Source of the DNA: a virus
Taxonomy: Duplodnaviria > Caudoviricetes
Strand: one strand, 5' to 3'
Virus record (IMG/VR): IMGVR_UViG_3300032319_000846
Span: 32,001-96,000 of that record
Length of the DNA stretch: 64,000 nucleotides
Shown here: piece by piece, positions 1-64,000 of the stretch
How the letters are laid out: every line of letters begins with the position of its first letter
Position numbering within the stretch: position 1 is the first letter of the stretch
Notes under the pieces: model-generated
What the model was told of the DNA's origin: nothing
Databases searched by the model: none
Seen by the model: the letters and a program-made list of their open reading frames with translations, nothing else
Translations under genes and position numbers: made by a program

Positions 1-8
1 CTTTAAAA

Positions 9-752
9 GTGCTAAGTAGACACCCTTCTCATGAGGTGTTTCGGAAAAATTCAAATCTCTTGTTTAGTAAAAATGTATTGCTACGTTTAGGTAGTATCAC
101 TGTAGTAGATGAAACTAAATATCAAGTAAAGATTAATTCTATTCCTTCTATTCAACGGAGTAGTAATAAATTTTTAATGAAACAATGTTTTGATATTGCT
201 AAAGTTCCAACTACTAAATGGACTGCTAACATTGAAGAAGCTAAAACATTTGAATTCCCTATTATTGCAAAACATATAAAAGGGTCACGTGGAACTGGAA
301 ATTACAAACTTGATAGTGTAGAAGATTTGATTAAATGGAGTACTCGTAGAAATCTTGATAATTACATCTACGAAGTATTTTTTAACTCAAGTAAAGAATA
401 TCGTATTCATGTTTCTACACATGGAGTGTTTTTAGCTTGGAGAAAATTACGTAGAAACGATACTCCTGATAATCAAAAATGGTTTTTCAATAATATCAAC
501 TGTAATTGGATTAGTGAGCAGAATGAATTGTTTGACACACCTAAAAATTGGGATGCTATTTGTACTGCTTCTGTAGCTGCTTTAAATGCTGTAGGACTTA
601 CTATTGGTGCTGTTGATGTACGAGTTCAATCTAATAAAAAGAAAGCTCCTGAGTTTTGTATTATTGAGATAAATTCAGCACCCTCAGCTTCAAGTGTAAT
701 GGCTGAGAGATATGTAGCAGAAATTAACAAAATTGTTGAAAAATCAGTTTAA
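9..752 (+). CDS. ATP-grasp (RimK-like) amide/peptide ligase; probably 5'-truncated by the window edge
   Basis: Motifs PIIAK-x-GSRGTG, EYRIHV, GAVDVRV, IIEINSAPS; frame is open back to base 3. Confidence 0.85.
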   Translation: MLSRHPSHEVFRKNSNLLFSKNVLLRLGSITVVDETKYQVKINSIPSIQRSSNKFLMKQCFDIAKVPTTKWTANIEEAKTFEFPIIAKHIKGSRGTGNYKLDSVEDLIKWSTRRNLDNYIYEVFFNSSKEYRIHVSTHGVFLAWRKLRRNDTPDNQKWFFNNINCNWISEQNELFDTPKNWDAICTASVAALNAVGLTIGAVDVRVQSNKKKAPEFCIIEINSAPSASSVMAERYVAEINKIVEKSV

Positions 753-767
753 AATCTAACTTTTTTA

Positions 768-824
768 AAAACTACTTTTACAGCTTTGTGTGTATTAAAT
801 TATACATAGTTGTGAAAGTAGTTT
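768..824 (+). other. Long intergenic stem-loop containing G-U pairs
   Basis: aaactacttttacagct pairs with agttgtgaaagtagttt (17 bp, 2 G-U), plus inner gtgtat/atacat stem. Confidence 0.65.
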
Positions 825-872
825 AAAATTTAATTTAATCAATCATTTATAAAACTACTTAATTAATATAAC

Positions 873-2096
873 ATGTGCGGAATTTCGGGGTTTTTGCCCA
901 AAAAAGGAAAAAAAGCTGATTTAGATAGAATGTTTATGTTAGCAATTACAAATGAAGAAAGAGGTACTGATAGTTGTGGTGTAGCTATTGGTAATGATTA
1001 TTGTCAACATGGAGTGGCAAAACTATCAAAAGCACGGGATTTTATTCTTGAAAATAAAGAAGATATAAAAAAAGTGGATTTAATAAATAAACCTATTATT
1101 TTTCATACACGAAAATCTACTGTGGGTGCTTTTAGCAAACAAAATTCACACCCTATGCGATATTCTTGGAAGCATGAAGGAGAAGAAGAAGAATATCTTA
1201 CTTTAGCTCACAATGGAAGTGTAACAGAAACATGGGATATGTTTAATAAATTTGTAAAACCTTATAGCACAAAAGCTAAATGGGTTGATTACATTGATAC
1301 ACGGGTTTTTGCTCATGGATTTGCAAATGCTTTTTGTGCAAAAGATTATTCTCGTATTTTAGAAATGTTGAAAACATACAAAGGAGCAGCAGCTTTTTTA
1401 TTCTATACAAATACACATTTTTATGTATGGAAAGGTGCAGCAGGAAATGTAGAAGAGCGTCCTATGTATTATGTGGAAACAGAAGATGGATGGTATTTTC
1501 ATTCCATTAGCAGCGTGTTGGAAATTTCTTTTAATATAAAACCTACATGTGTAGGTAATAATACACTTTTAACTTTTGCACAAGTTGGAATTGTTGATAC
1601 GCTTGTTATTCCAAGAACTAAAACTGTTGTTACTACTTACAATAATACGGAAGAATATTATAAAGATGAAAAATATTATAAACCAACTGTTTCTAATAAA
1701 CATTCCACCGCTATTATTACCTCTTTAAAAATTAATCTTTTAGGATATTTTGTACACAATAACAAAATAGTAGAAAATTTTCTACCTTCTTATGGTACTT
1801 TTTGCAAAGGTTTTGCTGTATATTATGATAATGCAGATATGCAAAAAGTAATTGCTAAAGTAATAGCTTGTACAAGTAAGGAAGATTTTGATAAATTTCT
1901 TTTAGAAAATAAATTAAAAGGATTTGTAGGAAGAATTCCTATTGTAAACGCCAAAAATCAACTTGTAGCGTTATATGATGTTAATAAAAATGATTATATA
2001 AAAGAAGGAGAAATTTTTAAGGATACACGTACTTTTAAAGAATATATTTACAAAAATCAAAAAGTAGAAGAATATGTCACAAGTAGTAACCGTTAG
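873..2096 (+). CDS. Class II (Ntn) glutamine amidotransferase domain protein
   Basis: N-terminal MCGI nucleophile; ERGTDSCG, HTRKST, NSHP, AHNG and DT motifs. Confidence 0.9.
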   Translation: MCGISGFLPKKGKKADLDRMFMLAITNEERGTDSCGVAIGNDYCQHGVAKLSKARDFILENKEDIKKVDLINKPIIFHTRKSTVGAFSKQNSHPMRYSWKHEGEEEEYLTLAHNGSVTETWDMFNKFVKPYSTKAKWVDYIDTRVFAHGFANAFCAKDYSRILEMLKTYKGAAAFLFYTNTHFYVWKGAAGNVEERPMYYVETEDGWYFHSISSVLEISFNIKPTCVGNNTLLTFAQVGIVDTLVIPRTKTVVTTYNNTEEYYKDEKYYKPTVSNKHSTAIITSLKINLLGYFVHNNKIVENFLPSYGTFCKGFAVYYDNADMQKVIAKVIACTSKEDFDKFLLENKLKGFVGRIPIVNAKNQLVALYDVNKNDYIKEGEIFKDTRTFKEYIYKNQKVEEYVTSSNR

Positions 2097-3447
2097 AAAT
2101 GATGAACAAGCAAGAGAAGCTTGTAGAAAAATAGGACAGAACTACTATCTTATAAACAGAGATGTGTTTGAAATAGGTCAAAAATGGTATAGAGAACCTC
2201 TTACATTTTTAGATAATTATGATGGAGTTAGAAAACTTAAATCAGAACATTCATACAGCACTGTTTATGAAAACCACGATTCTAATAATGTAGTAACTAC
2301 TACACAGGCGATTATTTATTACTATGCGGGAGGCACAAAAGAAATTTGTGTATCAGCACTTAGTACAGGTAAATTAATTCCTTCTTGGTTTTTAGAAGGA
2401 GTTTATATTGATAAGAATTATAAAAAAATTTACCCTGTAAGAAGAACACATAAGCATTACAGTATGAATGAAAGTCCTGATACTGCTAAACTAATTCTTA
2501 GTAATAAAGAAATACATGCGGATTTTGATTGTATTAAAAAAGAATTAGCAGGATTAACATTTGGATTTGAGATTGAAACTTCTGAAGGAGAAATTTTGAA
2601 TAAAATTGTAAATGACTACAAATTTGTAAAACTTTATGATGGAAGTATTACAGGACATGAGTTTGTTTCTGTTCCTTTAGAAGTAGAAAATTTTGATTAT
2701 TTAAGACAATTTTGTAGTTTATTAAAGAAAGCATGTAATAAAAATATGTTTTGCTCTACACACGTTCATGTAGGAGGAATTCCATATAGTGAAGATAATT
2801 TTACAGCTATTTTTTCTTTATTTAAAAGATTGGAACATGAAATTCACTCTATTGTTCCTCCTTATAAAAAATCTTTGAATTATTTTGCTTCTAAAAGAAC
2901 AAGTGGATTAGGGGAAATGAAAGACCATTGTAAGTATTTACCTGACCATGTAAATCTTGCAGAAGGTGCTAAAAACCCTACTTTATTTACTAAACAAGTT
3001 GCTGTATATTTTGCTAATGGTAATAAAGTGAAGACAGAACATTTGGGTAGCGATTACTACAATACTATTCTTGATACAAGAAAATGGAATCTTAATCGTT
3101 ATTTTTTTGTCAATTTTGTAAATTATCTTTTTAAACAAAATGGAACTATTGAATTTAGACTATTAGAATCTACCTTTTGTTTTGAGCATATTCTTTATTG
3201 GACACTTCTTAATGTTGCTATTATTAAATATGCAATTAAAGAAAAGAAGAAAGTGTTTAAAAGAAAAGATAAAATTACTTTAGAAGATTGCGTTTATGGA
3301 ACATATTCTGAAGATGTAGCTGTAAAAATATTTGAATGGATTCAAATGCGTAGAAATAAATATTCTAATTATTTAAATTCAATGGATGATTTTGGTGGAG
3401 CACATCATTTTGATAACTTAACAGATGTATCAGCAGTAACATGGTAG
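2074..3447 (+). CDS. Putative amidoligase (glutamine-synthetase-like COOH-NH2 ligase)
   Basis: GFEIET, DGSI-x-GHEFVS, CSTHVHVG and TIEFR motifs. Confidence 0.85.
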   Translation: MSQVVTVRNDEQAREACRKIGQNYYLINRDVFEIGQKWYREPLTFLDNYDGVRKLKSEHSYSTVYENHDSNNVVTTTQAIIYYYAGGTKEICVSALSTGKLIPSWFLEGVYIDKNYKKIYPVRRTHKHYSMNESPDTAKLILSNKEIHADFDCIKKELAGLTFGFEIETSEGEILNKIVNDYKFVKLYDGSITGHEFVSVPLEVENFDYLRQFCSLLKKACNKNMFCSTHVHVGGIPYSEDNFTAIFSLFKRLEHEIHSIVPPYKKSLNYFASKRTSGLGEMKDHCKYLPDHVNLAEGAKNPTLFTKQVAVYFANGNKVKTEHLGSDYYNTILDTRKWNLNRYFFVNFVNYLFKQNGTIEFRLLESTFCFEHILYWTLLNVAIIKYAIKEKKKVFKRKDKITLEDCVYGTYSEDVAVKIFEWIQMRRNKYSNYLNSMDDFGGAHHFDNLTDVSAVTW

Positions 3448-3650
3448 AATTTAGATTGTCAGAAGAACAAGAAAAGAAAGCTGAAGCATGGAAAAGGGAG
3501 AAAATAAGTTCTCCTTTTTTTAATAAAGAGGTAACAGAAATTAATAGATTTTTTACTTATGAATTTATCAATACAGGAATTTGTACATTTGTAACAATAC
3601 GAGGAATAGATGGTGATTCATTAGATTTAACTGAATATAATAAAATATGA
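3441..3650 (+). CDS. Hypothetical phage protein
   Basis: Coupled ORF; FTYEF-x-TGI and LDLTEY resemble a common small phage family. Confidence 0.7.
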   Translation: MVEFRLSEEQEKKAEAWKREKISSPFFNKEVTEINRFFTYEFINTGICTFVTIRGIDGDSLDLTEYNKI

Positions 3651-3883
3651 AAGTAAAAACAATACTTGCTCAGGAATACTCTAAATCTATTAGTAAAAAT
3701 GAGACTTATATAAAATTCCTATCACAAGCTTATATTGCAGGATTTGAACAAGCTGTAGAATACATAGCTAATTTTCCTGTATTTGATGGTGTATATACAA
3801 TAGCACAAGGCGCAGCAGAGGGAACAGAATTACTTGAAATGTTAAAAGAAGAAATATTAGATGCAAAAGAACATGAAATATAA
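3647..3883 (+). CDS. Hypothetical protein
   Basis: ATGA overlap; AYIAGF motif common in small Bacteroidota phage proteins. Confidence 0.7.
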   Translation: MKVKTILAQEYSKSISKNETYIKFLSQAYIAGFEQAVEYIANFPVFDGVYTIAQGAAEGTELLEMLKEEILDAKEHEI

Positions 3884-4073
3884 AGAAAAATTGTTTAACG
3901 AATTTGTAAAAAAAATTTCTACTAACCCAGAATACTTCAAAAAATCAGAAGTAGATTTGTTAGAAGAAGCTTTTAATTGTGCATGGAAAAAAGCTTTAGA
4001 ATTTGCTGTTGAAGAATCTGGACAATTCAGTAGTGTAGATGAATTTTATGGACATATTATAAAATTAATATGA
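3861..4073 (+). CDS. Hypothetical protein (start may be 3873)
   Basis: ORF in tightly packed operon. Confidence 0.65.
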   Translation: MQKNMKYKEKLFNEFVKKISTNPEYFKKSEVDLLEEAFNCAWKKALEFAVEESGQFSSVDEFYGHIIKLI

Positions 4074-4291
4074 AAACATACGAAATTCCTATTATTTGGG
4101 AATCTTATAAGAGATATGTTGTAGAAGCAGAAAACTTACAAGAAGCTGTTACAGAAGCTTTAAAAATATTTTTAGCTGAATCTGATGATAATTATATTCA
4201 GGATAGTTTTGATATAGATGGTATTTTACAAAATGAAACATATGAAGAATATGATGTACACCAAGCAATAATTGCAATTAATAAACAATGA
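4070..4291 (+). CDS. Hypothetical acidic protein
   Basis: Overlapping ORF; VEAENLQEA motif. Confidence 0.7.
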   Translation: MKTYEIPIIWESYKRYVVEAENLQEAVTEALKIFLAESDDNYIQDSFDIDGILQNETYEEYDVHQAIIAINKQ

Positions 4292-4593
4292 AACATTTTT
4301 TAGTAAAAGAGGATTCAAACTATGCTGATGAGTTTGATTTACAAGGATTTAAACTATTTGAAGCTGAATCTGAAGAAGATTTAAAATCGACAATATTATT
4401 ACGAGTATTAGATGGAGGTGAATTTCCATTAGATAAATATTTCGGAACTAATGAAGTTATTGAGATTGAGGATGAAGAAGCCTTATGGAACATGTTAGAT
4501 ATTACTGAAATATCTAAAACGGATTATGACATATTATTAAAATTATTTCGATTTATAAATAAATCCCCATTTGGATTAACAGGAATACTATGA
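4288..4593 (+). CDS. Hypothetical acidic protein
   Basis: ATGA overlap; NYADEFD and YFGTNE motifs. Confidence 0.7.
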   Translation: MKHFLVKEDSNYADEFDLQGFKLFEAESEEDLKSTILLRVLDGGEFPLDKYFGTNEVIEIEDEEALWNMLDITEISKTDYDILLKLFRFINKSPFGLTGIL

Positions 4594-4850
4594 CATTACA
4601 GGAAAGAGCACAGCTACAACTCGCACAAAAAGCAATTGAAGAAAATCTTTTTAAACAAAAAAAAGAATTTCTGAACAGTGGACAATATTTAGAAGCTTCT
4701 TTTTTAGAGCAAGCTGAATTATTGGATGAATTTATGGAAAGTCATGCTATGGATTATGAAGAATTACGGCAGTTAAACACACAGCTTAGTGATTTTCTTG
4801 TTGAGAGTTATAATACAGAAGATGAAGACTGCCTCAACTGTGGTTCATAA
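4590..4850 (+). CDS. Hypothetical protein ending in a CxxC motif
   Basis: C-terminus EDEDCLNCGS. Confidence 0.7.
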   Translation: MTLQERAQLQLAQKAIEENLFKQKKEFLNSGQYLEASFLEQAELLDEFMESHAMDYEELRQLNTQLSDFLVESYNTEDEDCLNCGS

Positions 4851-5023
4851 TGACTTTGTACACAATACAAGGAAATTTGTTTATTATAGGGAATGATTAT
4901 AGAAAGAATACTTATAACTATAAAGTTTCTAATAGAGAAGGAATTACATATTCTATTGAATTTACTAAACTTTTATTTTCTATGGATAGTGTTGAACATT
5001 CTTTTAAACTAATTAAGCTATAA
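4850..5023 (+). CDS. Small hypothetical protein (57 aa, not in ORF track)
   Basis: TAATG coupling; MTLYTIQG...FKLIKL*. Confidence 0.55.
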   Translation: MTLYTIQGNLFIIGNDYRKNTYNYKVSNREGITYSIEFTKLLFSMDSVEHSFKLIKL

Positions 5024-5048
5024 AATTATAAAATTTGTAATTTCTTGC

Positions 5049-5082
5049 TATATTTGTGTAAAATTAAATTTATACAAATATG
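5049..5082 (+). promoter_or_regulatory. Bacteroidota -7 element (TATATTTG) inside a hairpin that covers the HNH start codon
   Basis: TAnnTTTG at 5049-5056; tatttgtgtaaa/tttatacaaata inverted repeat at 5051-5080. Confidence 0.55.
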
Positions 5083-5460
5083 GCAAAATCCAGAGTAGAA
5101 AAAACAAGAAATGGAAATACTTGGACAGAAGCAAGATATTTTCAGCAAATTAGGAGTGCATTAAGAAATGCATTTCGTTATTATAAACCTTTTCAAGAAG
5201 CATTAGAAAAATCTAGTAGACCTTCTCAATCTTTAAATAAACGTTTAAAAAAAGAATATCAATGTGCTCATTGTTTGAAATGGTTTAAGCGTTCTGATAT
5301 AGAAATTGACCATATTCAAGAATGTGGTAGTTTAAATTCTTATGAAGACATTGTTCCTTTCATTAAAAGATTAGCTGTTGAAGATTCTTCATTATTGCAA
5401 ATTCTTTGTAAGGAAGACCATAAAATTAAAACTAAATCTTATTTACAAAGAAAAAAATGA
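5080..5460 (+). CDS. HNH-family endonuclease with Zn-binding residues
   Basis: CAHC...IEIDHI...LQILCKEDHKIKT. Confidence 0.8.
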   Translation: MAKSRVEKTRNGNTWTEARYFQQIRSALRNAFRYYKPFQEALEKSSRPSQSLNKRLKKEYQCAHCLKWFKRSDIEIDHIQECGSLNSYEDIVPFIKRLAVEDSSLLQILCKEDHKIKTKSYLQRKK

Positions 5461-5585
5461 AAAATAGTATTAGAAATATGGTAGATGGGAGAACTAAAAC
5501 TGCTGGAAGTTTTGTTTGGAAAATCTTTAAAAATACATCTTGCTACTCCTCTCTTCACTCTAAAAATAAAAAAGATGAATCTTGA
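5457..5585 (+). pseudogene. NUMOD1/IENR1-like DNA-binding remnant (42 aa)
   Basis: SIRNMVDGRTKTAGSFVWK matches the homing-endonuclease NUMOD1 tail pattern (GxxKTAGGxxWK). Confidence 0.5.
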
Positions 5586-5633
5586 AAAACTCCCTAAACT
5601 AAGCTTTAGAAAATACAAAAAAAGAGAAGAAAT

Positions 5634-5906
5634 ATGAACGTTTCAGATTTTAACAAAAAATACAGTAATTATTTAGAATTTGGTCATTATGGGGTATTTA
5701 TTGACAATGAGAGATTCTTGAAGTATTTAAATGAAATGTTTATGAACATTATATTACATCATCCTAAATTTAAATTTACACAGGTAAAAGCTAAATTTGG
5801 ACAAGTTAGATTTTATTCTAATTTAGAAATGGAAACAGGATTACAATTAGAATCTGAGTTAAACACTTATTACAAAACCCTAATAAATCAAAAAGATGGA
5901 CAATAA
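5634..5906 (+). CDS. Conserved hypothetical phage protein (QxKxKFGxxRFY family)
   Basis: TQVKAKFGQVRFY. Confidence 0.75.
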   Translation: MNVSDFNKKYSNYLEFGHYGVFIDNERFLKYLNEMFMNIILHHPKFKFTQVKAKFGQVRFYSNLEMETGLQLESELNTYYKTLINQKDGQ

Positions 5907-6225
5907 TATTAAATGGCTTGAACCAGAAGAAATATTTGAACAATTGAATTATTTAGGAACATTATCTGATACGTCTGTAGATTCAGAAAACCCTCATGCA
6001 ATTGCGTTTTTTATAGAAAAACTAAGTGCAAATTTCGCAAATGCTTCTTATGTGTATGGTTCTGCAAGATATAGATATGATGAAAGAAAATCTCCATCTT
6101 CTATAGCTTTAAAAACATGGGCTGAAGAATTAGTAGATAAGCTAAACAAAAGATTGTCAGCATTGCAATCTGTGATGCATGTGGCAAGAGATGAAAAAAA
6201 CAATTCTAAATTTCAACCTTTTTAA
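5896..6225 (+). CDS. Hypothetical helical protein
   Basis: ORF with a coiled C-terminus. Confidence 0.7.
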   Translation: MDNNIKWLEPEEIFEQLNYLGTLSDTSVDSENPHAIAFFIEKLSANFANASYVYGSARYRYDERKSPSSIALKTWAEELVDKLNKRLSALQSVMHVARDEKNNSKFQPF

Positions 6226-6232
6226 TTTTATA

Positions 6233-6568
6233 ATGAAAACTTTCTTTAAAAACTTATTAAATATGACAAAATGGAGATTCTTAACTTCTCAAAAGTTAGT
6301 AGAAATGCCTGATAAATTTACAAAAATGCATAACGAGTTCTTAGAAAAGGAATCAAATAAAGTGATAGATAATATTCCTATTACAATTAATATTCCTAAA
6401 ACTAAGAAAATAAAAAAAAGAGAAAGAAAACGGATGTTTACTCCTACAAAAGAATTAGTTAAAACTTATAATAACACACCTAAGCCAATAAAAACAGTAA
6501 ATACATATATAGATTTAGTAGTAGAACAATTGGAAGTACTTCCAAAGGTGTCAATGCAAACACAATAA
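6233..6568 (+). CDS. Hypothetical basic protein
   Basis: ATG at 6233 follows the previous stop; preferred to the track start at 6179. Confidence 0.6.
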   Translation: MKTFFKNLLNMTKWRFLTSQKLVEMPDKFTKMHNEFLEKESNKVIDNIPITINIPKTKKIKKRERKRMFTPTKELVKTYNNTPKPIKTVNTYIDLVVEQLEVLPKVSMQTQ

Positions 6569-6588
6569 ACAACTTAAAATTTTATCTA

Positions 6589-6813
6589 ATGATTGTAGAA
6601 AAAAAGTGGTGGGAATTGGAATTTGCTTATACAATAGAGAAAGATGCAACAATCATCTGGTATAACGATTTATTTTTAGATAGGAATAAAATCCCAAATA
6701 GGGAGAACATTGTAGATTATCTACAAGAAAAATATCCTAATATTAAAGTTGTGGATATTGGTAAAATGTTTGAAGTGATAGAAGTTATAACACATACACA
6801 AATTGAATACTAA
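6589..6813 (+). CDS. Hypothetical protein
   Basis: ORF in operon. Confidence 0.65.
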   Translation: MIVEKKWWELEFAYTIEKDATIIWYNDLFLDRNKIPNRENIVDYLQEKYPNIKVVDIGKMFEVIEVITHTQIEY

Positions 6814-7049
6814 TGGAAGATTCAAAACAGTTAATTGAATTATTACTTTTAAAAGGTTTTAAACAAAATGCAGATTTAACAAGTTATGCTCATTTTAGTA
6901 AAAATAATATATCAATCACTTTAGATATAAAACACATTACGTTGCTTGTAAACTCAACTCTTATTGATACCCCCACATTTAAAAGAATCCAAGATGATGT
7001 AGTGAAAGGATTTACAGATTGTAAAACCTATATAAATTTACTTATATGA
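6813..7049 (+). CDS. Hypothetical protein
   Basis: TAATG coupling. Confidence 0.65.
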   Translation: MEDSKQLIELLLLKGFKQNADLTSYAHFSKNNISITLDIKHITLLVNSTLIDTPTFKRIQDDVVKGFTDCKTYINLLI

Positions 7050-7306
7050 ATGCACTTGAAACAATTTTAAACAATAATAATTTTGATGAAATAAGCAGTT
7101 CTTTAATAAAAGGTAGAAAATGGAAAAAAGATGATTTTACTTTTGGACATAACGATATATATTCTTATGAGAGTTATATTCTTTCTTTTAAATCAAAAAA
7201 ATTTGGATTTGTTCATGAAAATTTTATTGTATGGGAGAAATATGAAAGATGTATAGAACAACTACAAGAAGCAATTGATTGGATGGAAAAATGTAAAAAC
7301 TTATAA
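7046..7306 (+). CDS. Hypothetical protein
   Basis: ATGA coupling. Confidence 0.65.
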   Translation: MNALETILNNNNFDEISSSLIKGRKWKKDDFTFGHNDIYSYESYILSFKSKKFGFVHENFIVWEKYERCIEQLQEAIDWMEKCKNL

Positions 7307-7381
7307 ATACGTATAAAATATTAATTATATAATTTGTGCCAAAAATAATGCAAATTATTATACATTACGCAATTACTATAT

Positions 7382-7825
7382 ATGAAAATCAATTACTTAC
7401 TGCTTCCTAATGGTGAGAAACTTATTCCTTATTACCATTATGATTTTAAAGCAGTCGAAATTAATGATGTGTATTATTTTATAGATGGCTTTCAAGATTA
7501 TACAAGAACGTCTCATCCTAATTTGGTAAAACAAGCATCTGTTAATGCTTTATTACCTGTAATTAGAGAAGAGTTTCAATGGACATCTATCTATAATAAA
7601 GATTTAACCAGAAGAGAAAAACCTGTTACAAGAATTCTAAAGGATTTAGAGGATGAACATTTAGATTCTATAATCACTTATCTTCAAAAACGTATTATTG
7701 ATGTGAAAGATGAAGAAGGAATGAACGGTGCTATACAACAAATGAAATTTACTATAAAGGTAATGAAAGCAGAAATTAGTTATCGAAAAAAGAATGCAAA
7801 AAAAGAAGAAACAAGAGAAGCTTGA
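7382..7825 (+). CDS. Conserved hypothetical phage protein (HxDF...DG-x-DY-x-R type, lacking the usual Cys residues)
   Basis: YHYDFK...FIDGFQDYTR; LKDLEDEHL. Confidence 0.7.
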   Translation: MKINYLLLPNGEKLIPYYHYDFKAVEINDVYYFIDGFQDYTRTSHPNLVKQASVNALLPVIREEFQWTSIYNKDLTRREKPVTRILKDLEDEHLDSIITYLQKRIIDVKDEEGMNGAIQQMKFTIKVMKAEISYRKKNAKKEETREA

Positions 7826-7991
7826 TGATAGAAGTTCTTATGATATTCCTCCTTTAAGTAAAAATGAACAATTTGTTGCTTTTATTACTTGGGGAGGAAT
7901 TCCTATTAATTTATCTGGTGTAAGAGAAACAATAATGTTTAAGGAAAATTATGCAAAATATTCAACAGGAATTTGGGATAGTCTCATTTGA
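7794..7991 (+). CDS. Hypothetical protein
   Basis: Overlapping ORF. Confidence 0.55.
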   Translation: MQKKKKQEKLDDRSSYDIPPLSKNEQFVAFITWGGIPINLSGVRETIMFKENYAKYSTGIWDSLI

Positions 7992-8385
7992 TACAGCTTT
8001 ACTTGCTAAAGAAAAAGGATATAAAAAAAGAAATGGTTGGATGGGGTGGGTTGATAAATTTTATCATCCAAAAACAAAAACTATTTTAGCTTATGGAAGA
8101 ATTGGTAAATGTAAGCAAAGTGATTTAATCTATGCTCCTCAGCAACACATTTTACAGAAATGGTTACGAGAAAAACATAAAATAAATATAGTTGTAGATG
8201 TAGTAGATAGTTTAAAAGGTTTTTATTATGATTATTATATTGTACTTCATAATGTTAGAGAGCGGGATAATACTCAAGCAAAAATAGAATACGATGGATG
8301 GGCAGTAAAAAAGGATACTTACGAAGAAGCTCTTGAAACTGGTATAATAGACGCATTGACAAAAATCAATAATGAGAACAACTAA
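7951..8385 (+). CDS. Conserved Bacteroidota phage protein
   Basis: VSFDTAxLAKEKG, APxQxxLQKWLRE and TYEEALExG motifs. Confidence 0.75.
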   Translation: MQNIQQEFGIVSFDTALLAKEKGYKKRNGWMGWVDKFYHPKTKTILAYGRIGKCKQSDLIYAPQQHILQKWLREKHKINIVVDVVDSLKGFYYDYYIVLHNVRERDNTQAKIEYDGWAVKKDTYEEALETGIIDALTKINNENN

Positions 8386-8671
8386 AGAACTTCTAATTCT
8401 TTTAATAGAATATTATAAAGATGCTCCATATACAGGAATTTGCAATGCTGTAAATAGTATGGAAGATTCAGGAACTATTAGCTTTCAAGAATTTCAAGAA
8501 TTAAATGCTTATTTAAAAGATAATAAACCCTCTTCATCTTTACATGTGGAGTTTTACGATACATCTGAAAAACCTTTTGGATATTGGTGGCCTATTAAGA
8601 GTACATTAGAACAAGATGTTGTACAGATTAGAATGAATTATTTAGATTATTTAATAAATGAAACTTATTGA
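8372..8671 (+). CDS. Hypothetical protein
   Basis: GIC...YWWP...R pattern; overlapping ORF. Confidence 0.7.
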   Translation: MRTTKELLILLIEYYKDAPYTGICNAVNSMEDSGTISFQEFQELNAYLKDNKPSSSLHVEFYDTSEKPFGYWWPIKSTLEQDVVQIRMNYLDYLINETY

Positions 8672-9515
8672 CCCCACTTTATTTTACATTGTAAAAGCTG
8701 AATTACAGCAAACATTATGGAGAATTTCTTTAGATGAGATTAAACTTGCTGCTAAATTAGGTAAATCTATTTATGTTGTAGATATATATCAAAATTTTGT
8801 ATCTTCCACCTATCCTTTATTTGAAATTGAAAAATATTTAACTATAGAGGATGTAGATGTGGTTTATTTAAGATATGAGCAAGAAGATGTAGTTGTGCTT
8901 CCAACAATTATATGTAATTTGTTATTTAAATTTCATAGTGGGTGGGTAAATTTAATGTATAATTATTTTTTATCTGAAGATTTTATTATACTTATACAAA
9001 CAATAAAAGATATTAGGAATAATTCAAATGAATGTTTTCCTATTATTACAGATATGTTTAATTGTTTTGTGGTAAATCCTACTAAATTAAAAGGAGCTAT
9101 TATAAGTGAGTACAGCTATAGAAATAAATTTAATTCTGGGTATGCTTTAGCTACATTTGAAAAGGAAAAACCTCCAACATTAAAAGCTATTGAAAATTCT
9201 ATAAAACCTAAGAAAAGCTTTAATTGGTATCTACAAAATGATATGCTTGATTCAGTAAGTCAGGGTTGCTTTTTGTTTAATGTGGAATTAATAAGTGAAT
9301 ATTCTAATAATAAATTTACTGAAGAAGTTTGTAAAATATTAAAACATTTAAATATTTGTACATTATTATTAGGAACAGGATTGTTTAAACTATCTAATTT
9401 ATTAGGAGAAAAAGTATTGATGTCTCCACATCCATTAGAAATTTTAAAAGATAAAAAAGAGTATAATACAGATATTTTTATTAAATTTGAAGAAATGTCA
9501 AAAATTAATTTCTAA
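8658..9515 (+). CDS. Family-1 uracil-DNA glycosylase homologue, probably catalytically degenerate, with an N-terminal extension
   Basis: CFP-x-DMFNCF, KGAIISEYSY (vs KVVILGQDPY), GYALA, PPTLKAI, QGCFLFN, VLMSPHPL, terminal INF. Confidence 0.65.
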   Translation: MKLIDPTLFYIVKAELQQTLWRISLDEIKLAAKLGKSIYVVDIYQNFVSSTYPLFEIEKYLTIEDVDVVYLRYEQEDVVVLPTIICNLLFKFHSGWVNLMYNYFLSEDFIILIQTIKDIRNNSNECFPIITDMFNCFVVNPTKLKGAIISEYSYRNKFNSGYALATFEKEKPPTLKAIENSIKPKKSFNWYLQNDMLDSVSQGCFLFNVELISEYSNNKFTEEVCKILKHLNICTLLLGTGLFKLSNLLGEKVLMSPHPLEILKDKKEYNTDIFIKFEEMSKINF

Positions 9516-9538
9516 TCAAATAAATTAGTTAATAATAC

Positions 9539-9569
9539 TTGTAAATAGTTAAAATAAGTTGTATATTTG
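9539..9569 (+). promoter_or_regulatory. Bacteroidota sigma-A-type promoter
   Basis: TTG (9539-41), N20, TATATTTG (9562-69). Confidence 0.65.
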
Positions 9570-9572
9570 TTT

Positions 9573-9716
9573 ATGAAAAATAAACAGATACAAAGTTATG
9601 TTTCAGAGGAACTTTATCTTCAATTGAAACAGGTTGCACAGAGTCAAGGACTTTTAGTAGCAACACTAATCAGACAACTTATTATTAATCATTTAAAAAG
9701 TATTAAAAATGATTGA
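9573..9716 (+). CDS. Ribbon-helix-helix (CopG/Arc-like) DNA-binding protein, 47 aa, not in ORF track
   Basis: MKNKQIQSYVSEELYLQLKQVAQSQGLLVATLIRQLIINHL: alternating beta strand, helix, G turn, helix. Confidence 0.7.
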   Translation: MKNKQIQSYVSEELYLQLKQVAQSQGLLVATLIRQLIINHLKSIKND

Positions 9717-10497
9717 AGATGAAGGAAAATTCTACTTATATAGACATATAAGATTAGATACTAATGAGGTATTTTATGTTGGTATTGGAAGTAAACCTTT
9801 AGATGCAAAATCACATGAGTATATTTATACCAGAGCTTATAATCAAACCCAAAGAAGTGAATTTTGGAAAAGAATTGTTGATAAAACAGAATATAGAGTG
9901 GAGATAATTCTTGAATCTGATGATAAAGAGTTTATTGGAAATAAAGAAAAAGAATTTATTAGATTGTATGGTAGAAGATGTAATAATGAGGGTACTTTAG
10001 CAAATATTTGTACAGGAGGTATAAAAGATTGGAAATATACACATTCGAGTATTGCAAAAATTAAAATGTCTGAAACAAGAAAAGGAAGAAAAAGACCAAT
10101 TGAAGTGTGTGAAAAAATTAGAAAAACTTTAACAGGTAAACCAAGAGAGGATTTATTAGTATATTATGATATATATGATTTAGAAGGAATTTTAGTTTAT
10201 AAAGAAAAAACAGTAAAAGAGTTGTCTACTCTTTTAGGAGTTTGTTATTCTACAATTAGATATGCCACAATAAAAAAATATAAACTATTAAAGAAATATT
10301 ATAGTGTTGTTTCTGGTTCTTCTTTTGAATTAACAAATCATATTACTAAATACAGAGAAACCCATCCAACAGTTTGTACATCTAAAGATTGTGATAAAAA
10401 AACTTACGCTTTAGGTTATTGTATTTATCATTACTATCACGAAGCAGAAGGAGTCAAAGAAAGAATTCAAACTAATGTTAAAAAAAGAAAGTCTTAA
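9709..10497 (+). CDS. Free-standing GIY-YIG-like homing endonuclease with NUMOD3 and HTH modules
   Basis: FYLYRH...FYVGIG, EKEFIxxYG, LAN; KMSETRKGRKRPIEVCEKIRKTLTGK. Confidence 0.75.
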   Translation: MIEDEGKFYLYRHIRLDTNEVFYVGIGSKPLDAKSHEYIYTRAYNQTQRSEFWKRIVDKTEYRVEIILESDDKEFIGNKEKEFIRLYGRRCNNEGTLANICTGGIKDWKYTHSSIAKIKMSETRKGRKRPIEVCEKIRKTLTGKPREDLLVYYDIYDLEGILVYKEKTVKELSTLLGVCYSTIRYATIKKYKLLKKYYSVVSGSSFELTNHITKYRETHPTVCTSKDCDKKTYALGYCIYHYYHEAEGVKERIQTNVKKRKS

Positions 10498-10524
10498 TAA
10501 ATCTTTTAATCAAACTCAAATATC

Positions 10525-10743
10525 ATGGTAATACAAATTTATGTGTGGAGTGTTTTTATATCTCTACTTATGCTACACCTCATCTTAAAAAAGGATAAAG
10601 GATTTTTGAAGACGGTAGAAGAAGAAAATAGATACACTCTTAAAGAAGCTATTATAGGACTTAATGTTATATCATTTTTTCCTATTGTAAATATTGTATT
10701 AATATTTGAAATTTTAAAAATAATGTATCATAGAAATGATTAG
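10525..10743 (+). CDS. Small two-TM membrane protein
   Basis: Two hydrophobic segments; FFPIVN. Confidence 0.7.
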   Translation: MVIQIYVWSVFISLLMLHLILKKDKGFLKTVEEENRYTLKEAIIGLNVISFFPIVNIVLIFEILKIMYHRND

Positions 10744-10987
10744 TTTTTTTATATATTTGTATTTAGGAACAATTGGATTATGGGGAATGTTATTTATAAT
10801 AAATATTATTCTTGATAGTTATTACTTTAAATTTATAAAAAAAACAATGCTTGATGTAGGAATAGTGTGGTATATATTATTACTAATTTTTCCTATAGCT
10901 AATTTGTTTCTTATATTTTTTGAATTACTTGAATTTATTGATAACATAAAATATCAACTATGGAAATTAAAAAATTTTAACAAATGA
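10736..10987 (+). CDS. Small two-TM membrane protein, paralogue-like to 10525
   Basis: Two hydrophobic segments; IFPIAN. Confidence 0.7.
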   Translation: MISFFIYLYLGTIGLWGMLFIINIILDSYYFKFIKKTMLDVGIVWYILLLIFPIANLFLIFFELLEFIDNIKYQLWKLKNFNK

Positions 10988-11062
10988 AAGAATGGTTTTT
11001 TAGTATTTTACAAAAAGCAGAAATTTACTATTCTTTTTTAAAAGAATTTTGGAAACAATATT

Positions 11063-11467
11063 ATGAGCTATCCAAAATTTAGAATTAAGATGTTTAAAGT
11101 GTTTGCTTTACAAATCCCAGATGAGATAAAGCAAAACCTGTTAGATATTCAAAGAGTAGCTATAAGTTTAGGGTGGAGATTTTTAAGACTTAATCCTCAG
11201 AATTATGAATTAAGGATGTATAAAGAAGATGTAGATTGCAGATTAATTGTTTTTCTATCTACTCTAACAGTAAACAGCAAGCTTTATCATCCTAAACACA
11301 AGAAATACACCACATTAATACGTAAAAATTGTACAATTGGTGATGTACAGAGTTTATTATTGAATCCACGTACTCATTTAAGTAAAAAGGAATTCGTAAC
11401 TAATTATTCATCTAAATATAGAAAGAAAAATGGAATTGTCTTTGTTCAAGAAGTCTTACCTGTCTAA
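11063..11467 (+). CDS. Hypothetical protein
   Basis: HPK...LxR...NPRTH pattern. Confidence 0.7.
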   Translation: MSYPKFRIKMFKVFALQIPDEIKQNLLDIQRVAISLGWRFLRLNPQNYELRMYKEDVDCRLIVFLSTLTVNSKLYHPKHKKYTTLIRKNCTIGDVQSLLLNPRTHLSKKEFVTNYSSKYRKKNGIVFVQEVLPV

Positions 11468-12044
11468 ATTAGGAACCAATAATGTTCCTTACAAAATCAT
11501 TAACTCTGCTGCTTTTAACAGTAAATTTGGAAATGTTCGTATTTACTCTGATGAGTATAAAGATGGATGGATACATTTAATTTATATTGATGAGAAAGTG
11601 TATGTTCTTCCAAGTGAATTATTTTTTCATGTTACAACAACTAAATTTCCTAAGAGTGCTGCTATTATTCCTTTTGCAACCCTCACTCCCTTCAATCCTT
11701 CATTTATAGGGAAGGTAGAAGCTTACAAAAAGAATGAATTTTCTACAGATAAAGTAACACAGGAAAATGTAAGTGGAGGAGAATTAATGGAAATTGCTAC
11801 AAATATTGGAGAGTTTTTAGAAGTAAAGAATAAATCCTATGGAGAATCTGCTTTAAAACCATTAAAAATATTTTCAAGAATTCATAGTTATGGAGCAAGA
11901 ATTGATGAGAAGATTGAGCGCATTAAAAATATTGATGTAGAAGATGAGAAAACAGTAAAAAACTGCGTTGTTGATATTATAGGAGGACTAATTCTCATTT
12001 GTAAAGATAAAGGGTGGAAGAATTTTAAAGACCAGTTAAATTAA
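11430..12044 (+). CDS. Protein with a C-terminal DUF1599/Nmad1-like (nucleotide-modification-associated) domain
   Basis: KNKSYGES...RIDEKIERIKN...DIIGGLIL. Confidence 0.65.
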   Translation: MELSLFKKSYLSKLGTNNVPYKIINSAAFNSKFGNVRIYSDEYKDGWIHLIYIDEKVYVLPSELFFHVTTTKFPKSAAIIPFATLTPFNPSFIGKVEAYKKNEFSTDKVTQENVSGGELMEIATNIGEFLEVKNKSYGESALKPLKIFSRIHSYGARIDEKIERIKNIDVEDEKTVKNCVVDIIGGLILICKDKGWKNFKDQLN

Positions 12045-12048
12045 AACT

Positions 12049-12070
12049 AAAGGGGAGAAATCCCCTTTTT
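12049..12070 (+). terminator. Rho-independent terminator
   Basis: aaagggga-GAAA-tcccctttt followed by T-rich tail. Confidence 0.8.
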
Positions 12071-12083
12071 ATTTATAAAAAAT

Positions 12084-12317
12084 ATGAAAGACTTAAAATT
12101 AAATGCTGCTGAATTAGTAGAAGAATATTTTAAAAATCTTCCAAGTGATTATTATACTTTGGAAGAAGCTTTAGCAGCAAAACTTGGGTACTTAGAAGGA
12201 TTTACAAAAGCATTATCACTTGTAGAAGAAGAAATAGAAATAACTAAGCAAAAGAATCAAAAAGAATACGAGTGGGAAAGATTTAATGACACTAGCTATT
12301 GTTTTAGAATTTATTAA
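12084..12317 (+). CDS. Hypothetical protein
   Basis: GYLEGFxKA motif. Confidence 0.65.
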   Translation: MKDLKLNAAELVEEYFKNLPSDYYTLEEALAAKLGYLEGFTKALSLVEEEIEITKQKNQKEYEWERFNDTSYCFRIY

Positions 12318-12447
12318 AACTCAAAATGAAACATTAGAATTAAAGAGAATTGAAAAAGAAGGTTATCCAATGTTTCAATTTTATGAAAGAAATGATAAGA
12401 AAAGATATATTGGATATTTCGGTATGGATTATTTAATAATTAATTAA
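12286..12447 (+). CDS. Small hypothetical protein (53 aa, not in ORF track)
   Basis: MTLAIVLEF...DYLIIN* fills the gap before thyX. Confidence 0.45.
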   Translation: MTLAIVLEFIKTQNETLELKRIEKEGYPMFQFYERNDKKRYIGYFGMDYLIIN

Positions 12448-12457
12448 AAATATATAA

Positions 12458-13150
12458 ATGAAAAATAAAGTTGAATTAACAAACTGGATGAATGGGGATA
12501 AAGGAATTGCAAGGGCAGCTTGGACTTCCACTCAAATAAATATAGAAAATAAAACAGAAGAACAAATAGAAGATTTAATAGTAAATAAATTATGGAATAA
12601 TAAAAGTGGTAAACCTCACAAAACTCCTTTTGAAAGGGGGATTGTTGAGTTTAATATTACTTGTGACCAAGCTTCCCATATTCACTTAATTAAACATCGT
12701 TTAGCTAACATTAATGGAGAATCTGCCAGATATAAAGAATTGAAAGAGGATAAGTTTTATCTTCCTGATGATTGGAAAGGGGTTGAAGCTAAATTAAATC
12801 ATTTGTTTTACAATGAAAATGAATTTGTACAAGGGTTTGAAACATGGTATCAAATATTAGAGGGTTACACTCAACTTGGTAATAAATTATACCACCAATC
12901 TTTAGAAGAATTAACTCCTATTTTAGGAAGAAAAAGAGCTAAAGAATCTGCTAGATATTTTAAAACAATGAATAGTCAAATAACATTATCTGTAATGATG
13001 AATATGAGTTGTTTTTATAATTTTTACACATTAAGAGCAGATGATGGAGCACAGGATGAAATCCATGAAATAGCAGAACAAATGTTACAATGTATTAAGG
13101 AAATTGAAGGAAATCCTTTCCAGTACACCTTAGAAGCTTTTGGATTATGA
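12458..13150 (+). CDS. thyX: FAD-dependent thymidylate synthase
   Basis: HKTPFE; KHRLANINGESARY (RHRx7SxRY signature variant); LRADDGAQDEI. Confidence 0.9.
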   Translation: MKNKVELTNWMNGDKGIARAAWTSTQINIENKTEEQIEDLIVNKLWNNKSGKPHKTPFERGIVEFNITCDQASHIHLIKHRLANINGESARYKELKEDKFYLPDDWKGVEAKLNHLFYNENEFVQGFETWYQILEGYTQLGNKLYHQSLEELTPILGRKRAKESARYFKTMNSQITLSVMMNMSCFYNFYTLRADDGAQDEIHEIAEQMLQCIKEIEGNPFQYTLEAFGL

Positions 13151-13371
13151 ACAAAATAGATGTATTTATAAATAGATTAAAAAAACTTGGTATTATTGTT
13201 GAAATTTTTGCAAACTACCCTTGGATTTATATTAATACAATTAATGGAAAAAGAGTGACAGAAAAGTTTCAAGGAAATCATGGGTTTACAGCATTTTTTC
13301 TACAAATAAAAGGAGGAGTGAAAGTTACAGATACAAGAGAGATTTTTAAATTAATTAGAAAATATTTATGA
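13147..13371 (+). CDS. Conserved hypothetical phage protein
   Basis: NYPWIY...NHGFT. Confidence 0.7.
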   Translation: MNKIDVFINRLKKLGIIVEIFANYPWIYINTINGKRVTEKFQGNHGFTAFFLQIKGGVKVTDTREIFKLIRKYL

Positions 13372-13547
13372 AAATTATAAAAAGTAAATTTCCTAAAAAG
13401 TATATGATTGGTTTAGGAATTATCCATGTTTTAGAAGGATTGTTTATGATACTGACATTAGGAACTTATTCTACAAACTATAGTTTAGAATATGTATTAA
13501 CCCATCATAAAAAATTAAAACAAAACAATAAATTAGAAAATCATTAG
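13368..13547 (+). CDS. Small hydrophobic protein (59 aa, not in ORF track)
   Basis: ATGA coupling; IGLGIIHVLEGLFMILTLG. Confidence 0.55.
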   Translation: MKIIKSKFPKKYMIGLGIIHVLEGLFMILTLGTYSTNYSLEYVLTHHKKLKQNNKLENH

Positions 13548-13563
13548 AAAATTTAATAAAAAT

Positions 13564-14058
13564 ATGAATAAAAAACAATTTAGTGTTAGTGAAGAAAGAG
13601 CTTTAACAGCTTCTATAATTTCAGTGATTTTAATGCAACTTGCTGCTAAAGTATTAAAACAAGAAAATAAATTTTATCAACACAATGTAAGAAATTGGAT
13701 ATTTAAATGGGAACAAATTGTAGCTCCCACAATTTGGCAAATTGAAAAGTTAAAAAAACTGTTTATTCCTAAAAAAGAATTAGAATTAGTTAATCAAGAG
13801 TTAGGAACAGAATTAGAAGCTGAAGATTTAGAAAATGATTTAAATTGCGAAGTGGAATTATTTCAAAATTTTATTGCATTATATTTAAATAGTAACACTA
13901 CAGGAATTTATGAGTTAAATATGATAATAGAAAATCTTCTTGCTAAACAAAAAGTATATACAGAACAGGAAGTAGAAGATGTTGTTAATAGAACTCTCAA
14001 GACCATCACTCCTGCTGTAAAATATGATGTAAACACCTATAAACGTTTTATGATATGA
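13564..14058 (+). CDS. Hypothetical protein
   Basis: ORF with A-rich leader. Confidence 0.7.
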   Translation: MNKKQFSVSEERALTASIISVILMQLAAKVLKQENKFYQHNVRNWIFKWEQIVAPTIWQIEKLKKLFIPKKELELVNQELGTELEAEDLENDLNCEVELFQNFIALYLNSNTTGIYELNMIIENLLAKQKVYTEQEVEDVVNRTLKTITPAVKYDVNTYKRFMI

Positions 14059-14372
14059 GTAATTGGGTGAAATTCTATAAAAGAGAAAAAACAAATAGAC
14101 TCTTTTATTTATGTTCTTCAAACAAGTTCTTTAAAATAGGAGAAGAAATTATTACTAAAGTAACACAAGATTGTATTAGATTTACAAAACCATCTTTAAA
14201 CTATATAGGTAAAACTAATATAGTAACTATACAGCCTCTTTGGAAAGAAACACATAAACTTGGTTTTGTAAGTAATGTAGAGATTCCTCTTAATCAAAAA
14301 TTATATATTGATGAAGAAGAATCAAATGAAGATAGGGTTGTAGTGTATTTTAACAAAAATAACAATGGATAA
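14055..14372 (+). CDS. Hypothetical protein
   Basis: ATGA coupling. Confidence 0.65.
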   Translation: MSNWVKFYKREKTNRLFYLCSSNKFFKIGEEIITKVTQDCIRFTKPSLNYIGKTNIVTIQPLWKETHKLGFVSNVEIPLNQKLYIDEEESNEDRVVVYFNKNNNG

Positions 14373-14652
14373 TCACAAAGAAGTTAAAAAAATTATTTCT
14401 AAGTTAAGTTTTAAAGAACTAATCATTTTATTAAAACAATGTGATTATACAAGTAGAACACGAAATAAAGAATTAAATAAAATAACAATTAAAAAAAATT
14501 ATACGCTTCTTTTAAGGTTAATGGATTTTTGTCCTTATTATACACACAAAGAAGAGTGGCTTAGTTTTATTTATAATCTTATTAAATTTTTAATTATTGA
14601 TAAACTTATTTATATAAAAACCTCAAATTTAAATAAATTAATTAATGAATAG
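14365..14652 (+). CDS. Hypothetical protein
   Basis: Overlapping ORF. Confidence 0.6.
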   Translation: MDNHKEVKKIISKLSFKELIILLKQCDYTSRTRNKELNKITIKKNYTLLLRLMDFCPYYTHKEEWLSFIYNLIKFLIIDKLIYIKTSNLNKLINE

Positions 14653-15124
14653 TCAAGGAATTTACAATGTAGTGGAAGCGGTGTATTTATGGTTACACAC
14701 AGCAGGATTTCAATTTGGAGATAAAACTAAACTACCTCTTGCTTTATCTTTAGTAGATGAAGAGGTGCAGGAAATGAAAGATGCTGTGAATAATAAAGAT
14801 GTAGAAGAACTTTGCGATTCATTAGGGGATATTTTTTTTGTGTGTCTCAATACTATGTATTTCTATGGAGTAAAGATGGAAGATGTGGGAAAGAAGTTTG
14901 AACAAATTGTTCAGAGTAATTATTCTAAATTCTGTCAAACAAAAGAAGAAGCTGTTTTATCTGCTGAAGCTTATATTAAAGGACAACACCCCACAAAGCT
15001 CAATCAAGAAATTCCTGCTAAATATGAATCTACAGGAAATTCTCAATATCCTTTTGTAATTAAACATGCTGTTAGTGGGAAGTTACTTAAAGGACTAAGT
15101 TTTAAACACCCTAATGAATTTTAA
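14645..15124 (+). CDS. MazG-like / PRA-PH all-alpha NTP pyrophosphatase (possible dUTPase)
   Basis: EEVQE...EELCDSLGD, SNYSK, GKLLKG-x-FxxP. Confidence 0.8.
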   Translation: MNSQGIYNVVEAVYLWLHTAGFQFGDKTKLPLALSLVDEEVQEMKDAVNNKDVEELCDSLGDIFFVCLNTMYFYGVKMEDVGKKFEQIVQSNYSKFCQTKEEAVLSAEAYIKGQHPTKLNQEIPAKYESTGNSQYPFVIKHAVSGKLLKGLSFKHPNEF

Positions 15125-15126
15125 AT

Positions 15127-15357
15127 ATGTTAACTAAAGAACAAAAAAAGAAGAGAATTCAAAAGATTAAATTTGCTGCTGAGGAATTTTTGCAGGATGT
15201 AGGGAAATTTTCGGTGGAGTCGCTATATTTCTTCTTCTGGGGAATTGCAAAAAATAAGAAATATTCATATAAAGAAATTGAGAATATTATCAATTTTTTA
15301 ATAAAAACAAAAGGATTGAAAGTTAAACAAACAAATAACGAATATGCTTTATTTTAA
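15127..15357 (+). CDS. Hypothetical protein
   Basis: ORF in operon. Confidence 0.6.
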   Translation: MLTKEQKKKRIQKIKFAAEEFLQDVGKFSVESLYFFFWGIAKNKKYSYKEIENIINFLIKTKGLKVKQTNNEYALF

Positions 15358-15610
15358 AGTTTTTGTGTTTCTTGAATTATTAGCAATATTGTTTTATTTA
15401 ACAATATCTACTACAGAACTTATTAAAACTTACCAAAAACATAAGAAAAAAGGATGGAAAAAAGTTTGGGTATGGAGTGTGTATAATATTGATACAAATG
15501 CAATTGCTTTTTTAATTCTTCTTCCTTTAGTGGTTGCTATTCCTATTACAATAATTGGATATGCTTTTAATTTAGTAGATGTTATCATTAATTACTTAAA
15601 AACAAAATAA
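15344..15610 (+). CDS. Two-TM membrane protein
   Basis: Two hydrophobic segments around a basic loop. Confidence 0.65.
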   Translation: MLYFKVFVFLELLAILFYLTISTTELIKTYQKHKKKGWKKVWVWSVYNIDTNAIAFLILLPLVVAIPITIIGYAFNLVDVIINYLKTK

Positions 15611-15612
15611 AC

Positions 15613-15915
15613 ATGTACACGCACACACTTACTGTTGGAGATGTTATTATATCTATTATTGCAAACACACCTAAACAAATTATTGATACTGCTAGTACTC
15701 TTGATGTAAAGCTTCATTATTCTTATTCTAAAAAAGAATTTGAAATATTATCTGATGTACAATACAATCACCTTTGTAACATTATTACAAATGAATTAGA
15801 TGCTATTACTAATTGTGAGCAACTCTATGAGTTTGTAAACAAAAATCCATATTACATAGAATTTTCTTCTAGAAAAGATGTAGAAGCAGAGTATGAAGAA
15901 CTTTTTGAAATTTGA
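15613..15915 (+). CDS. Hypothetical protein
   Basis: ORF in operon. Confidence 0.65.
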   Translation: MYTHTLTVGDVIISIIANTPKQIIDTASTLDVKLHYSYSKKEFEILSDVQYNHLCNIITNELDAITNCEQLYEFVNKNPYYIEFSSRKDVEAEYEELFEI

Positions 15916-15916
15916 T

Positions 15917-16072
15917 ATGAACTGGATTAATATTTTAATTATAATAGGAGCAGTTTTGCTCCTATTTTTATTTGATATTCATATAGTGGTAGAAAAAAAA
16001 CAGGTGTTTCTTTTTTACACTAATTTTATTACAAAGAAAAGAAATTATAAATACTTATTTACATGTAAATGA
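15917..16072 (+). CDS. Single-TM micro-protein (51 aa, not in ORF track)
   Basis: MNWINILIIIGAVLLLFLFD... Confidence 0.55.
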   Translation: MNWINILIIIGAVLLLFLFDIHIVVEKKQVFLFYTNFITKKRNYKYLFTCK

Positions 16073-16158
16073 CTGAAACTAAGCTCATTGTACTTGTATT
16101 ATTAGCTATTACTCTTTTGATTTTTGAAATTTTGTATCGAAAAATAAGAAAAGAGTAG
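16069..16158 (+). CDS. Single-TM micro-protein (29 aa, not in ORF track)
   Basis: ATGA coupling; MTETKLIVLVLLAITLLIFEILYRKIRKE. Confidence 0.5.
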   Translation: MTETKLIVLVLLAITLLIFEILYRKIRKE

Positions 16159-16166
16159 TAACTTTG
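16159..16166 (+). promoter_or_regulatory. Bacteroidota -7 promoter element
   Basis: TAACTTTG 22 nt before the muramidase ATG; the nearest TTTG is slightly too far for a canonical -33. Confidence 0.45.
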
Positions 16167-16188
16167 TATTTCACTAAATCAAATTACT

Positions 16189-16584
16189 ATGAAAATATTT
16201 ATAACAATTACATTATTATTAGTAACTTTTAACATTTATGGAAACAACAATCTCTATTCAGGATTGCAATATGAGAGGGTAGGAAGAGCAATAAGTAGAC
16301 TTGAAACTGGAAACTACAAGTCTAAGTTATGTCGTAAATATAACAATTTATTTGGAATGAAAGTAGGGAGTAGAAAGTTTCATTACGGAAAAACTACAAG
16401 TAATTATGCTAAATATAAAAACAAGATGCTTTCTATAGCTGATTATGCTGCCTATGAGAAGAGATTGATTCGTAAATATCACATCACTACACAAAAGCAA
16501 TACATAGCTGTAATAAGTAGGAAATATGCTAAAAATCCTAATTATAAAAAATTATTACAAAAACAATTAAAAAACAGTTGTTAA
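16189..16584 (+). CDS. GH73/glucosaminidase-like peptidoglycan hydrolase with an N-terminal signal peptide
   Basis: LETG...NNLFGMK...YA-x-NPNY; N-terminus MKIFITITLLLVTF. Confidence 0.8.
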   Translation: MKIFITITLLLVTFNIYGNNNLYSGLQYERVGRAISRLETGNYKSKLCRKYNNLFGMKVGSRKFHYGKTTSNYAKYKNKMLSIADYAAYEKRLIRKYHITTQKQYIAVISRKYAKNPNYKKLLQKQLKNSC

Positions 16585-16596
16585 ATAAAAAATAAA

Positions 16597-16929
16597 ATGG
16601 AAACTGAGAAAATTAAAAAAATAACAGAAGAGGATTACGTAGAAGAATATGAAATAAAAGAAGAATCTATTGGTAAAGTAATAGAAGTGTTTGAAGATAA
16701 AGTGTTGATGATTGTTAAACATCAAAATAATGCAGTAGAACAAAAATTATATTCTAAGAAAATTCCTTTTATTGAATATTTAGAAATAGGACAATTTGTT
16801 GCTATCACCACTTATTATAATTACGATATATTTACAGAAATTTATGAAGAATTAGAAGGAAATTGGGATGAAGCGTTTGAACAAAAAGAAGTTTCATTGG
16901 TAGACGTTGTAAAAGCTTGTGATTATTAA
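16597..16929 (+). CDS. Hypothetical acidic protein
   Basis: ORF. Confidence 0.65.
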   Translation: METEKIKKITEEDYVEEYEIKEESIGKVIEVFEDKVLMIVKHQNNAVEQKLYSKKIPFIEYLEIGQFVAITTYYNYDIFTEIYEELEGNWDEAFEQKEVSLVDVVKACDY

Positions 16930-16930
16930 T

Positions 16931-17182
16931 ATGAAAATTTCTAAACAAGATAAAGAAAATATACAAAAAGTTATTGATGGAATTTTAATAGATTGTGTAT
17001 TACCAATGTACCCTCTTCGTGATTTAGAAGAATATTTTGAAAAATTAGGAATCGAATATATAGATGATAGTAGCTATAAACATTTATATACTATCAGATA
17101 TATTCAAAAAGATACAAAAGCTGTGTTTTATTTGAATGGAAAAGAGCAACAAAATATTCAAACATTTTATAAAGATGTATAA
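16931..17182 (+). CDS. Hypothetical protein
   Basis: ATG just after the previous stop. Confidence 0.6.
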   Translation: MKISKQDKENIQKVIDGILIDCVLPMYPLRDLEEYFEKLGIEYIDDSSYKHLYTIRYIQKDTKAVFYLNGKEQQNIQTFYKDV

Positions 17183-17489
17183 AATTACTTATCCAAATGG
17201 ATTTATACAATACAAACAGTTGATTGAACAAGAATATTATAATAAAGAATACATTCCTCTTAAAACTATTATTGGAATACATGAAGAACTTAAACCCAAC
17301 AAAAGTAAAGAAGATGAATTTAAAAAATGGAAAATGAAAATGAATCTTCTTAATAATAAAATGAAAGAATTATTTCCTCATGCATTCTTTACAACAAATT
17401 CACCTTTAGGTAAATCAATAAACACAGGAATTCTTACACTTCCTAAAACCCAAGGTGGATGTTTTATAGTGAAGGTAGAAAAACTATGA
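17175..17489 (+). CDS. Hypothetical protein
   Basis: Coupled ATG at 17175. Confidence 0.6.
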   Translation: MYKITYPNGFIQYKQLIEQEYYNKEYIPLKTIIGIHEELKPNKSKEDEFKKWKMKMNLLNNKMKELFPHAFFTTNSPLGKSINTGILTLPKTQGGCFIVKVEKL

Positions 17490-17521
17490 AAAATAAAAGT
17501 TTAACTTAAATATTTAAAACA

Positions 17522-17890
17522 TTGATACATGTAGGATTACAATTTATAGCAGGAGAACCCGGAAATGGGGATGATGACACAATTTACACTGTTTTAAAAA
17601 TTAAAGATAAATACGTCACCTTTAGTTATGATGATAATAAAACTACTAATTATGTACTTGCTGAAGCAGAACATAATTTAGAAAGTAAAAAATGGACAGT
17701 TATTCAATCTAAAGACCCTTTAATTAACTTTCAATTAATAGATAAAACAGCTATGATTAACGAACTCTATCATATTCATATTATGGGAATGGGAGTGAAT
17801 TACTCAGGATTGGATAATAAAGTAAAAACAGAAATCAAAACAATAGGAAGAAAACTTACAGAGCTTCTTGAAACATTTAGAGCACTATGA
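17522..17890 (+). CDS. Hypothetical protein (TTG start)
   Basis: ORF; A-rich leader before the TTG. Confidence 0.6.
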   Translation: MIHVGLQFIAGEPGNGDDDTIYTVLKIKDKYVTFSYDDNKTTNYVLAEAEHNLESKKWTVIQSKDPLINFQLIDKTAMINELYHIHIMGMGVNYSGLDNKVKTEIKTIGRKLTELLETFRAL

Positions 17891-18252
17891 CAAGATACAA
17901 AACACTGTTTGATAAAACTAAACAGCAATGGTGTGAGATTAAAGGTAAGGAGCTTCGATATACAGAAGCTCCTGTATTAAAATTATATAGTACAGATTTT
18001 CCTTATGAAGGATTACCAAGATATATAAAAGAATACATTGTTGTACATTGTGAAGTGAAATATTTGAATATGTATGTTATTACTTCCACATCTCCTACTG
18101 TTTGGAAATCATCTTCTTCATATACAAGAGAGCAGATAGATTTAGTAAAGTCATGTTTAGCAGAAGGAATTAATTGGAGAGCTATTCATAAAAAATACTT
18201 TATAGAACGTTCTCCAAGAGCTATTCAAGAATTAATAAAAAGGATTAAATAA
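17887..18252 (+). CDS. Protein with a C-terminal Myb/HTH-like domain
   Basis: YTREQIDLV...GINWRAI...RSPRAIQ. Confidence 0.6.
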   Translation: MTRYKTLFDKTKQQWCEIKGKELRYTEAPVLKLYSTDFPYEGLPRYIKEYIVVHCEVKYLNMYVITSTSPTVWKSSSSYTREQIDLVKSCLAEGINWRAIHKKYFIERSPRAIQELIKRIK

Positions 18253-18287
18253 AAAAGGAGGGAAATTGATTCCCTCCTTACATTTTT
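18251..18287. terminator. Bidirectional terminator between the convergent gene blocks
   Basis: aaggagggaa-attga-ttccctcctt with an A-tract on the left and a T-tract on the right. Confidence 0.85.
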
Positions 18288-18293
18288 AATTTA

Positions 18294-19547
18294 CTAATGA
18301 CAATTGCAATTTGGAACTGTTGGTGTTTTAGATGTACACTTGCATTGCTCTTTAAAAGAAAAGTATTGATAACAGGACAAAACACTCCATGTTCCATTAC
18401 AATTTATTTTAAATTGGTAATATCCAGAAAGAGATGTTCGATAAACTCCCTCTCCAAGCACATTAAGTTCTATTGTAGCCACTCTAATAGAATTTCTATA
18501 TAATTCCACACTACCTTCTGAGCATCCCTTAAAATCAAATCCTGTGAGTTTATGCACCATTTCATAAGATGTAGAAGCACAATCATTCACCACCACGGAT
18601 TTATTAAGTGATAATCCATTAAATTCTACACTTACATTATATGTAGCTCCTACATCAGGAAGATTCCATACAGCACTTGTTCCTAACAATCCAGAAGAAG
18701 GAATAATAGTTCCTCCTGTAGTGGTGTAAGTGATGAATTTATTAGCTTGGAATATCGTAACATTGTTTTTACTCACTGTATATCCTGAAACTGTAGAAGT
18801 AATAATAAAATCATCACTTGTAATATAAGTACTTAATACGGTAGAAATAGCAGTGAGGTAGTTAATAACACTTACATTAGTACCATTAAATACAAGTTCA
18901 ATATACCCAAGTCTTGTAGTAAAATAATTTAATGTAGAAGGTTCTATTAAAAGAGTGTTAGTAGGTGAATACAAGTTGTTACTCCAATATACACTATTTC
19001 CTGCTGCTGTAGTTTCAGTCCATACACCATTTGTAGAATTTACATTATTTGTATATCCTTCTTCTAAAAATACGTTGGTGCGATTAAAAAAACTGCCATT
19101 TAAAGAAAGTTTTACTATATTTGCACTTGCGGGAGAAGTAGGAGCAAAGAACAATCTTATTCTATCCTGTAAAGTAGGGAGGATAGTAAGCTGCTCATTA
19201 CAAGTAAGAACTTCGGAAGGAAGTCCTAAATTAAATCCTACAGGTAGTGCAGTTTTAGAATTTGAAACATCTGCATTACAATAAGACCTCACTTGCAAGA
19301 TTGTATTATCCTTACTGCTTGAATATCCTACACTGGAAGGAAGTGTAAAATAAAAATATCCATTTCCTAAACTGATTACATTTTCAGAGGGGATAGGGTG
19401 TTGAGCAGAATTTACAACTACAATTAGTTGTTTGTCTTTATATACACCATTACTATCTACCCAACAATGTGTATTTGGAGTATTCCCTACTCCTTGAACA
19501 GAAAAGAATTTATCTCCTTCCTGAAACTGTCTTAATATGAAGGCCAT
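18294..19547 (-). CDS. Putative virion protein, beta-rich with a Cys-rich C-terminus
   Basis: Last gene of the tail block; S/T/N-rich; ends CKC...CNCH. Confidence 0.7.
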   Translation of the reverse strand: MAFILRQFQEGDKFFSVQGVGNTPNTHCWVDSNGVYKDKQLIVVVNSAQHPIPSENVISLGNGYFYFTLPSSVGYSSSKDNTILQVRSYCNADVSNSKTALPVGFNLGLPSEVLTCNEQLTILPTLQDRIRLFFAPTSPASANIVKLSLNGSFFNRTNVFLEEGYTNNVNSTNGVWTETTAAGNSVYWSNNLYSPTNTLLIEPSTLNYFTTRLGYIELVFNGTNVSVINYLTAISTVLSTYITSDDFIITSTVSGYTVSKNNVTIFQANKFITYTTTGGTIIPSSGLLGTSAVWNLPDVGATYNVSVEFNGLSLNKSVVVNDCASTSYEMVHKLTGFDFKGCSEGSVELYRNSIRVATIELNVLGEGVYRTSLSGYYQFKINCNGTWSVLSCYQYFSFKEQCKCTSKTPTVPNCNCH

Positions 19548-19550
19548 GTG

Positions 19551-20975
19551 TTATGCTGCTGAATTAATTACTGTTTTAAATACTTTAGTTCTTCTATCCT
19601 GCATTGAAAATATCCATTGATTTCCTGAATGACTCACTTTAATTTTTGTTGTAGATAGGTTGTCTGCTTTAGGGTCTGTGCAAATAAACAAAATGTTATT
19701 TCCATTTATAATTTTTGTAACAATAGGTCTTCCCCCCTGATAATCTGCAACAATTCCACTTCCATTTGAAGGTTTGGAAACACTCACCCAACTTCCTGCT
19801 CCTCTTTTATAAGAAAAGTCTGCATCTATTTTAGTTCCTCCACTTACAATATTTTCTATTTGAGAAAACACATGAGCAGATTTAAACACTTCTTCTACAG
19901 AAAGTCCATCTATATAATTATAACTTCTGTTAGGAGTGGGTCTGTTTCCATGACCTACACCAAAAGGAGTTGGAGGAGAAGGGCTTCCTGAAAATCCTGT
20001 TTTATTTAAATCAAATCCTGAATATAGAATATCTACACTATCATTTTTAGCATCACTAATTGCAATTCCCGGAGATTTCCAATACCATATTCCATCTCCT
20101 TCTAACATTCCATATAAAGCATAAGATTCCATTGTAGCAAGAGATTCTTCAGAAAGATAATCTTGATAAATATAACTTGTATTTGTATAAGGAGCATCTA
20201 AATAAACGCGATGTCTGAATATAGGAACATTTGCTCCAAAATTATCACAATATCCTGCTAAAAATCCTATTTGTTTTTGTACATGAGAAATAAGTCCTGC
20301 TTCTTTCATTTTTTTAATAGCTCTGAATCTGTGTATATAATTATACAAATTTACTTCAGGGTCAAAAGCAGCATTATTTCTACTTAAATCCACTCCATAA
20401 CCAATAACAATATTCATATTTATTTGGTCATTAAGTGTGCCTCCTAAAGAAGTTACAGATTGATTACCTATTCCTGAAACTATAGGAGTATTATAAAAAG
20501 TAGTTGCCCCTGCATCCCACACTTGAATACTGGTGAAATAAGACATAGCATCTACCCATTGACCAAAATAACTTCCTGCATCCTTTACCCCTTTTGCAAA
20601 ATTAGCTACTCTCTCTCTGGTAGTTGAGTTGTTTACATCTCCATAAACTCCTTCATAATCTCCAAAGATATATTTAAAAGAAGAAGCTGTCGATGCTCCA
20701 TAAGCTAATGCAAAAGCATTAGATGTAAAATTAGTTACAGCTTCAGAGTCATACATTGTATATCCTCTTTCATATATAGAACTATCTGTATTACTTAAAA
20801 GAGAAATTCCTTTATTATATCTTGTTGCTGCATTTACAATTCCCAATCCTGTTCTATAAAAAGGAACCTCAAACCCAAATTTTTTTGTAGTGAGAGTAAA
20901 TGTAGGGGCAGAATTAAACACATCTGCCACCATATTATCAGGAGTACTGTTACTTATATAAGGTGAAATATTCAT
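19551..20975 (-). CDS. Putative virion carbohydrate-active protein (possible TIM barrel plus beta-sandwich)
   Basis: Tail-block location; aromatic-rich; GDGIWYW motif. Confidence 0.55.
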   Translation of the reverse strand: MNISPYISNSTPDNMVADVFNSAPTFTLTTKKFGFEVPFYRTGLGIVNAATRYNKGISLLSNTDSSIYERGYTMYDSEAVTNFTSNAFALAYGASTASSFKYIFGDYEGVYGDVNNSTTRERVANFAKGVKDAGSYFGQWVDAMSYFTSIQVWDAGATTFYNTPIVSGIGNQSVTSLGGTLNDQINMNIVIGYGVDLSRNNAAFDPEVNLYNYIHRFRAIKKMKEAGLISHVQKQIGFLAGYCDNFGANVPIFRHRVYLDAPYTNTSYIYQDYLSEESLATMESYALYGMLEGDGIWYWKSPGIAISDAKNDSVDILYSGFDLNKTGFSGSPSPPTPFGVGHGNRPTPNRSYNYIDGLSVEEVFKSAHVFSQIENIVSGGTKIDADFSYKRGAGSWVSVSKPSNGSGIVADYQGGRPIVTKIINGNNILFICTDPKADNLSTTKIKVSHSGNQWIFSMQDRRTKVFKTVINSAA

Positions 20976-20976
20976 A

Positions 20977-23682
20977 TTATAAATTATCTATTATTACTAC
21001 TTTTGGATAACCGTTTGTTCCACTTCCACAAGAAGCATAAGCACTGTTATATGTGTTGTTATATGCACTTTGGTATCCTCCACCTGTTCTTGCTACATCT
21101 GCTTCAAAAGTTAATGTTGCACAACTATTAGTTGGATAGAGTCTTCTTTTATGTAAAAAATTATTAGCGTTTAATAAAGCCAACACTTGACTTGCTACCT
21201 GATAATTAGGACTTCCTGTATCATGATAATTACTAAAAAAAGAAAAATTAGAAATTTTAATTCCTCCCGTTTTAGCTCTCCTTATAGAGTTATAAATTCT
21301 GTTTACATTGGTAGATACATTTTGAGAAGGGTTATATGTGTCTTCTAATATAGATAAATTGTTATTATATGTGTGACACAAACTTGCTTCCATTTCTATA
21401 TTATAGGTATCCCAATAATCAGGATTATCTTTTAATCCATCAATTTCAGGTCTTAAATCTGAAGTGGGAACAGCCCATACACCTCTTGTACCAATAGAAT
21501 CTGTTAAACTACCACAATCATAAACTGTATTAAATCCTTTTGCTTTAAAAATAGCTCCCCATCTTTTAGCAAATTTTTTCAGTTGGTATCCTTTAAATTT
21601 CAACCAACGTTTTCCTGCTGTTCCATTATAATCTAATGGTGCTGATAATACATTACCATATACAGAAGTTTGCCATGTATTCCAAGCAGCTATCTCTGTT
21701 GGATGATAATCACAATTTAAACCTCCGGGACTAGAAATGGGATATTGAAGTTCTTGATTTTCTTCTTGTGTAACAGCTACAATAACATTATTTGCATACC
21801 CACTGAACTCATTAGATACTAAATTCCAAAATCTATCCATATTGGTAATTTTTCCACTGCTTAATGTCATTGGAATAGATGTATTACTTCCTGAATACAT
21901 TGCTCCGTTAGACATTCTCATTCCATCATTAACAGGGTCATAAGTGTGAGCAGGAGCAGGATTTAATGTTCCAACACTCATTTGGAATTTTAAATAAGCT
22001 TTCATACCTTTTACATTAATGATATAATTTAAAAGAGCTTTCACCTTATTAAGGGTTAATACATCTAAAATATTTTCCACTTGTTCTAACTCAGCCCATT
22101 CTACAGTGAATAGTATCATGTTACCGCCATCTGCTCTCCAGTTATCTATAGCTGTTTTTTTATTTCCACCTACTAATACAGTACCTACATTTATTATATC
22201 ATTTAATCCCCCTAACCAAATACTTTCATAAGCATCTGTATCTGCACCTAAAGTAGGAGAAGCAGAAACAATTCTAAATGAAATTTGCTTTTTAGATTGT
22301 GCAGCACTATTATCTCCCCAATATGCTCCATTATAAGCATATTTAGTAATACTGTGATTTGTTAATGGTTCAAGTTTTAGTCCTGAAAGATTATTTCTCC
22401 ATTTACCATTTACGTTGTAATAGATGTTTGAAACTGAAGGTGAAGCACTATCTGTTATAAGAAACTCACCGTTAGGTTGTTGTGTGTACACAAGTTTCAT
22501 AAATCCATCATTTTCATTTACAGCTTTAGATTCCTTTACAGAAAAACTTGTAGTGAGTCTTAGTGGGAGATAGATGGAAGATTTGAAATTTCCATCTATG
22601 TATGCATCTACATATCCATATTGAGAAGATGTTACTGTCATAGTTGAAGAATATGCAGCAGTGAGAGTTCCTACAATTGAGCTTCCCTGTTTTAAATCAA
22701 TTGTGACAGTATCAAGCAAATTACCTCCTGAAAGAGAAAAACTTATTGTTTTTCCTATAGGAGCATCAACAATAAAATCTTCGATTGCAATAGCAGTTCC
22801 ACTTCCTCCCCCACAATTGAGAATAGGAACACAATTTCCTGAAATTAATTCAAAACATTGAGAACATGTTACAGGAGTAGTGACTACAAAAGTTTTAGCA
22901 GTTTGTCCTAAACACGCATTACTATCTAATTCAAATGTATAAGTTGCAGGAGCTAATGTTCCAAAATCTATTGTAAGAACACTACTTGTAGGAATAATTG
23001 TACCGCTTGTCATAATTGTTCCCGTAGAATTTTTCACTCTCCAATTACCTGATGTTAAAGAACAAGCATTAAATGCTATATTATAACTTGTAGTGGAGCC
23101 TATTTTTGTAATACTATCTACAGAAAAACTGCTTAAATTAGAACATCCACAATTAGGAAGACAGCTTCCTGTGGTGTAAGAAGTAAAAGTAATACATAAA
23201 GAAGGGTTTTCTGTATTTCTTACATATATGTAATAAGTGTTATTTTTTAATAACTGATTAAACTGATTAATAGATTGCCAAGAAGTAGGTGCAACTCCTA
23301 TTGTTGTACTAAGTCCATATTCCAATGTACCACTACCAGATGTATTCACTGCTACAACAATACTTGTTGTATTAGAAACACACGATTCTGAAACATTTGA
23401 AATAGCTACAGTACAAATTGTAGATGGACAATTCACTACTAAATTTGTAGTAATATCATCCTTACACATTGTATCAGAAACTGCTTCTAATCTAATGTTA
23501 ATATTATCAAGTGTGTATACGCCATTTCCAATAGCAATTGTAGCTGTTGAAGAGTTTAATAGATTTATCACTTGGTTTTGAGTGAGATAAGAAGATGTAA
23601 GGAGATTTCCTTCATCATTCCTAAAACTCACTCTATAATTTCCTGTTACAGGACTTCCTAAATTTAAAGTTAGATTTGCCAT
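20977..23682 (-). CDS. Multidomain virion protein: Cys-rich Ig-like domains plus a C-terminal clan-A-like glycoside hydrolase barrel
   Basis: GGNMILFTVEWAELEQ...KGMKAYL resembles the GH42/GH35/GH14-type barrel start; ENQE and SILE are candidate catalytic Glu positions. Confidence 0.6.
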   Translation of the reverse strand: MANLTLNLGSPVTGNYRVSFRNDEGNLLTSSYLTQNQVINLLNSSTATIAIGNGVYTLDNINIRLEAVSDTMCKDDITTNLVVNCPSTICTVAISNVSESCVSNTTSIVVAVNTSGSGTLEYGLSTTIGVAPTSWQSINQFNQLLKNNTYYIYVRNTENPSLCITFTSYTTGSCLPNCGCSNLSSFSVDSITKIGSTTSYNIAFNACSLTSGNWRVKNSTGTIMTSGTIIPTSSVLTIDFGTLAPATYTFELDSNACLGQTAKTFVVTTPVTCSQCFELISGNCVPILNCGGGSGTAIAIEDFIVDAPIGKTISFSLSGGNLLDTVTIDLKQGSSIVGTLTAAYSSTMTVTSSQYGYVDAYIDGNFKSSIYLPLRLTTSFSVKESKAVNENDGFMKLVYTQQPNGEFLITDSASPSVSNIYYNVNGKWRNNLSGLKLEPLTNHSITKYAYNGAYWGDNSAAQSKKQISFRIVSASPTLGADTDAYESIWLGGLNDIINVGTVLVGGNKKTAIDNWRADGGNMILFTVEWAELEQVENILDVLTLNKVKALLNYIINVKGMKAYLKFQMSVGTLNPAPAHTYDPVNDGMRMSNGAMYSGSNTSIPMTLSSGKITNMDRFWNLVSNEFSGYANNVIVAVTQEENQELQYPISSPGGLNCDYHPTEIAAWNTWQTSVYGNVLSAPLDYNGTAGKRWLKFKGYQLKKFAKRWGAIFKAKGFNTVYDCGSLTDSIGTRGVWAVPTSDLRPEIDGLKDNPDYWDTYNIEMEASLCHTYNNNLSILEDTYNPSQNVSTNVNRIYNSIRRAKTGGIKISNFSFFSNYHDTGSPNYQVASQVLALLNANNFLHKRRLYPTNSCATLTFEADVARTGGGYQSAYNNTYNSAYASCGSGTNGYPKVVIIDNL

Positions 23683-26000
23683 TATATTGCTCTTTCTCCG
23701 CTTAAAATTGATTCTTCGTAATTAGTTTTAGTTAAATTTACCAATGCTCTTTGAGCTGCTGTTTTAAATTTTGCACCTTCGCTGTGTACATTTGCTCCTC
23801 CTATTGCTGTAAATGTTACTTGTCCTGCCCCCATTTGAACAAATGTTGTCATTGTTCCAATTCTAATATTAGCTGTGGCATCAGCAGGAATTGTAACAGT
23901 CATTGCAGAAGAAGAATTCATGTAAAATATTTTTCCTGCATCTAATTTAGTTAATGTGAATCCTGCTGTTTTGGTAATTACAGGTCTAATTAGAGTAGGA
24001 GCTTCTGTAATTCCATTTGTATTAAAATCTAAAGCATTTAACAGATAATCAACTGTGGTTACATCTTGAAATCTATTATTTCTAATTGTACAATAATCCC
24101 AAGTTCCTGTAGGGCATTCAATCCAAAGTCCATTTACACATGTGTTGTCAGCTATATTTTCTGTAAAGTTAACTGCTTTTAACGCTAATGCGCTTGAAAT
24201 GCTTTGAATATAAATACACCACTTAGAAATATTAGAAAAACTGTTTGCGCTGATAATAGTATATTTTCCTCCCTGATACAATTTAATTCCATAATCAGAG
24301 TTTATAAAATTATTGTTTGAGATTATTCCAAAAGCATTTTGTAATTCACTATTTAGGTGAAAAACTCCACATCCATCTGTAGACACATCTCCTAAATAAT
24401 TTCTAAAAGTGTTTCCAATTATATTCAATCTTATAATGGAATTATATACTGCATAAACACCAAAAAAATAACTTGCTCCTGCTCCTACAAATTGATTATT
24501 TTTCACAGTAAAATCTTCAGCAAGTGTACCTATAGTTTCAAAAGACAACCCTGTAGTATCTGTAAAGATATTGTTTTCAAACAAAATATCTTTACAATCA
24601 AAACCAATCGTCACTTTCTTTTGAAATATGTTTCCAACAAATTTGCTTTGTTGTTGTCCTGTAATATTAAGGGTAGAGGCAAAAACACATCCTTCAACCA
24701 ATGTATTACAAACAATAATCATGTTAAAAAAAGGATTGATTGTTTTTCCTGTTGTTAAAAACTTACAATTTGAAATTGTATTATTTTCAGCAAATCTTGC
24801 CAATCCTAAATAAATATCATTAACAACACTGTTTGTTACAATAATATTTGACCAAGTGTTATAACCCCCACCTCCCCACGTTATACCATAATAACAACTT
24901 CTAATTCTTATGTTATTAAAATAATTATTATGAGATTCATTTCCTGTAGCAATTGCTGCTCTTAATCTATAAGTAGCTCCATAAGAAGGAATTGTAGAAG
25001 GGTCATAATAAGCTGTGTATGTTCCGCACCCTTGAAACTCGCTATCAATAAATTTAGAATGTTCCGCTTCTTCAAAATCTATTCCTGAAAGTGCAGAATT
25101 TCTTCCTGTGCAATTTTTGAATACAACATTAAATGCAGATGCTCCTCCTTCTCCTGCTGCTGTAAAACAATGTCTTCCAACATTTTCTACATAACAATTT
25201 TCTACAACAATATTTTCTGTAGTAATTAAAGGATTAGCATTAAATCCTTCAATGTAAACACCGTCTCCTACAATGTTTCCTCCACTTGCAATATTAGAAA
25301 TTCTGCAATTTCTAATCAAAACATTTTTTACCGCTCCATATCTTGCTCCTACAATAATCCCCATTCCTCCCCACAAGTTATCATCTATAATTGTAGCAGA
25401 TGTTCCACTTCTTGCAATACCACATTTATCAATGGTCAGATTTTCTATAGTGATGTTAGAAGAATTGTATACAGTAACACCAAAACAGTATTTGTATCCT
25501 GTAAAAACATTTGTTGTCTGCCCTCCACCATCAATTTTGAAATTAGAAACAGTTACATTGGTTTTACCATTAATTCCTACAAAATCTCTTAATCCATCTG
25601 CCCCTGCTTTTAACACACTTTCTGCTCCTTCTCCGTAAACCTGTTGATTAGAATTAAGTACAAGATTTGAAGTGATAATGTATGTTCCCATAGGAATAAA
25701 TACATTTTTATTTGTAGCAATAGCAGCAGCAACAGCAGTGGTGTCATTTGTTGTCCCATCTCCTTTTGCTCCAAATTGTTTCAAATTCACAATTAATGAA
25801 GTTGAAATCCATCTTCCTGTAGCTACACCTGTTACAGCAATGATTGTTCCTCCATTATCTGAAAGAACAGAAGAAGAGTTCCATTGATAAGTATTATTAC
25901 CTCCATCGGAAGCAGTGTAATATCCTAATGTTTCTACTAAAGAATTAGTAGTTCCTTTTCTTGTTCTTAATTGAGCTATGTTTGTTATTTTAGTTATCAT
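23682..26000 (-). CDS. Tailspike / depolymerase with a right-handed beta-helix (pectate-lyase-like)
   Basis: VNLKQFGAKGDGTTNDT cap; many IxNCxI/NNxF rungs; N-terminal GYY-x-DGG anchor domain. Confidence 0.85.
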   Translation of the reverse strand: MITKITNIAQLRTRKGTTNSLVETLGYYTASDGGNNTYQWNSSSVLSDNGGTIIAVTGVATGRWISTSLIVNLKQFGAKGDGTTNDTTAVAAAIATNKNVFIPMGTYIITSNLVLNSNQQVYGEGAESVLKAGADGLRDFVGINGKTNVTVSNFKIDGGGQTTNVFTGYKYCFGVTVYNSSNITIENLTIDKCGIARSGTSATIIDDNLWGGMGIIVGARYGAVKNVLIRNCRISNIASGGNIVGDGVYIEGFNANPLITTENIVVENCYVENVGRHCFTAAGEGGASAFNVVFKNCTGRNSALSGIDFEEAEHSKFIDSEFQGCGTYTAYYDPSTIPSYGATYRLRAAIATGNESHNNYFNNIRIRSCYYGITWGGGGYNTWSNIIVTNSVVNDIYLGLARFAENNTISNCKFLTTGKTINPFFNMIIVCNTLVEGCVFASTLNITGQQQSKFVGNIFQKKVTIGFDCKDILFENNIFTDTTGLSFETIGTLAEDFTVKNNQFVGAGASYFFGVYAVYNSIIRLNIIGNTFRNYLGDVSTDGCGVFHLNSELQNAFGIISNNNFINSDYGIKLYQGGKYTIISANSFSNISKWCIYIQSISSALALKAVNFTENIADNTCVNGLWIECPTGTWDYCTIRNNRFQDVTTVDYLLNALDFNTNGITEAPTLIRPVITKTAGFTLTKLDAGKIFYMNSSSAMTVTIPADATANIRIGTMTTFVQMGAGQVTFTAIGGANVHSEGAKFKTAAQRALVNLTKTNYEESILSGERAI

Positions 26001-26010
26001 TATTTTATTT

Positions 26011-26898
26011 TTAGGCTACAGTAATACCATAATAAGTTCCCATATTTCTTTCAATAGTTTGTCTTTCTATTGTAGATAAATTTCTCGTAAAAATTATAAT
26101 CTCAGAAAGGTTAGCATTGAGGAATTCACTTGCATCACCTGCCCTTCTTCCTATCGCCAATTCGTTTCCTGTTACAACACTATTTGCCATTATCCCATTT
26201 GCTGTAGTTCCTATGCTAATTCCATTTCTAAAACATTCAGAAGAGGCTCCTATATTTATAATAGATATAACTTGTTTATCTGATAAAGTATTTGTATTAC
26301 TTCCGTAATCATAGTCAGCATTTGAATTCCTCCATCTTAAAGTATTGTTCGGATTAGGACCAGTTGCTAATCCAAAATGAAAATATGCAGCATTTTTTCC
26401 TTGATTAACAATAGTAGCGTAAACCGAAGTAAACTTTTGATATACTAAAAATATAGACAAATTATTGTTATTAACAAGTCCTGATATTAGTGTGGAAGTT
26501 ACTAAACTACTGCTTGTTCCGTTATAATAATTTGTCACTTTGCTATTTATAACATCATTAGTTCCTGCATTTACTATTCTTGGCTGATTTGCATTTGTTG
26601 CCTGAGATAGAGTTCTTGAATTTCCACTTTGGTCATACCAAGCTGTTACAAATCCACTATTACTTGATACATGAGAACTCAAAGCATTTGTATTATAATC
26701 TCCACTGGAAAAACCAATATCTACTGTAGAATTATCACTATTTCTACGAATATTGTTTGCGTAAGTAATTCCGCTTTTTAATTGTCTCATTGACCACGCA
26801 CCTACTAAATTAGTATTAGAAACATTATCTAATATATAAGGAAGAATAGGTGTAGATGCTCCTATTTTTATAAGTAAAGATGGAAATCTATTATACAT
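26011..26898 (-). CDS. ConA/LamG-like (arabinofuranosidase-B-like fold) tail protein
   Basis: AWSMRQL, IRRNSDN, VTAWYDQSGN, NQPRIVNAG, LSEIIIF...IE-x-MGTYY. Confidence 0.75.
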   Translation of the reverse strand: MYNRFPSLLIKIGASTPILPYILDNVSNTNLVGAWSMRQLKSGITYANNIRRNSDNSTVDIGFSSGDYNTNALSSHVSSNSGFVTAWYDQSGNSRTLSQATNANQPRIVNAGTNDVINSKVTNYYNGTSSSLVTSTLISGLVNNNNLSIFLVYQKFTSVYATIVNQGKNAAYFHFGLATGPNPNNTLRWRNSNADYDYGSNTNTLSDKQVISIINIGASSECFRNGISIGTTANGIMANSVVTGNELAIGRRAGDASEFLNANLSEIIIFTRNLSTIERQTIERNMGTYYGITVA

Positions 26899-26901
26899 AT
26901 T

Positions 26902-29900
26902 TTACGCTTCTAATGCTATACCTAAAACATCCCATTTTGTATCTATTGAATTATACATCGTTGAAATATATAATATTTTACCTAAAGTAGTGGTAGTTGG
27001 AAGTGTAACACCGATTGTTCTAAAAATAGCATTAAATGTAATACTTCTTGCTGTTCCATTATCTTTAATTCTAAAAATTGCCGCTTGTCCTTGTACTGGT
27101 GTACCACTTGGAGAAGCTAATGTAAGCCCTACTGCTTGCGCTGTAATTACTACTAAATCATCTGTATCAGCATTTAATGTGACTGTAGCAGATGATGTTA
27201 TAGATTGTACTCTTGGATTAATTCTTTTATTAGTAAGAGTTTCTGTTCCTGCTAATGTAGAAAGTGTTCCTGTGGTAGGTAATGTAACATTTGTAGTAGC
27301 AGTTGATGTTAATGTAGTGGAAAATGCTCCTGCTGTAATTAAACTTCCGCCATCTACAATTGTAAGAGTTGCTCCTGTTGTAGGTGCTGTTATAGTAAGT
27401 TTATTAATACTTGTAGCTGTAGCTACCCCCAACACAGGTGTTACCAGTGTGGGAGAAGTAGCAAATACACTTGCCCCACTACCAGTTTCATCTGTTAAAG
27501 CCGTTGCTAATTGAGCAGAAGTAAAGCTACCAAGAGAGGTTGTATTCCCTACTGATGTTATAACTCCTGTTAAGTTTGCATTAGTTACTACTGTTGTGGC
27601 ATTGCCAACACTTGTAACCATTCCTGTTAAATTAGCATTAGTTGCATCATTAGCATTTAATTTTTGTATAGCTTGTATAATAGTATCTGTTGCTGCAACT
27701 GTACCTGCTCCTGAAACATATCCTGTAAGCACTTTACCAATTACAGCAGAGTTTGTTAATGTAGCTTCATTACCAATAGATGTAACTTCACCTGTGAGAT
27801 TAGCATTTGTAGTGACATTTCCTGCTGTTAATCCTGCTGCTGTACCAGTGATATTAGTTCCTACTAAAGTAGAAGGAGTTCCTAAATTTGGTGTTACTAA
27901 TGTAGGACTTGTAGCAAAAACTAAAGCACCATTTCCAGTTTCATCAGTGATAGCAGCAGCTAAATTTACACTTGAGGGTGTAGCTAAAAATGTTACAACA
28001 CCTGTACCTAATCCAGAAACACCAGTACTAATGGGTAATCCTGTGCCATTAGTTAATGTAACACTTGATGGAGTCCCTAAAACTCCTCCTGAATATAATA
28101 CAGTACCTCCTGCTTCAAATGCAATAGAACTATTATCTGTACCTGTAAAAGTTAATGTGTTACTAGCTGTTAATGTTTTTCCATCTGCAATAGTAAGAGT
28201 GCTTCCTGTAATAGGAGTTGTTATTGTCAACTTATTTATTGATGTAGCAGATGCTACACCTAAAATAGGTGTTGTTAATGTAGGAGAAGTAGCTCTAACT
28301 ACTGCTCCTGTACCTGTATTTGCTGTAACGGCTAATCCATTAATAGAAAAACTATTACCAATCCCTGCTGTATCAAATGTTTTATTTGTAAGTGTATGTG
28401 TAGAAACATCTGTCAATACACTACTATTAATAGCCACTGTAACTGCACCACTACCGTTATAAGAAGTTCCTGTTAATCCTGTACCAATAGTGAGAGTTGC
28501 TAAATTAGCTCCTAATGCAATTCCTGATATTGTACTATTAGTTAATTTTGCATTAGTAATACTTCCTGCTAACATTGTGTTAGTTACTGTAGCAGAATCT
28601 CCTGTTGTAACCACTGTTCCTGTTACAGCAGGTAATGTAATTGTAGTAGTTCCTGCAATTGCAGTGGGAATCAATACTGTTGTACCAGAAGTACTTCCTG
28701 CAAATGTAGTGCTAAGAATACCTGTTAATACTTGATTAGCAGAAGCTCTATTTAAAGCTATTGATGTAGTACCAATAAAAACAGCACTATTTCCTAATAC
28801 AGCACTTGGAATAGTTCCGCTTAAATTGCCTGCTGTTAATCCTGTTAAATTTGCACCTGACACTGCTCCAAAACTTCCACTCCAAGTACCTGATGTAATT
28901 GTACCCACTGATGTAAGAGAAGAAGTTGTAACACTTGCTGCTAATGTAGCTCCTGTTAATGTACCTGCTGCTGCTGTTACTGTAATTGCACTACTACCAT
29001 CAAAATTTACTCCATTAATTGCTCTTGCAGTGGTTAGTGTTGCAGCACTTGTTGCAGTTGAAGCATTACCTGTCAAAGCTCCTATAAAAGATGTAGATGT
29101 TAATGCTCCCGTACTTGGATTATATGTAAATCCTGTGTCAGTTCGAGGACTTAGATTACCTGTAGCAGCATTAACAAACAAAGGATAGTTTGTTGCGTTA
29201 GTAGTATTATCCGCAGTAAGTGTTACAGCAGCAGCAAACCCATCAATACTTGTAATTCCTGTTAATGCTTGTGAAGCAGATGCTCTGTTTAGTGCAATAG
29301 ATGTTGTACCTATGTTTAAAGTTGAAGCACCTAATACACCTGTAGGAATAATGCCTGATAATTGTGCAGCAGGAATTCCTGTAGCATTAGTTAAAACGAT
29401 TGCACTTGGGGTTCCTAAATTAGGAGTGATTAATGTAGGAGAAGTAGCAAATACCAAATTTCCTGTTCCTGTTTTATCTGTAACAGCAGTAATTAGATTT
29501 GCAGCCGTAGGTGTTGCTAAAAAAGCAGCAACACCTGCTCCCATTCCACTTACTCCTGTAGTAATAGGTAATCCTGTAGCATTTGTAAGTGTTACAGATG
29601 TAGGAGTTCCAAGTATAGGAGTGGTAAGAGTTACTACTGTTCCATTTGTAGTTGCTCCTGTTATTCCTGCAAAAGTTCCTGCGTTATTATATTGAAGTTG
29701 TGTTGTACTTCCTCCGGGAGAACCTCCACCTCCTGATGGAGTTCTATATGTTCCATCCTGACTCAAATACAAAGTAGGAGTTCCTCCACTAACTAATGTA
29801 ACACCATTTACAGATTTGTTTGTAAGTGCATCTGTAGTTGCTCTACCTACATAAGTGTCAGTTCCCTGAAAAGTAAGCGTTGCTCCATCAGTTCCCTGTA

Positions 29901-30276
29901 ATGTAAGTGTATTGTTTACAGTTAATGTTTTTCCTCCTGCAAGTGTAAAATCTATATCAAAATCAATGGTTTTTGCACTAATGGTGTGCCAATCAATTCC
30001 ATCAGATATATACTCCACACATCTATAAAAAGAAGTAAGTAAAACAGTAGTTTGTAACTGATTTGTGGAAGGTTCTTGAATATTACCTCCTGCTGAAACA
30101 AGTGTAATATTAGCTAAATCTGTATTTGAAAATCTTGCAATAGATATTTCTCTATTTTTATATGCTGTTGCATCAGGCAGTGTTAAAGTGATTGGTGTAT
30201 TAGTGTTATACACCAAAACATTCTTCACATTTTGAGAAATAGTGTAAGAAACAGAAGTAGTTATTTGTTTGTACAT
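26902..30276 (-). CDS. Long Thr/Gly/Ala-rich tail fibre with mosaic internal repeats
   Basis: Repeats VFATSPTLVTPxLG (x4), TNANLTGxVTSxGN (x3), GTTSIALNRAS (x2). Confidence 0.8.
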   Translation of the reverse strand: MYKQITTSVSYTISQNVKNVLVYNTNTPITLTLPDATAYKNREISIARFSNTDLANITLVSAGGNIQEPSTNQLQTTVLLTSFYRCVEYISDGIDWHTISAKTIDFDIDFTLAGGKTLTVNNTLTLQGTDGATLTFQGTDTYVGRATTDALTNKSVNGVTLVSGGTPTLYLSQDGTYRTPSGGGGSPGGSTTQLQYNNAGTFAGITGATTNGTVVTLTTPILGTPTSVTLTNATGLPITTGVSGMGAGVAAFLATPTAANLITAVTDKTGTGNLVFATSPTLITPNLGTPSAIVLTNATGIPAAQLSGIIPTGVLGASTLNIGTTSIALNRASASQALTGITSIDGFAAAVTLTADNTTNATNYPLFVNAATGNLSPRTDTGFTYNPSTGALTSTSFIGALTGNASTATSAATLTTARAINGVNFDGSSAITVTAAAGTLTGATLAASVTTSSLTSVGTITSGTWSGSFGAVSGANLTGLTAGNLSGTIPSAVLGNSAVFIGTTSIALNRASANQVLTGILSTTFAGSTSGTTVLIPTAIAGTTTITLPAVTGTVVTTGDSATVTNTMLAGSITNAKLTNSTISGIALGANLATLTIGTGLTGTSYNGSGAVTVAINSSVLTDVSTHTLTNKTFDTAGIGNSFSINGLAVTANTGTGAVVRATSPTLTTPILGVASATSINKLTITTPITGSTLTIADGKTLTASNTLTFTGTDNSSIAFEAGGTVLYSGGVLGTPSSVTLTNGTGLPISTGVSGLGTGVVTFLATPSSVNLAAAITDETGNGALVFATSPTLVTPNLGTPSTLVGTNITGTAAGLTAGNVTTNANLTGEVTSIGNEATLTNSAVIGKVLTGYVSGAGTVAATDTIIQAIQKLNANDATNANLTGMVTSVGNATTVVTNANLTGVITSVGNTTSLGSFTSAQLATALTDETGSGASVFATSPTLVTPVLGVATATSINKLTITAPTTGATLTIVDGGSLITAGAFSTTLTSTATTNVTLPTTGTLSTLAGTETLTNKRINPRVQSITSSATVTLNADTDDLVVITAQAVGLTLASPSGTPVQGQAAIFRIKDNGTARSITFNAIFRTIGVTLPTTTTLGKILYISTMYNSIDTKWDVLGIALEA

Positions 30277-30279
30277 ATG

Positions 30280-30828
30280 TTATATTGCTAACCAATTGAA
30301 TATTAAATTACCGCTTCCTGATGGTGGTGCTACATCGTAGTTAATGGTAATGTTTGTTCCATCATAAGAAACACTCTTAATTAAAGAAGCATCATCAGAT
30401 AAAGGAGTTACTGTAGCAAAAGTTGGAGTTGTTCCTACACCATGAGCTATCGTATAAGTTGTTGCTGTTCCTGTGGCAGATTGTGTTGATGTACCTTTAA
30501 ATAAAGTTGTAGAAGCCGTAATATTACTGCTAATTATATGCCATGCAATACTGTCAGAAATATATGTTAAGCTTTTAATAGCATTTCCAAAAGCAAAACT
30601 AGTTACAAGAGTATTGTTAGCAGGATTTTCAACATTTCCTGTCACTGTATTTACTGTTACATTTGCAGTGTCGGAAGAAGAAAATCTTGTTAAAGTAATT
30701 TCTCTATTCCTATATTTAGCGGGGTCAGGAAGAGTTACAGTGATAGCTGTAGATGCATTTGCTATTAAAACAACTTTGATGTTATTCAATACACTGTAAG
30801 ACCCTGTAATTGTTGTTGTAAAATACAT
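30280..30828 (-). CDS. Short fibre/adaptor protein whose N-domain is paralogous to that of the 1124-aa fibre
   Basis: ITxTLPD-x-YxNREI-x-RFS shared with 26902-30276; probable start at 30828 rather than 30864. Confidence 0.75.
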   Translation of the reverse strand: MYFTTTITGSYSVLNNIKVVLIANASTAITVTLPDPAKYRNREITLTRFSSSDTANVTVNTVTGNVENPANNTLVTSFAFGNAIKSLTYISDSIAWHIISSNITASTTLFKGTSTQSATGTATTYTIAHGVGTTPTFATVTPLSDDASLIKSVSYDGTNITINYDVAPPSGSGNLIFNWLAI

Positions 30829-30830
30829 AA

Positions 30831-32387
30831 TTATGATACTGCTATAGATGATGTTCCTGACCAATTAACTTCAATATCCATTGTAGCCGCTAATGCTACA
30901 TTAGAATGTGTTATAGCTACTGTAAATCCGCTTCCACTATAAAAACTATCTATAAGAGGTATCACTGTTGCTCCTGTTATTAGTTGGTCTACTACAGCAT
31001 AATTTTGATTTACCGTTCCTCCTGCACTTACGGTTGCTGTAAAAAATATTTTTTGCATTACAGAAACAGTATTATCATTACTTCTGTAATAAATATTTAT
31101 ATCAGCACTTACAGCATTTGAAGCTCCTCCTAAAGAAAACAAAAGAACATCCTGATTTTGAGAACTTGTAGCAGTAATAGTTTTAACAAATTTTTTAATT
31201 TGGTCTGTTGCTCCAAAAGATATTCTTGGCTCTTGAAATTTAAGATAGTTGTTATATCCTGCTTTAAATATAGTACCAATTGCCTCACTCCATTTGATAA
31301 TATCAATCCATGTATTTGTTCCCCCTTTTGCCTGCAAAAATAAACTTCCTAAATAACTGAAGACACTTGAAAGTCTTGCTCTAAAATTATCTGAATTTAG
31401 ATTACTTCCCTGAAGAGTGAGAGAATTAGGAATAAATCCTAATGTATCTAAATTACTTGTAAAATCTGTTACTCTTTTTGCAAGAATACATATATTTTTA
31501 TTACAGTTTGCAGTTTCATTTAATGTATAAAACCCACTACCCGGAGTTGCTTCATTTGTTTCAATTGCAAAGTTTGAAGCATAATCCAAATCAAAAACGT
31601 GTCCTGACATTGAATCTGCTGTAATTCTATGAATATTGAAATCTTCAGCATGAAACGCTTTAATGTAACTTACTCCTCCTGTTGCCCAACAGAAATTAAA
31701 TGTGATGTTTGTAATGTAAGAAGCCCCTGAAGTCATTCCATCAGCTTTGCATACATACCTACCTCCTGCTGTTTTCATATTATTGAATACAACAAAGTAA
31801 GTACCCCATACATCTCCTGAATTTCCGGGAAGCAATTGGATAATATCTATTGCAGAATTTCCTGAAATATCAAACACACAACTGTTAAAAGAAGCATTCC
31901 AAAGTCCATCAATTTTAACAATAGTGTTTCCTAACGTAGCATTACTGCTTGTCCAGTTTAACCCATCTCCAATAAAGTTTTTCTTTCTTGTCCACAAGAA
32001 TCCTACAGCAGCAGAAGTAGTTACACTAATTCCTTTTCTTTGAATTAAATGTCCACTTTCCATATTAATAGTAGTAGTTAAAGAAAAAGAGTTATTAATA
32101 ACTCCCACTTTTCCTGCTGCGGCATTAATAAATGCTTGAAATCCTGCGTTTGTATTATCAAACCAAGAAGAAAGTACATCTTCTAAATCAATTCTTTTAT
32201 ACCTTGCACCCGATGCAGTTACAATAACTGTCCCTGTATTATCTGTTGATGTAGTATCTGTATTGTCGTATTCAAAAGCTCCTTCTTTTCCATTATCAGA
32301 AAGCCTAACAACAGGATTGTATAAGACATCTATGGTTGTAAATGCTCTTAATTGTGTAAGTGTTCTATTTGATGTATCTATTCTCAT
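30831..32387 (-). CDS. Second tailspike-like receptor-binding protein
   Basis: N-terminal QLR...DNxGTVI...GARYKR anchor domain like that of 23682-26000; beta-helix-like body. Confidence 0.75.
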   Translation of the reverse strand: MRIDTSNRTLTQLRAFTTIDVLYNPVVRLSDNGKEGAFEYDNTDTTSTDNTGTVIVTASGARYKRIDLEDVLSSWFDNTNAGFQAFINAAAGKVGVINNSFSLTTTINMESGHLIQRKGISVTTSAAVGFLWTRKKNFIGDGLNWTSSNATLGNTIVKIDGLWNASFNSCVFDISGNSAIDIIQLLPGNSGDVWGTYFVVFNNMKTAGGRYVCKADGMTSGASYITNITFNFCWATGGVSYIKAFHAEDFNIHRITADSMSGHVFDLDYASNFAIETNEATPGSGFYTLNETANCNKNICILAKRVTDFTSNLDTLGFIPNSLTLQGSNLNSDNFRARLSSVFSYLGSLFLQAKGGTNTWIDIIKWSEAIGTIFKAGYNNYLKFQEPRISFGATDQIKKFVKTITATSSQNQDVLLFSLGGASNAVSADINIYYRSNDNTVSVMQKIFFTATVSAGGTVNQNYAVVDQLITGATVIPLIDSFYSGSGFTVAITHSNVALAATMDIEVNWSGTSSIAVS

Positions 32388-32394
32388 TTGTTTA

Positions 32395-35202
32395 TTAAGC
32401 TATGTAATACCAAGTTGTTCCGTTTCCATGAAATTGCATTGATTCTTTAGCAGCTAATACATAAGAAGCTCCTGAAAATCCGTCAATATGACCTGATACA
32501 GTAATAGTTCCTGCGCTAACATTTTTAACAGTTAGTTTAATTTCTGTTACAGAAACTGGTAATGTAGCAGTAGTAGCTCCTGTATCAAATACTACAGTAC
32601 CATCTGTAGTAGCAGATAAAGTAGTGCTAACACTAACCACTCTTATTTTATTTTGTTGATATGTTTTATTCCAATTAGCAGCAGAAGTTATTCTTGTATC
32701 TGCTAATGTTCCACTCCAAGTAATAACATGTGCTGAACCTCCACTAACAATAGTGACATTAGTATCATTAGTGAATGTTTGTGTAGCAGTAGTTAAAGCA
32801 TTTAAAGAAGTAATCCCTCCACCTGCTGCTGTAAAGTATTCTAATGCAGTACCTGCTGCATTTACTCTTAATTGTTGTAATGAAGTACCTAAAGCACTTA
32901 ATCCTGTTCCACCTCTAGTTGCAGCTAACACGCCAGTCCATCCTAATGTAAGAGAAGTTGCAGATAATAAAGCAGATGTAGGAGTTCCTCCCAAAGTTAA
33001 TGTAACATTAGTATCATCAGTTTTACTTAAAGCAGCCCCTCCTGTAATAGAAGAAGCAGCAGGTGTAATGGTTACATTAGATACAGCAGTGATTAATCCT
33101 TTAGCATTCACTGTAGGTACAGCTACTTGCGTGGCTGAACCAAAAGTTCCCACATTAGAATTTACTGTAGCAAGAGTTAATATGGTACTTCCTGTAGCAT
33201 CTCCTGTATGGGAAGCATTAGATACTTTAGCATTATTAGTTGTTGTATCTGTACGAAGTGTATCTAAATTAGTAGCTGAAGTAACTGTAATAAACCCAAG
33301 TTTTGTAAATTGTGCAGGAGATTGAAGTCCAGCATTTGTTCCATCAGCTAATAAAAGTGTTGCATCTGCTCCTGTATCTGAAGCTACAATTCCATTAATA
33401 GGAGATGCTGCATAGCTAAGATTAGTATTTCCACTTGCTCCTCCTCCTGTTACATCTACTGTTAATACACCACTTGAAGAATTAGCAGTGACAGTAGCTC
33501 CTGTAAAGTTAATAGTGTTAATTCCACCTAATGTTCCTGTATTAACTCCTTCATCTTGAAATTGAAGTTTTACTTGTTTTTCATTATCTAATTCATTTAA
33601 AGCTCCTTGAACATTACCAGACGCAATATTTCCAGCAGAAACATTTACTATATCTGATGCAGTATAAGAAAGTAATGTTTTTACTTGTGCTACTGTTAAA
33701 TCTGTTTCATTTGCCAATACTCCTGTATTATTGCCTTTAATAGTATTGGCAGGTGCTTGAGCAAGTTTAGCATTAGATATAGCGTTATTAGCAATCGCAA
33801 GAGAAATTGTCCCACTTGTTATAATTGGGGAAGAACTAATTGTAAAATCACTTCCAGAAATACCAACACTTGTTACTGAGCCTCCTGTAGCAGATAATAT
33901 TCCAGATGAAAGAGTTAACCCTGTTCCTAATGTAATAGTTTCTACATTTCCTGTTGTTACAGCACTTCTACCTAATAATGTAGCAGTGGGTATTTGTTGA
34001 AATTTAGCAAATGTGACAGCATTTGTAGAAATTGTTGTTGCCCCATCAGCTACACTTGTAACATCTCCTGAATGATTAGGATGAATATAAAGATTTGCTC
34101 CTGTAGCAATACCATCTAGTTTTGTTTTATCACTTGCTGTTAATAATCCTGCAATACTTCCTGTAGCAGCAGGTATCGTAGCATCTTCTCCTGTATCTGA
34201 ATTTATTTTTCCACTTGAAGAAGCGCTACTGTAAGAAAGATTTGTAACTCCCCCACCACTACCTCCAGTTACATCTACTGTGACAACATTCCCAACTCTT
34301 GATGCTGTAACATTTGCACCTGTAAAATTAATTGTATTTACATTTCCTGATGCACCTAAATTACTACCTTCTTCTTGAAATTGAATATTAGTCTGCTTTT
34401 CTCCATCAAGTTCGTTTAATGCTGCTTGTACAGTTGTTGCTGCAATGTTTCCAGAAGGAATATTTGATACATCAGCAGCAGTAAAATTTAATATTGATTT
34501 AACTTGAGAAGCAGTTAAATCAATTGGACTACCACTTGAAATTGCACCTTTAATTGTAGAAGCTCCCATATTAGCAAGCTTTACGTTAGTTACAACACTT
34601 GATTGTATAGTAGTAGAACCATCTGCAACAGAAACAACATCACCACTGTGATTGGGGTGGATGTACAAATTAGCACTTGTTGCTATTCCATCCAATTTAG
34701 TTTTATCAGCTGCAACAAAAAGACCTGCTAATGAAGTGGTTGCAAAAGGAATTGTAGCATCTGTTCCTGTATTTGAAAATACATCTAAAGTAGTTGATGT
34801 ACGATTTCCTATAGATAAATCAGTGTTTATTCCTGTAATACTATTTAACTTGATTTTATCAGCACTTGTAAGTAATCCTGCAATACTTGTAGTGGCAGCA
34901 GGTATTACTGCATCCACACCTGTTGAAGATGTAACTGTTCCTGTATTAGGATTTGATGTATATGCTAAATCTGTAACAGGAAGTGATATTGTATTTCCTT
35001 GAGAAATACTTAGGTTATTTCCGCTAATAGAAAGGTTTTGAGGAATACCTACCCCACCTCCACCTAAAGAAGAAACATCTGTTACTTTTAAACAACCATT
35101 TCCATTAACTCCCACTACTTTTGTAACAGAGCCTTCAGGTAAACAATTAATAATAGAGGTGAGTATTGAGTTTAGTTTTGTTTTTAAAGATATTCCATTC
35201 AT
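32395..35202 (-). CDS. Tail fibre with duplicated modules
   Basis: YIHPNHSGDV (x2), GNIAxxxVQxALNELDxEKQ (x2), TGxDATIP...AGL-x-DKxKL (x4). Confidence 0.8.
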   Translation of the reverse strand: MNGISLKTKLNSILTSIINCLPEGSVTKVVGVNGNGCLKVTDVSSLGGGGVGIPQNLSISGNNLSISQGNTISLPVTDLAYTSNPNTGTVTSSTGVDAVIPAATTSIAGLLTSADKIKLNSITGINTDLSIGNRTSTTLDVFSNTGTDATIPFATTSLAGLFVAADKTKLDGIATSANLYIHPNHSGDVVSVADGSTTIQSSVVTNVKLANMGASTIKGAISSGSPIDLTASQVKSILNFTAADVSNIPSGNIAATTVQAALNELDGEKQTNIQFQEEGSNLGASGNVNTINFTGANVTASRVGNVVTVDVTGGSGGGVTNLSYSSASSSGKINSDTGEDATIPAATGSIAGLLTASDKTKLDGIATGANLYIHPNHSGDVTSVADGATTISTNAVTFAKFQQIPTATLLGRSAVTTGNVETITLGTGLTLSSGILSATGGSVTSVGISGSDFTISSSPIITSGTISLAIANNAISNAKLAQAPANTIKGNNTGVLANETDLTVAQVKTLLSYTASDIVNVSAGNIASGNVQGALNELDNEKQVKLQFQDEGVNTGTLGGINTINFTGATVTANSSSGVLTVDVTGGGASGNTNLSYAASPINGIVASDTGADATLLLADGTNAGLQSPAQFTKLGFITVTSATNLDTLRTDTTTNNAKVSNASHTGDATGSTILTLATVNSNVGTFGSATQVAVPTVNAKGLITAVSNVTITPAASSITGGAALSKTDDTNVTLTLGGTPTSALLSATSLTLGWTGVLAATRGGTGLSALGTSLQQLRVNAAGTALEYFTAAGGGITSLNALTTATQTFTNDTNVTIVSGGSAHVITWSGTLADTRITSAANWNKTYQQNKIRVVSVSTTLSATTDGTVVFDTGATTATLPVSVTEIKLTVKNVSAGTITVSGHIDGFSGASYVLAAKESMQFHGNGTTWYYIA

Positions 35203-35206
35203 ATTA

Positions 35207-35569
35207 TTAAGAATTAATTACCCAATCAACAGTGGAGGTTTCTGTATTACTTGTAGAATTAATAGTAAAACCCACTCCTGCATTTTTAGTTACACTTAAA
35301 TAACCTCTCGTACCTGCAGGAGTAGTTACTGCTACTAACACTCTATCTGTGGCTGTTAATGTAGGATAAGCCACTGCTTTTGTTCCTGCTACTAATACAG
35401 CACTTCCTGAAGGAGATGTTTCTACAGCACTTGGAACTACTTTAACAAAACAATTACCTTTTACTGCCAATAAATAATCTGGAGAAGTGCTTAAATCTGC
35501 ACATTTTACTGTTTCTACTGCTGTTTGCTCAAAATGAGTTTTTTCATTTACACTTATGTGATATTTCAT
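35207..35569 (-). CDS. Short fibre/tip protein
   Basis: C-terminal GSAVLVAGT...GFTINSTS...VDW beta domain. Confidence 0.7.
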   Translation of the reverse strand: MKYHISVNEKTHFEQTAVETVKCADLSTSPDYLLAVKGNCFVKVVPSAVETSPSGSAVLVAGTKAVAYPTLTATDRVLVAVTTPAGTRGYLSVTKNAGVGFTINSTSNTETSTVDWVINS

Positions 35570-35591
35570 ACTATTTTTGTTTTATTTTTTC

Positions 35592-36053
35592 TTAAAATAT
35601 TGAAATTATTTTTATTGTTATTGCAGCTATTAAAGTTAAAATACCCATTAACCCAATCAAAACCGCTGTAAATCTTATTATTAGTTGTTTTTTTGTTAAC
35701 ACTATATTAGGAACTTTCATTCCTATTGCTTTTTCTACATGATAAGGGTCAAGATAATGAAGTAAATTTACCAATCTTTGTCCTGTTTTTGTCATGTTTA
35801 AAAGTTGATTATTTATTCCTAACACTTCTGAAATAGTTTGATAAGGACTTCCAAATAAATTCTGATTAGTTTTAATAAGTAAATCGTTAAACAATTCTGC
35901 ACAAAATACATTTCCTCCTATATCAAGAAGAAAAGCAATGTTTAATGATTTATTATTGATTCCAAGCAAATTTTTAATCAATCCATATACAACACCAATT
36001 GGAATCAAAATAACACTAATCATTAATGCTATAACTGCTAGAAATATTCCCAT
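35592..36053 (-). CDS. Conserved phage membrane protein (possibly holin-like)
   Basis: Hydrophobic helices at both ends; FG-x-TISxVLG...LDPxHxEKAI. Confidence 0.65.
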   Translation of the reverse strand: MGIFLAVIALMISVILIPIGVVYGLIKNLLGINNKSLNIAFLLDIGGNVFCAELFNDLLIKTNQNLFGSPYQTISEVLGINNQLLNMTKTGQRLVNLLHYLDPYHVEKAIGMKVPNIVLTKKQLIIRFTAVLIGLMGILTLIAAITIKIISIF

Positions 36054-36505
36054 TATTCTACTAAAGGAATTATTACAGGTGTCATATCAACAATAATCTC
36101 AGCTATTTTATTTTCATCTATTTCCAATACAAATCCTGACAACACTCCTCTAAATTGAAAAATAGATAACATTCCGTTTACTTGTGGTAATGCTTGAGAT
36201 AAATATCCATAATCACTTAAAGCTGGCACAATCATTATAGGAACATATTGATTTTCATTCTCATATATTATTTCTCTCATTGTTTCTGCTCTACCTAATT
36301 GTTCACTAGCTTCAAGAATTTCTCTATAAACAAGTTTATATTGAGAATTAGCAACAACAACATCTCCTAATGTAGGAATTTCTGCTTTTGTTCTTCCAGA
36401 TATATTCTCAATTACTATAAAATTTGGTTGTGGATTGAGTGTTGAGTTTTCATTAGCTTTTAAAGGTATAGCTAAATACCCTGCACTATAAAGTCTTGAA
36501 TCCAT
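36053..36505 (-). CDS. Hypothetical structural-block protein
   Basis: ORF coupled to its neighbour. Confidence 0.7.
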   Translation of the reverse strand: MDSRLYSAGYLAIPLKANENSTLNPQPNFIVIENISGRTKAEIPTLGDVVVANSQYKLVYREILEASEQLGRAETMREIIYENENQYVPIMIVPALSDYGYLSQALPQVNGMLSIFQFRGVLSGFVLEIDENKIAEIIVDMTPVIIPLVE

Positions 36506-36517
36506 TGTTTTATATTT

Positions 36518-36880
36518 TTATATAATAGAAGCTAATAAATAGTAAGTAACACCACCTAAATTAATTGCTACTTTATGTGTTGATACAACAGCTACAGAAG
36601 GAGTTATTGTTTGTCCATCAAGTCTTAAAGCTCCTGTTAATGAGCCTCCTGTAATTGGTAAATATCCTGCTAAAGCAGATGTATTAGCTTTAAGATTTAA
36701 AGCTGTTTGCAAATCAGTTTGATTTGAAAGAGTTCCTGTAATTCCGCCCCATGTTTCTCCTCCAAAAGAATTTCCTGTTATAGGAATATCTCCTGAAATA
36801 ATTTTTGCAATTTTATTTTGTAATGCAAGAATTGCTATACCAAAATCTATTTTAGGTCTTCCTGATGTACCCCAAGCCAT
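36518..36880 (-). CDS. Short fibre protein
   Basis: WGGITGTLSNQTDL and YLPITGGSLTG fibre motifs. Confidence 0.7.
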   Translation of the reverse strand: MAWGTSGRPKIDFGIAILALQNKIAKIISGDIPITGNSFGGETWGGITGTLSNQTDLQTALNLKANTSALAGYLPITGGSLTGALRLDGQTITPSVAVVSTHKVAINLGGVTYYLLASII

Positions 36881-36913
36881 GTATGTAGAGTTTTATTAAG
36901 GGATTGAAGAATA

Positions 36914-36957
36914 AAAATGTTCCCTGTTTTGAAAAATCAAAAGTAAGGAAACATTTT
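36914..36957 (-). promoter_or_regulatory. Stem-loop (possible terminator) containing a minus-strand TACTTTTG -7 element
   Basis: aaaatgttccctgttttga/tcaaaagtaaggaaacatttt; CAAAAGTA at 36938-36945. Confidence 0.55.
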
Positions 36958-36989
36958 AGAATAAATAATATCTAATTAAAAATTATAGC

Positions 36990-39900
36990 TTATCTTGAAT
37001 TTTTATTTAACAATTCCATGTATTGCAATTGCTCTTCAGGACTCATCATTTTAATCATTTGCCAATAGGGAGAAAGAAACACTCTATATCCTTTATGTAA
37101 CAACTTACTATCACCTTTTTCATATCCATATCCTGCTCTATCATATACATCGTTAAAAGCAAAATCCAATCCATCTTCTGTTATATCTACACCAATTAAT
37201 TGATGAAAAAATCCTGAAGTTTGGTCAATCATTCTTACAGTGGTAAATGGGTCTTTATATATCCTTGTAGCTGAATCTATTGTATAACCTCCGGGCAAAC
37301 TTCCTTGAGCAAGAGGAGCAAGTACAAAAGGAAGATACATTCCTAAATCACTCTGCATTCTAAAAGCATTGATTTCTAATGTTTGCAACACTTTCTGTTC
37401 TACACTATCATCATCTGCACCATCTGCTAAAGCTGAAAGAACATATGTTAATATCATCCATTGAATTAAAGCTCCCATTTCCCATGTAGCTCTCATCATT
37501 GCTTTTCTTTTTCTTTCATCCAATGTTTCTCCATATAAATAATCATCTACAGATTTTACATTTTTAGAAAGCAATCGAAAAGAAGCAGCATCTAATGCCG
37601 CTAAGTTTATTTTAGCCATTCCCTTTCCAAATGTTAAAAGAGATTTTTTCCATCCACTTTCTACCAATCCCTCTACAAGTGTTTTTTGTTCAGCTAACCC
37701 ACGGAATTCTTTAAAGATTTCTTTAAAGTAGGTTCTTACGTATCCTTCTTCTACATCTTTAAGTTCAAAAGAATGTTGCATTTCTGTAAATCTACTTCTA
37801 TATGAAGGGTAGAGATATTTTTTATACATCATCATCAATCTACCATACCACAATCTTTGTAATTCATTTTTGTCTTCCTTTGCATAAGCTCCATGTAAAT
37901 CTCTATTAATCTTTTGTAATCTAGCCATAAAATCTAATTCTATTTCTTTAAAATTAGAAATTTGAGCTACAATAGCAGGACTGTATCTGAATTCTTCACC
38001 AGCTTTCCATGTAGGGTCAATAGCATCCCACAAAGAGCCTCCTGTGGGAAGTTTAAATCCTCTCATCACCATTTGCATAGTGAGGATTTGATTTAAAAAT
38101 TCTATTGTGTTTTGATTAAAAAACGTTGCGTTGCTAAAGAATTTATTAGCTAAATCATCTTTATGAACAATCCCATGAGCATCCATAACTTCTCCCTGTA
38201 TAGCATTATATCTAATAGCTATTTGAGCAAGTAGTGATTTATCTTTATTTCTGAGCTTTGTTATATCAGAAAAAAATGTAGGAATGCGATTTCTGAACAC
38301 ATCTAAAAAGGATTTATTAAAATCTGATACAGTGTAATAAAGTTCCATTACAGCTTGACTTCTCATTTGTATTGTAGCAATTGAAAAGTTAGGAAGCATT
38401 GTAGAAACATTCCACAACATCACCTGTAAATTTTGAAATCCTGAAATCTTTCTCGAAAGCTTATTAGCTGAAATTTGTGTAATACCTAAATCCCACACTT
38501 TATCAGCTTCAGCTTCCATATAAAATAGTTGATTGACAACATTGTTAAGCTGTTTGTTTAATTTTTCAGCTTTTACAACCTCCTGTTGTCCTTGTTTTCC
38601 AAACAGCATTTTACCCAAATTGTTCTTAGCTCTGGTTTTTCTTCCCAATACAGCACCATTTGTAGAGATTTTAGCTTTTTCATCTCCTTCTACAATTGTT
38701 CTGAGAAGATTAATTTGAGGAAGCATTTCTCTTTGTTTTGAATATGTAGTGGCTTCATTACTATATAATAATGCTACTTCTGCTAAATTTCTATTTCTTT
38801 GTTCCACTGGAACAAAATTATTATAATTAGCTTTTATGGTGTGAATAGTTTTACTAGAAAGGTCATATTGTTTTCTTGAAACATAAATAGGAGTTTTAAC
38901 AGGTTTTCCATTAAAATCTACGTTTATTCCATTTTTCATAAGAGGATAACTATCAGGCTCAGGTTTTAAATCTATGACTTCCTTTACAAACCCTCTTATT
39001 GTTCCTTTAGGATTTTTAACAGCTTTACTCCAAAAACTCTGCTCATCTCTATAAGTAATATATGGTGTTAAAGCTGCTGCATTTCCAAATTTAGTTCTTG
39101 CATCTTTTACCATTATTTTGATAAAATCAAACATTTGTTTCTCCTGTTTTGTAAAGTTAGGAAGAGGTAGTTTATAAGCATCTGTAAATGTTTGAAACAC
39201 TCCTTTATACGTATGAAATTTGGCTACATTTTCTGTTCCTCCTTCAGGAAAATTAGCATAGGAATATTCTTCACCTACAGCATTTCTGTTTGTAATTTTT
39301 TCTACTTTCATCCATTTGTATTTTCCATCAGTAGTTTGTACAAGAATTTCTTTAGATTCAATTGTTGTATCTCCTTCTATTAAAAACTTATGATTTTTTC
39401 CAAACAATCTATCAAACTTATTTTTAATTGTATATCCTAAACTTGATGTAGTTTCTCCATACCATTTAATTTCATTAGAACTAACATTTTTCTTAAAATT
39501 TTTCCTTTCTCTTAAATTTGTAAGTTTTGTTCCTTCTTGTGAAAAATCTATATTTAACAAACCAAGAGATTTTTGTTCTTGTTCTATTTCTAATTGTGAT
39601 TTGAGTTGCCACCTTGCAGAATTAAAATCAATTTGATAAATGGCTTTTACAATGTTTCTTATTCCAGAATAGTTAAAATTAACAATTGCATCATATATTT
39701 CTGGTGTAAGCACTTTCTCTTTATTGATATATGCTGTTACCATCTTTTCTAAATTAGGAATATTAGGAACTAATGTTTTAAGTTCAGCATAAAAATCTTC
39801 TACACTAATTACACTCCCATCATCATTTCTAAGTTTTAATTTTTGCACTACATCATGCACTTGCTTATCTAATAGATGATAGAATGTTCTGCTTTCTGCA

Positions 39901-41570
39901 TTATACCTTGCTTCATCATATTCAGAATAAATAAGTTCATCAGGATTAGCTGCAAAATGTACAGGAGTTCCAAAATAGTTTGTAGTAATGTAGGTCGAAG
40001 AATCTAATTCTGTAACATCATCTATTATTTGTAAAGCATCAAAATTATCTGTTTTAAGAGTTTTAGTTTTATACTGCATCTTATCAAATGATACTTGAGC
40101 TTCTTCTTTTGATTTTTTATCAAATCCTGTAGCTTCTAAAACATCTGCCATATTATTAGCATTTTCTGTTTTAGTCATATAAAGGTCATTAAGATTTCTC
40201 TTTAAAAAAGCTGTAGTAAAAGCTAACAACTGGTCACTGCTATCTACTGCTGCTCCTAACCATCCTGCTAAAAAGCTGCTATCTTGGTCTGCATTTTGTA
40301 ACAGATTTCTAAATTGCTCTTCTGTATATTTGAACTCTTCAGTTTTAAAGCCTTTTAAATATTCAGGATAATAAATAGAAACAGCTACATCCAAGAAAAG
40401 CTCATTAAATTCTAATTGTAAACTTGTTCTTTTTTTAAGAGCTTCTTGTAATTGTGAGAAAATTGGAGGGTATTTTTTCTTTGATTTGGAAAGAGTGTTT
40501 CTTACATCATCAAATAGATTTTTAATATCTAAATCTGTTCTTTCATTAATTGCTTCATATAATTTAGCATCACTATCTAAAAATCCTTCCCATACACCAT
40601 TAGCATTTTTAACAGCAAGATTAGTAAGAATTTCTTCTTTTTGTTCTTCTGTAAGAGCATATTTAGTAAACAAATCTTCTAAACTTATTCCGAGCTTTTC
40701 TCTATCATAATTATCAAGAGCTCTTGGTTGTAAGGAAGCGTATTGAGGAAGCTTTATTAACTCTTGATTAATTGTTTCTAATTCATCAAACATGTGATAA
40801 AAACTTCTTCCTTGTTCTAACAAATTAGCAATGCTTCGTAACTCTATTTTTTTATCTTCTGAATTTGTTGGGAGATTTGCAAGTCTTTCTTTCACTCCTA
40901 AGAATTTCTTATCTTTAGTTCCCATCAATTTTTTAGATAGATGGTCAACTTTATTAACACTTCTCACAACATAAGAAGAAAATCCTAACATTTTTTTATA
41001 AAATTCAGCAGAAGATAATTGTCCTACTATTCTTTTTATATCACTCTTTCTATCCCCAATTTCATAATCATCTGAAAGGTCTTCAAATACATTTAAATAT
41101 GTAGTAAGTTTTTGCTTAATACTATCAAAAATACCAGTGAAAACTTCCTCATGCTCCTCCACTTCATCTTCCATTTCATTTGCAATGGATTGTAGAATGT
41201 TAGTGTTAAACATATTTTCATAAAAAGCTTTGTCAAGCTCCATATCTTCTGTTACACCACTACTATCATTAAGAACATTTATTCTAACTCTGTAAGCTAT
41301 AATATTGGTTTTTCCTTTGCTATCTACTTTTTCAACAGGGTACAAGAAAGCTTCATTAGATGCATCCAGTGAATAGCGTATAAAATCCTCTGCTTCTCTT
41401 TTCATAGAAGGATATACAATAAGTTTTCCTTCATTCCAATAAGAAATTTTGGAATCAATTAAAGCTTTAGCAAGAGTTTGATGTCTTGTTGTTTTAGCTG
41501 CTTTTTCATCTTGATTTAAAGCTGCTTTATCTATGTATTCAAATTTACAATCTTTCATCCTATAAGACAT
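36990..41570 (-). CDS. Large virion cargo/ejection protein (crAss-like)
   Basis: 1526 aa, helical; adjacent to the vRNAP; GRLMMMYKKY...RF...EEGY motif seen in crAss-like cargo proteins. Confidence 0.7.
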   Translation of the reverse strand: MSYRMKDCKFEYIDKAALNQDEKAAKTTRHQTLAKALIDSKISYWNEGKLIVYPSMKREAEDFIRYSLDASNEAFLYPVEKVDSKGKTNIIAYRVRINVLNDSSGVTEDMELDKAFYENMFNTNILQSIANEMEDEVEEHEEVFTGIFDSIKQKLTTYLNVFEDLSDDYEIGDRKSDIKRIVGQLSSAEFYKKMLGFSSYVVRSVNKVDHLSKKLMGTKDKKFLGVKERLANLPTNSEDKKIELRSIANLLEQGRSFYHMFDELETINQELIKLPQYASLQPRALDNYDREKLGISLEDLFTKYALTEEQKEEILTNLAVKNANGVWEGFLDSDAKLYEAINERTDLDIKNLFDDVRNTLSKSKKKYPPIFSQLQEALKKRTSLQLEFNELFLDVAVSIYYPEYLKGFKTEEFKYTEEQFRNLLQNADQDSSFLAGWLGAAVDSSDQLLAFTTAFLKRNLNDLYMTKTENANNMADVLEATGFDKKSKEEAQVSFDKMQYKTKTLKTDNFDALQIIDDVTELDSSTYITTNYFGTPVHFAANPDELIYSEYDEARYNAESRTFYHLLDKQVHDVVQKLKLRNDDGSVISVEDFYAELKTLVPNIPNLEKMVTAYINKEKVLTPEIYDAIVNFNYSGIRNIVKAIYQIDFNSARWQLKSQLEIEQEQKSLGLLNIDFSQEGTKLTNLRERKNFKKNVSSNEIKWYGETTSSLGYTIKNKFDRLFGKNHKFLIEGDTTIESKEILVQTTDGKYKWMKVEKITNRNAVGEEYSYANFPEGGTENVAKFHTYKGVFQTFTDAYKLPLPNFTKQEKQMFDFIKIMVKDARTKFGNAAALTPYITYRDEQSFWSKAVKNPKGTIRGFVKEVIDLKPEPDSYPLMKNGINVDFNGKPVKTPIYVSRKQYDLSSKTIHTIKANYNNFVPVEQRNRNLAEVALLYSNEATTYSKQREMLPQINLLRTIVEGDEKAKISTNGAVLGRKTRAKNNLGKMLFGKQGQQEVVKAEKLNKQLNNVVNQLFYMEAEADKVWDLGITQISANKLSRKISGFQNLQVMLWNVSTMLPNFSIATIQMRSQAVMELYYTVSDFNKSFLDVFRNRIPTFFSDITKLRNKDKSLLAQIAIRYNAIQGEVMDAHGIVHKDDLANKFFSNATFFNQNTIEFLNQILTMQMVMRGFKLPTGGSLWDAIDPTWKAGEEFRYSPAIVAQISNFKEIELDFMARLQKINRDLHGAYAKEDKNELQRLWYGRLMMMYKKYLYPSYRSRFTEMQHSFELKDVEEGYVRTYFKEIFKEFRGLAEQKTLVEGLVESGWKKSLLTFGKGMAKINLAALDAASFRLLSKNVKSVDDYLYGETLDERKRKAMMRATWEMGALIQWMILTYVLSALADGADDDSVEQKVLQTLEINAFRMQSDLGMYLPFVLAPLAQGSLPGGYTIDSATRIYKDPFTTVRMIDQTSGFFHQLIGVDITEDGLDFAFNDVYDRAGYGYEKGDSKLLHKGYRVFLSPYWQMIKMMSPEEQLQYMELLNKNSR

Positions 41571-44500
41571 TCTTTAGTTATATTTTCATCTCCTCCAAAA
41601 TCTTCCCAAGTGATTTCTGGTTGTACTTGTTTTTTCATCTTTAAATTAAAGTTTTCTTCAATAACTTGTGTTGTTGCAGCTACTACCTCATCATATAATG
41701 TATAATTAGTTCCTGTAAACCATCTGGAAATAATAGCTACAATTTCATCAAATAGATTTTTGTATTTTTTTCCTTCAGAAGGAGGATATTGTTTTAGATA
41801 TTTGATAAAATCAGAATTTGTAAACACTTCTGTAGCCATTTCATAAACATCTTTAATTCCATAAATGTCCTCTTTCATTGTAGCATTTACGTAATTATAA
41901 AGCTTCACAAAATCTTGAGAAATAGTAGATTCTACTCTGTTAATTTGGTCAAATGTTAAAGCATGTACAATCTCATGTAAAATTGTAGATTCTCCATTAC
42001 CTTTTGGAAAAGTAATTTTTTCTGAAATTTCTATATAAGGTGCTGTTCCTGTTAAAATTCCTGTAGAATAATATCCTCTTTCTGTGGACTTACTAAGACC
42101 AACTTTAGGAATAAGTTTTACAGGAATATCTTCACTTCTTTTAGGAAGTTTTGTTAATAAAACTTTAGATAATAAACTAAAATATGGATTGTTAGCTTGT
42201 TGTATATTTTGTAAAGCTTCTTTAATTGTAATAACATCTTTTCCTTTAAAAATTCTTTCCCTTAATGTAGGGTCAGTAGCTAAAGGTCTTGTATCATCTT
42301 TTCCAGTTTGATAGTCTAACAAATAATCATTTCTGTTATCAGAATTAAAATCATCATTATTTACTTCAACATCATCAAATGGATTATACTCAACATCCTC
42401 ATTAGAAAGAAATCCTGTAAAATCTTCTTCAGTTAGTACATAAGTGTTAACATCATTTTCCACTTCTTCATTTAATTGTGGGGTTTCTTTTACAGCTATA
42501 GTTTCTTTTGTTTCAAATTCATATTTATTAATTAAATAATCTAAAGCATTAGCATGAGAAGGTTCTCCTAATTCTTTATAATATACAATTGGTTTGTTTT
42601 TTAAAACACCTGATTTTAATACTTCTCTAATCCATTGTGCTCTTTCTTCTTGAGAATTTAATACCCAATCAATATATCTTTCAACACTTTCTTTAGTAGA
42701 ATTTGTTTTAATTAATCCATCTTTTTCCACTAATTTTTTATCACTACTAAAAGGATTTCCAAAATGTTTATTTTTTCCATCTACTCTTAAACTAAATACT
42801 CCATCAATAGATTTAGCATATTCTACACCTGCTTTTTGATAAACAGATTTAATAACAATATTTCCTGATTGTGTTTTAATAGGAAGTTGAGAATAGATTA
42901 GACTACTATTTTCCTGTTTAGAAGTTGTATATAAAGATAACTGTTCTTTAGCTTTTTTATAAGCTGCTACTAACACTTTAATAAAATTACTCTCTAATCC
43001 TTTACCTTCCCATCTTGAGTTTTTTGTTCCAACAATATGTGAAGAGTTTTCAATAAATTCAATACCTCCTCTTTTATCTATCTCTTGAATAAGTTCTGGA
43101 TATTTTAAGAATTTCTGAATTTGTAATTTAGCCATTAAATTCATATCATATTTCAAAGCTTCTTCAACAGCAAGTTGTGGAGCAGTTTTTAAACTTTGAT
43201 TAGCTTTATAAATACTTTCCACATCAAACATATTTCCTTTACTATCAGGAATCTGATATTTTGAATAAGTTGGGTTTGTAAGTGCTTTTCCTAACCAATC
43301 TGAAGATTTACTAAATATATTTATACCTTTTAAAGTAGAAACCCCTTCTTTGGGTTTTTCAAAAATAGAAAGTTGCATTTTCTTAGGGGAAGTTGTTAAA
43401 GTTTTTCTTTCTCCTAAAGATACAAAATTTACAGGAACATAACTAGCTTTTCTTAAACTTTGTTTTCTGTAATTGTGAATATTTTCCACATCTCTATAAG
43501 TGTTATATCCAAATAATCCATTAACTCCTTGTTCTAACATTCCTACACTATCTAATTTATAAAGCTTTTTATCATTTACCAAAAACAAAGGTGCAGCAAA
43601 TACTTGATTTGTATCTACAACTTTAATGTAAGGAAGAAGTGAGTTTTTAGCAAATAATCCAAAAATACTTTCTTTATCTTCTTCTTTTTTATTTTCATTT
43701 GATTTCTTTAACAATGCTGTTGCTTGTTCCAAATCTACAGTGATTCCTTCATTCCTAACACTCACTATATTATAAGAATCACCTTTGTAGTTTATAACTA
43801 TACTGTCTTCTGCTTGAGGAATATATTTCATATTATTCTTATTTAAAGCAAAAGCTGTAGTAGCATCAATAACAGCAGCATTCATCTGCTCCTCATTAAA
43901 GAATTTACGACTTAGATAGTCCTCTAATGCAGCAGAGTGCTCTTTAAAGAAGAAAGGAGAGATAGCTTTAGATAAACTACCTTTTCTAAATAACCATCCA
44001 TCTTTTACAACAAAATAAGCAAACAATTCATCTGCAAGCTTTTCATCTACTGTTACTTCTACATTATCAATTGTTTCTGTAATGTTTAAATTAAGTGTAC
44101 TTCTGAATAAGCTTTCAAATCCATCAATTAAAGAAGTTTGGTCTTTTCCACTCATCTTACTGAATGTAGGAATCTCTAACACTCTTGCAGCAGAGTTAGC
44201 TCCAAATTTAATTTTATTTAAGAATGTATTTTTCTCAAACACCTCTACACTTGCATCACCTTTGTTTTTGTCAATATATTGAAGTAATGCTCTAATTTTA
44301 TTAACTACGACTTTAGTATTATCATATACTTCATTGTAAATAGAAAGTTTAGCAGGATTAACAGTTTCAAGATAATCGTAATACAACTTAGAATATAAAT
44401 AAGACATTAACTCACTATCTACCACCTCTTTAAATCTCCTACTGTTAGAAGTTTTTAATTCATTCTTTACTCCCTGATAAAACTCTTTAGTTTCAGGTTT

Positions 44501-47500
44501 ATAATGCACAAATAAATCCTGCATCTTTGTCTCTAAAGCTGTTTCAGGATTGTTGAATAAAATGTTTGCATAATTAGTTAACTGCCCATCAAAATATTTT
44601 ATCTTAGTATGTACATCTGTATAAGGTTCAGAAGGCATTTCTTCAGGAAACAGTTTAGCATAAGAATCGAGAAGCTTTTCCCAATCATCTGTAGATTTAC
44701 CAATTCCTCTTTTAAGTTTTATAAAATCCATAATAGGATTTATTTCTTCCATTGTTTTAAGAGCATTAATAGCTGCTCCTACTACTTCTCTTCCTACTTC
44801 TGATATATTGGTTTTTAAATCAGAAATAATATTTTCTTGTGTAAACTCTTTCTTTGAAATTGGGATTACGTTACGTAATTTTTCAAGAATTTCTATATCT
44901 TTATCATATCTTCTTTTTTGTTCAGCTTCATTCTGCACTTTGTTCTCTTTAGTAGAAAGCATATTAAAATATCCTTTCAAACTTGGATGATTAACTACAG
45001 CAATAGCAACTTTCATACTATGTCCCTGTAATAATAAAGGAACCATAATATTTAATCTTGGAATAGTAAGATTGTATTTGGCATTTTGTTGGTCTTTAGC
45101 TTCATCTGTAGCAGCAGAGATAAGGGTACTTATCATATCAAATAACCTCTTACCTCCATATACATAATCCTTAACAGAAGAATTTCCAACTTCTTTTTCT
45201 CCGTATTTAATAATTGTAGGATATAAAAAGTTAACGTTCATCCTTCTCAGTGCAATTGCAAGTAGGTTAGCGTTTACAGATACAGCAATATTCTTCTTAC
45301 CTGTTGTAGTATTTTTATGAGAAAGTGATTGAGCTAACCAAGAGTGAATTGAATATACAAAGTTTTTATTAAATATATCAAGATTTTTAAAATCAGGGTC
45401 ATTAGCAAGTGTTTCTTTTAATTCGTCCTGTGTTGCAGGAGTTTTGTAAATAGCCTCCACTTTATAATACCCTTCTTCATCTTTATATTCAGATTTTTCT
45501 ATTTGTTCTCCCTCTGTATTAAAATATTTAGCTTTAAGGGTTTCATCATTTGTAAGTGCAAGTTGTCTAATTTCTAAGATTTCATTATTAATAGCTCCTA
45601 TATTTTTTGTATAACTCTCTTTATATTCCTGCTCTGTAGAAGGAAGTTGTAATTCTTTTAAAGAAAGCTCAATTAAATCCTGTTCGATTTCATCAAGTTC
45701 CTGTAGTCTTAATAATGTAGTAAGTCTGTTATCTTTTAATTTAGCAAACAGATTTCCTGTTTCAGGATTGTATTCTAAATCTTGTTCTATTTTTTCTTCA
45801 ATAGTAAATTCTAAATCTTCAATTTGTGTTTGAAGTTTTTTAATTTTTTTTGTATAACTACCTTTTTTAGTAGAAGGTTGTTCTTCTCTTTCTTCAATAA
45901 AATCATCTACTTGATTTATTAATATTTCTTTTTCTTCTTCAAGTTTTTTAACATCTAAAGAAGCATAGGTTTCTACGTATCCTTTAAAAGCAGATTCATA
46001 TTGTTTTCTTAAAGAAAGTAAAATTCTAATTTGTTCTTTTTTGTTATTATAAAATACATCCTCTTTCTTTTTTCCTTTAACAATTCTTTTTAAAGCTTTG
46101 TTTTCACTTGTTTGAAACTCCACATAATCTTCCCAAGTGTCTGTATACTTAGTTCCATCTTCTTTTAACTCAGGTTTGTTTAAGAACAATTTATCAATGT
46201 CAAAGTCACTACCTGAAAGTTGTACAATTTCTTTAGCTGTAATAATAGTGTTTCCATAATATTCAGGAAGTGCATCAACCCATTCAATATTTACAGCAGA
46301 GTGTTTATCTTGTGAAGGAATTCTCACTCCTTGCATCCATCTACTATCATTTGTAATTTTAATCTTTGGATTATATGTAGGAAGCATTGCTTCTGTAAAT
46401 GTTCCCAAGTGAGGTTTGTCTTTATTTACTACACCATTAGCATCTACATTCCATCTTGGTTTGTTATGTCTTAAATCATCTATAAAATAAGCACCTTCTC
46501 CCAAAGCTTTAAGTCGCTGCACTAATGCTGTATCTTCTGTAGCAAAATTAATTTGTTCAAAATCATCTGTTTCATCATAGATGAAATTCTTTTCATTATC
46601 ACTAAAGTCTAATATAGAAGCTTCATCTAATTGTTGTTTCCAATCCTCAGTGTTTCTTTGAACTACTTCCCAACTATATACATCTCTTGTTTCTCCATCT
46701 TTATTTGTATACTTATATGTAACAACTCTTTTTAAAGGTTTAAAACCAAAAGAAGAAACGTGAGCTAATGCATCTCCTGCTACTTTTTGTTGTAATACAC
46801 CTTTTGAAAAATGTGAAAAGAAAAGGTTGACAAATTTTTCAAGTGTGATACTCATATTAGGATTGTACACTTTATTTCCATTTGCATCAGGAGTATAGAA
46901 TGTAAGAGTTTGAACATCCGCTCCAGAAGAAGCAAGAGTGTCTTGTGCTTTAGATAAGAAGTTTTTCCATCTAAACCCCTTACTGTCGTATAACTCCTTA
47001 GTAGCTTGTAAAAAAGCAGCACTATCTCTTTGAGAAAGAAGATTTTGGTATTCCTGTAATAAATCTATTTCTACTTTAGTTTTTCCATCTTTTATAATAA
47101 CAAGCTTTCCTAATTCATTAACAACAATTTCCTGATTTTGTGAAGGGTCAAATATTCTTAATTTTCCAGCAGGGTTTTCCATTTGTAATCCATAGAAATC
47201 TGCATCTATTTTCATAATACTGTTTCTAACATCTTCTTTAATATTAGATGAGGTGTAGTCAGCATTATACATGTTAGCTGTAAGCATTTTAGAAGTAGAT
47301 TTAGGAGCATACAAATCAAATCCATGCTCATACATTGCTTTTCTTACACCATGTAAAAATTCACTTCCTTTGATTGGTTTCCAGTTCTTTTCATCTAATA
47401 ATGTAGCAATTTGTTCTGCTGTATAATCTTCCAATTTCTCAGGAAGCTCTTTTCTTGAGATTTTATTTCCTTCCCTATCTGTTAAAACACCTGTAAAAAT

Positions 47501-50500
47501 AGACGTAACATCTTTAGTAAGCATCATCGAACCTGTTTTAATATAGATGTATCCATCAAATCCAACAGGTTTATCTACATTGAAATAGATGTTATTTTTC
47601 TTTAAATAAGCTTGCTCTTTATTTGAAACTTCCACTCCATATTCAATTTTAGTAAGAATATCAGCAACAGGTTTTGTAAGTTTGTTTTGAGAATGTAGGA
47701 ATTTTCTTTTCATATCTACTGATTGCCATGTTTGAGCATCAGCAGCATCAATCTTTCCATTATCAACACCTGATAATTGTACTATTTCATTTCCTACCAC
47801 AACTCTCACTTCTGCTGTAGGAGTGTTAACTCCAAGTGCAGCATTAGTAAATCCTGTTTTCATAGATACAATAGCAGCATTTCTACCCCCAAATCTTTTA
47901 TTCATATCTACTCCATCATTCTTATACAATAGGGCATTATCCCCATGTATTAATTGATTGATGTAGATAGCGTTTAACATACTGGATAAAAAGTACTCTT
48001 TTAGTTCAGCATATTTAACATAAGGATTGTATGGTAGGAGTTCTCCTACAAGTATTCCTTGATTTCTTAACTCTGTAAGATGTGCTTGGTATAACAATTC
48101 ATATTGTGAAGCTACAGTGGTAATAGTAGAATTAGCAAATGTTAAATCAGGGTTTTCTAAAGCTCTTTTTCTTATTGTTTCAGTTTCTTTATTTTCCATA
48201 AATCCTTTAAGGGCATCAGAAAATTCTAAAGCTTTTGGACTTCCTTTTGTTACATTAAATCCTATAAATTGTCCTTCTCCATTGTATTTAGGAAGCACTC
48301 TTCCTGTATGAAATCCTTCAAAAACATCTCCAAACTTTTGTTTTACACTTGGATTAGAAGAAATAAGTGCATTAGTAATTAGTATATATTTTTCTCCTGT
48401 TTTTTCATCTGTTTTAATTATACTTTCTCCTAATGTAACAATAGCTTCTGCTATTTTAGCAGCTTGTTCTTTTATTCTGTTATACTCCTTTTTAATTTCA
48501 TCTTTAACAAGATTTTCTGTAGCAGGAGTCATTACTCCTTCTATGAACAAATCTTGTGTTTCTATTACTTCTTCAGGAATTCCGTTTTCATCTTCTATAA
48601 TCTTTGTAATTTTATTTTTAACATCTATAATCTCAACAAAATCTGCTGTTCTTTTAGCTTCTAACACACCAACCAATAAAGGTCTTACTGTAATACCATT
48701 TTCTTTTCTTTGTGTTTGTCTAAAAGCTAAATTCAATCTAAGAACATTAAAATCTTTATTTGTCATTCCTCCAAATGTATTAGCTTCTTCATTGAAATTA
48801 ATACCATCAATAGAAATGTGTTTTAATTTAGTAAGGAACTTTTTCCAATTTTTATCTGCAAACTTTTTAACATAATAATTTTCAGTAAAAAATGGTTTGT
48901 TGGATTCAAGAAATTTTCCATCTGCATACTCATGTGTAACCCCATCAACTTTATCTTCCCACCATTTCTGGTTATGCATAAAATAGTTTAAATAAGCTAA
49001 ATGCTGAGTTTTATATTGATATGTGTAGATGTTTTTATTTTCTGCGTTTTTATAAGAAGATTCTATAAGAGCTTCATCAAAATAAGCATTGATTTCAGCT
49101 AAATCTTTAGATGTTCCTGCTTCATTCCAATTGGTAATTTCATCAGCAGTTATTTGAGGAAAAGTTTTAGTAAATAAAGAAATGATAGGGTCTATATTAT
49201 ATTCTCCAATATACTCTTTAAATGTATAATACTCAGGAAAGAATTTTCTTATTGCTTCTTCTTTAGCCGCTAGCTCTTCATCTGTTTTAGATTTTGTAGA
49301 TTCTTGTCTTTGAGCTATAATATATTTTAGTGTATGATTGGATATTTGTAAATTAAAAGTACGCTTCAATCTTTCAAAAGCATTGTATTGATTAAATAAT
49401 GAAGCATAATCTTTATTACTTAATGCAGAAATATCTGTTCCTTTAGCTACAACTTTTTTCTCTTCTCTTGCAGCAGCAAATGTAGAAAGTCCATCTTTAA
49501 ATTGTCCAATTTGATTATTAACTACAGAATTACTGTTAGCTGAAAACACTTTAGATAAAAGTTTTCCATCTTTACTGTCTATTGTATTAACCCAATTATC
49601 CCTTACCCAAAAATCAAATCCTTTAAGAACACTTTGAAGAATGTATTTTCTATCTTCTCTTACACCTTCTAAATTATTAATTAAACCAATGTCTTTATAT
49701 CCACTCTCTTTAATTTGTTGATGTATCTCATCTATGCTTGCTTTAAAAGCTTCTTTAGATGCTGTTGTAGGATTTTCCAATACATCATCCATTATCTTAT
49801 TAAAGAAAGATGAAGATGCAGAATTTCCTTCAATACTAGAGAAATCTTTTAATCTCTTGAGTCTCTCTCCTTCATGTTGAGAATTAGAAAGTGCTCTTGC
49901 AAGTCCATAATACACTCTGTTTGTATCAACCACTTGAATTAAAGGAACTTGTTTTGAAACTCCTCCTAAATCTATAGCGATAAATACAGGATTATTAAAT
50001 TCATCATACACCAAATCTCCTGTAGTTCCAATATAAGCTTTTAACCATTTGCTCATACTATCTTCCATACTTTTTTCATTAGCTGATGTAGCATCACTCC
50101 AGAGTTGCATCTGAGATTCTTCATCATCTTGTTCATCTAAGTTTTCATTAAACTGGTCATTAAGGTATTTTATAACATCTTCTTTTAAGTTATTATAAGA
50201 AGGATTTGGGGTGTACACTTCTTCATAGTCATCATAGGTTTCTTTTTTCAATAAAGGAGCAAGTTTTTTCCAATTTTCTAAAGCGATATTAGGAAGACTA
50301 TCATAAATCCCTTTTAACACAATATCCATCACTTCAGATTTTTTGATAGAAATATCTTCAGATTCTTCTACACTATCTTTTAGTTTTAGATATACTTGAG
50401 AAATGTTTCTTATAATTTCTTGTGATTCTTGTGCTGACAATAACACTTTATTATCATTTTCATCTCGAAATTCAATCAATCTTGTTGTGGGAAACTTATC

Positions 50501-51250
50501 AGTATTCTCATTTACAATATTTGATTTTCTAAACTTTCCATCATTTATATCTTTGAAGAAGAGTTCAAGTTTAGTTCTGTTTCTTAGCGAACTATTGAAT
50601 AGTGAGCGTATCCAATTAAAGAATCTTACAAGTAAACTCTTAGCACTTGTTGGAAGAGCTTTAATAGGAAAATCTGCAATTTGTTGTTCTAAAGATGTAA
50701 CAGGATTATATGAATACCAATTAACAAATTTATTAGCAATAGTTTCTTCATAAGCTCTATCCATAGCTTCTCTATCACTCATTTGTGAATAAGTAGTTGG
50801 ATATTTGCTTCGTAAATCTTGTATATACTCTTTAACTGTCGCATTACCAAGCTTACTAATAAGAATTTGCTTTCCTATATTTAAAAATTCCTGCTTTCTA
50901 TCTCCTGTAATTAGAGTTTGAAATATAGCGTGGAAAGCTTCTTCAGCTATTTCCTTTTTTGTTGAATTTTCACCAAAATAAAGAACATTATTAAAAAAAG
51001 CTGCTTTAGCTTCTTTTGGTAATTCTGCTACAATGTTATTAATATTATCAATAGCAAATACACCTTGAGGTAACAAGCGATAGGTTTCCTCGTGTAGTTG
51101 AGAATCTGATAATACTGAAAACTCTGTATTCTCAAAAGCAGAAAGAGAAGGTAGCTCATCTCCATGTTTTACATATTGTTCTACAGTGAACTTTGCTCCA
51201 TATTTTTTACTCCAATCCAGAAAGTTCTGGTCAATTCTGATACATGACAT
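41555..51250 (-). CDS. Virion-packaged RNA polymerase polyprotein (phi14:2 gp66 / crAss-type) with zincin-like and accessory domains
   Basis: GVRIPSQ...SGSDFDIDKLF (DFDID at 46193-46207); KRFGG and ADAQ motifs; HEIVH zincin motif. Confidence 0.9.
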   Translation of the reverse strand: MSCIRIDQNFLDWSKKYGAKFTVEQYVKHGDELPSLSAFENTEFSVLSDSQLHEETYRLLPQGVFAIDNINNIVAELPKEAKAAFFNNVLYFGENSTKKEIAEEAFHAIFQTLITGDRKQEFLNIGKQILISKLGNATVKEYIQDLRSKYPTTYSQMSDREAMDRAYEETIANKFVNWYSYNPVTSLEQQIADFPIKALPTSAKSLLVRFFNWIRSLFNSSLRNRTKLELFFKDINDGKFRKSNIVNENTDKFPTTRLIEFRDENDNKVLLSAQESQEIIRNISQVYLKLKDSVEESEDISIKKSEVMDIVLKGIYDSLPNIALENWKKLAPLLKKETYDDYEEVYTPNPSYNNLKEDVIKYLNDQFNENLDEQDDEESQMQLWSDATSANEKSMEDSMSKWLKAYIGTTGDLVYDEFNNPVFIAIDLGGVSKQVPLIQVVDTNRVYYGLARALSNSQHEGERLKRLKDFSSIEGNSASSSFFNKIMDDVLENPTTASKEAFKASIDEIHQQIKESGYKDIGLINNLEGVREDRKYILQSVLKGFDFWVRDNWVNTIDSKDGKLLSKVFSANSNSVVNNQIGQFKDGLSTFAAAREEKKVVAKGTDISALSNKDYASLFNQYNAFERLKRTFNLQISNHTLKYIIAQRQESTKSKTDEELAAKEEAIRKFFPEYYTFKEYIGEYNIDPIISLFTKTFPQITADEITNWNEAGTSKDLAEINAYFDEALIESSYKNAENKNIYTYQYKTQHLAYLNYFMHNQKWWEDKVDGVTHEYADGKFLESNKPFFTENYYVKKFADKNWKKFLTKLKHISIDGINFNEEANTFGGMTNKDFNVLRLNLAFRQTQRKENGITVRPLLVGVLEAKRTADFVEIIDVKNKITKIIEDENGIPEEVIETQDLFIEGVMTPATENLVKDEIKKEYNRIKEQAAKIAEAIVTLGESIIKTDEKTGEKYILITNALISSNPSVKQKFGDVFEGFHTGRVLPKYNGEGQFIGFNVTKGSPKALEFSDALKGFMENKETETIRKRALENPDLTFANSTITTVASQYELLYQAHLTELRNQGILVGELLPYNPYVKYAELKEYFLSSMLNAIYINQLIHGDNALLYKNDGVDMNKRFGGRNAAIVSMKTGFTNAALGVNTPTAEVRVVVGNEIVQLSGVDNGKIDAADAQTWQSVDMKRKFLHSQNKLTKPVADILTKIEYGVEVSNKEQAYLKKNNIYFNVDKPVGFDGYIYIKTGSMMLTKDVTSIFTGVLTDREGNKISRKELPEKLEDYTAEQIATLLDEKNWKPIKGSEFLHGVRKAMYEHGFDLYAPKSTSKMLTANMYNADYTSSNIKEDVRNSIMKIDADFYGLQMENPAGKLRIFDPSQNQEIVVNELGKLVIIKDGKTKVEIDLLQEYQNLLSQRDSAAFLQATKELYDSKGFRWKNFLSKAQDTLASSGADVQTLTFYTPDANGNKVYNPNMSITLEKFVNLFFSHFSKGVLQQKVAGDALAHVSSFGFKPLKRVVTYKYTNKDGETRDVYSWEVVQRNTEDWKQQLDEASILDFSDNEKNFIYDETDDFEQINFATEDTALVQRLKALGEGAYFIDDLRHNKPRWNVDANGVVNKDKPHLGTFTEAMLPTYNPKIKITNDSRWMQGVRIPSQDKHSAVNIEWVDALPEYYGNTIITAKEIVQLSGSDFDIDKLFLNKPELKEDGTKYTDTWEDYVEFQTSENKALKRIVKGKKKEDVFYNNKKEQIRILLSLRKQYESAFKGYVETYASLDVKKLEEEKEILINQVDDFIEEREEQPSTKKGSYTKKIKKLQTQIEDLEFTIEEKIEQDLEYNPETGNLFAKLKDNRLTTLLRLQELDEIEQDLIELSLKELQLPSTEQEYKESYTKNIGAINNEILEIRQLALTNDETLKAKYFNTEGEQIEKSEYKDEEGYYKVEAIYKTPATQDELKETLANDPDFKNLDIFNKNFVYSIHSWLAQSLSHKNTTTGKKNIAVSVNANLLAIALRRMNVNFLYPTIIKYGEKEVGNSSVKDYVYGGKRLFDMISTLISAATDEAKDQQNAKYNLTIPRLNIMVPLLLQGHSMKVAIAVVNHPSLKGYFNMLSTKENKVQNEAEQKRRYDKDIEILEKLRNVIPISKKEFTQENIISDLKTNISEVGREVVGAAINALKTMEEINPIMDFIKLKRGIGKSTDDWEKLLDSYAKLFPEEMPSEPYTDVHTKIKYFDGQLTNYANILFNNPETALETKMQDLFVHYKPETKEFYQGVKNELKTSNSRRFKEVVDSELMSYLYSKLYYDYLETVNPAKLSIYNEVYDNTKVVVNKIRALLQYIDKNKGDASVEVFEKNTFLNKIKFGANSAARVLEIPTFSKMSGKDQTSLIDGFESLFRSTLNLNITETIDNVEVTVDEKLADELFAYFVVKDGWLFRKGSLSKAISPFFFKEHSAALEDYLSRKFFNEEQMNAAVIDATTAFALNKNNMKYIPQAEDSIVINYKGDSYNIVSVRNEGITVDLEQATALLKKSNENKKEEDKESIFGLFAKNSLLPYIKVVDTNQVFAAPLFLVNDKKLYKLDSVGMLEQGVNGLFGYNTYRDVENIHNYRKQSLRKASYVPVNFVSLGERKTLTTSPKKMQLSIFEKPKEGVSTLKGINIFSKSSDWLGKALTNPTYSKYQIPDSKGNMFDVESIYKANQSLKTAPQLAVEEALKYDMNLMAKLQIQKFLKYPELIQEIDKRGGIEFIENSSHIVGTKNSRWEGKGLESNFIKVLVAAYKKAKEQLSLYTTSKQENSSLIYSQLPIKTQSGNIVIKSVYQKAGVEYAKSIDGVFSLRVDGKNKHFGNPFSSDKKLVEKDGLIKTNSTKESVERYIDWVLNSQEERAQWIREVLKSGVLKNKPIVYYKELGEPSHANALDYLINKYEFETKETIAVKETPQLNEEVENDVNTYVLTEEDFTGFLSNEDVEYNPFDDVEVNNDDFNSDNRNDYLLDYQTGKDDTRPLATDPTLRERIFKGKDVITIKEALQNIQQANNPYFSLLSKVLLTKLPKRSEDIPVKLIPKVGLSKSTERGYYSTGILTGTAPYIEISEKITFPKGNGESTILHEIVHALTFDQINRVESTISQDFVKLYNYVNATMKEDIYGIKDVYEMATEVFTNSDFIKYLKQYPPSEGKKYKNLFDEIVAIISRWFTGTNYTLYDEVVAATTQVIEENFNLKMKKQVQPEITWEDFGGDENITKECLIG

Positions 51251-51251
51251 A

Positions 51252-54200
51252 TTAAAAACAGCTTGCTAAAATATTATTTACTCTTTGTGTTATGTTATTA
51301 TCTTCAATTCTTGTTGTAGGTGTTCTTTGTGTAAAAGCATATTTTACATCCACGTTACCCGTGTCTATTAGTTTATTTAATGCTTTTTTACCTTTTGATG
51401 TATCTCCTAATAATAAATCATTAAGCTTTTTATCTAAAAGTTTATCGTTCATAAAAAACCCCTTTAAATTTGTAATTCCCCAATAAGGAAGAGAATTGAT
51501 ATAAATCACCCCTTGTTCATTTTTTAACAAATTAAATACTTTTTGTTCAATAGTTTCCTCTTTTGTTTTGTTAGAACTATTTCTTTTTATTCTCCACTTA
51601 CCCATAGTATTATCATCTTTAGATAAATTATCAAACAAAAGCTGTTCTTTTAAAGGTAATGTATCTGAAGGATTAGATAACTCAGCCATCTTATATTGAT
51701 TACCCTCTTTAGTAAGTATATATTCAGCTACAGGATTATCAGTATCCACAGAATATACTTGTAATATATCTCCACTTTTAATTTCTTTTGTTTCGGTAGA
51801 TTTATTTATTGTAGGAACAAAAGGAATTTCTTCTCCTGTATTTTCAGCATTAAATTCAATCTCTTCTACTACTTGAGCTACAGGAATAGTTTGAACAGTA
51901 GGTGTAGCTTTTACAATATTAGTTTTAGGAATTAATACCCATCTATCAACATTGTATTGAACAGGAAGAGTATTAGCAACTAAATAAGGTAGTGTAGCTA
52001 AGTCATCTCCTGCTGTATTTTTATCTTTTAAAGATTCTAATAATTCTACTTTTGTTTCTTTTGTAAAATACTTTAATCCTGAATTGTCTTTCTTATCTTT
52101 TTGTTTAATAGCTTGGTCTTTTAATTTTTTTAACAAATCTCCTTGAAAATCTTTTGTGTTTTTATCAATACTGATATAAATAGTTTTTTTAACATCATCT
52201 TGTTTATTAATAGGAACTAAAGAAATAGAAAATTCATATTGTGGTTTATTTAAACTTTTAGGAGCATTAAATCTTAACCCTCCATCTGCTTTGTAATCTT
52301 GAATAGAAATGTAAATTCCATCTACAGAAATCTCTTCTTTAGGATTTTTTTCATTAGCTTTTAAAAAATCAATAACAGCAGAGAGATTTGAAAAATCCTT
52401 TTGTTTTAATGGAACAGATGTAAACAGTTTTTTACCTCCATCCATTCTTGTACTAACTAATTGTCTTCCTTGATGGTTTATCACTTCATTTGTATTAGTT
52501 GATATTTCATTTATTATAGCATTTTCTGCTTCTACATCTGTTATAGGATTGTAGTTTTCATCCAACAAATATACAACACTTTGTTCTGAAAATCCATCTG
52601 TAGGATTAATTACATACACAATGTAATTCTTTCCATCTATCTCATAAGTATTATAAACATACTCTTTTCCTACATTTTGATAATCTGTTTTTCTAAACTC
52701 TGAATCTTTAGTTAAAAATCCATACACCTCATGTTCCAAGTCAAAAGCTTGAGAAAATGAAACACCTTTATTAAGTAAGTTTATTGTGGCTTTATATTTC
52801 TTTACAAAATCATCCCATTGTTTTTGTTCTGTAATTCTTCCGTTAATTCCTAAATCCTTAATCTTCTCAAAGGGTAAATCAATAATAGATTGTCCATTAT
52901 AAGTTACACCATTTTCTCCTTTAATAGAATGTAAAACAAAAGGAAAATCTGTTGGATATGTTCTACCAAGAGTATCCTGTACAAATTGCTTATTAATAAC
53001 AAATGTCCATCTTTGTACATTTCCATTTTGCTGTAATCCATTTCCTAAAGAAGCATTACTTCCTCCATCTTCTCTTATAATCTCTACATTTTCAGCTAAC
53101 ACTTGTTTCCAATTATTAGGAAATTTAAGTTTTAGTTTATTAATAAGAGAAATTTGATGTTGTTTAAATAATGTAGAAAACCATTCTCTTGCTGCTTTTC
53201 TATTCTCTCTGTTATCAAATCCAAATGTAGGAACTTCAGGAAGCTCCCAACTTTTTAAAGCCGAAATATAAGCTTCTACTAAAGCTACAGGGTCTTGTGT
53301 ACCAAATGCTTTAATAGGAGCTATTTCATATAAGAGATTTGTTACATTAGAAATTCCTTTTTCTTCTTCATTTGATTGTAATAAATTTTGAGTGTTTTCT
53401 AAAGGAGTTAAGTTTTTATTATATTTAGAATATATAAAATCAATATCTTTTTTTATAGATACAGCCATATTATACCCTATTAGAAATTGTCTTTGTAAAT
53501 CTCTTTCTGTAGTATTTTTATTTATAACATAATCTTTAATACGAGGTTTAATTGAATACTTATTTATTAAGTTATTTAATTCGTCTTGTATTGCTTTTTC
53601 AATATTAGTTTTTTCATCAATTATAGTAACAACTGCTTTTTTAATTATCTCCCACCCATCAGTTGTTTTTTGAACTATACCATCTTCCAACACAAACATC
53701 TTTGTTGGGGTATAACTTACCTTATCAAACACTACAGAAGCATCAAAAATATTTCTATTTTCTAACATTACTTTTGCAGTTTGTAAAGAAGTATTAGGAA
53801 TTAATTTAGCTGTTCCATCTGCATTTGGAACAATTTGAAAATAGAATTCTTCTCCAGCTTTTCTTTTATAGTCATCATAAAATTTTCCATTTTCATCAGT
53901 TCCTCCATAATAAAGAATACTTCCTTCATTTGATTGTGTAGGTGTTACATCTTTTTTAATTTTATTTAATAAAGGAGTGATTAACTTATCATACCTATCA
54001 TAAATTTCTTTTTTCTTTGCTTCATCATTTGGATTAGACATTGCAGCATATTCTGCTTGCTCTTCTTTTCTATATAGCTCTACTAATTCTACATTATATT
54101 TAGCAATTACTCCTTGTTGTGCTTTTATTACTCTTTCCTTAGATTCTTTTTCTCTATCAAATTTATCAGATTGATAAAATTCTAGCAATTCTTTTTCTAT

Positions 54201-57200
54201 AGGTATTCTTTCTTGTAACCATTCTTTTCTAAATAAATCCACATACTCTTTAATTTTACCTTGTTCAAATTTTTGTTGATTTTCAATCCCTTTAATAGAT
54301 TCAGCTTGTTCTATCAAATCAATAAGTTTTTTAGGTAAATATTTTTCTACTAATTTTCTACCTTGTTCTTTATTAATTATTAAAGCATTGCCTGTTTCAG
54401 GGTCAGTTGCTTGAAATTTTCCATTTTTTTGTTTAGGAAAAATATCCCATTTTTTACCTGTAAATTGAACAAGAACTTCATATTTATCTCCCTTTATTTT
54501 TATTCTATAACCACTAGATTGGTCAGGAGGATAAATATTTAATACCTTTTGTAATCCTAATTCTTCTCTTCTTCTTTCTATATCAGCTTTCTTAGCTTCT
54601 ATTCCAGATTGAGTAGTAGATGTAGATTGTTCTTTAAATAGTAGGGATTCTACTGCTTTTACTAATTCAGGATTTGAATTATTTATTTTCGCTTTTACAT
54701 ATTCTATCGCTATCTTATTTTTCTTAATGGCATTTGTTTTATCTCCTGTTAATTCTGCTAAAGCTAATTTATCTGCATTTGGCATATTCTCTAAAACAGG
54801 TTCTAAGACAGAAGAAATTACTTCTGCCCCTTTCATTAACTTCTGTTGGTCTGAAAGATTTTTATCATTAACAACTTCATCCAACGCTTTAGCCGTACTC
54901 TCTACACTTAATGCAGGGTTATCTACTACACCACTACCTACTTTGGGTGTTTCTTGTATTTTTTTATTTAATGAACCTTTTCCATAAAAAGATTTAGCGT
55001 TATAAATTACATAAAAAGGAGCTATTTTTTCATTATTTTCTCCTAAAACATGATTCAATATTTTAACACCATTAACTGTATTATTATTTTTTTGAAAGTC
55101 TGTAAATAAAACCATTGAATCTCCGGGATTTATATTTAAAGATTCATTAAAATCATCATAATTTTCAGACAATATAAATCCTTGCTTTTTAAGTAATATT
55201 GAAATTTCTTTCCCTGTTTTGTTTGAATCAATCTCAATAAAATCTTTTTCATCAATTTCCCCCTCTATAGGATTTCCATATCTGTTAATTAAAAAAGAGG
55301 TGGAATTAGAAGATACATTTAAGCCATCTCCAAATTGACTTATTTGTTTTTTTCCTCTTTGAAAATTATTAAAATCAAAATCTTTAATAGGTGTTTTGGT
55401 ATGATGATAAACAGTTACTATTTTAGATTGTGTAAAAGATTTAGCTTTATTAACAGTAATTCCATCTCTCAATAAATTTTCTACAAACCCTTCCTCTAAT
55501 TCATATACAGGAACATTTCCTAATGTAGCTTTATTCTTCTTGTTTACAATTAAATCTATTGTTGTAAATTTAGAAAGTACATTAAGATTTGAAAACAACA
55601 CTACACTGTTTTTATTTTCTTTAATTACATCTATAAGTAGATTCTTGACGTTTTCACTTTCTGCTTCTGAAAAATTAATTCCTGCATTTGTTAATACACC
55701 AATATAACCAGATGTTTCAAGTGTATTAATTTGTTTGTTATATTTTTCATTAATTTTATTTTCAACTTCTTCTTTAGAAACAACATTATCATAACTAAAA
55801 ACATTTGAACCATCAGAAGCTCTCCAAGCATAAGAGGTTTTACCTCCACTTATTCTTTTAATTCCACTTATAGATTCTAATTCTTTTTTTCTTCTCCTCT
55901 CTATTTCTTCAACAGTAAAAGATAATAAAGGATATTTCTCCTGTAAGTATTTTACAATTCTATCATCTGCTTCAATAACAGGAACATTTGGACTATACTT
56001 ACTGACAAAATCACTTTTACCACTACCTGCTTCTGCATATATAAGAATTCCTCTTTCACTACCTTCTTTTCTAAGATTTAAAATAGATGGATGTATTTGA
56101 AATTCGGGTTTTGTTTTATCTGCTTGTGGAAGCTCTACATCCCATTCATCCTGTGTACTGATTTCAACAGGTGAAACCCCTAATGCTTTATTTAATTCTG
56201 CAAGAGTTTGAAAGCTTTGTGTTGGAACAATATTTATAGGTGAAAAGAGTAATTTACTTAAATATCCTTTTCCATCAGGTTTTAATGGATAATAATTCTT
56301 ATCTGTAAACTCTCCATTTTCGTAAGAATTAGTATTTCTACCATATCCTTTTCCATCTGCAATAAAATAAACATTCACTCCTTTTATAGGCTCTACAATT
56401 TTTGTTGATGAAGGAAGAAGGGTTATTTTAGTTTTATCATAAAGGATTTTAGTAATTGGTCTTTTTACTTTTCCATCAGCTTGTAATTCCTGTATATATT
56501 CTTTTCCTTTTTCAGGAATAATTTTCCAGAACTTACCACTATACTCATAAAAATTTGCTTTTTCATTTACTTTAACAGCTTCTACTTGGTCTTTTTTTAC
56601 CTGCTTTATCTGCTCTTTAGCAATTGCTTCAGGAATATCTTTAGAATTATTTTCTGCAACAATTCCATTAAGAATATCATCATCTAAATTAGAGGATTTT
56701 ATAACATCTTTATTTTCTTCTATTTTCTTTTCAAGTTCCTTTTTATTTGTAACATCACTAAAGAATGCCTCTCTATCTTTAATAAAAGTTTCAAACCCTG
56801 ATTGTTTGTCAAGAGCTTTATAAATCAATTCTGTTTGTTTAATACTTCTATCTAACAATCCCAAATCAAATGCTCTTTGTAATTTATCAGGAATATCATC
56901 AACAGTTTCCTGTGTAAACGCTTCAAATGTAGCTCTCACAGCATCTACATATTCTTCCTCATTTTTTACATCTAAATTCTTTTTAGCATTTTCAAGAGCT
57001 TCTAATTGTGTAAGTTTCAAAGTTTCAAGATTTCTATTAAAAGCTCCAGCTTCTCCTGAAAGAGGAATAGCATTAATAGCAGCAATTTCTCCTTTTAGTG
57101 TTGTAATTTTACTATCAATAAGCGTTTTAAACTCAGAAAGAGATTCAGATGCAAGTTTAAAGAAATCTTTATATTGTCCTAATTCAGAAGCTATTTCATT

Positions 57201-59333
57201 TTTTCTTTCATTAAATCTTGAAAGATTCCATATTTTATGTCCTAATTCTTTTTTGAAATTCTCATAAAGAACATATTTAGTAGTTTCTTCCTCATTATTA
57301 GGAGATATTTTATAAGGATTAATATATCTAATTGCTATATTTTTTTGCACTTTATCTAATTCTTTTGCTTTTGAAATAGCACTATCAACAAAAGAATATA
57401 CGCTTGAAATTTCTGTGTTGTTCCCAAAAAATTCTCCTAAATCCTCTTCTTTGTATTTTTTTAAATCTTCTAAATAACTTGTTAAAACATCTATCTTTCC
57501 ATTTTCAACAAATGGAGAAATAAATTCAAATAGATTTTGTTGTTTAAGATTTTGATAATTAAATTGGTCATTTCCTTGTGCAGCAATGTTTTGAGCTTCG
57601 GATAGATTTTCTGTAGCTAATGTTGATTTTATTTTATTAACAGCACTTCCACCAATAGAATTTGCATTAACACTGTTTAAATATTCTTGAAAAGCTTTAG
57701 GGGCATCGTCCTTAATCAATGTATTAAGTTGTTCAGCTAACACTTGATTTTTAGCAAGTTCTTCCTTTGTATTACCTTTGAAATCATCTCTCAACATTTC
57801 AAAGATTTTTGTACCTCCTTGTTGAGCAACCCCTCCAATTATCCCCATTAAAAAAGATTCTGCTCCTTCTTTAGAAAACACTTTAGATAAAGCATTTTTA
57901 TTTGCTTCCCAATTAGTTAATGTAGGAGATTTATCCTTATTTAAAAAAGCTGTTTTATATGTACTATTAGTAAGTTCATCAATATAAAGCTGTCCTAATT
58001 CTTCAAATCCTTCAGAAATAGATAGAGTGGATTTAGGAAATCTTGCTAAAAATCCTACACTACCCTCTGTTGCTTTTTTGACTGCTTTACCTACTCCTTT
58101 TTCCCAGAATGGAGAAGATGTTTTAAATTCAAATCCTTTTGTATTAACACCGAATTTCCTTGTAGCTTCATCAAAAATTACAGAGTTAGGTCTTACATCA
58201 TCCCAGAAAGATTTAGCAGTTCTACCCAATGGAAATGTTTCCATTAGTTTACCCACTTGTAAATAATTAGGAACAGCAAGTACAGCAAGGTTTAATAAAT
58301 ATCTATCCTGCCCTGCTTTTTTAGAAATCTTCTCTATAAGTTTTAAATCATCACCTTCTGCTTTTCTACCATTCTTTTGTTCATACAATTTTCCCAACTC
58401 TTGTTTCATCCTCTGCTCTCCTTCAAGAGCTTCAAATGAAGCTTCTCCATGAGCACCTACATACAATCTAAAAGCATCAGGAACCTTTTCTGCAAATCTT
58501 AAAATGTTAGCTTCTGTAGATAAAGCTGGATTTATTCTGCTAAAAGTGGAAGCTGCATCTGCAATTCCTTTTACAGCATTTTCCATTTTATCAACGGCAT
58601 AAATAGAAGAAGCAATTTTTCCTCCTAATTTAGCTGTACCATTTGCTACTTTAGCAAACGCTGTACCAACTCCTAATATTTTACTAAGTCCTCCTGTTAA
58701 ATACATTTCAGCAGCTACACCCAATCCATACCCTGCTGATTTAACAGCTTCTTGAAATCCCCCATCTCCAATAAAAGGAAGAAGATTTTGTATCCAGTGA
58801 TTATTTGCCCAATCTGATTTATAATTTCTGTTTTGAGCTTCTATCTCATCTCTCCATTCAAATAGAGATTTGTTTACTCCACTATCATATCCCAAATTAA
58901 ACTCTTTACCAAACTCTGTTTCTCCTATAGTGTTGTTCATCACACTTCCTATAACATTAGGAATTGTAGCAAGTCCTGTAGTAAACATAGAAGCAGCATT
59001 TGCTCCAAACACCTTAGTGGTGTTCCAAGCTCTTTCTGTTTCTGATTGAGTGTTTCTCATCGCATCCTCATAAGAAGGATTGGTGTTTATACTCTCAAAT
59101 ACAGTTTCATTAGGATAACGAGCAAGGTCTTCCTTACTCACTTCTGAATAAGGTGTGTTAAACTCATTATTCTTTTTAAAAGGAGTATTAGCTAATTTTT
59201 GTGCGGATGTAAGTAGGTCTTCTTTTCCTCTCACTCCTCCTATTGAAGGAACAATAAGTTTTGTTTTATCTGCTTGTGGTGCAGGAAAACTAAGAGGTAT
59301 GTTAGGAAAATTTGGTATAATAGGTTCTGGCAT
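51252..59333 (-). CDS. Giant polyvalent cargo/ejection protein with a variable central region
   Basis: 2693 aa; Gly/Ala-rich hydrophobic N-region with EGFEE...Q motif; central P-loop and ART-like modules. Confidence 0.75.
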   Translation of the reverse strand: MPEPIIPNFPNIPLSFPAPQADKTKLIVPSIGGVRGKEDLLTSAQKLANTPFKKNNEFNTPYSEVSKEDLARYPNETVFESINTNPSYEDAMRNTQSETERAWNTTKVFGANAASMFTTGLATIPNVIGSVMNNTIGETEFGKEFNLGYDSGVNKSLFEWRDEIEAQNRNYKSDWANNHWIQNLLPFIGDGGFQEAVKSAGYGLGVAAEMYLTGGLSKILGVGTAFAKVANGTAKLGGKIASSIYAVDKMENAVKGIADAASTFSRINPALSTEANILRFAEKVPDAFRLYVGAHGEASFEALEGEQRMKQELGKLYEQKNGRKAEGDDLKLIEKISKKAGQDRYLLNLAVLAVPNYLQVGKLMETFPLGRTAKSFWDDVRPNSVIFDEATRKFGVNTKGFEFKTSSPFWEKGVGKAVKKATEGSVGFLARFPKSTLSISEGFEELGQLYIDELTNSTYKTAFLNKDKSPTLTNWEANKNALSKVFSKEGAESFLMGIIGGVAQQGGTKIFEMLRDDFKGNTKEELAKNQVLAEQLNTLIKDDAPKAFQEYLNSVNANSIGGSAVNKIKSTLATENLSEAQNIAAQGNDQFNYQNLKQQNLFEFISPFVENGKIDVLTSYLEDLKKYKEEDLGEFFGNNTEISSVYSFVDSAISKAKELDKVQKNIAIRYINPYKISPNNEEETTKYVLYENFKKELGHKIWNLSRFNERKNEIASELGQYKDFFKLASESLSEFKTLIDSKITTLKGEIAAINAIPLSGEAGAFNRNLETLKLTQLEALENAKKNLDVKNEEEYVDAVRATFEAFTQETVDDIPDKLQRAFDLGLLDRSIKQTELIYKALDKQSGFETFIKDREAFFSDVTNKKELEKKIEENKDVIKSSNLDDDILNGIVAENNSKDIPEAIAKEQIKQVKKDQVEAVKVNEKANFYEYSGKFWKIIPEKGKEYIQELQADGKVKRPITKILYDKTKITLLPSSTKIVEPIKGVNVYFIADGKGYGRNTNSYENGEFTDKNYYPLKPDGKGYLSKLLFSPINIVPTQSFQTLAELNKALGVSPVEISTQDEWDVELPQADKTKPEFQIHPSILNLRKEGSERGILIYAEAGSGKSDFVSKYSPNVPVIEADDRIVKYLQEKYPLLSFTVEEIERRRKKELESISGIKRISGGKTSYAWRASDGSNVFSYDNVVSKEEVENKINEKYNKQINTLETSGYIGVLTNAGINFSEAESENVKNLLIDVIKENKNSVVLFSNLNVLSKFTTIDLIVNKKNKATLGNVPVYELEEGFVENLLRDGITVNKAKSFTQSKIVTVYHHTKTPIKDFDFNNFQRGKKQISQFGDGLNVSSNSTSFLINRYGNPIEGEIDEKDFIEIDSNKTGKEISILLKKQGFILSENYDDFNESLNINPGDSMVLFTDFQKNNNTVNGVKILNHVLGENNEKIAPFYVIYNAKSFYGKGSLNKKIQETPKVGSGVVDNPALSVESTAKALDEVVNDKNLSDQQKLMKGAEVISSVLEPVLENMPNADKLALAELTGDKTNAIKKNKIAIEYVKAKINNSNPELVKAVESLLFKEQSTSTTQSGIEAKKADIERRREELGLQKVLNIYPPDQSSGYRIKIKGDKYEVLVQFTGKKWDIFPKQKNGKFQATDPETGNALIINKEQGRKLVEKYLPKKLIDLIEQAESIKGIENQQKFEQGKIKEYVDLFRKEWLQERIPIEKELLEFYQSDKFDREKESKERVIKAQQGVIAKYNVELVELYRKEEQAEYAAMSNPNDEAKKKEIYDRYDKLITPLLNKIKKDVTPTQSNEGSILYYGGTDENGKFYDDYKRKAGEEFYFQIVPNADGTAKLIPNTSLQTAKVMLENRNIFDASVVFDKVSYTPTKMFVLEDGIVQKTTDGWEIIKKAVVTIIDEKTNIEKAIQDELNNLINKYSIKPRIKDYVINKNTTERDLQRQFLIGYNMAVSIKKDIDFIYSKYNKNLTPLENTQNLLQSNEEEKGISNVTNLLYEIAPIKAFGTQDPVALVEAYISALKSWELPEVPTFGFDNRENRKAAREWFSTLFKQHQISLINKLKLKFPNNWKQVLAENVEIIREDGGSNASLGNGLQQNGNVQRWTFVINKQFVQDTLGRTYPTDFPFVLHSIKGENGVTYNGQSIIDLPFEKIKDLGINGRITEQKQWDDFVKKYKATINLLNKGVSFSQAFDLEHEVYGFLTKDSEFRKTDYQNVGKEYVYNTYEIDGKNYIVYVINPTDGFSEQSVVYLLDENYNPITDVEAENAIINEISTNTNEVINHQGRQLVSTRMDGGKKLFTSVPLKQKDFSNLSAVIDFLKANEKNPKEEISVDGIYISIQDYKADGGLRFNAPKSLNKPQYEFSISLVPINKQDDVKKTIYISIDKNTKDFQGDLLKKLKDQAIKQKDKKDNSGLKYFTKETKVELLESLKDKNTAGDDLATLPYLVANTLPVQYNVDRWVLIPKTNIVKATPTVQTIPVAQVVEEIEFNAENTGEEIPFVPTINKSTETKEIKSGDILQVYSVDTDNPVAEYILTKEGNQYKMAELSNPSDTLPLKEQLLFDNLSKDDNTMGKWRIKRNSSNKTKEETIEQKVFNLLKNEQGVIYINSLPYWGITNLKGFFMNDKLLDKKLNDLLLGDTSKGKKALNKLIDTGNVDVKYAFTQRTPTTRIEDNNITQRVNNILASCF

Positions 59334-61873
59334 TATTTGTAAGCGTTAGAGTCAGAATTAATTGTATTTGTAAGAATATCAGCAGCCATATCCACCCATT
59401 TATCTTTAGGAATATTTTTAGCAATAAACATTTGATGAATTTCCTGCATTCGTTCTTCTATAGCTACTTCCAATTCTTCTGCTCTTTTAGATGTGTAAAT
59501 CTCTTGACCTTGTTTTAAGGGTCTTGGATTATTTCCTCTTCTAATTATTACTTGAAAACTATCTGAACTGGGATTATAACCAATTTCGTAAGGAACCACT
59601 ATCCCTTTGTATGTTGTATTTAAAGCTCCTGATGTTTTATTTCTTTTTATCATATCAGAAAATCTTGTATCAGTGTTTTTGTTTCCCATCCATAAAGCTG
59701 TTTGAGCAGGATTAAGCTGTACAACACCAACAATAGTTTCTGCATTATCTCCACTTCCTTTTTTAAATTTCACTGTAGCAAGTCCTTGAGAAGAAACAGA
59801 TAGTACATTATCTATTTCAACATCTTTTAAATCATCTGCATTTTTTTCTGCAAGTTTTCCTAATTGTTGTCCCCATAAAGGAAATGTTCCTTCTTTTCCT
59901 GTAAGTTTTACTCCTTCTTGCAAAGCTGTATCAAGAATACCATTAGTTAACGCTCCCCAAGAATAATCTCCTTTTTCAGTTTTCATTAAGTCTTTATTAG
60001 GAGTGATGTTATAAAATAACTTTTTAGAAGTTTCGTGTTTAGCAAGTCTTTTGTTTAGTTCAGCTAAAGGTGTTTTTTCATTAATTGCAACTTTTCTTTT
60101 ATTAGCTTTCCACACATCAAATTCTGCAAATCTTGGAGTACCTTTTCCTCCTGCTGAAGCTAGGTTTTTATCAAACTGCATTTTTTCTATTTCATATTGT
60201 TCTCTTGAAAAATCTTGCACTTTAGCTTTTTCTAATTCTGCTCTGCTTATTTTTCTTTCTTTTAATATAGCATCTTCTGTATCTTTATACAACTTTGATA
60301 AATCAGCAGCCATTACAAACTCCTTTTGAGCTTGATTCATTGCTTTTGCTACATCAGGATTAGCTATAAAATAAGCACCATCATCTTTTCCATCTCTTAT
60401 ATCTATCCACTTTTGTCTCACCTGATTATAGAGTCTTCTTATTTCTATTCCTTTTGCATCTTTTTTTGTATCTCTATTTATAACCCCTGTAACTTCTCCT
60501 ATTGAAGTAGAAGTTTTTACTTTAGCAGCAGCATTAAAGTACCCATTAGTCGTAAGAATATTTACTACAGTGTCTTTTATTAGTTCATCTCCTCTTTTTA
60601 AATTAGAAGCAATCTCATTATTATAGTTATCAATATAGTCTGCATCAGGGTCTGATAACACACCTGAAGAAGGTGCTGTGTAGGTTCCTCCATAAGCTTC
60701 TAACATTCCTACTCCGTTTTGAGGAAGCTTTCCTGTAGCTTTAAGTGCTTTAATATCTAATTCTCTTTGTTTAAGTTGAAAATTTAAAGTGTCTTTTTGA
60801 GCATTATAATCCATTGTAGCTTGAAATCTTGCATCAGTTCTTTCTTCTCTCTTTTTAAGAACACCATAAGGGTCAGCTGTAAGTTTTTGGTCACTCCAAG
60901 CTTGTCTTGCTGCAAAATCTAATAATCCATCTCTTTGGTTTTGTAAAGCTAATTGTTGTATATCAATTTTTCCAGTTAACAATGCTTCTTTTTCTTCTGT
61001 TAATTGTTTGAGGGCTTCTTCTCCTCTTTGTAAAAATATTTCAGATTCAGAAACATCTTTGTTCTCTGCTCTATCTAACAGCATTTTATTAACAGTGGAA
61101 GTCATTCTTTCACTGTAATTTTCAATAGCTGCGTTTTTTAAAGCTAAAGCTCTTTCTGTTATTTGTTGTGGAGTTTTAGATTTAACATCATACCAAGCAT
61201 TTACATCCATCTGCTTTTGAAATCTATTATCTGTTAAGATTTTATCATAAGCAATTTGTTGTAATTGTTCTGGTGTTACTCTTTTTCCATTTACAATATA
61301 TTTACCATCTGTTGTGGGAATACTACTTCCTTTGATTTCTTTAATGGTTTTAAGAAGTTCTGCATTCTGGTCAAAAAAATATGTAGGAGAACTATCAGTA
61401 AAATTCTTAGTTTGATTGTTTAACCAAGGCATCACTTTCTTCTCTAAATCATATTGATAATTAATAGGAGAATTGTATTGAGCAAACTTAGGGTTATTTT
61501 GAATATTGTCCCAAGACTTCATCCATTTTCTATATTGAACTGTAGAAGATACAGCATCCTTCACTTCTTTATCATTTGCTATAGAATTAACATCTGAAGC
61601 AAGAGAAGAAGCTAATTTCACATCACTTAAATCTGTATTTCCCAAAGAGTTCAAGCCTTCTACTTTAGCTTGCATTTTTCTACTAAACATTTCTACATCA
61701 TCTTTCTTTACCAAATCTGTTGTAGAAGCTAATTTATCAAGGTTGTTTTGTACAGTGAGAAATCCTCTATCATATTGTTCCTGTTTTTTAGAAACAGCAG
61801 AATATAAAGGAGAGGTGTCCATTGTAGAAATGGGTTGAAGAATAGGAATTCCTGCTGAATATTTACTTACCAT
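59333..61873 (-). CDS. Virion cargo protein (crAss-like)
   Basis: 846 aa; KQEQYD N-terminal motif; ADPY; position upstream of the giant cargo genes. Confidence 0.7.
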   Translation of the reverse strand: MVSKYSAGIPILQPISTMDTSPLYSAVSKKQEQYDRGFLTVQNNLDKLASTTDLVKKDDVEMFSRKMQAKVEGLNSLGNTDLSDVKLASSLASDVNSIANDKEVKDAVSSTVQYRKWMKSWDNIQNNPKFAQYNSPINYQYDLEKKVMPWLNNQTKNFTDSSPTYFFDQNAELLKTIKEIKGSSIPTTDGKYIVNGKRVTPEQLQQIAYDKILTDNRFQKQMDVNAWYDVKSKTPQQITERALALKNAAIENYSERMTSTVNKMLLDRAENKDVSESEIFLQRGEEALKQLTEEKEALLTGKIDIQQLALQNQRDGLLDFAARQAWSDQKLTADPYGVLKKREERTDARFQATMDYNAQKDTLNFQLKQRELDIKALKATGKLPQNGVGMLEAYGGTYTAPSSGVLSDPDADYIDNYNNEIASNLKRGDELIKDTVVNILTTNGYFNAAAKVKTSTSIGEVTGVINRDTKKDAKGIEIRRLYNQVRQKWIDIRDGKDDGAYFIANPDVAKAMNQAQKEFVMAADLSKLYKDTEDAILKERKISRAELEKAKVQDFSREQYEIEKMQFDKNLASAGGKGTPRFAEFDVWKANKRKVAINEKTPLAELNKRLAKHETSKKLFYNITPNKDLMKTEKGDYSWGALTNGILDTALQEGVKLTGKEGTFPLWGQQLGKLAEKNADDLKDVEIDNVLSVSSQGLATVKFKKGSGDNAETIVGVVQLNPAQTALWMGNKNTDTRFSDMIKRNKTSGALNTTYKGIVVPYEIGYNPSSDSFQVIIRRGNNPRPLKQGQEIYTSKRAEELEVAIEERMQEIHQMFIAKNIPKDKWVDMAADILTNTINSDSNAYK

Positions 61874-61931
61874 TTTATTTCTAATTATTTTTCATTAGAT
61901 GTTCTAACGTATAATTGTTAGAATTAAGAAA

Positions 61932-61939
61932 CAAAAATA
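61932..61939 (-). promoter_or_regulatory. Minus-strand -7 element (TATTTTTG) upstream of the cargo operon
   Basis: CAAAAATA on the + strand; no clear -33 element. Confidence 0.4.
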
Positions 61940-62006
61940 GGTGTAGAATCTGTAATTTAACAGTTCTAATTAGAATTTGTATTACCTTAAATATTTCTAG
62001 ATTTAT

Positions 62007-62037
62007 TTTGAATTATAAATATAAATCATTAATTTTG
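62007..62037 (+). promoter_or_regulatory. Canonical Bacteroidota promoter
   Basis: TTTG (62007-10), N19, TAATTTTG (62030-37). Confidence 0.75.
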
Positions 62038-62057
62038 AGCATAAAACAATAAATAAC

Positions 62058-62231
62058 ATGCCACGTAAAAAATCTATTTCTGTTCCTACTATTTCTGAAA
62101 GAGTTTTAGAAGTGATAGCAAAACCAATTAATTTAGCAATTTCAAATATACCAATAATAGAAACTGATGAAAATTCTATTGAAAGAAATTCAGATGGAAC
62201 TTGGATTCAACTAAATCCTAATGCAGAATAA
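62058..62231 (+). CDS. Small hypothetical protein (57 aa, not in ORF track)
   Basis: MPRKKSISVP...LNPNAE*; A-rich leader directly after the promoter. Confidence 0.65.
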   Translation: MPRKKSISVPTISERVLEVIAKPINLAISNIPIIETDENSIERNSDGTWIQLNPNAE

Positions 62232-62232
62232 T

Positions 62233-62493
62233 ATGTTTGATACATATAAATTAAATGGTATAGATGTTTATCAAGAGCACCTATATCAATCTGATGTTAC
62301 TGTTCTTGATAGAGCTACAGGATATACAAGAAGAATTCCTGTAAAAAGTACATTAAAAGATTTTGAAAAAATAATACAGGAAGTAGCTGAGCATTATAAA
62401 AAAGGTTATATTCTTCCAGAGAATCTCAAATTTGAAAATAAAACATTTGAAGAAATCATTAAAATTTTAAAAAATGAAAATAGAACTAATTGA
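62233..62493 (+). CDS. Hypothetical protein
   Basis: ATG at 62233 just after the previous stop. Confidence 0.65.
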   Translation: MFDTYKLNGIDVYQEHLYQSDVTVLDRATGYTRRIPVKSTLKDFEKIIQEVAEHYKKGYILPENLKFENKTFEEIIKILKNENRTN

Positions 62494-62806
62494 TTGTACT
62501 ATTAAAGGAGAAACAATTTCCTATCCTATGTATTGTATTAAAATAGATGAAGTGATACATAAAAATATTTTACTTTTTCCTGTAGAATTTCCTCAATCTA
62601 TTGAGAACTATTTAAATAGTTTTGCATTAAATCTATCTGATGATAATTTTAGTTTTACCTACTACCCTATTATAAGGTTGTTTTATAAAGAAAAATACTA
62701 TTGGATGGATTATGCACATATTCAAAATCTATCATCAGGACTTTTTCAAGAATTTGAACAATACTTTAAACCTTATCATAATGAAAATAGTAAACAACAA
62801 GATTGA
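62474..62806 (+). CDS. Hypothetical protein
   Basis: Overlapping ORF. Confidence 0.6.
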   Translation: MKIELIDCTIKGETISYPMYCIKIDEVIHKNILLFPVEFPQSIENYLNSFALNLSDDNFSFTYYPIIRLFYKEKYYWMDYAHIQNLSSGLFQEFEQYFKPYHNENSKQQD

Positions 62807-63197
62807 AATTGATATTGATGAGTTAAATGCTGAAATGATTAATAAGCTAATTAATTTCTTTCAGATTCCTACAGATGGAATAAGCGATGGATGGCATTCA
62901 TTTGAAGAATTATACGAATTTAGAAAAATGTATAATGCTGCTTTGTTTAACACACTTGCTGTAGATGAATATGATTATTTTGTTCATAAATCATGGAAAC
63001 ATTATGATGGAGAATATTGTTTTGAAAAAGAAAAGAAATGGTTTATAGTTTCTGCTCTATTACCAACAGGACTGATTAGCAATCATTATAAAGCTAAAGA
63101 TTGGGAGCTGTTTAAAATTCGTGAAGTGGATAAAGCTTTATTTGAATTTGATGGACATACACCAAAAGATGTACTTGAAAGATTAAAATCTTTATAA
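62781..63197 (+). CDS. WDGH-like conserved phage protein
   Basis: SDGWHSFEELY, KSWKHYDG, ISNHY, FDGHT. Confidence 0.75.
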   Translation: MKIVNNKIEIDIDELNAEMINKLINFFQIPTDGISDGWHSFEELYEFRKMYNAALFNTLAVDEYDYFVHKSWKHYDGEYCFEKEKKWFIVSALLPTGLISNHYKAKDWELFKIREVDKALFEFDGHTPKDVLERLKSL

Positions 63198-63198
63198 T

Positions 63199-63642
63199 AT
63201 GGAATCTAAAAAATGGTTTGATAAAAATGTTTATAATTTAGTTCAGGAATATGAACGAAATAAGGAAGACAGAGTATTTTTTGATACAGATTATAATATA
63301 ATGAAAGGTAAATTAGCAAGAATGCAATATTTTGCTAATAGACAAAAGAAAAATTATAATGCTTCATCTGAGAGTTATATTCAAACAAGAAAGTTCTTGG
63401 AATCAAAAGGATTCATGAATGTTATAGATAATTACTTTTGTAAATATATTGAAAGAAAAGGTTATAAATTGAATATAACTTTTAAAGTAATAAACCCTAT
63501 TTTATCAATGAGTTGTGCTTCTGATGTACAATACTGTAATTGTCATACATCCTGTTGCGGTAAAGAATATCAAAACTTCATTATAGAAGAAGCAACATTT
63601 GATGAAGAGATAAATAAAATAATTAAACTACAGGAAGAATAA
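63199..63642 (+). CDS. Hypothetical protein with a Cys/His cluster
   Basis: SC...YCNCHTSCCG. Confidence 0.65.
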   Translation: MESKKWFDKNVYNLVQEYERNKEDRVFFDTDYNIMKGKLARMQYFANRQKKNYNASSESYIQTRKFLESKGFMNVIDNYFCKYIERKGYKLNITFKVINPILSMSCASDVQYCNCHTSCCGKEYQNFIIEEATFDEEINKIIKLQEE

Positions 63643-63643
63643 T

Positions 63644-63675
63644 AAAAAAGCTCTCTAATAGAGAGCTTTTGTTTT
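63644..63675. terminator. Bidirectional terminator overlapping the stop of the minus-strand gene
   Basis: aaaagctctct-aat-agagagctttt. Confidence 0.8.
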
Positions 63676-63999
63676 TAAACCAAATTTACTAACATAGGAA
63701 TTTTTAAATTTCTGCCCTTGCTTTATTCCATATAAGATGTTTCCTTCATTATCAATCTGCAAATCATAATTAGGATTTATCATACTACTTATAGCTGCAT
63801 TCATCATATTTTGATTTCCCTCTCTTTGCTTATTCATTTTAAATTGAGCAGCTTGTAAGTCTATAAGATTGTCCACGTTATCCTTTGCAGCTAATGTTTT
63901 CATCCAATCATCTGTATATCCTGCTCTGTTAGCATCATCTATTTGTGATTGTTGAGATTTAATTCCTGCAACTGTATTATTCCAAGTAATCTTTCTCTC
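63655..63999 (-). CDS. C-terminal part of a structural/cargo protein that continues beyond the window
   Basis: Frame stays open to the window end (ERKITW...DDWM...). Confidence 0.7.
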   Translation of the reverse strand, partial: ERKITWNNTVAGIKSQQSQIDDANRAGYTDDWMKTLAAKDNVDNLIDLQAAQFKMNKQREGNQNMMNAAISSMINPNYDLQIDNEGNILYGIKQGQKFKNSYVSKFGLKTKALY

Positions 64000-64000
64000 T

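Follow-up and report, generated by a model that had tools for sequence, protein, structure and literature searches.

A giant crAss-type polymerase gene with C-terminal modules

The window (the whole stretch of viral DNA that was analyzed, 64,000 nucleotides) carries on its minus strand, at positions 41555 to 51250, a giant open reading frame of 3,231 amino acids (P0001), defined from the ORF list and its translation; all features described below lie on the minus strand. The ORF belongs to a run of giant genes in a crAss-like genome and, on sequence comparison, is a homolog of crAss-type virion RNA polymerases that ends in a C-terminal train of accessory modules. A motif scan located DFDID at residues 1682 to 1686 (46193 to 46207), and DFDxD is the catalytic signature of crAss-like virion RNA polymerases (bioRxiv 10.1101/2020.03.07.982082). 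By tblastn, the ORF matched crAss-like phage genes that carry the annotation "putative RNA polymerase" (E value of 4e-6); this match comprised 32 crAss-like phage records and covered residues 1617 to 1710 only. A sequence-only reading had placed the domain studied here inside a virion RNA polymerase, and the DFDID motif and the tblastn match bear out that location.

Three orthologs (P0003, P0004, and P0005) share 79 to 88% identity with the ORF across residues 1 to 2772 (BLAST). PHROG 2206, "virion RNA polymerase," also matched (E value of 3e-4, profile positions 2042 to 2248), with the match confined to the zincin region described below, and residues 1 to 2300 had no match among PHROGs. A motif scan found no Q-[MFY]-G-G joints in the ORF. 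The model for virion packaging and ejection of a crAss-like RNA polymerase is phi14:2 (bioRxiv 10.1101/2020.03.07.982082), by analogy with which we infer that the 3,231-amino-acid protein is packaged and ejected.

The C-terminal train begins with a NADAR-fold domain (module A, residues 2636 to 2778; 42917 to 43345) and continues with a DUF4326-like module (module B, residues 2779 to 2925; 42476 to 42916). An acidic low-complexity linker, read from the translation, follows at residues 2926 to 3000 (42251 to 42475), and a zincin-like domain closes the protein (41558 to 42250). The last of these was assigned from a HEIVH motif found by motif scan at residues 3092 to 3096 (41963 to 41977), the PHROG 2206 match, and a weak match to Pfam SprT-like (E value of 0.075).

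A compact His-type NADAR-fold domain

The sequence-only reading had proposed a NADAR-like domain at 42950 to 43330, slightly narrower than module A as defined here. The minus-strand translation of that interval is stop-free and in frame within the 3,231-amino-acid ORF, and it contains exactly the strings on which the proposal was based (GINIFSKS, LTNP, DVESIY, LMAKLQIQKFLKYPELIQEI, IENSSH, SRWEGKG, and NFIKVL). When the 143 residues of module A were searched against 1.84 billion proteins, 299 representative clusters were recovered at an E value of ≤1e-3, 35 of them at ≤1e-30. Clustered at 50% identity, the family numbers 299 clusters or more, many of which lie within giant phage proteins, and its alignment contains invariant or near-invariant positions. 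Module A is a real domain, far beyond chance.

With the family alignment as input, AlphaFold2 returned a model with a pLDDT of 92.8. This model was compared by VIA-align with PDB cluster representatives (48,161 chains), among which are three NADAR entries; these three ranked first to third. The best, 8bau, had a Z score of 9.4 and an rmsd of 3.1 over 123 of the 143 residues, followed by 2b3w (Z score of 8.9) and 8bat (6.7), and the next chain scored 4.4. Foldseek placed the same entries, 8bau, 2b3w, and 8bat, at the top of its PDB matches, and its BFVD matches include many NADAR proteins. Structure prediction and Foldseek, which had been proposed as a check, therefore uphold the NADAR fold claimed from the letters.

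Profile comparisons point in the same direction. The best PDB match of the family profile (A1) was YbiA (E value of 0.018), and hhalign aligned A1 with Pfam-validated NADAR modules of related giant proteins at 95% probability over 120 columns (E value of 3e-8); this NADAR set includes residues 3066 to 3200 of P0003, which score 51.1 bits, above the Pfam gathering score. Judged from these alignments, module A is homologous to NADAR and forms a divergent, compact subfamily; its AlphaFold2 model is core only, without extensions. Standard searches nevertheless pass it by. Module A had no match to the Pfam NADAR family (PF08719) at an E value of ≤1, and of 30 family members scanned with PF08719, only 2 reached an E value of 0.12. 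Scans of module A against Pfam, PHROGs, and NCBIfam returned nothing, nor did phmmer against PDB sequences or tblastn against 50,697 GenBank phage records. The Pfam NADAR profile found no further NADAR in the whole 138-kb virus record. Since the family is missed by Pfam, PHROGs, and NCBIfam, surveys of phage NADARs undercount it.

Three residues are putative catalytic residues of module A, their equivalences being drawn from profile alignments. Glu2678 (domain position 43; 43217 to 43219) aligns with the conserved NADAR glutamate, that is, with the Glu of "SEHYFQAQK" in YbiA and of "SVE..Q..K" in the giant-protein NADARs, and corresponds to E43 of the P. nicotianae NADAR and E88 of the E. coli C7 NADAR; Glu occupies this position in 148 of 158 module A copies. 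Lys2713 (domain position 78; 43112 to 43114), in the "KF..P.L" helix, is a Lys in 156/158 copies and is invariant in A1. His2738 (domain position 103; 43037 to 43039) lies in the last strand, DSSP assigning strand to positions 102 and 103 of the model, and is a His in 147/158 copies. By profile alignment, not superposition, it corresponds to the His of "LTH.QD..W" in the Pfam-validated NADAR modules. It replaces the Glu of the YbiA type or the Asp of the DarG1 type, and both PMC11543638 and PMC11125620 describe phage NADARs in which His takes the place of Glu. The conserved last-strand residue thus assigns module A to the His type, and the same His, which is not Asp, sets the module apart from DarG1-type NADAR antitoxins. 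Module A, moreover, lies within a 3,231-amino-acid protein, and no adjacent DarT1 gene was found, the neighboring ORFs having no Pfam families.

The first catalytic glutamate (Glu2678) is conserved. The glutamate of "E-x-S," on which the sequence-only reading had relied, is not: this residue, the Glu of FIE at domain position 99, is present in only 69/158 copies. A family-conserved Trp (149/158 copies) and a conserved Gly-Gly complete the set. These counts take in copies embedded in proteins of >1,000 amino acids as well as stand-alone proteins, and the retention of Glu, Lys, His, Trp, and Gly-Gly across the 158 copies points to a conserved active site that appears to be under selection.

Other positions depart from characterized NADARs. 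At +7 from the catalytic Glu these carry a phosphate-binding Lys (K50 or K95), which is essential in the E. coli C7 NADAR (PMC11543638); the copy studied here has Gln at this position, with Lys at +4 and +10, and Lys at +7 occurs in only 75/158 module A copies. This copy also has no Asp at +5 from the last-strand residue and has Ser at position 101, where Cys is frequent in the family; the central helical insert of canonical NADARs is missing. The absence of the +7 Lys and +5 Asp, the Ser for Cys, and the embedding of the module in a structural, probably ejected protein would suit a catalytically altered fold with a binding or structural role and no hydrolase activity, for example, a reader of ADP-ribose or nucleic acid or an adaptor for packaging or ejection of the polymerase. 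We regard this as improbable, because the conserved residues listed above are shared with stand-alone proteins and because His-type NADARs are active (PMC11125620).

A movable cassette and its neighbors

BLAST segments and a read-out of the junctions set the limits of the inserted block at about residues 2628 to 2782 (42905 to 43369). This is the block missing from the ortholog P0005 between "SPKKM.L" and "IYSQLP," and the cassette is absent from the 79%-identical ortholog. In other polymerases module A is found at the N end or the C end, and it also occurs as a stand-alone protein of 126 to 160 amino acids. Module A is therefore a movable cassette, which orthologous polymerases may have, lack, or carry at another position. 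Its presence and absence among near-identical polymerases provide natural isogenic comparisons for tests of counter-defense.

Module B, which directly follows, carries the motifs HFGNPF and YYKEL.EPSHA.ALD.LIN. Its match to Pfam DUF4326 (PF14216) is weak, at 14.7 bits, below the cutoff of 25 (E value of 0.052). The AlphaFold2 model has a pLDDT of 94.1, and its BFVD Foldseek matches are mostly DUF4326 proteins, the top one with a probability of 1.00 but an E value of 4e-3 and TM scores of 0.44 to 0.49. Solved structures gave no match above a Z score of 3.6. Oddly, the chain with that score is a NADAR.

DUF4326 is often fused to NADAR (PMC9503650), and Iyer et al. (2022) proposed soluble ADP-ribose derivatives as the main substrates of phage NADARs (PMC9503650). 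The pair in this protein might likewise act on soluble low-molecular-weight ADP-ribose derivatives and not on ADP-ribosylated DNA or RNA; the substrates could be, for example, immune signals or toxic compounds produced by host TIR, ART, or sirtuin systems, the NADAR cutting the N-glycosidic bond and the DUF4326-like module processing a ribose-linked phosphate. Several observations fit such a pathway: DUF4326 is found fused to NADAR, SLOG, or Macro domains (PMC9503650), module B directly follows a NADAR in P0128 and P0135 as it does here, and it follows a different NADAR version in 21 of the 116 giant proteins that carry module B. On the other side, all NADAR families biochemically tested so far de-ADP-ribosylate guanine in DNA and RNA (PMC12945103), no soluble substrate has been shown for any phage NADAR, and modules A and B seldom lie side by side. 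We consider action on soluble substrates unlikely, if still a serious contender.

Direct adjacency was seen in only 3 of 157 module A copies, which rules out a fixed cassette of NADAR and module B; among the 116 giant module B proteins, only the 3,231-amino-acid protein has module A immediately upstream of B. Two other domains that often stand upstream of module B (in clusters of 42 and 33 proteins) show no relation to module A (hhalign, <1%).

The sequence-only reading had also suggested a writer/eraser pair, in which the NADAR would restrain or undo the ADP-ribosylation carried out by an ART-like module that the phage itself encodes in the neighboring cargo gene (about 54980 to 55420). Polyvalent proteins often contain ARTs (PMC5512222), and toxin-antitoxin pairs made of an ART and a NADAR are known (PMC11125620). 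No support for the pair was found at this locus, however: the 2,693-amino-acid neighbor has no Pfam match at an E value of ≤0.01, and its ART motifs were remarked to be degenerate by the reader who proposed them. No ART family is among the precomputed Pfam domains of the 120 related giant proteins listed, so that co-occurrence of ART and NADAR stands at 0 of 120. Module A, moreover, occurs in many contexts, including stand-alone genes. We hold such a pair to be very improbable.

Proposed function and comparison with known systems

Module A probably comes into the host together with the phage DNA and serves there as a ready-made counter-defense. We lean, with somewhat better than even confidence, toward an active N-glycosidase that is delivered with the polymerase and reverses a host ART defense, module B handling a related product. 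In this proposal, module A, as part of a packaged and ejected polymerase, would arrive in the cell together with the genome, ahead of any phage gene expression. Using Glu2678, Lys2713, and His2738 for catalysis, it would remove ADP-ribose from nucleobases in DNA or RNA (guanine-N2 type) and so may reverse ADP-ribosylation of incoming phage DNA or early transcripts by DarT1-like host ARTs. Module B, next to it, would take care of a related ADP-ribose product. If the module is active and delivered with the polymerase, it would confer protein-level immunity to ADP-ribosylating defenses before any phage transcription, the period in which DarT-type systems act.

Published work is consistent with parts of this proposal. 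The His-type phage NADAR T4 gp30.3/AdfN hydrolyzes guanine-ADP-ribose on DNA and RNA and counters DarTG1 (PMC11125620, PMC11825919, PMC11833690), and NADAR proteins have been predicted to be virion packaged (PMC9503650). In one study, T4 gp30.3 and YbiA failed to relieve DarT1 toxicity in cells although both were active in vitro (PMC11125620), so that activity is no guarantee of counter-defense. A bolder version of the proposal would have the polymerase-tethered NADAR act in cis, stripping ADP-ribose from the template strand or from nascent early transcripts, with module B clearing the product and a new, library-invisible subfamily specialized for the role; this would amount to polymerase-coupled repair of defense-inflicted base damage at first transcription, and we think it a long shot.

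Phage NADAR counter-defense, packaged ADP-ribose enzymes, and NADAR-DUF4326 fusions have all been published, and the present finding accordingly extends a known theme and opens no new one. The NADAR form met here is divergent, is invisible to standard domain libraries, and sits as a swappable cassette in a crAss-type polymerase.

The carrier resembles phi14:2 gp66, a crAss-like virion RNA polymerase that is likewise large and has the DFDxD motif (bioRxiv 10.1101/2020.03.07.982082). It is about 1,000 amino acids longer, with the NADAR, the DUF4326-like module, and the zincin as C-terminal extras, and only the region of the catalytic loop shows recognizable similarity to annotated crAss RNA polymerases. 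Polyvalent proteins of phages and conjugative elements (Iyer et al., 2017; PMC5512222) are giant, multidomain, and probably injected as well, with zincins and shuffled effector cassettes, but NADAR is absent from the domains listed there (0 occurrences). Iyer et al. (2022; PMC9503650) described fusions with the same architecture of NADAR next to DUF4326; viral NADARs are called "typically standalone" outside RNA virus polyproteins in that paper, whereas here the carrier is a crAss-type virion RNA polymerase.

Among NADARs, the canonical YbiA family (PF08719; 8BAU, 2B3W, and 8BAT; PMC11543638) shares with module A the fold and the motifs "LSN/LTN," "E..Y," "M...KF..P.L," "G," and "W.G.G." It differs in a central helical insert of about 30 to 60 amino acids, missing in module A, and in the YbiA-type Glu, which is His in module A. 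The giant-protein NADARs (residues 3066 to 3200 of P0003 and the P0027 type, which stands directly before module B) are homologous to module A and resemble it in the last-strand His ("LTH"), in their setting within giant phage proteins, and in standing immediately before a DUF4326-like module. They are visible to Pfam (51 and 27 to 29 bits) and retain both the central insert and the Asp that follows the His, while module A is shorter and forms a separate family with stand-alone members. T4 gp30.3/AdfN (PF08010; PMC11125620, PMC11825919) and module A are both minimal, core-only NADARs of about 140 to 150 amino acids, both phage encoded and with a likely counter-defense role, and they have the last-strand His in common ("KHS" in gp30.3, "SSH" in module A). 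Membership in the gp30.3 family was rejected at the sequence level: A1 aligned with gp30.3 at 7.9% and out of register (hhalign), and module A had no match to PF08010, for which T4 gp30.3 itself, as a control, scored 237 bits. Unlike gp30.3, module A has Gln in place of the Lys at +7, and whereas gp30.3 is a free early protein, module A is built as a cassette into a giant virion polymerase.

Fold and homology of module A

The giant protein is encoded by a single ORF of 3231 aa on the minus strand (41555-51250), in a series of giant ORFs of 846, 2693, 3231, and 1526 aa; the virus record holding the window is 138,178 bp long, with an estimated completeness of 93%. The sequence-only reading had placed a NADAR-like domain at 42950-43330. 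Minus-strand translation reproduced all of the quoted residues exactly, with zero stops, and the domain is real at that location, but its true extent is a little larger (aa 2636-2778, 42917-43345); we refer to it as module A. Strand and composition change abruptly in the window at ~18000-18300: small plus-strand ORFs with 26% GC and positive GC skew lie before ~18.2 kb, and structural and giant ORFs on the minus strand, with 29-38% GC and negative skew, lie after it.

Module A had no Pfam match at E ≤ 1 and zero matches in PHROGs, NCBIfam, and PDB sequences (phmmer). When 1.84 billion representatives were searched exhaustively with phmmer, 299 clusters scored E ≤ 1e-3, 35 of them E ≤ 1e-30, and by sequence similarity this stretch is a widespread domain. 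Some relatives lie within giant proteins, at many differing positions, and others are stand-alone proteins of 126 to 160 aa. The window domain was aligned with 29 short or stand-alone members (alignment A1), in which L22, E43, K78, G93, G94, and H103 are invariant. An AlphaFold2 model built with A1 (pLDDT 92.8, pTM 0.86) was searched against 48,161 PDB representatives by all-against-all structural comparison. The three NADAR entries in this set ranked 1 to 3, namely, 8BAU (Z 9.4, rmsd 3.1 Å, 123/143 residues aligned), 2B3W (YbiA; Z 8.9), and 8BAT (Z 6.7), bearing out the NADAR fold proposed earlier; the next chain had a Z of 4.4. The same entries led a Foldseek search of the full PDB with probabilities of 0.82 to 0.84, but with E values of 0.15 to 0.7. 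Foldseek against BFVD returned many viral proteins named NADAR, together with segments of crAss-like phage giant proteins.

Profile comparisons also support homology of module A to NADAR. YbiA was the best PDB match of the A1 profile (E 0.018), with Glu43 aligned to the 'SEHYFQAQK' Glu and no register shift in the 'KF..P.L' helix. The metagenomic relative P0003 carries a Pfam-recognized NADAR module at aa 3066-3200 (51.1 bits; cut-off, 35.1), and NADAR modules of another type in related giant proteins (P0027 type) score 27 to 29 bits in Pfam. A1 matched an alignment of these giant-protein NADAR modules across the whole domain (hhalign, 95%, E 3e-8, 120 columns) and matched the P0027-type modules alone at 92.7%.

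Putative active site

The key NADAR Glu (P. nicotianae E43, E. coli C7 E88) is followed at +7 by a Lys (K50 and K95, respectively). The last-strand residue varies with the subtype, being Glu in YbiA-type and Asp in DarG1-type proteins and His in the NADARs of phages (PMC11543638, PMC11125620, PMC12945103). In profile alignments, Glu2678 (position 43) is the counterpart of the key Glu, and His2738 (position 103) aligns with the His of 'LTH.QD..W' in Pfam-validated modules; T4 gp30.3 has 'KHS' at a comparable place. Among 158 domain copies, Gly93-Gly94 was present in all 158, Lys78 in 156, Trp112 in 149, the Glu at position 43 in 148, and His103 in 147. Counts were similar for copies within proteins of >1000 aa, which argues that the active site is maintained; a noncatalytic role for module A is quite improbable. 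The Glu of 'FIE', which the sequence-only reading had taken for the 'E-x-S' glutamate, is variable (69/158 copies).

Module A differs from canonical NADARs in several respects. It has Gln in place of the Lys at +7, with Lys at +4 and +10 (75/158 family copies have Lys at +7), and it lacks both the Asp after the last-strand residue and the helical insertion of 30 to 60 aa that separates the two main helices. It is best described as a compact, His-type NADAR. Membership in the gp30.3 Pfam family was ruled out, as hhalign against gp30.3 gave only 7.9%; T4 gp30.3 itself scored 237 bits on PF08010.

Carrier polymerase and mobility of module A

The window ORF contains the catalytic motif DFDID at aa 1682. 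With aa 1-2600 as the query, tblastn matched 32 GenBank phage records, all 32 crAss-like, nearly always within genes annotated 'putative RNA polymerase'; the matched part was aa 1617-1710 (35-41% identity, E 4e-6). Residues 1-2300 had zero PHROGs or Pfam matches, and the ORF is therefore a distant member. It is reasonable to regard it as a crAss-type virion RNA polymerase, and its packaging is presumed from relatives.

Three close metagenomic orthologues (P0003, P0004, and P0005) are 79-88% identical to the window ORF over aa 1-2772. In P0005 (79% identical), '...SPKKM.L' is followed by a 14-residue linker and then '...IYSQLP...'; aa ~2628-2782 of the window protein occupy the place of this linker. 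Module A is retained in P0003 and P0004 (85-88% identical); beyond aa 2772 these two diverge completely, with another NADAR, of the Pfam type, 230 aa downstream of module A. In the relative P0016, module A lies at the extreme C terminus and is 78% identical, though the polymerase backbone is just 32% identical; in P0122 and P0123 it is close to the N terminus, and seven proteins have two copies. This pattern of presence, absence, and relocation shows horizontal movement between polymerases and between positions.

Two further observations concern these orthologues. The polymerase of the closest, P0003, combines two differing NADAR versions, namely, module A at aa 2704-2839 and the Pfam type at aa 3066-3200. 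A 127-aa coiled-coil-like block rich in Glu/Lys (aa 1732-1858; 45677-46057, minus strand), ~45 residues past DFDID, is missing in all three 79-88% identical orthologues and looks like a second indel polymorphism, within the polymerase core region.

Module B, proposed function, and comparison with known systems

Module A is directly followed by module B (aa 2779-2925; motifs HFGNPF and YYKEL.EPSHA.ALD.LIN), which is found at 55-70% identity in >100 giant proteins with widely different backbones and in stand-alone proteins of 130 to 155 aa; it is a mobile module with unusually strong conservation. Its Pfam match to DUF4326 was weak (E 0.052), and its AlphaFold2 model (pLDDT 94.1) retrieved mainly DUF4326 proteins from BFVD (top probability 1.00, E 4e-3). 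No solved structure was matched (best Z 3.6). The weak top structures were NADARs (8bat, Z 3.6; 8bau, Z 3.0; 2b3w, Z 2.4), and HFGNPF resembles the NADAR motif 'LSNF/LTNP'; a distant relationship between NADAR and DUF4326 is possible but unproven. In DNA viruses, DUF4326 is a frequent fusion partner of NADAR, SLOG, and Macro domains and has been proposed to process ribose-linked phosphates of ADP-ribose products (Iyer et al. 2022, PMC9503650). Module A rarely lies directly before module B (3/157 copies); a different NADAR version does so in 21/116 proteins, and NADAR-module B pairing thus recurs independently.

Two more conserved domains of ~170 aa (one cluster of 42 proteins seeded by P0044 and one of 33 seeded by P0023) occupy the place just before module B in most giant proteins; they have no Pfam annotation and show no relation to module A. 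One module B carrier, P0118 (4885 aa, annotated M15 metallopeptidase), is on a 2.7-Mb Moraxella bovis contig. After an acidic linker, the window protein ends in a zincin-like domain with HEIVH at aa 3092.

The fold, homology, conserved residues, mobility, and polymerase context of module A are established. By a modest preference, we propose that it hydrolyzes ADP-ribosyl-nucleobase linkages and would be delivered together with the ejected polymerase, because guanine in DNA and RNA is stripped of ADP-ribose by every NADAR family tested (PMC12945103, PMC11125620, PMC11833690), and T4 AdfN counters DarTG1 (PMC11825919). A role on soluble derivatives of ADP-ribose, which is how phage NADARs are viewed in published work, seems a good deal less probable here. 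A writer/eraser pair formed with the phage's own neighboring ART-like module, as suggested from the sequence alone, is highly unlikely and found no support, since the neighboring 2693-aa protein has no Pfam family and ART was present in 0/120 listed relatives (precomputed Pfam domains).

Phage NADAR counterdefense, polyvalent injected proteins, NADAR-DUF4326 fusions, and the prediction that NADAR, Macro, and Nudix proteins are packaged have already been published. The 2017 polyvalent-protein paper (PMC5512222) makes no mention of NADAR, a 2022 survey describes viral NADARs as 'typically' stand-alone (PMC9503650), and no description of NADAR in a crAss-like polymerase is apparent in the papers retrieved, as judged by titles and abstracts; four of these papers contain both words, with one to three mentions each. 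To these the present analysis adds a divergent, compact His-type NADAR family invisible to domain libraries and a clean presence/absence polymorphism of module A among near-identical polymerases.
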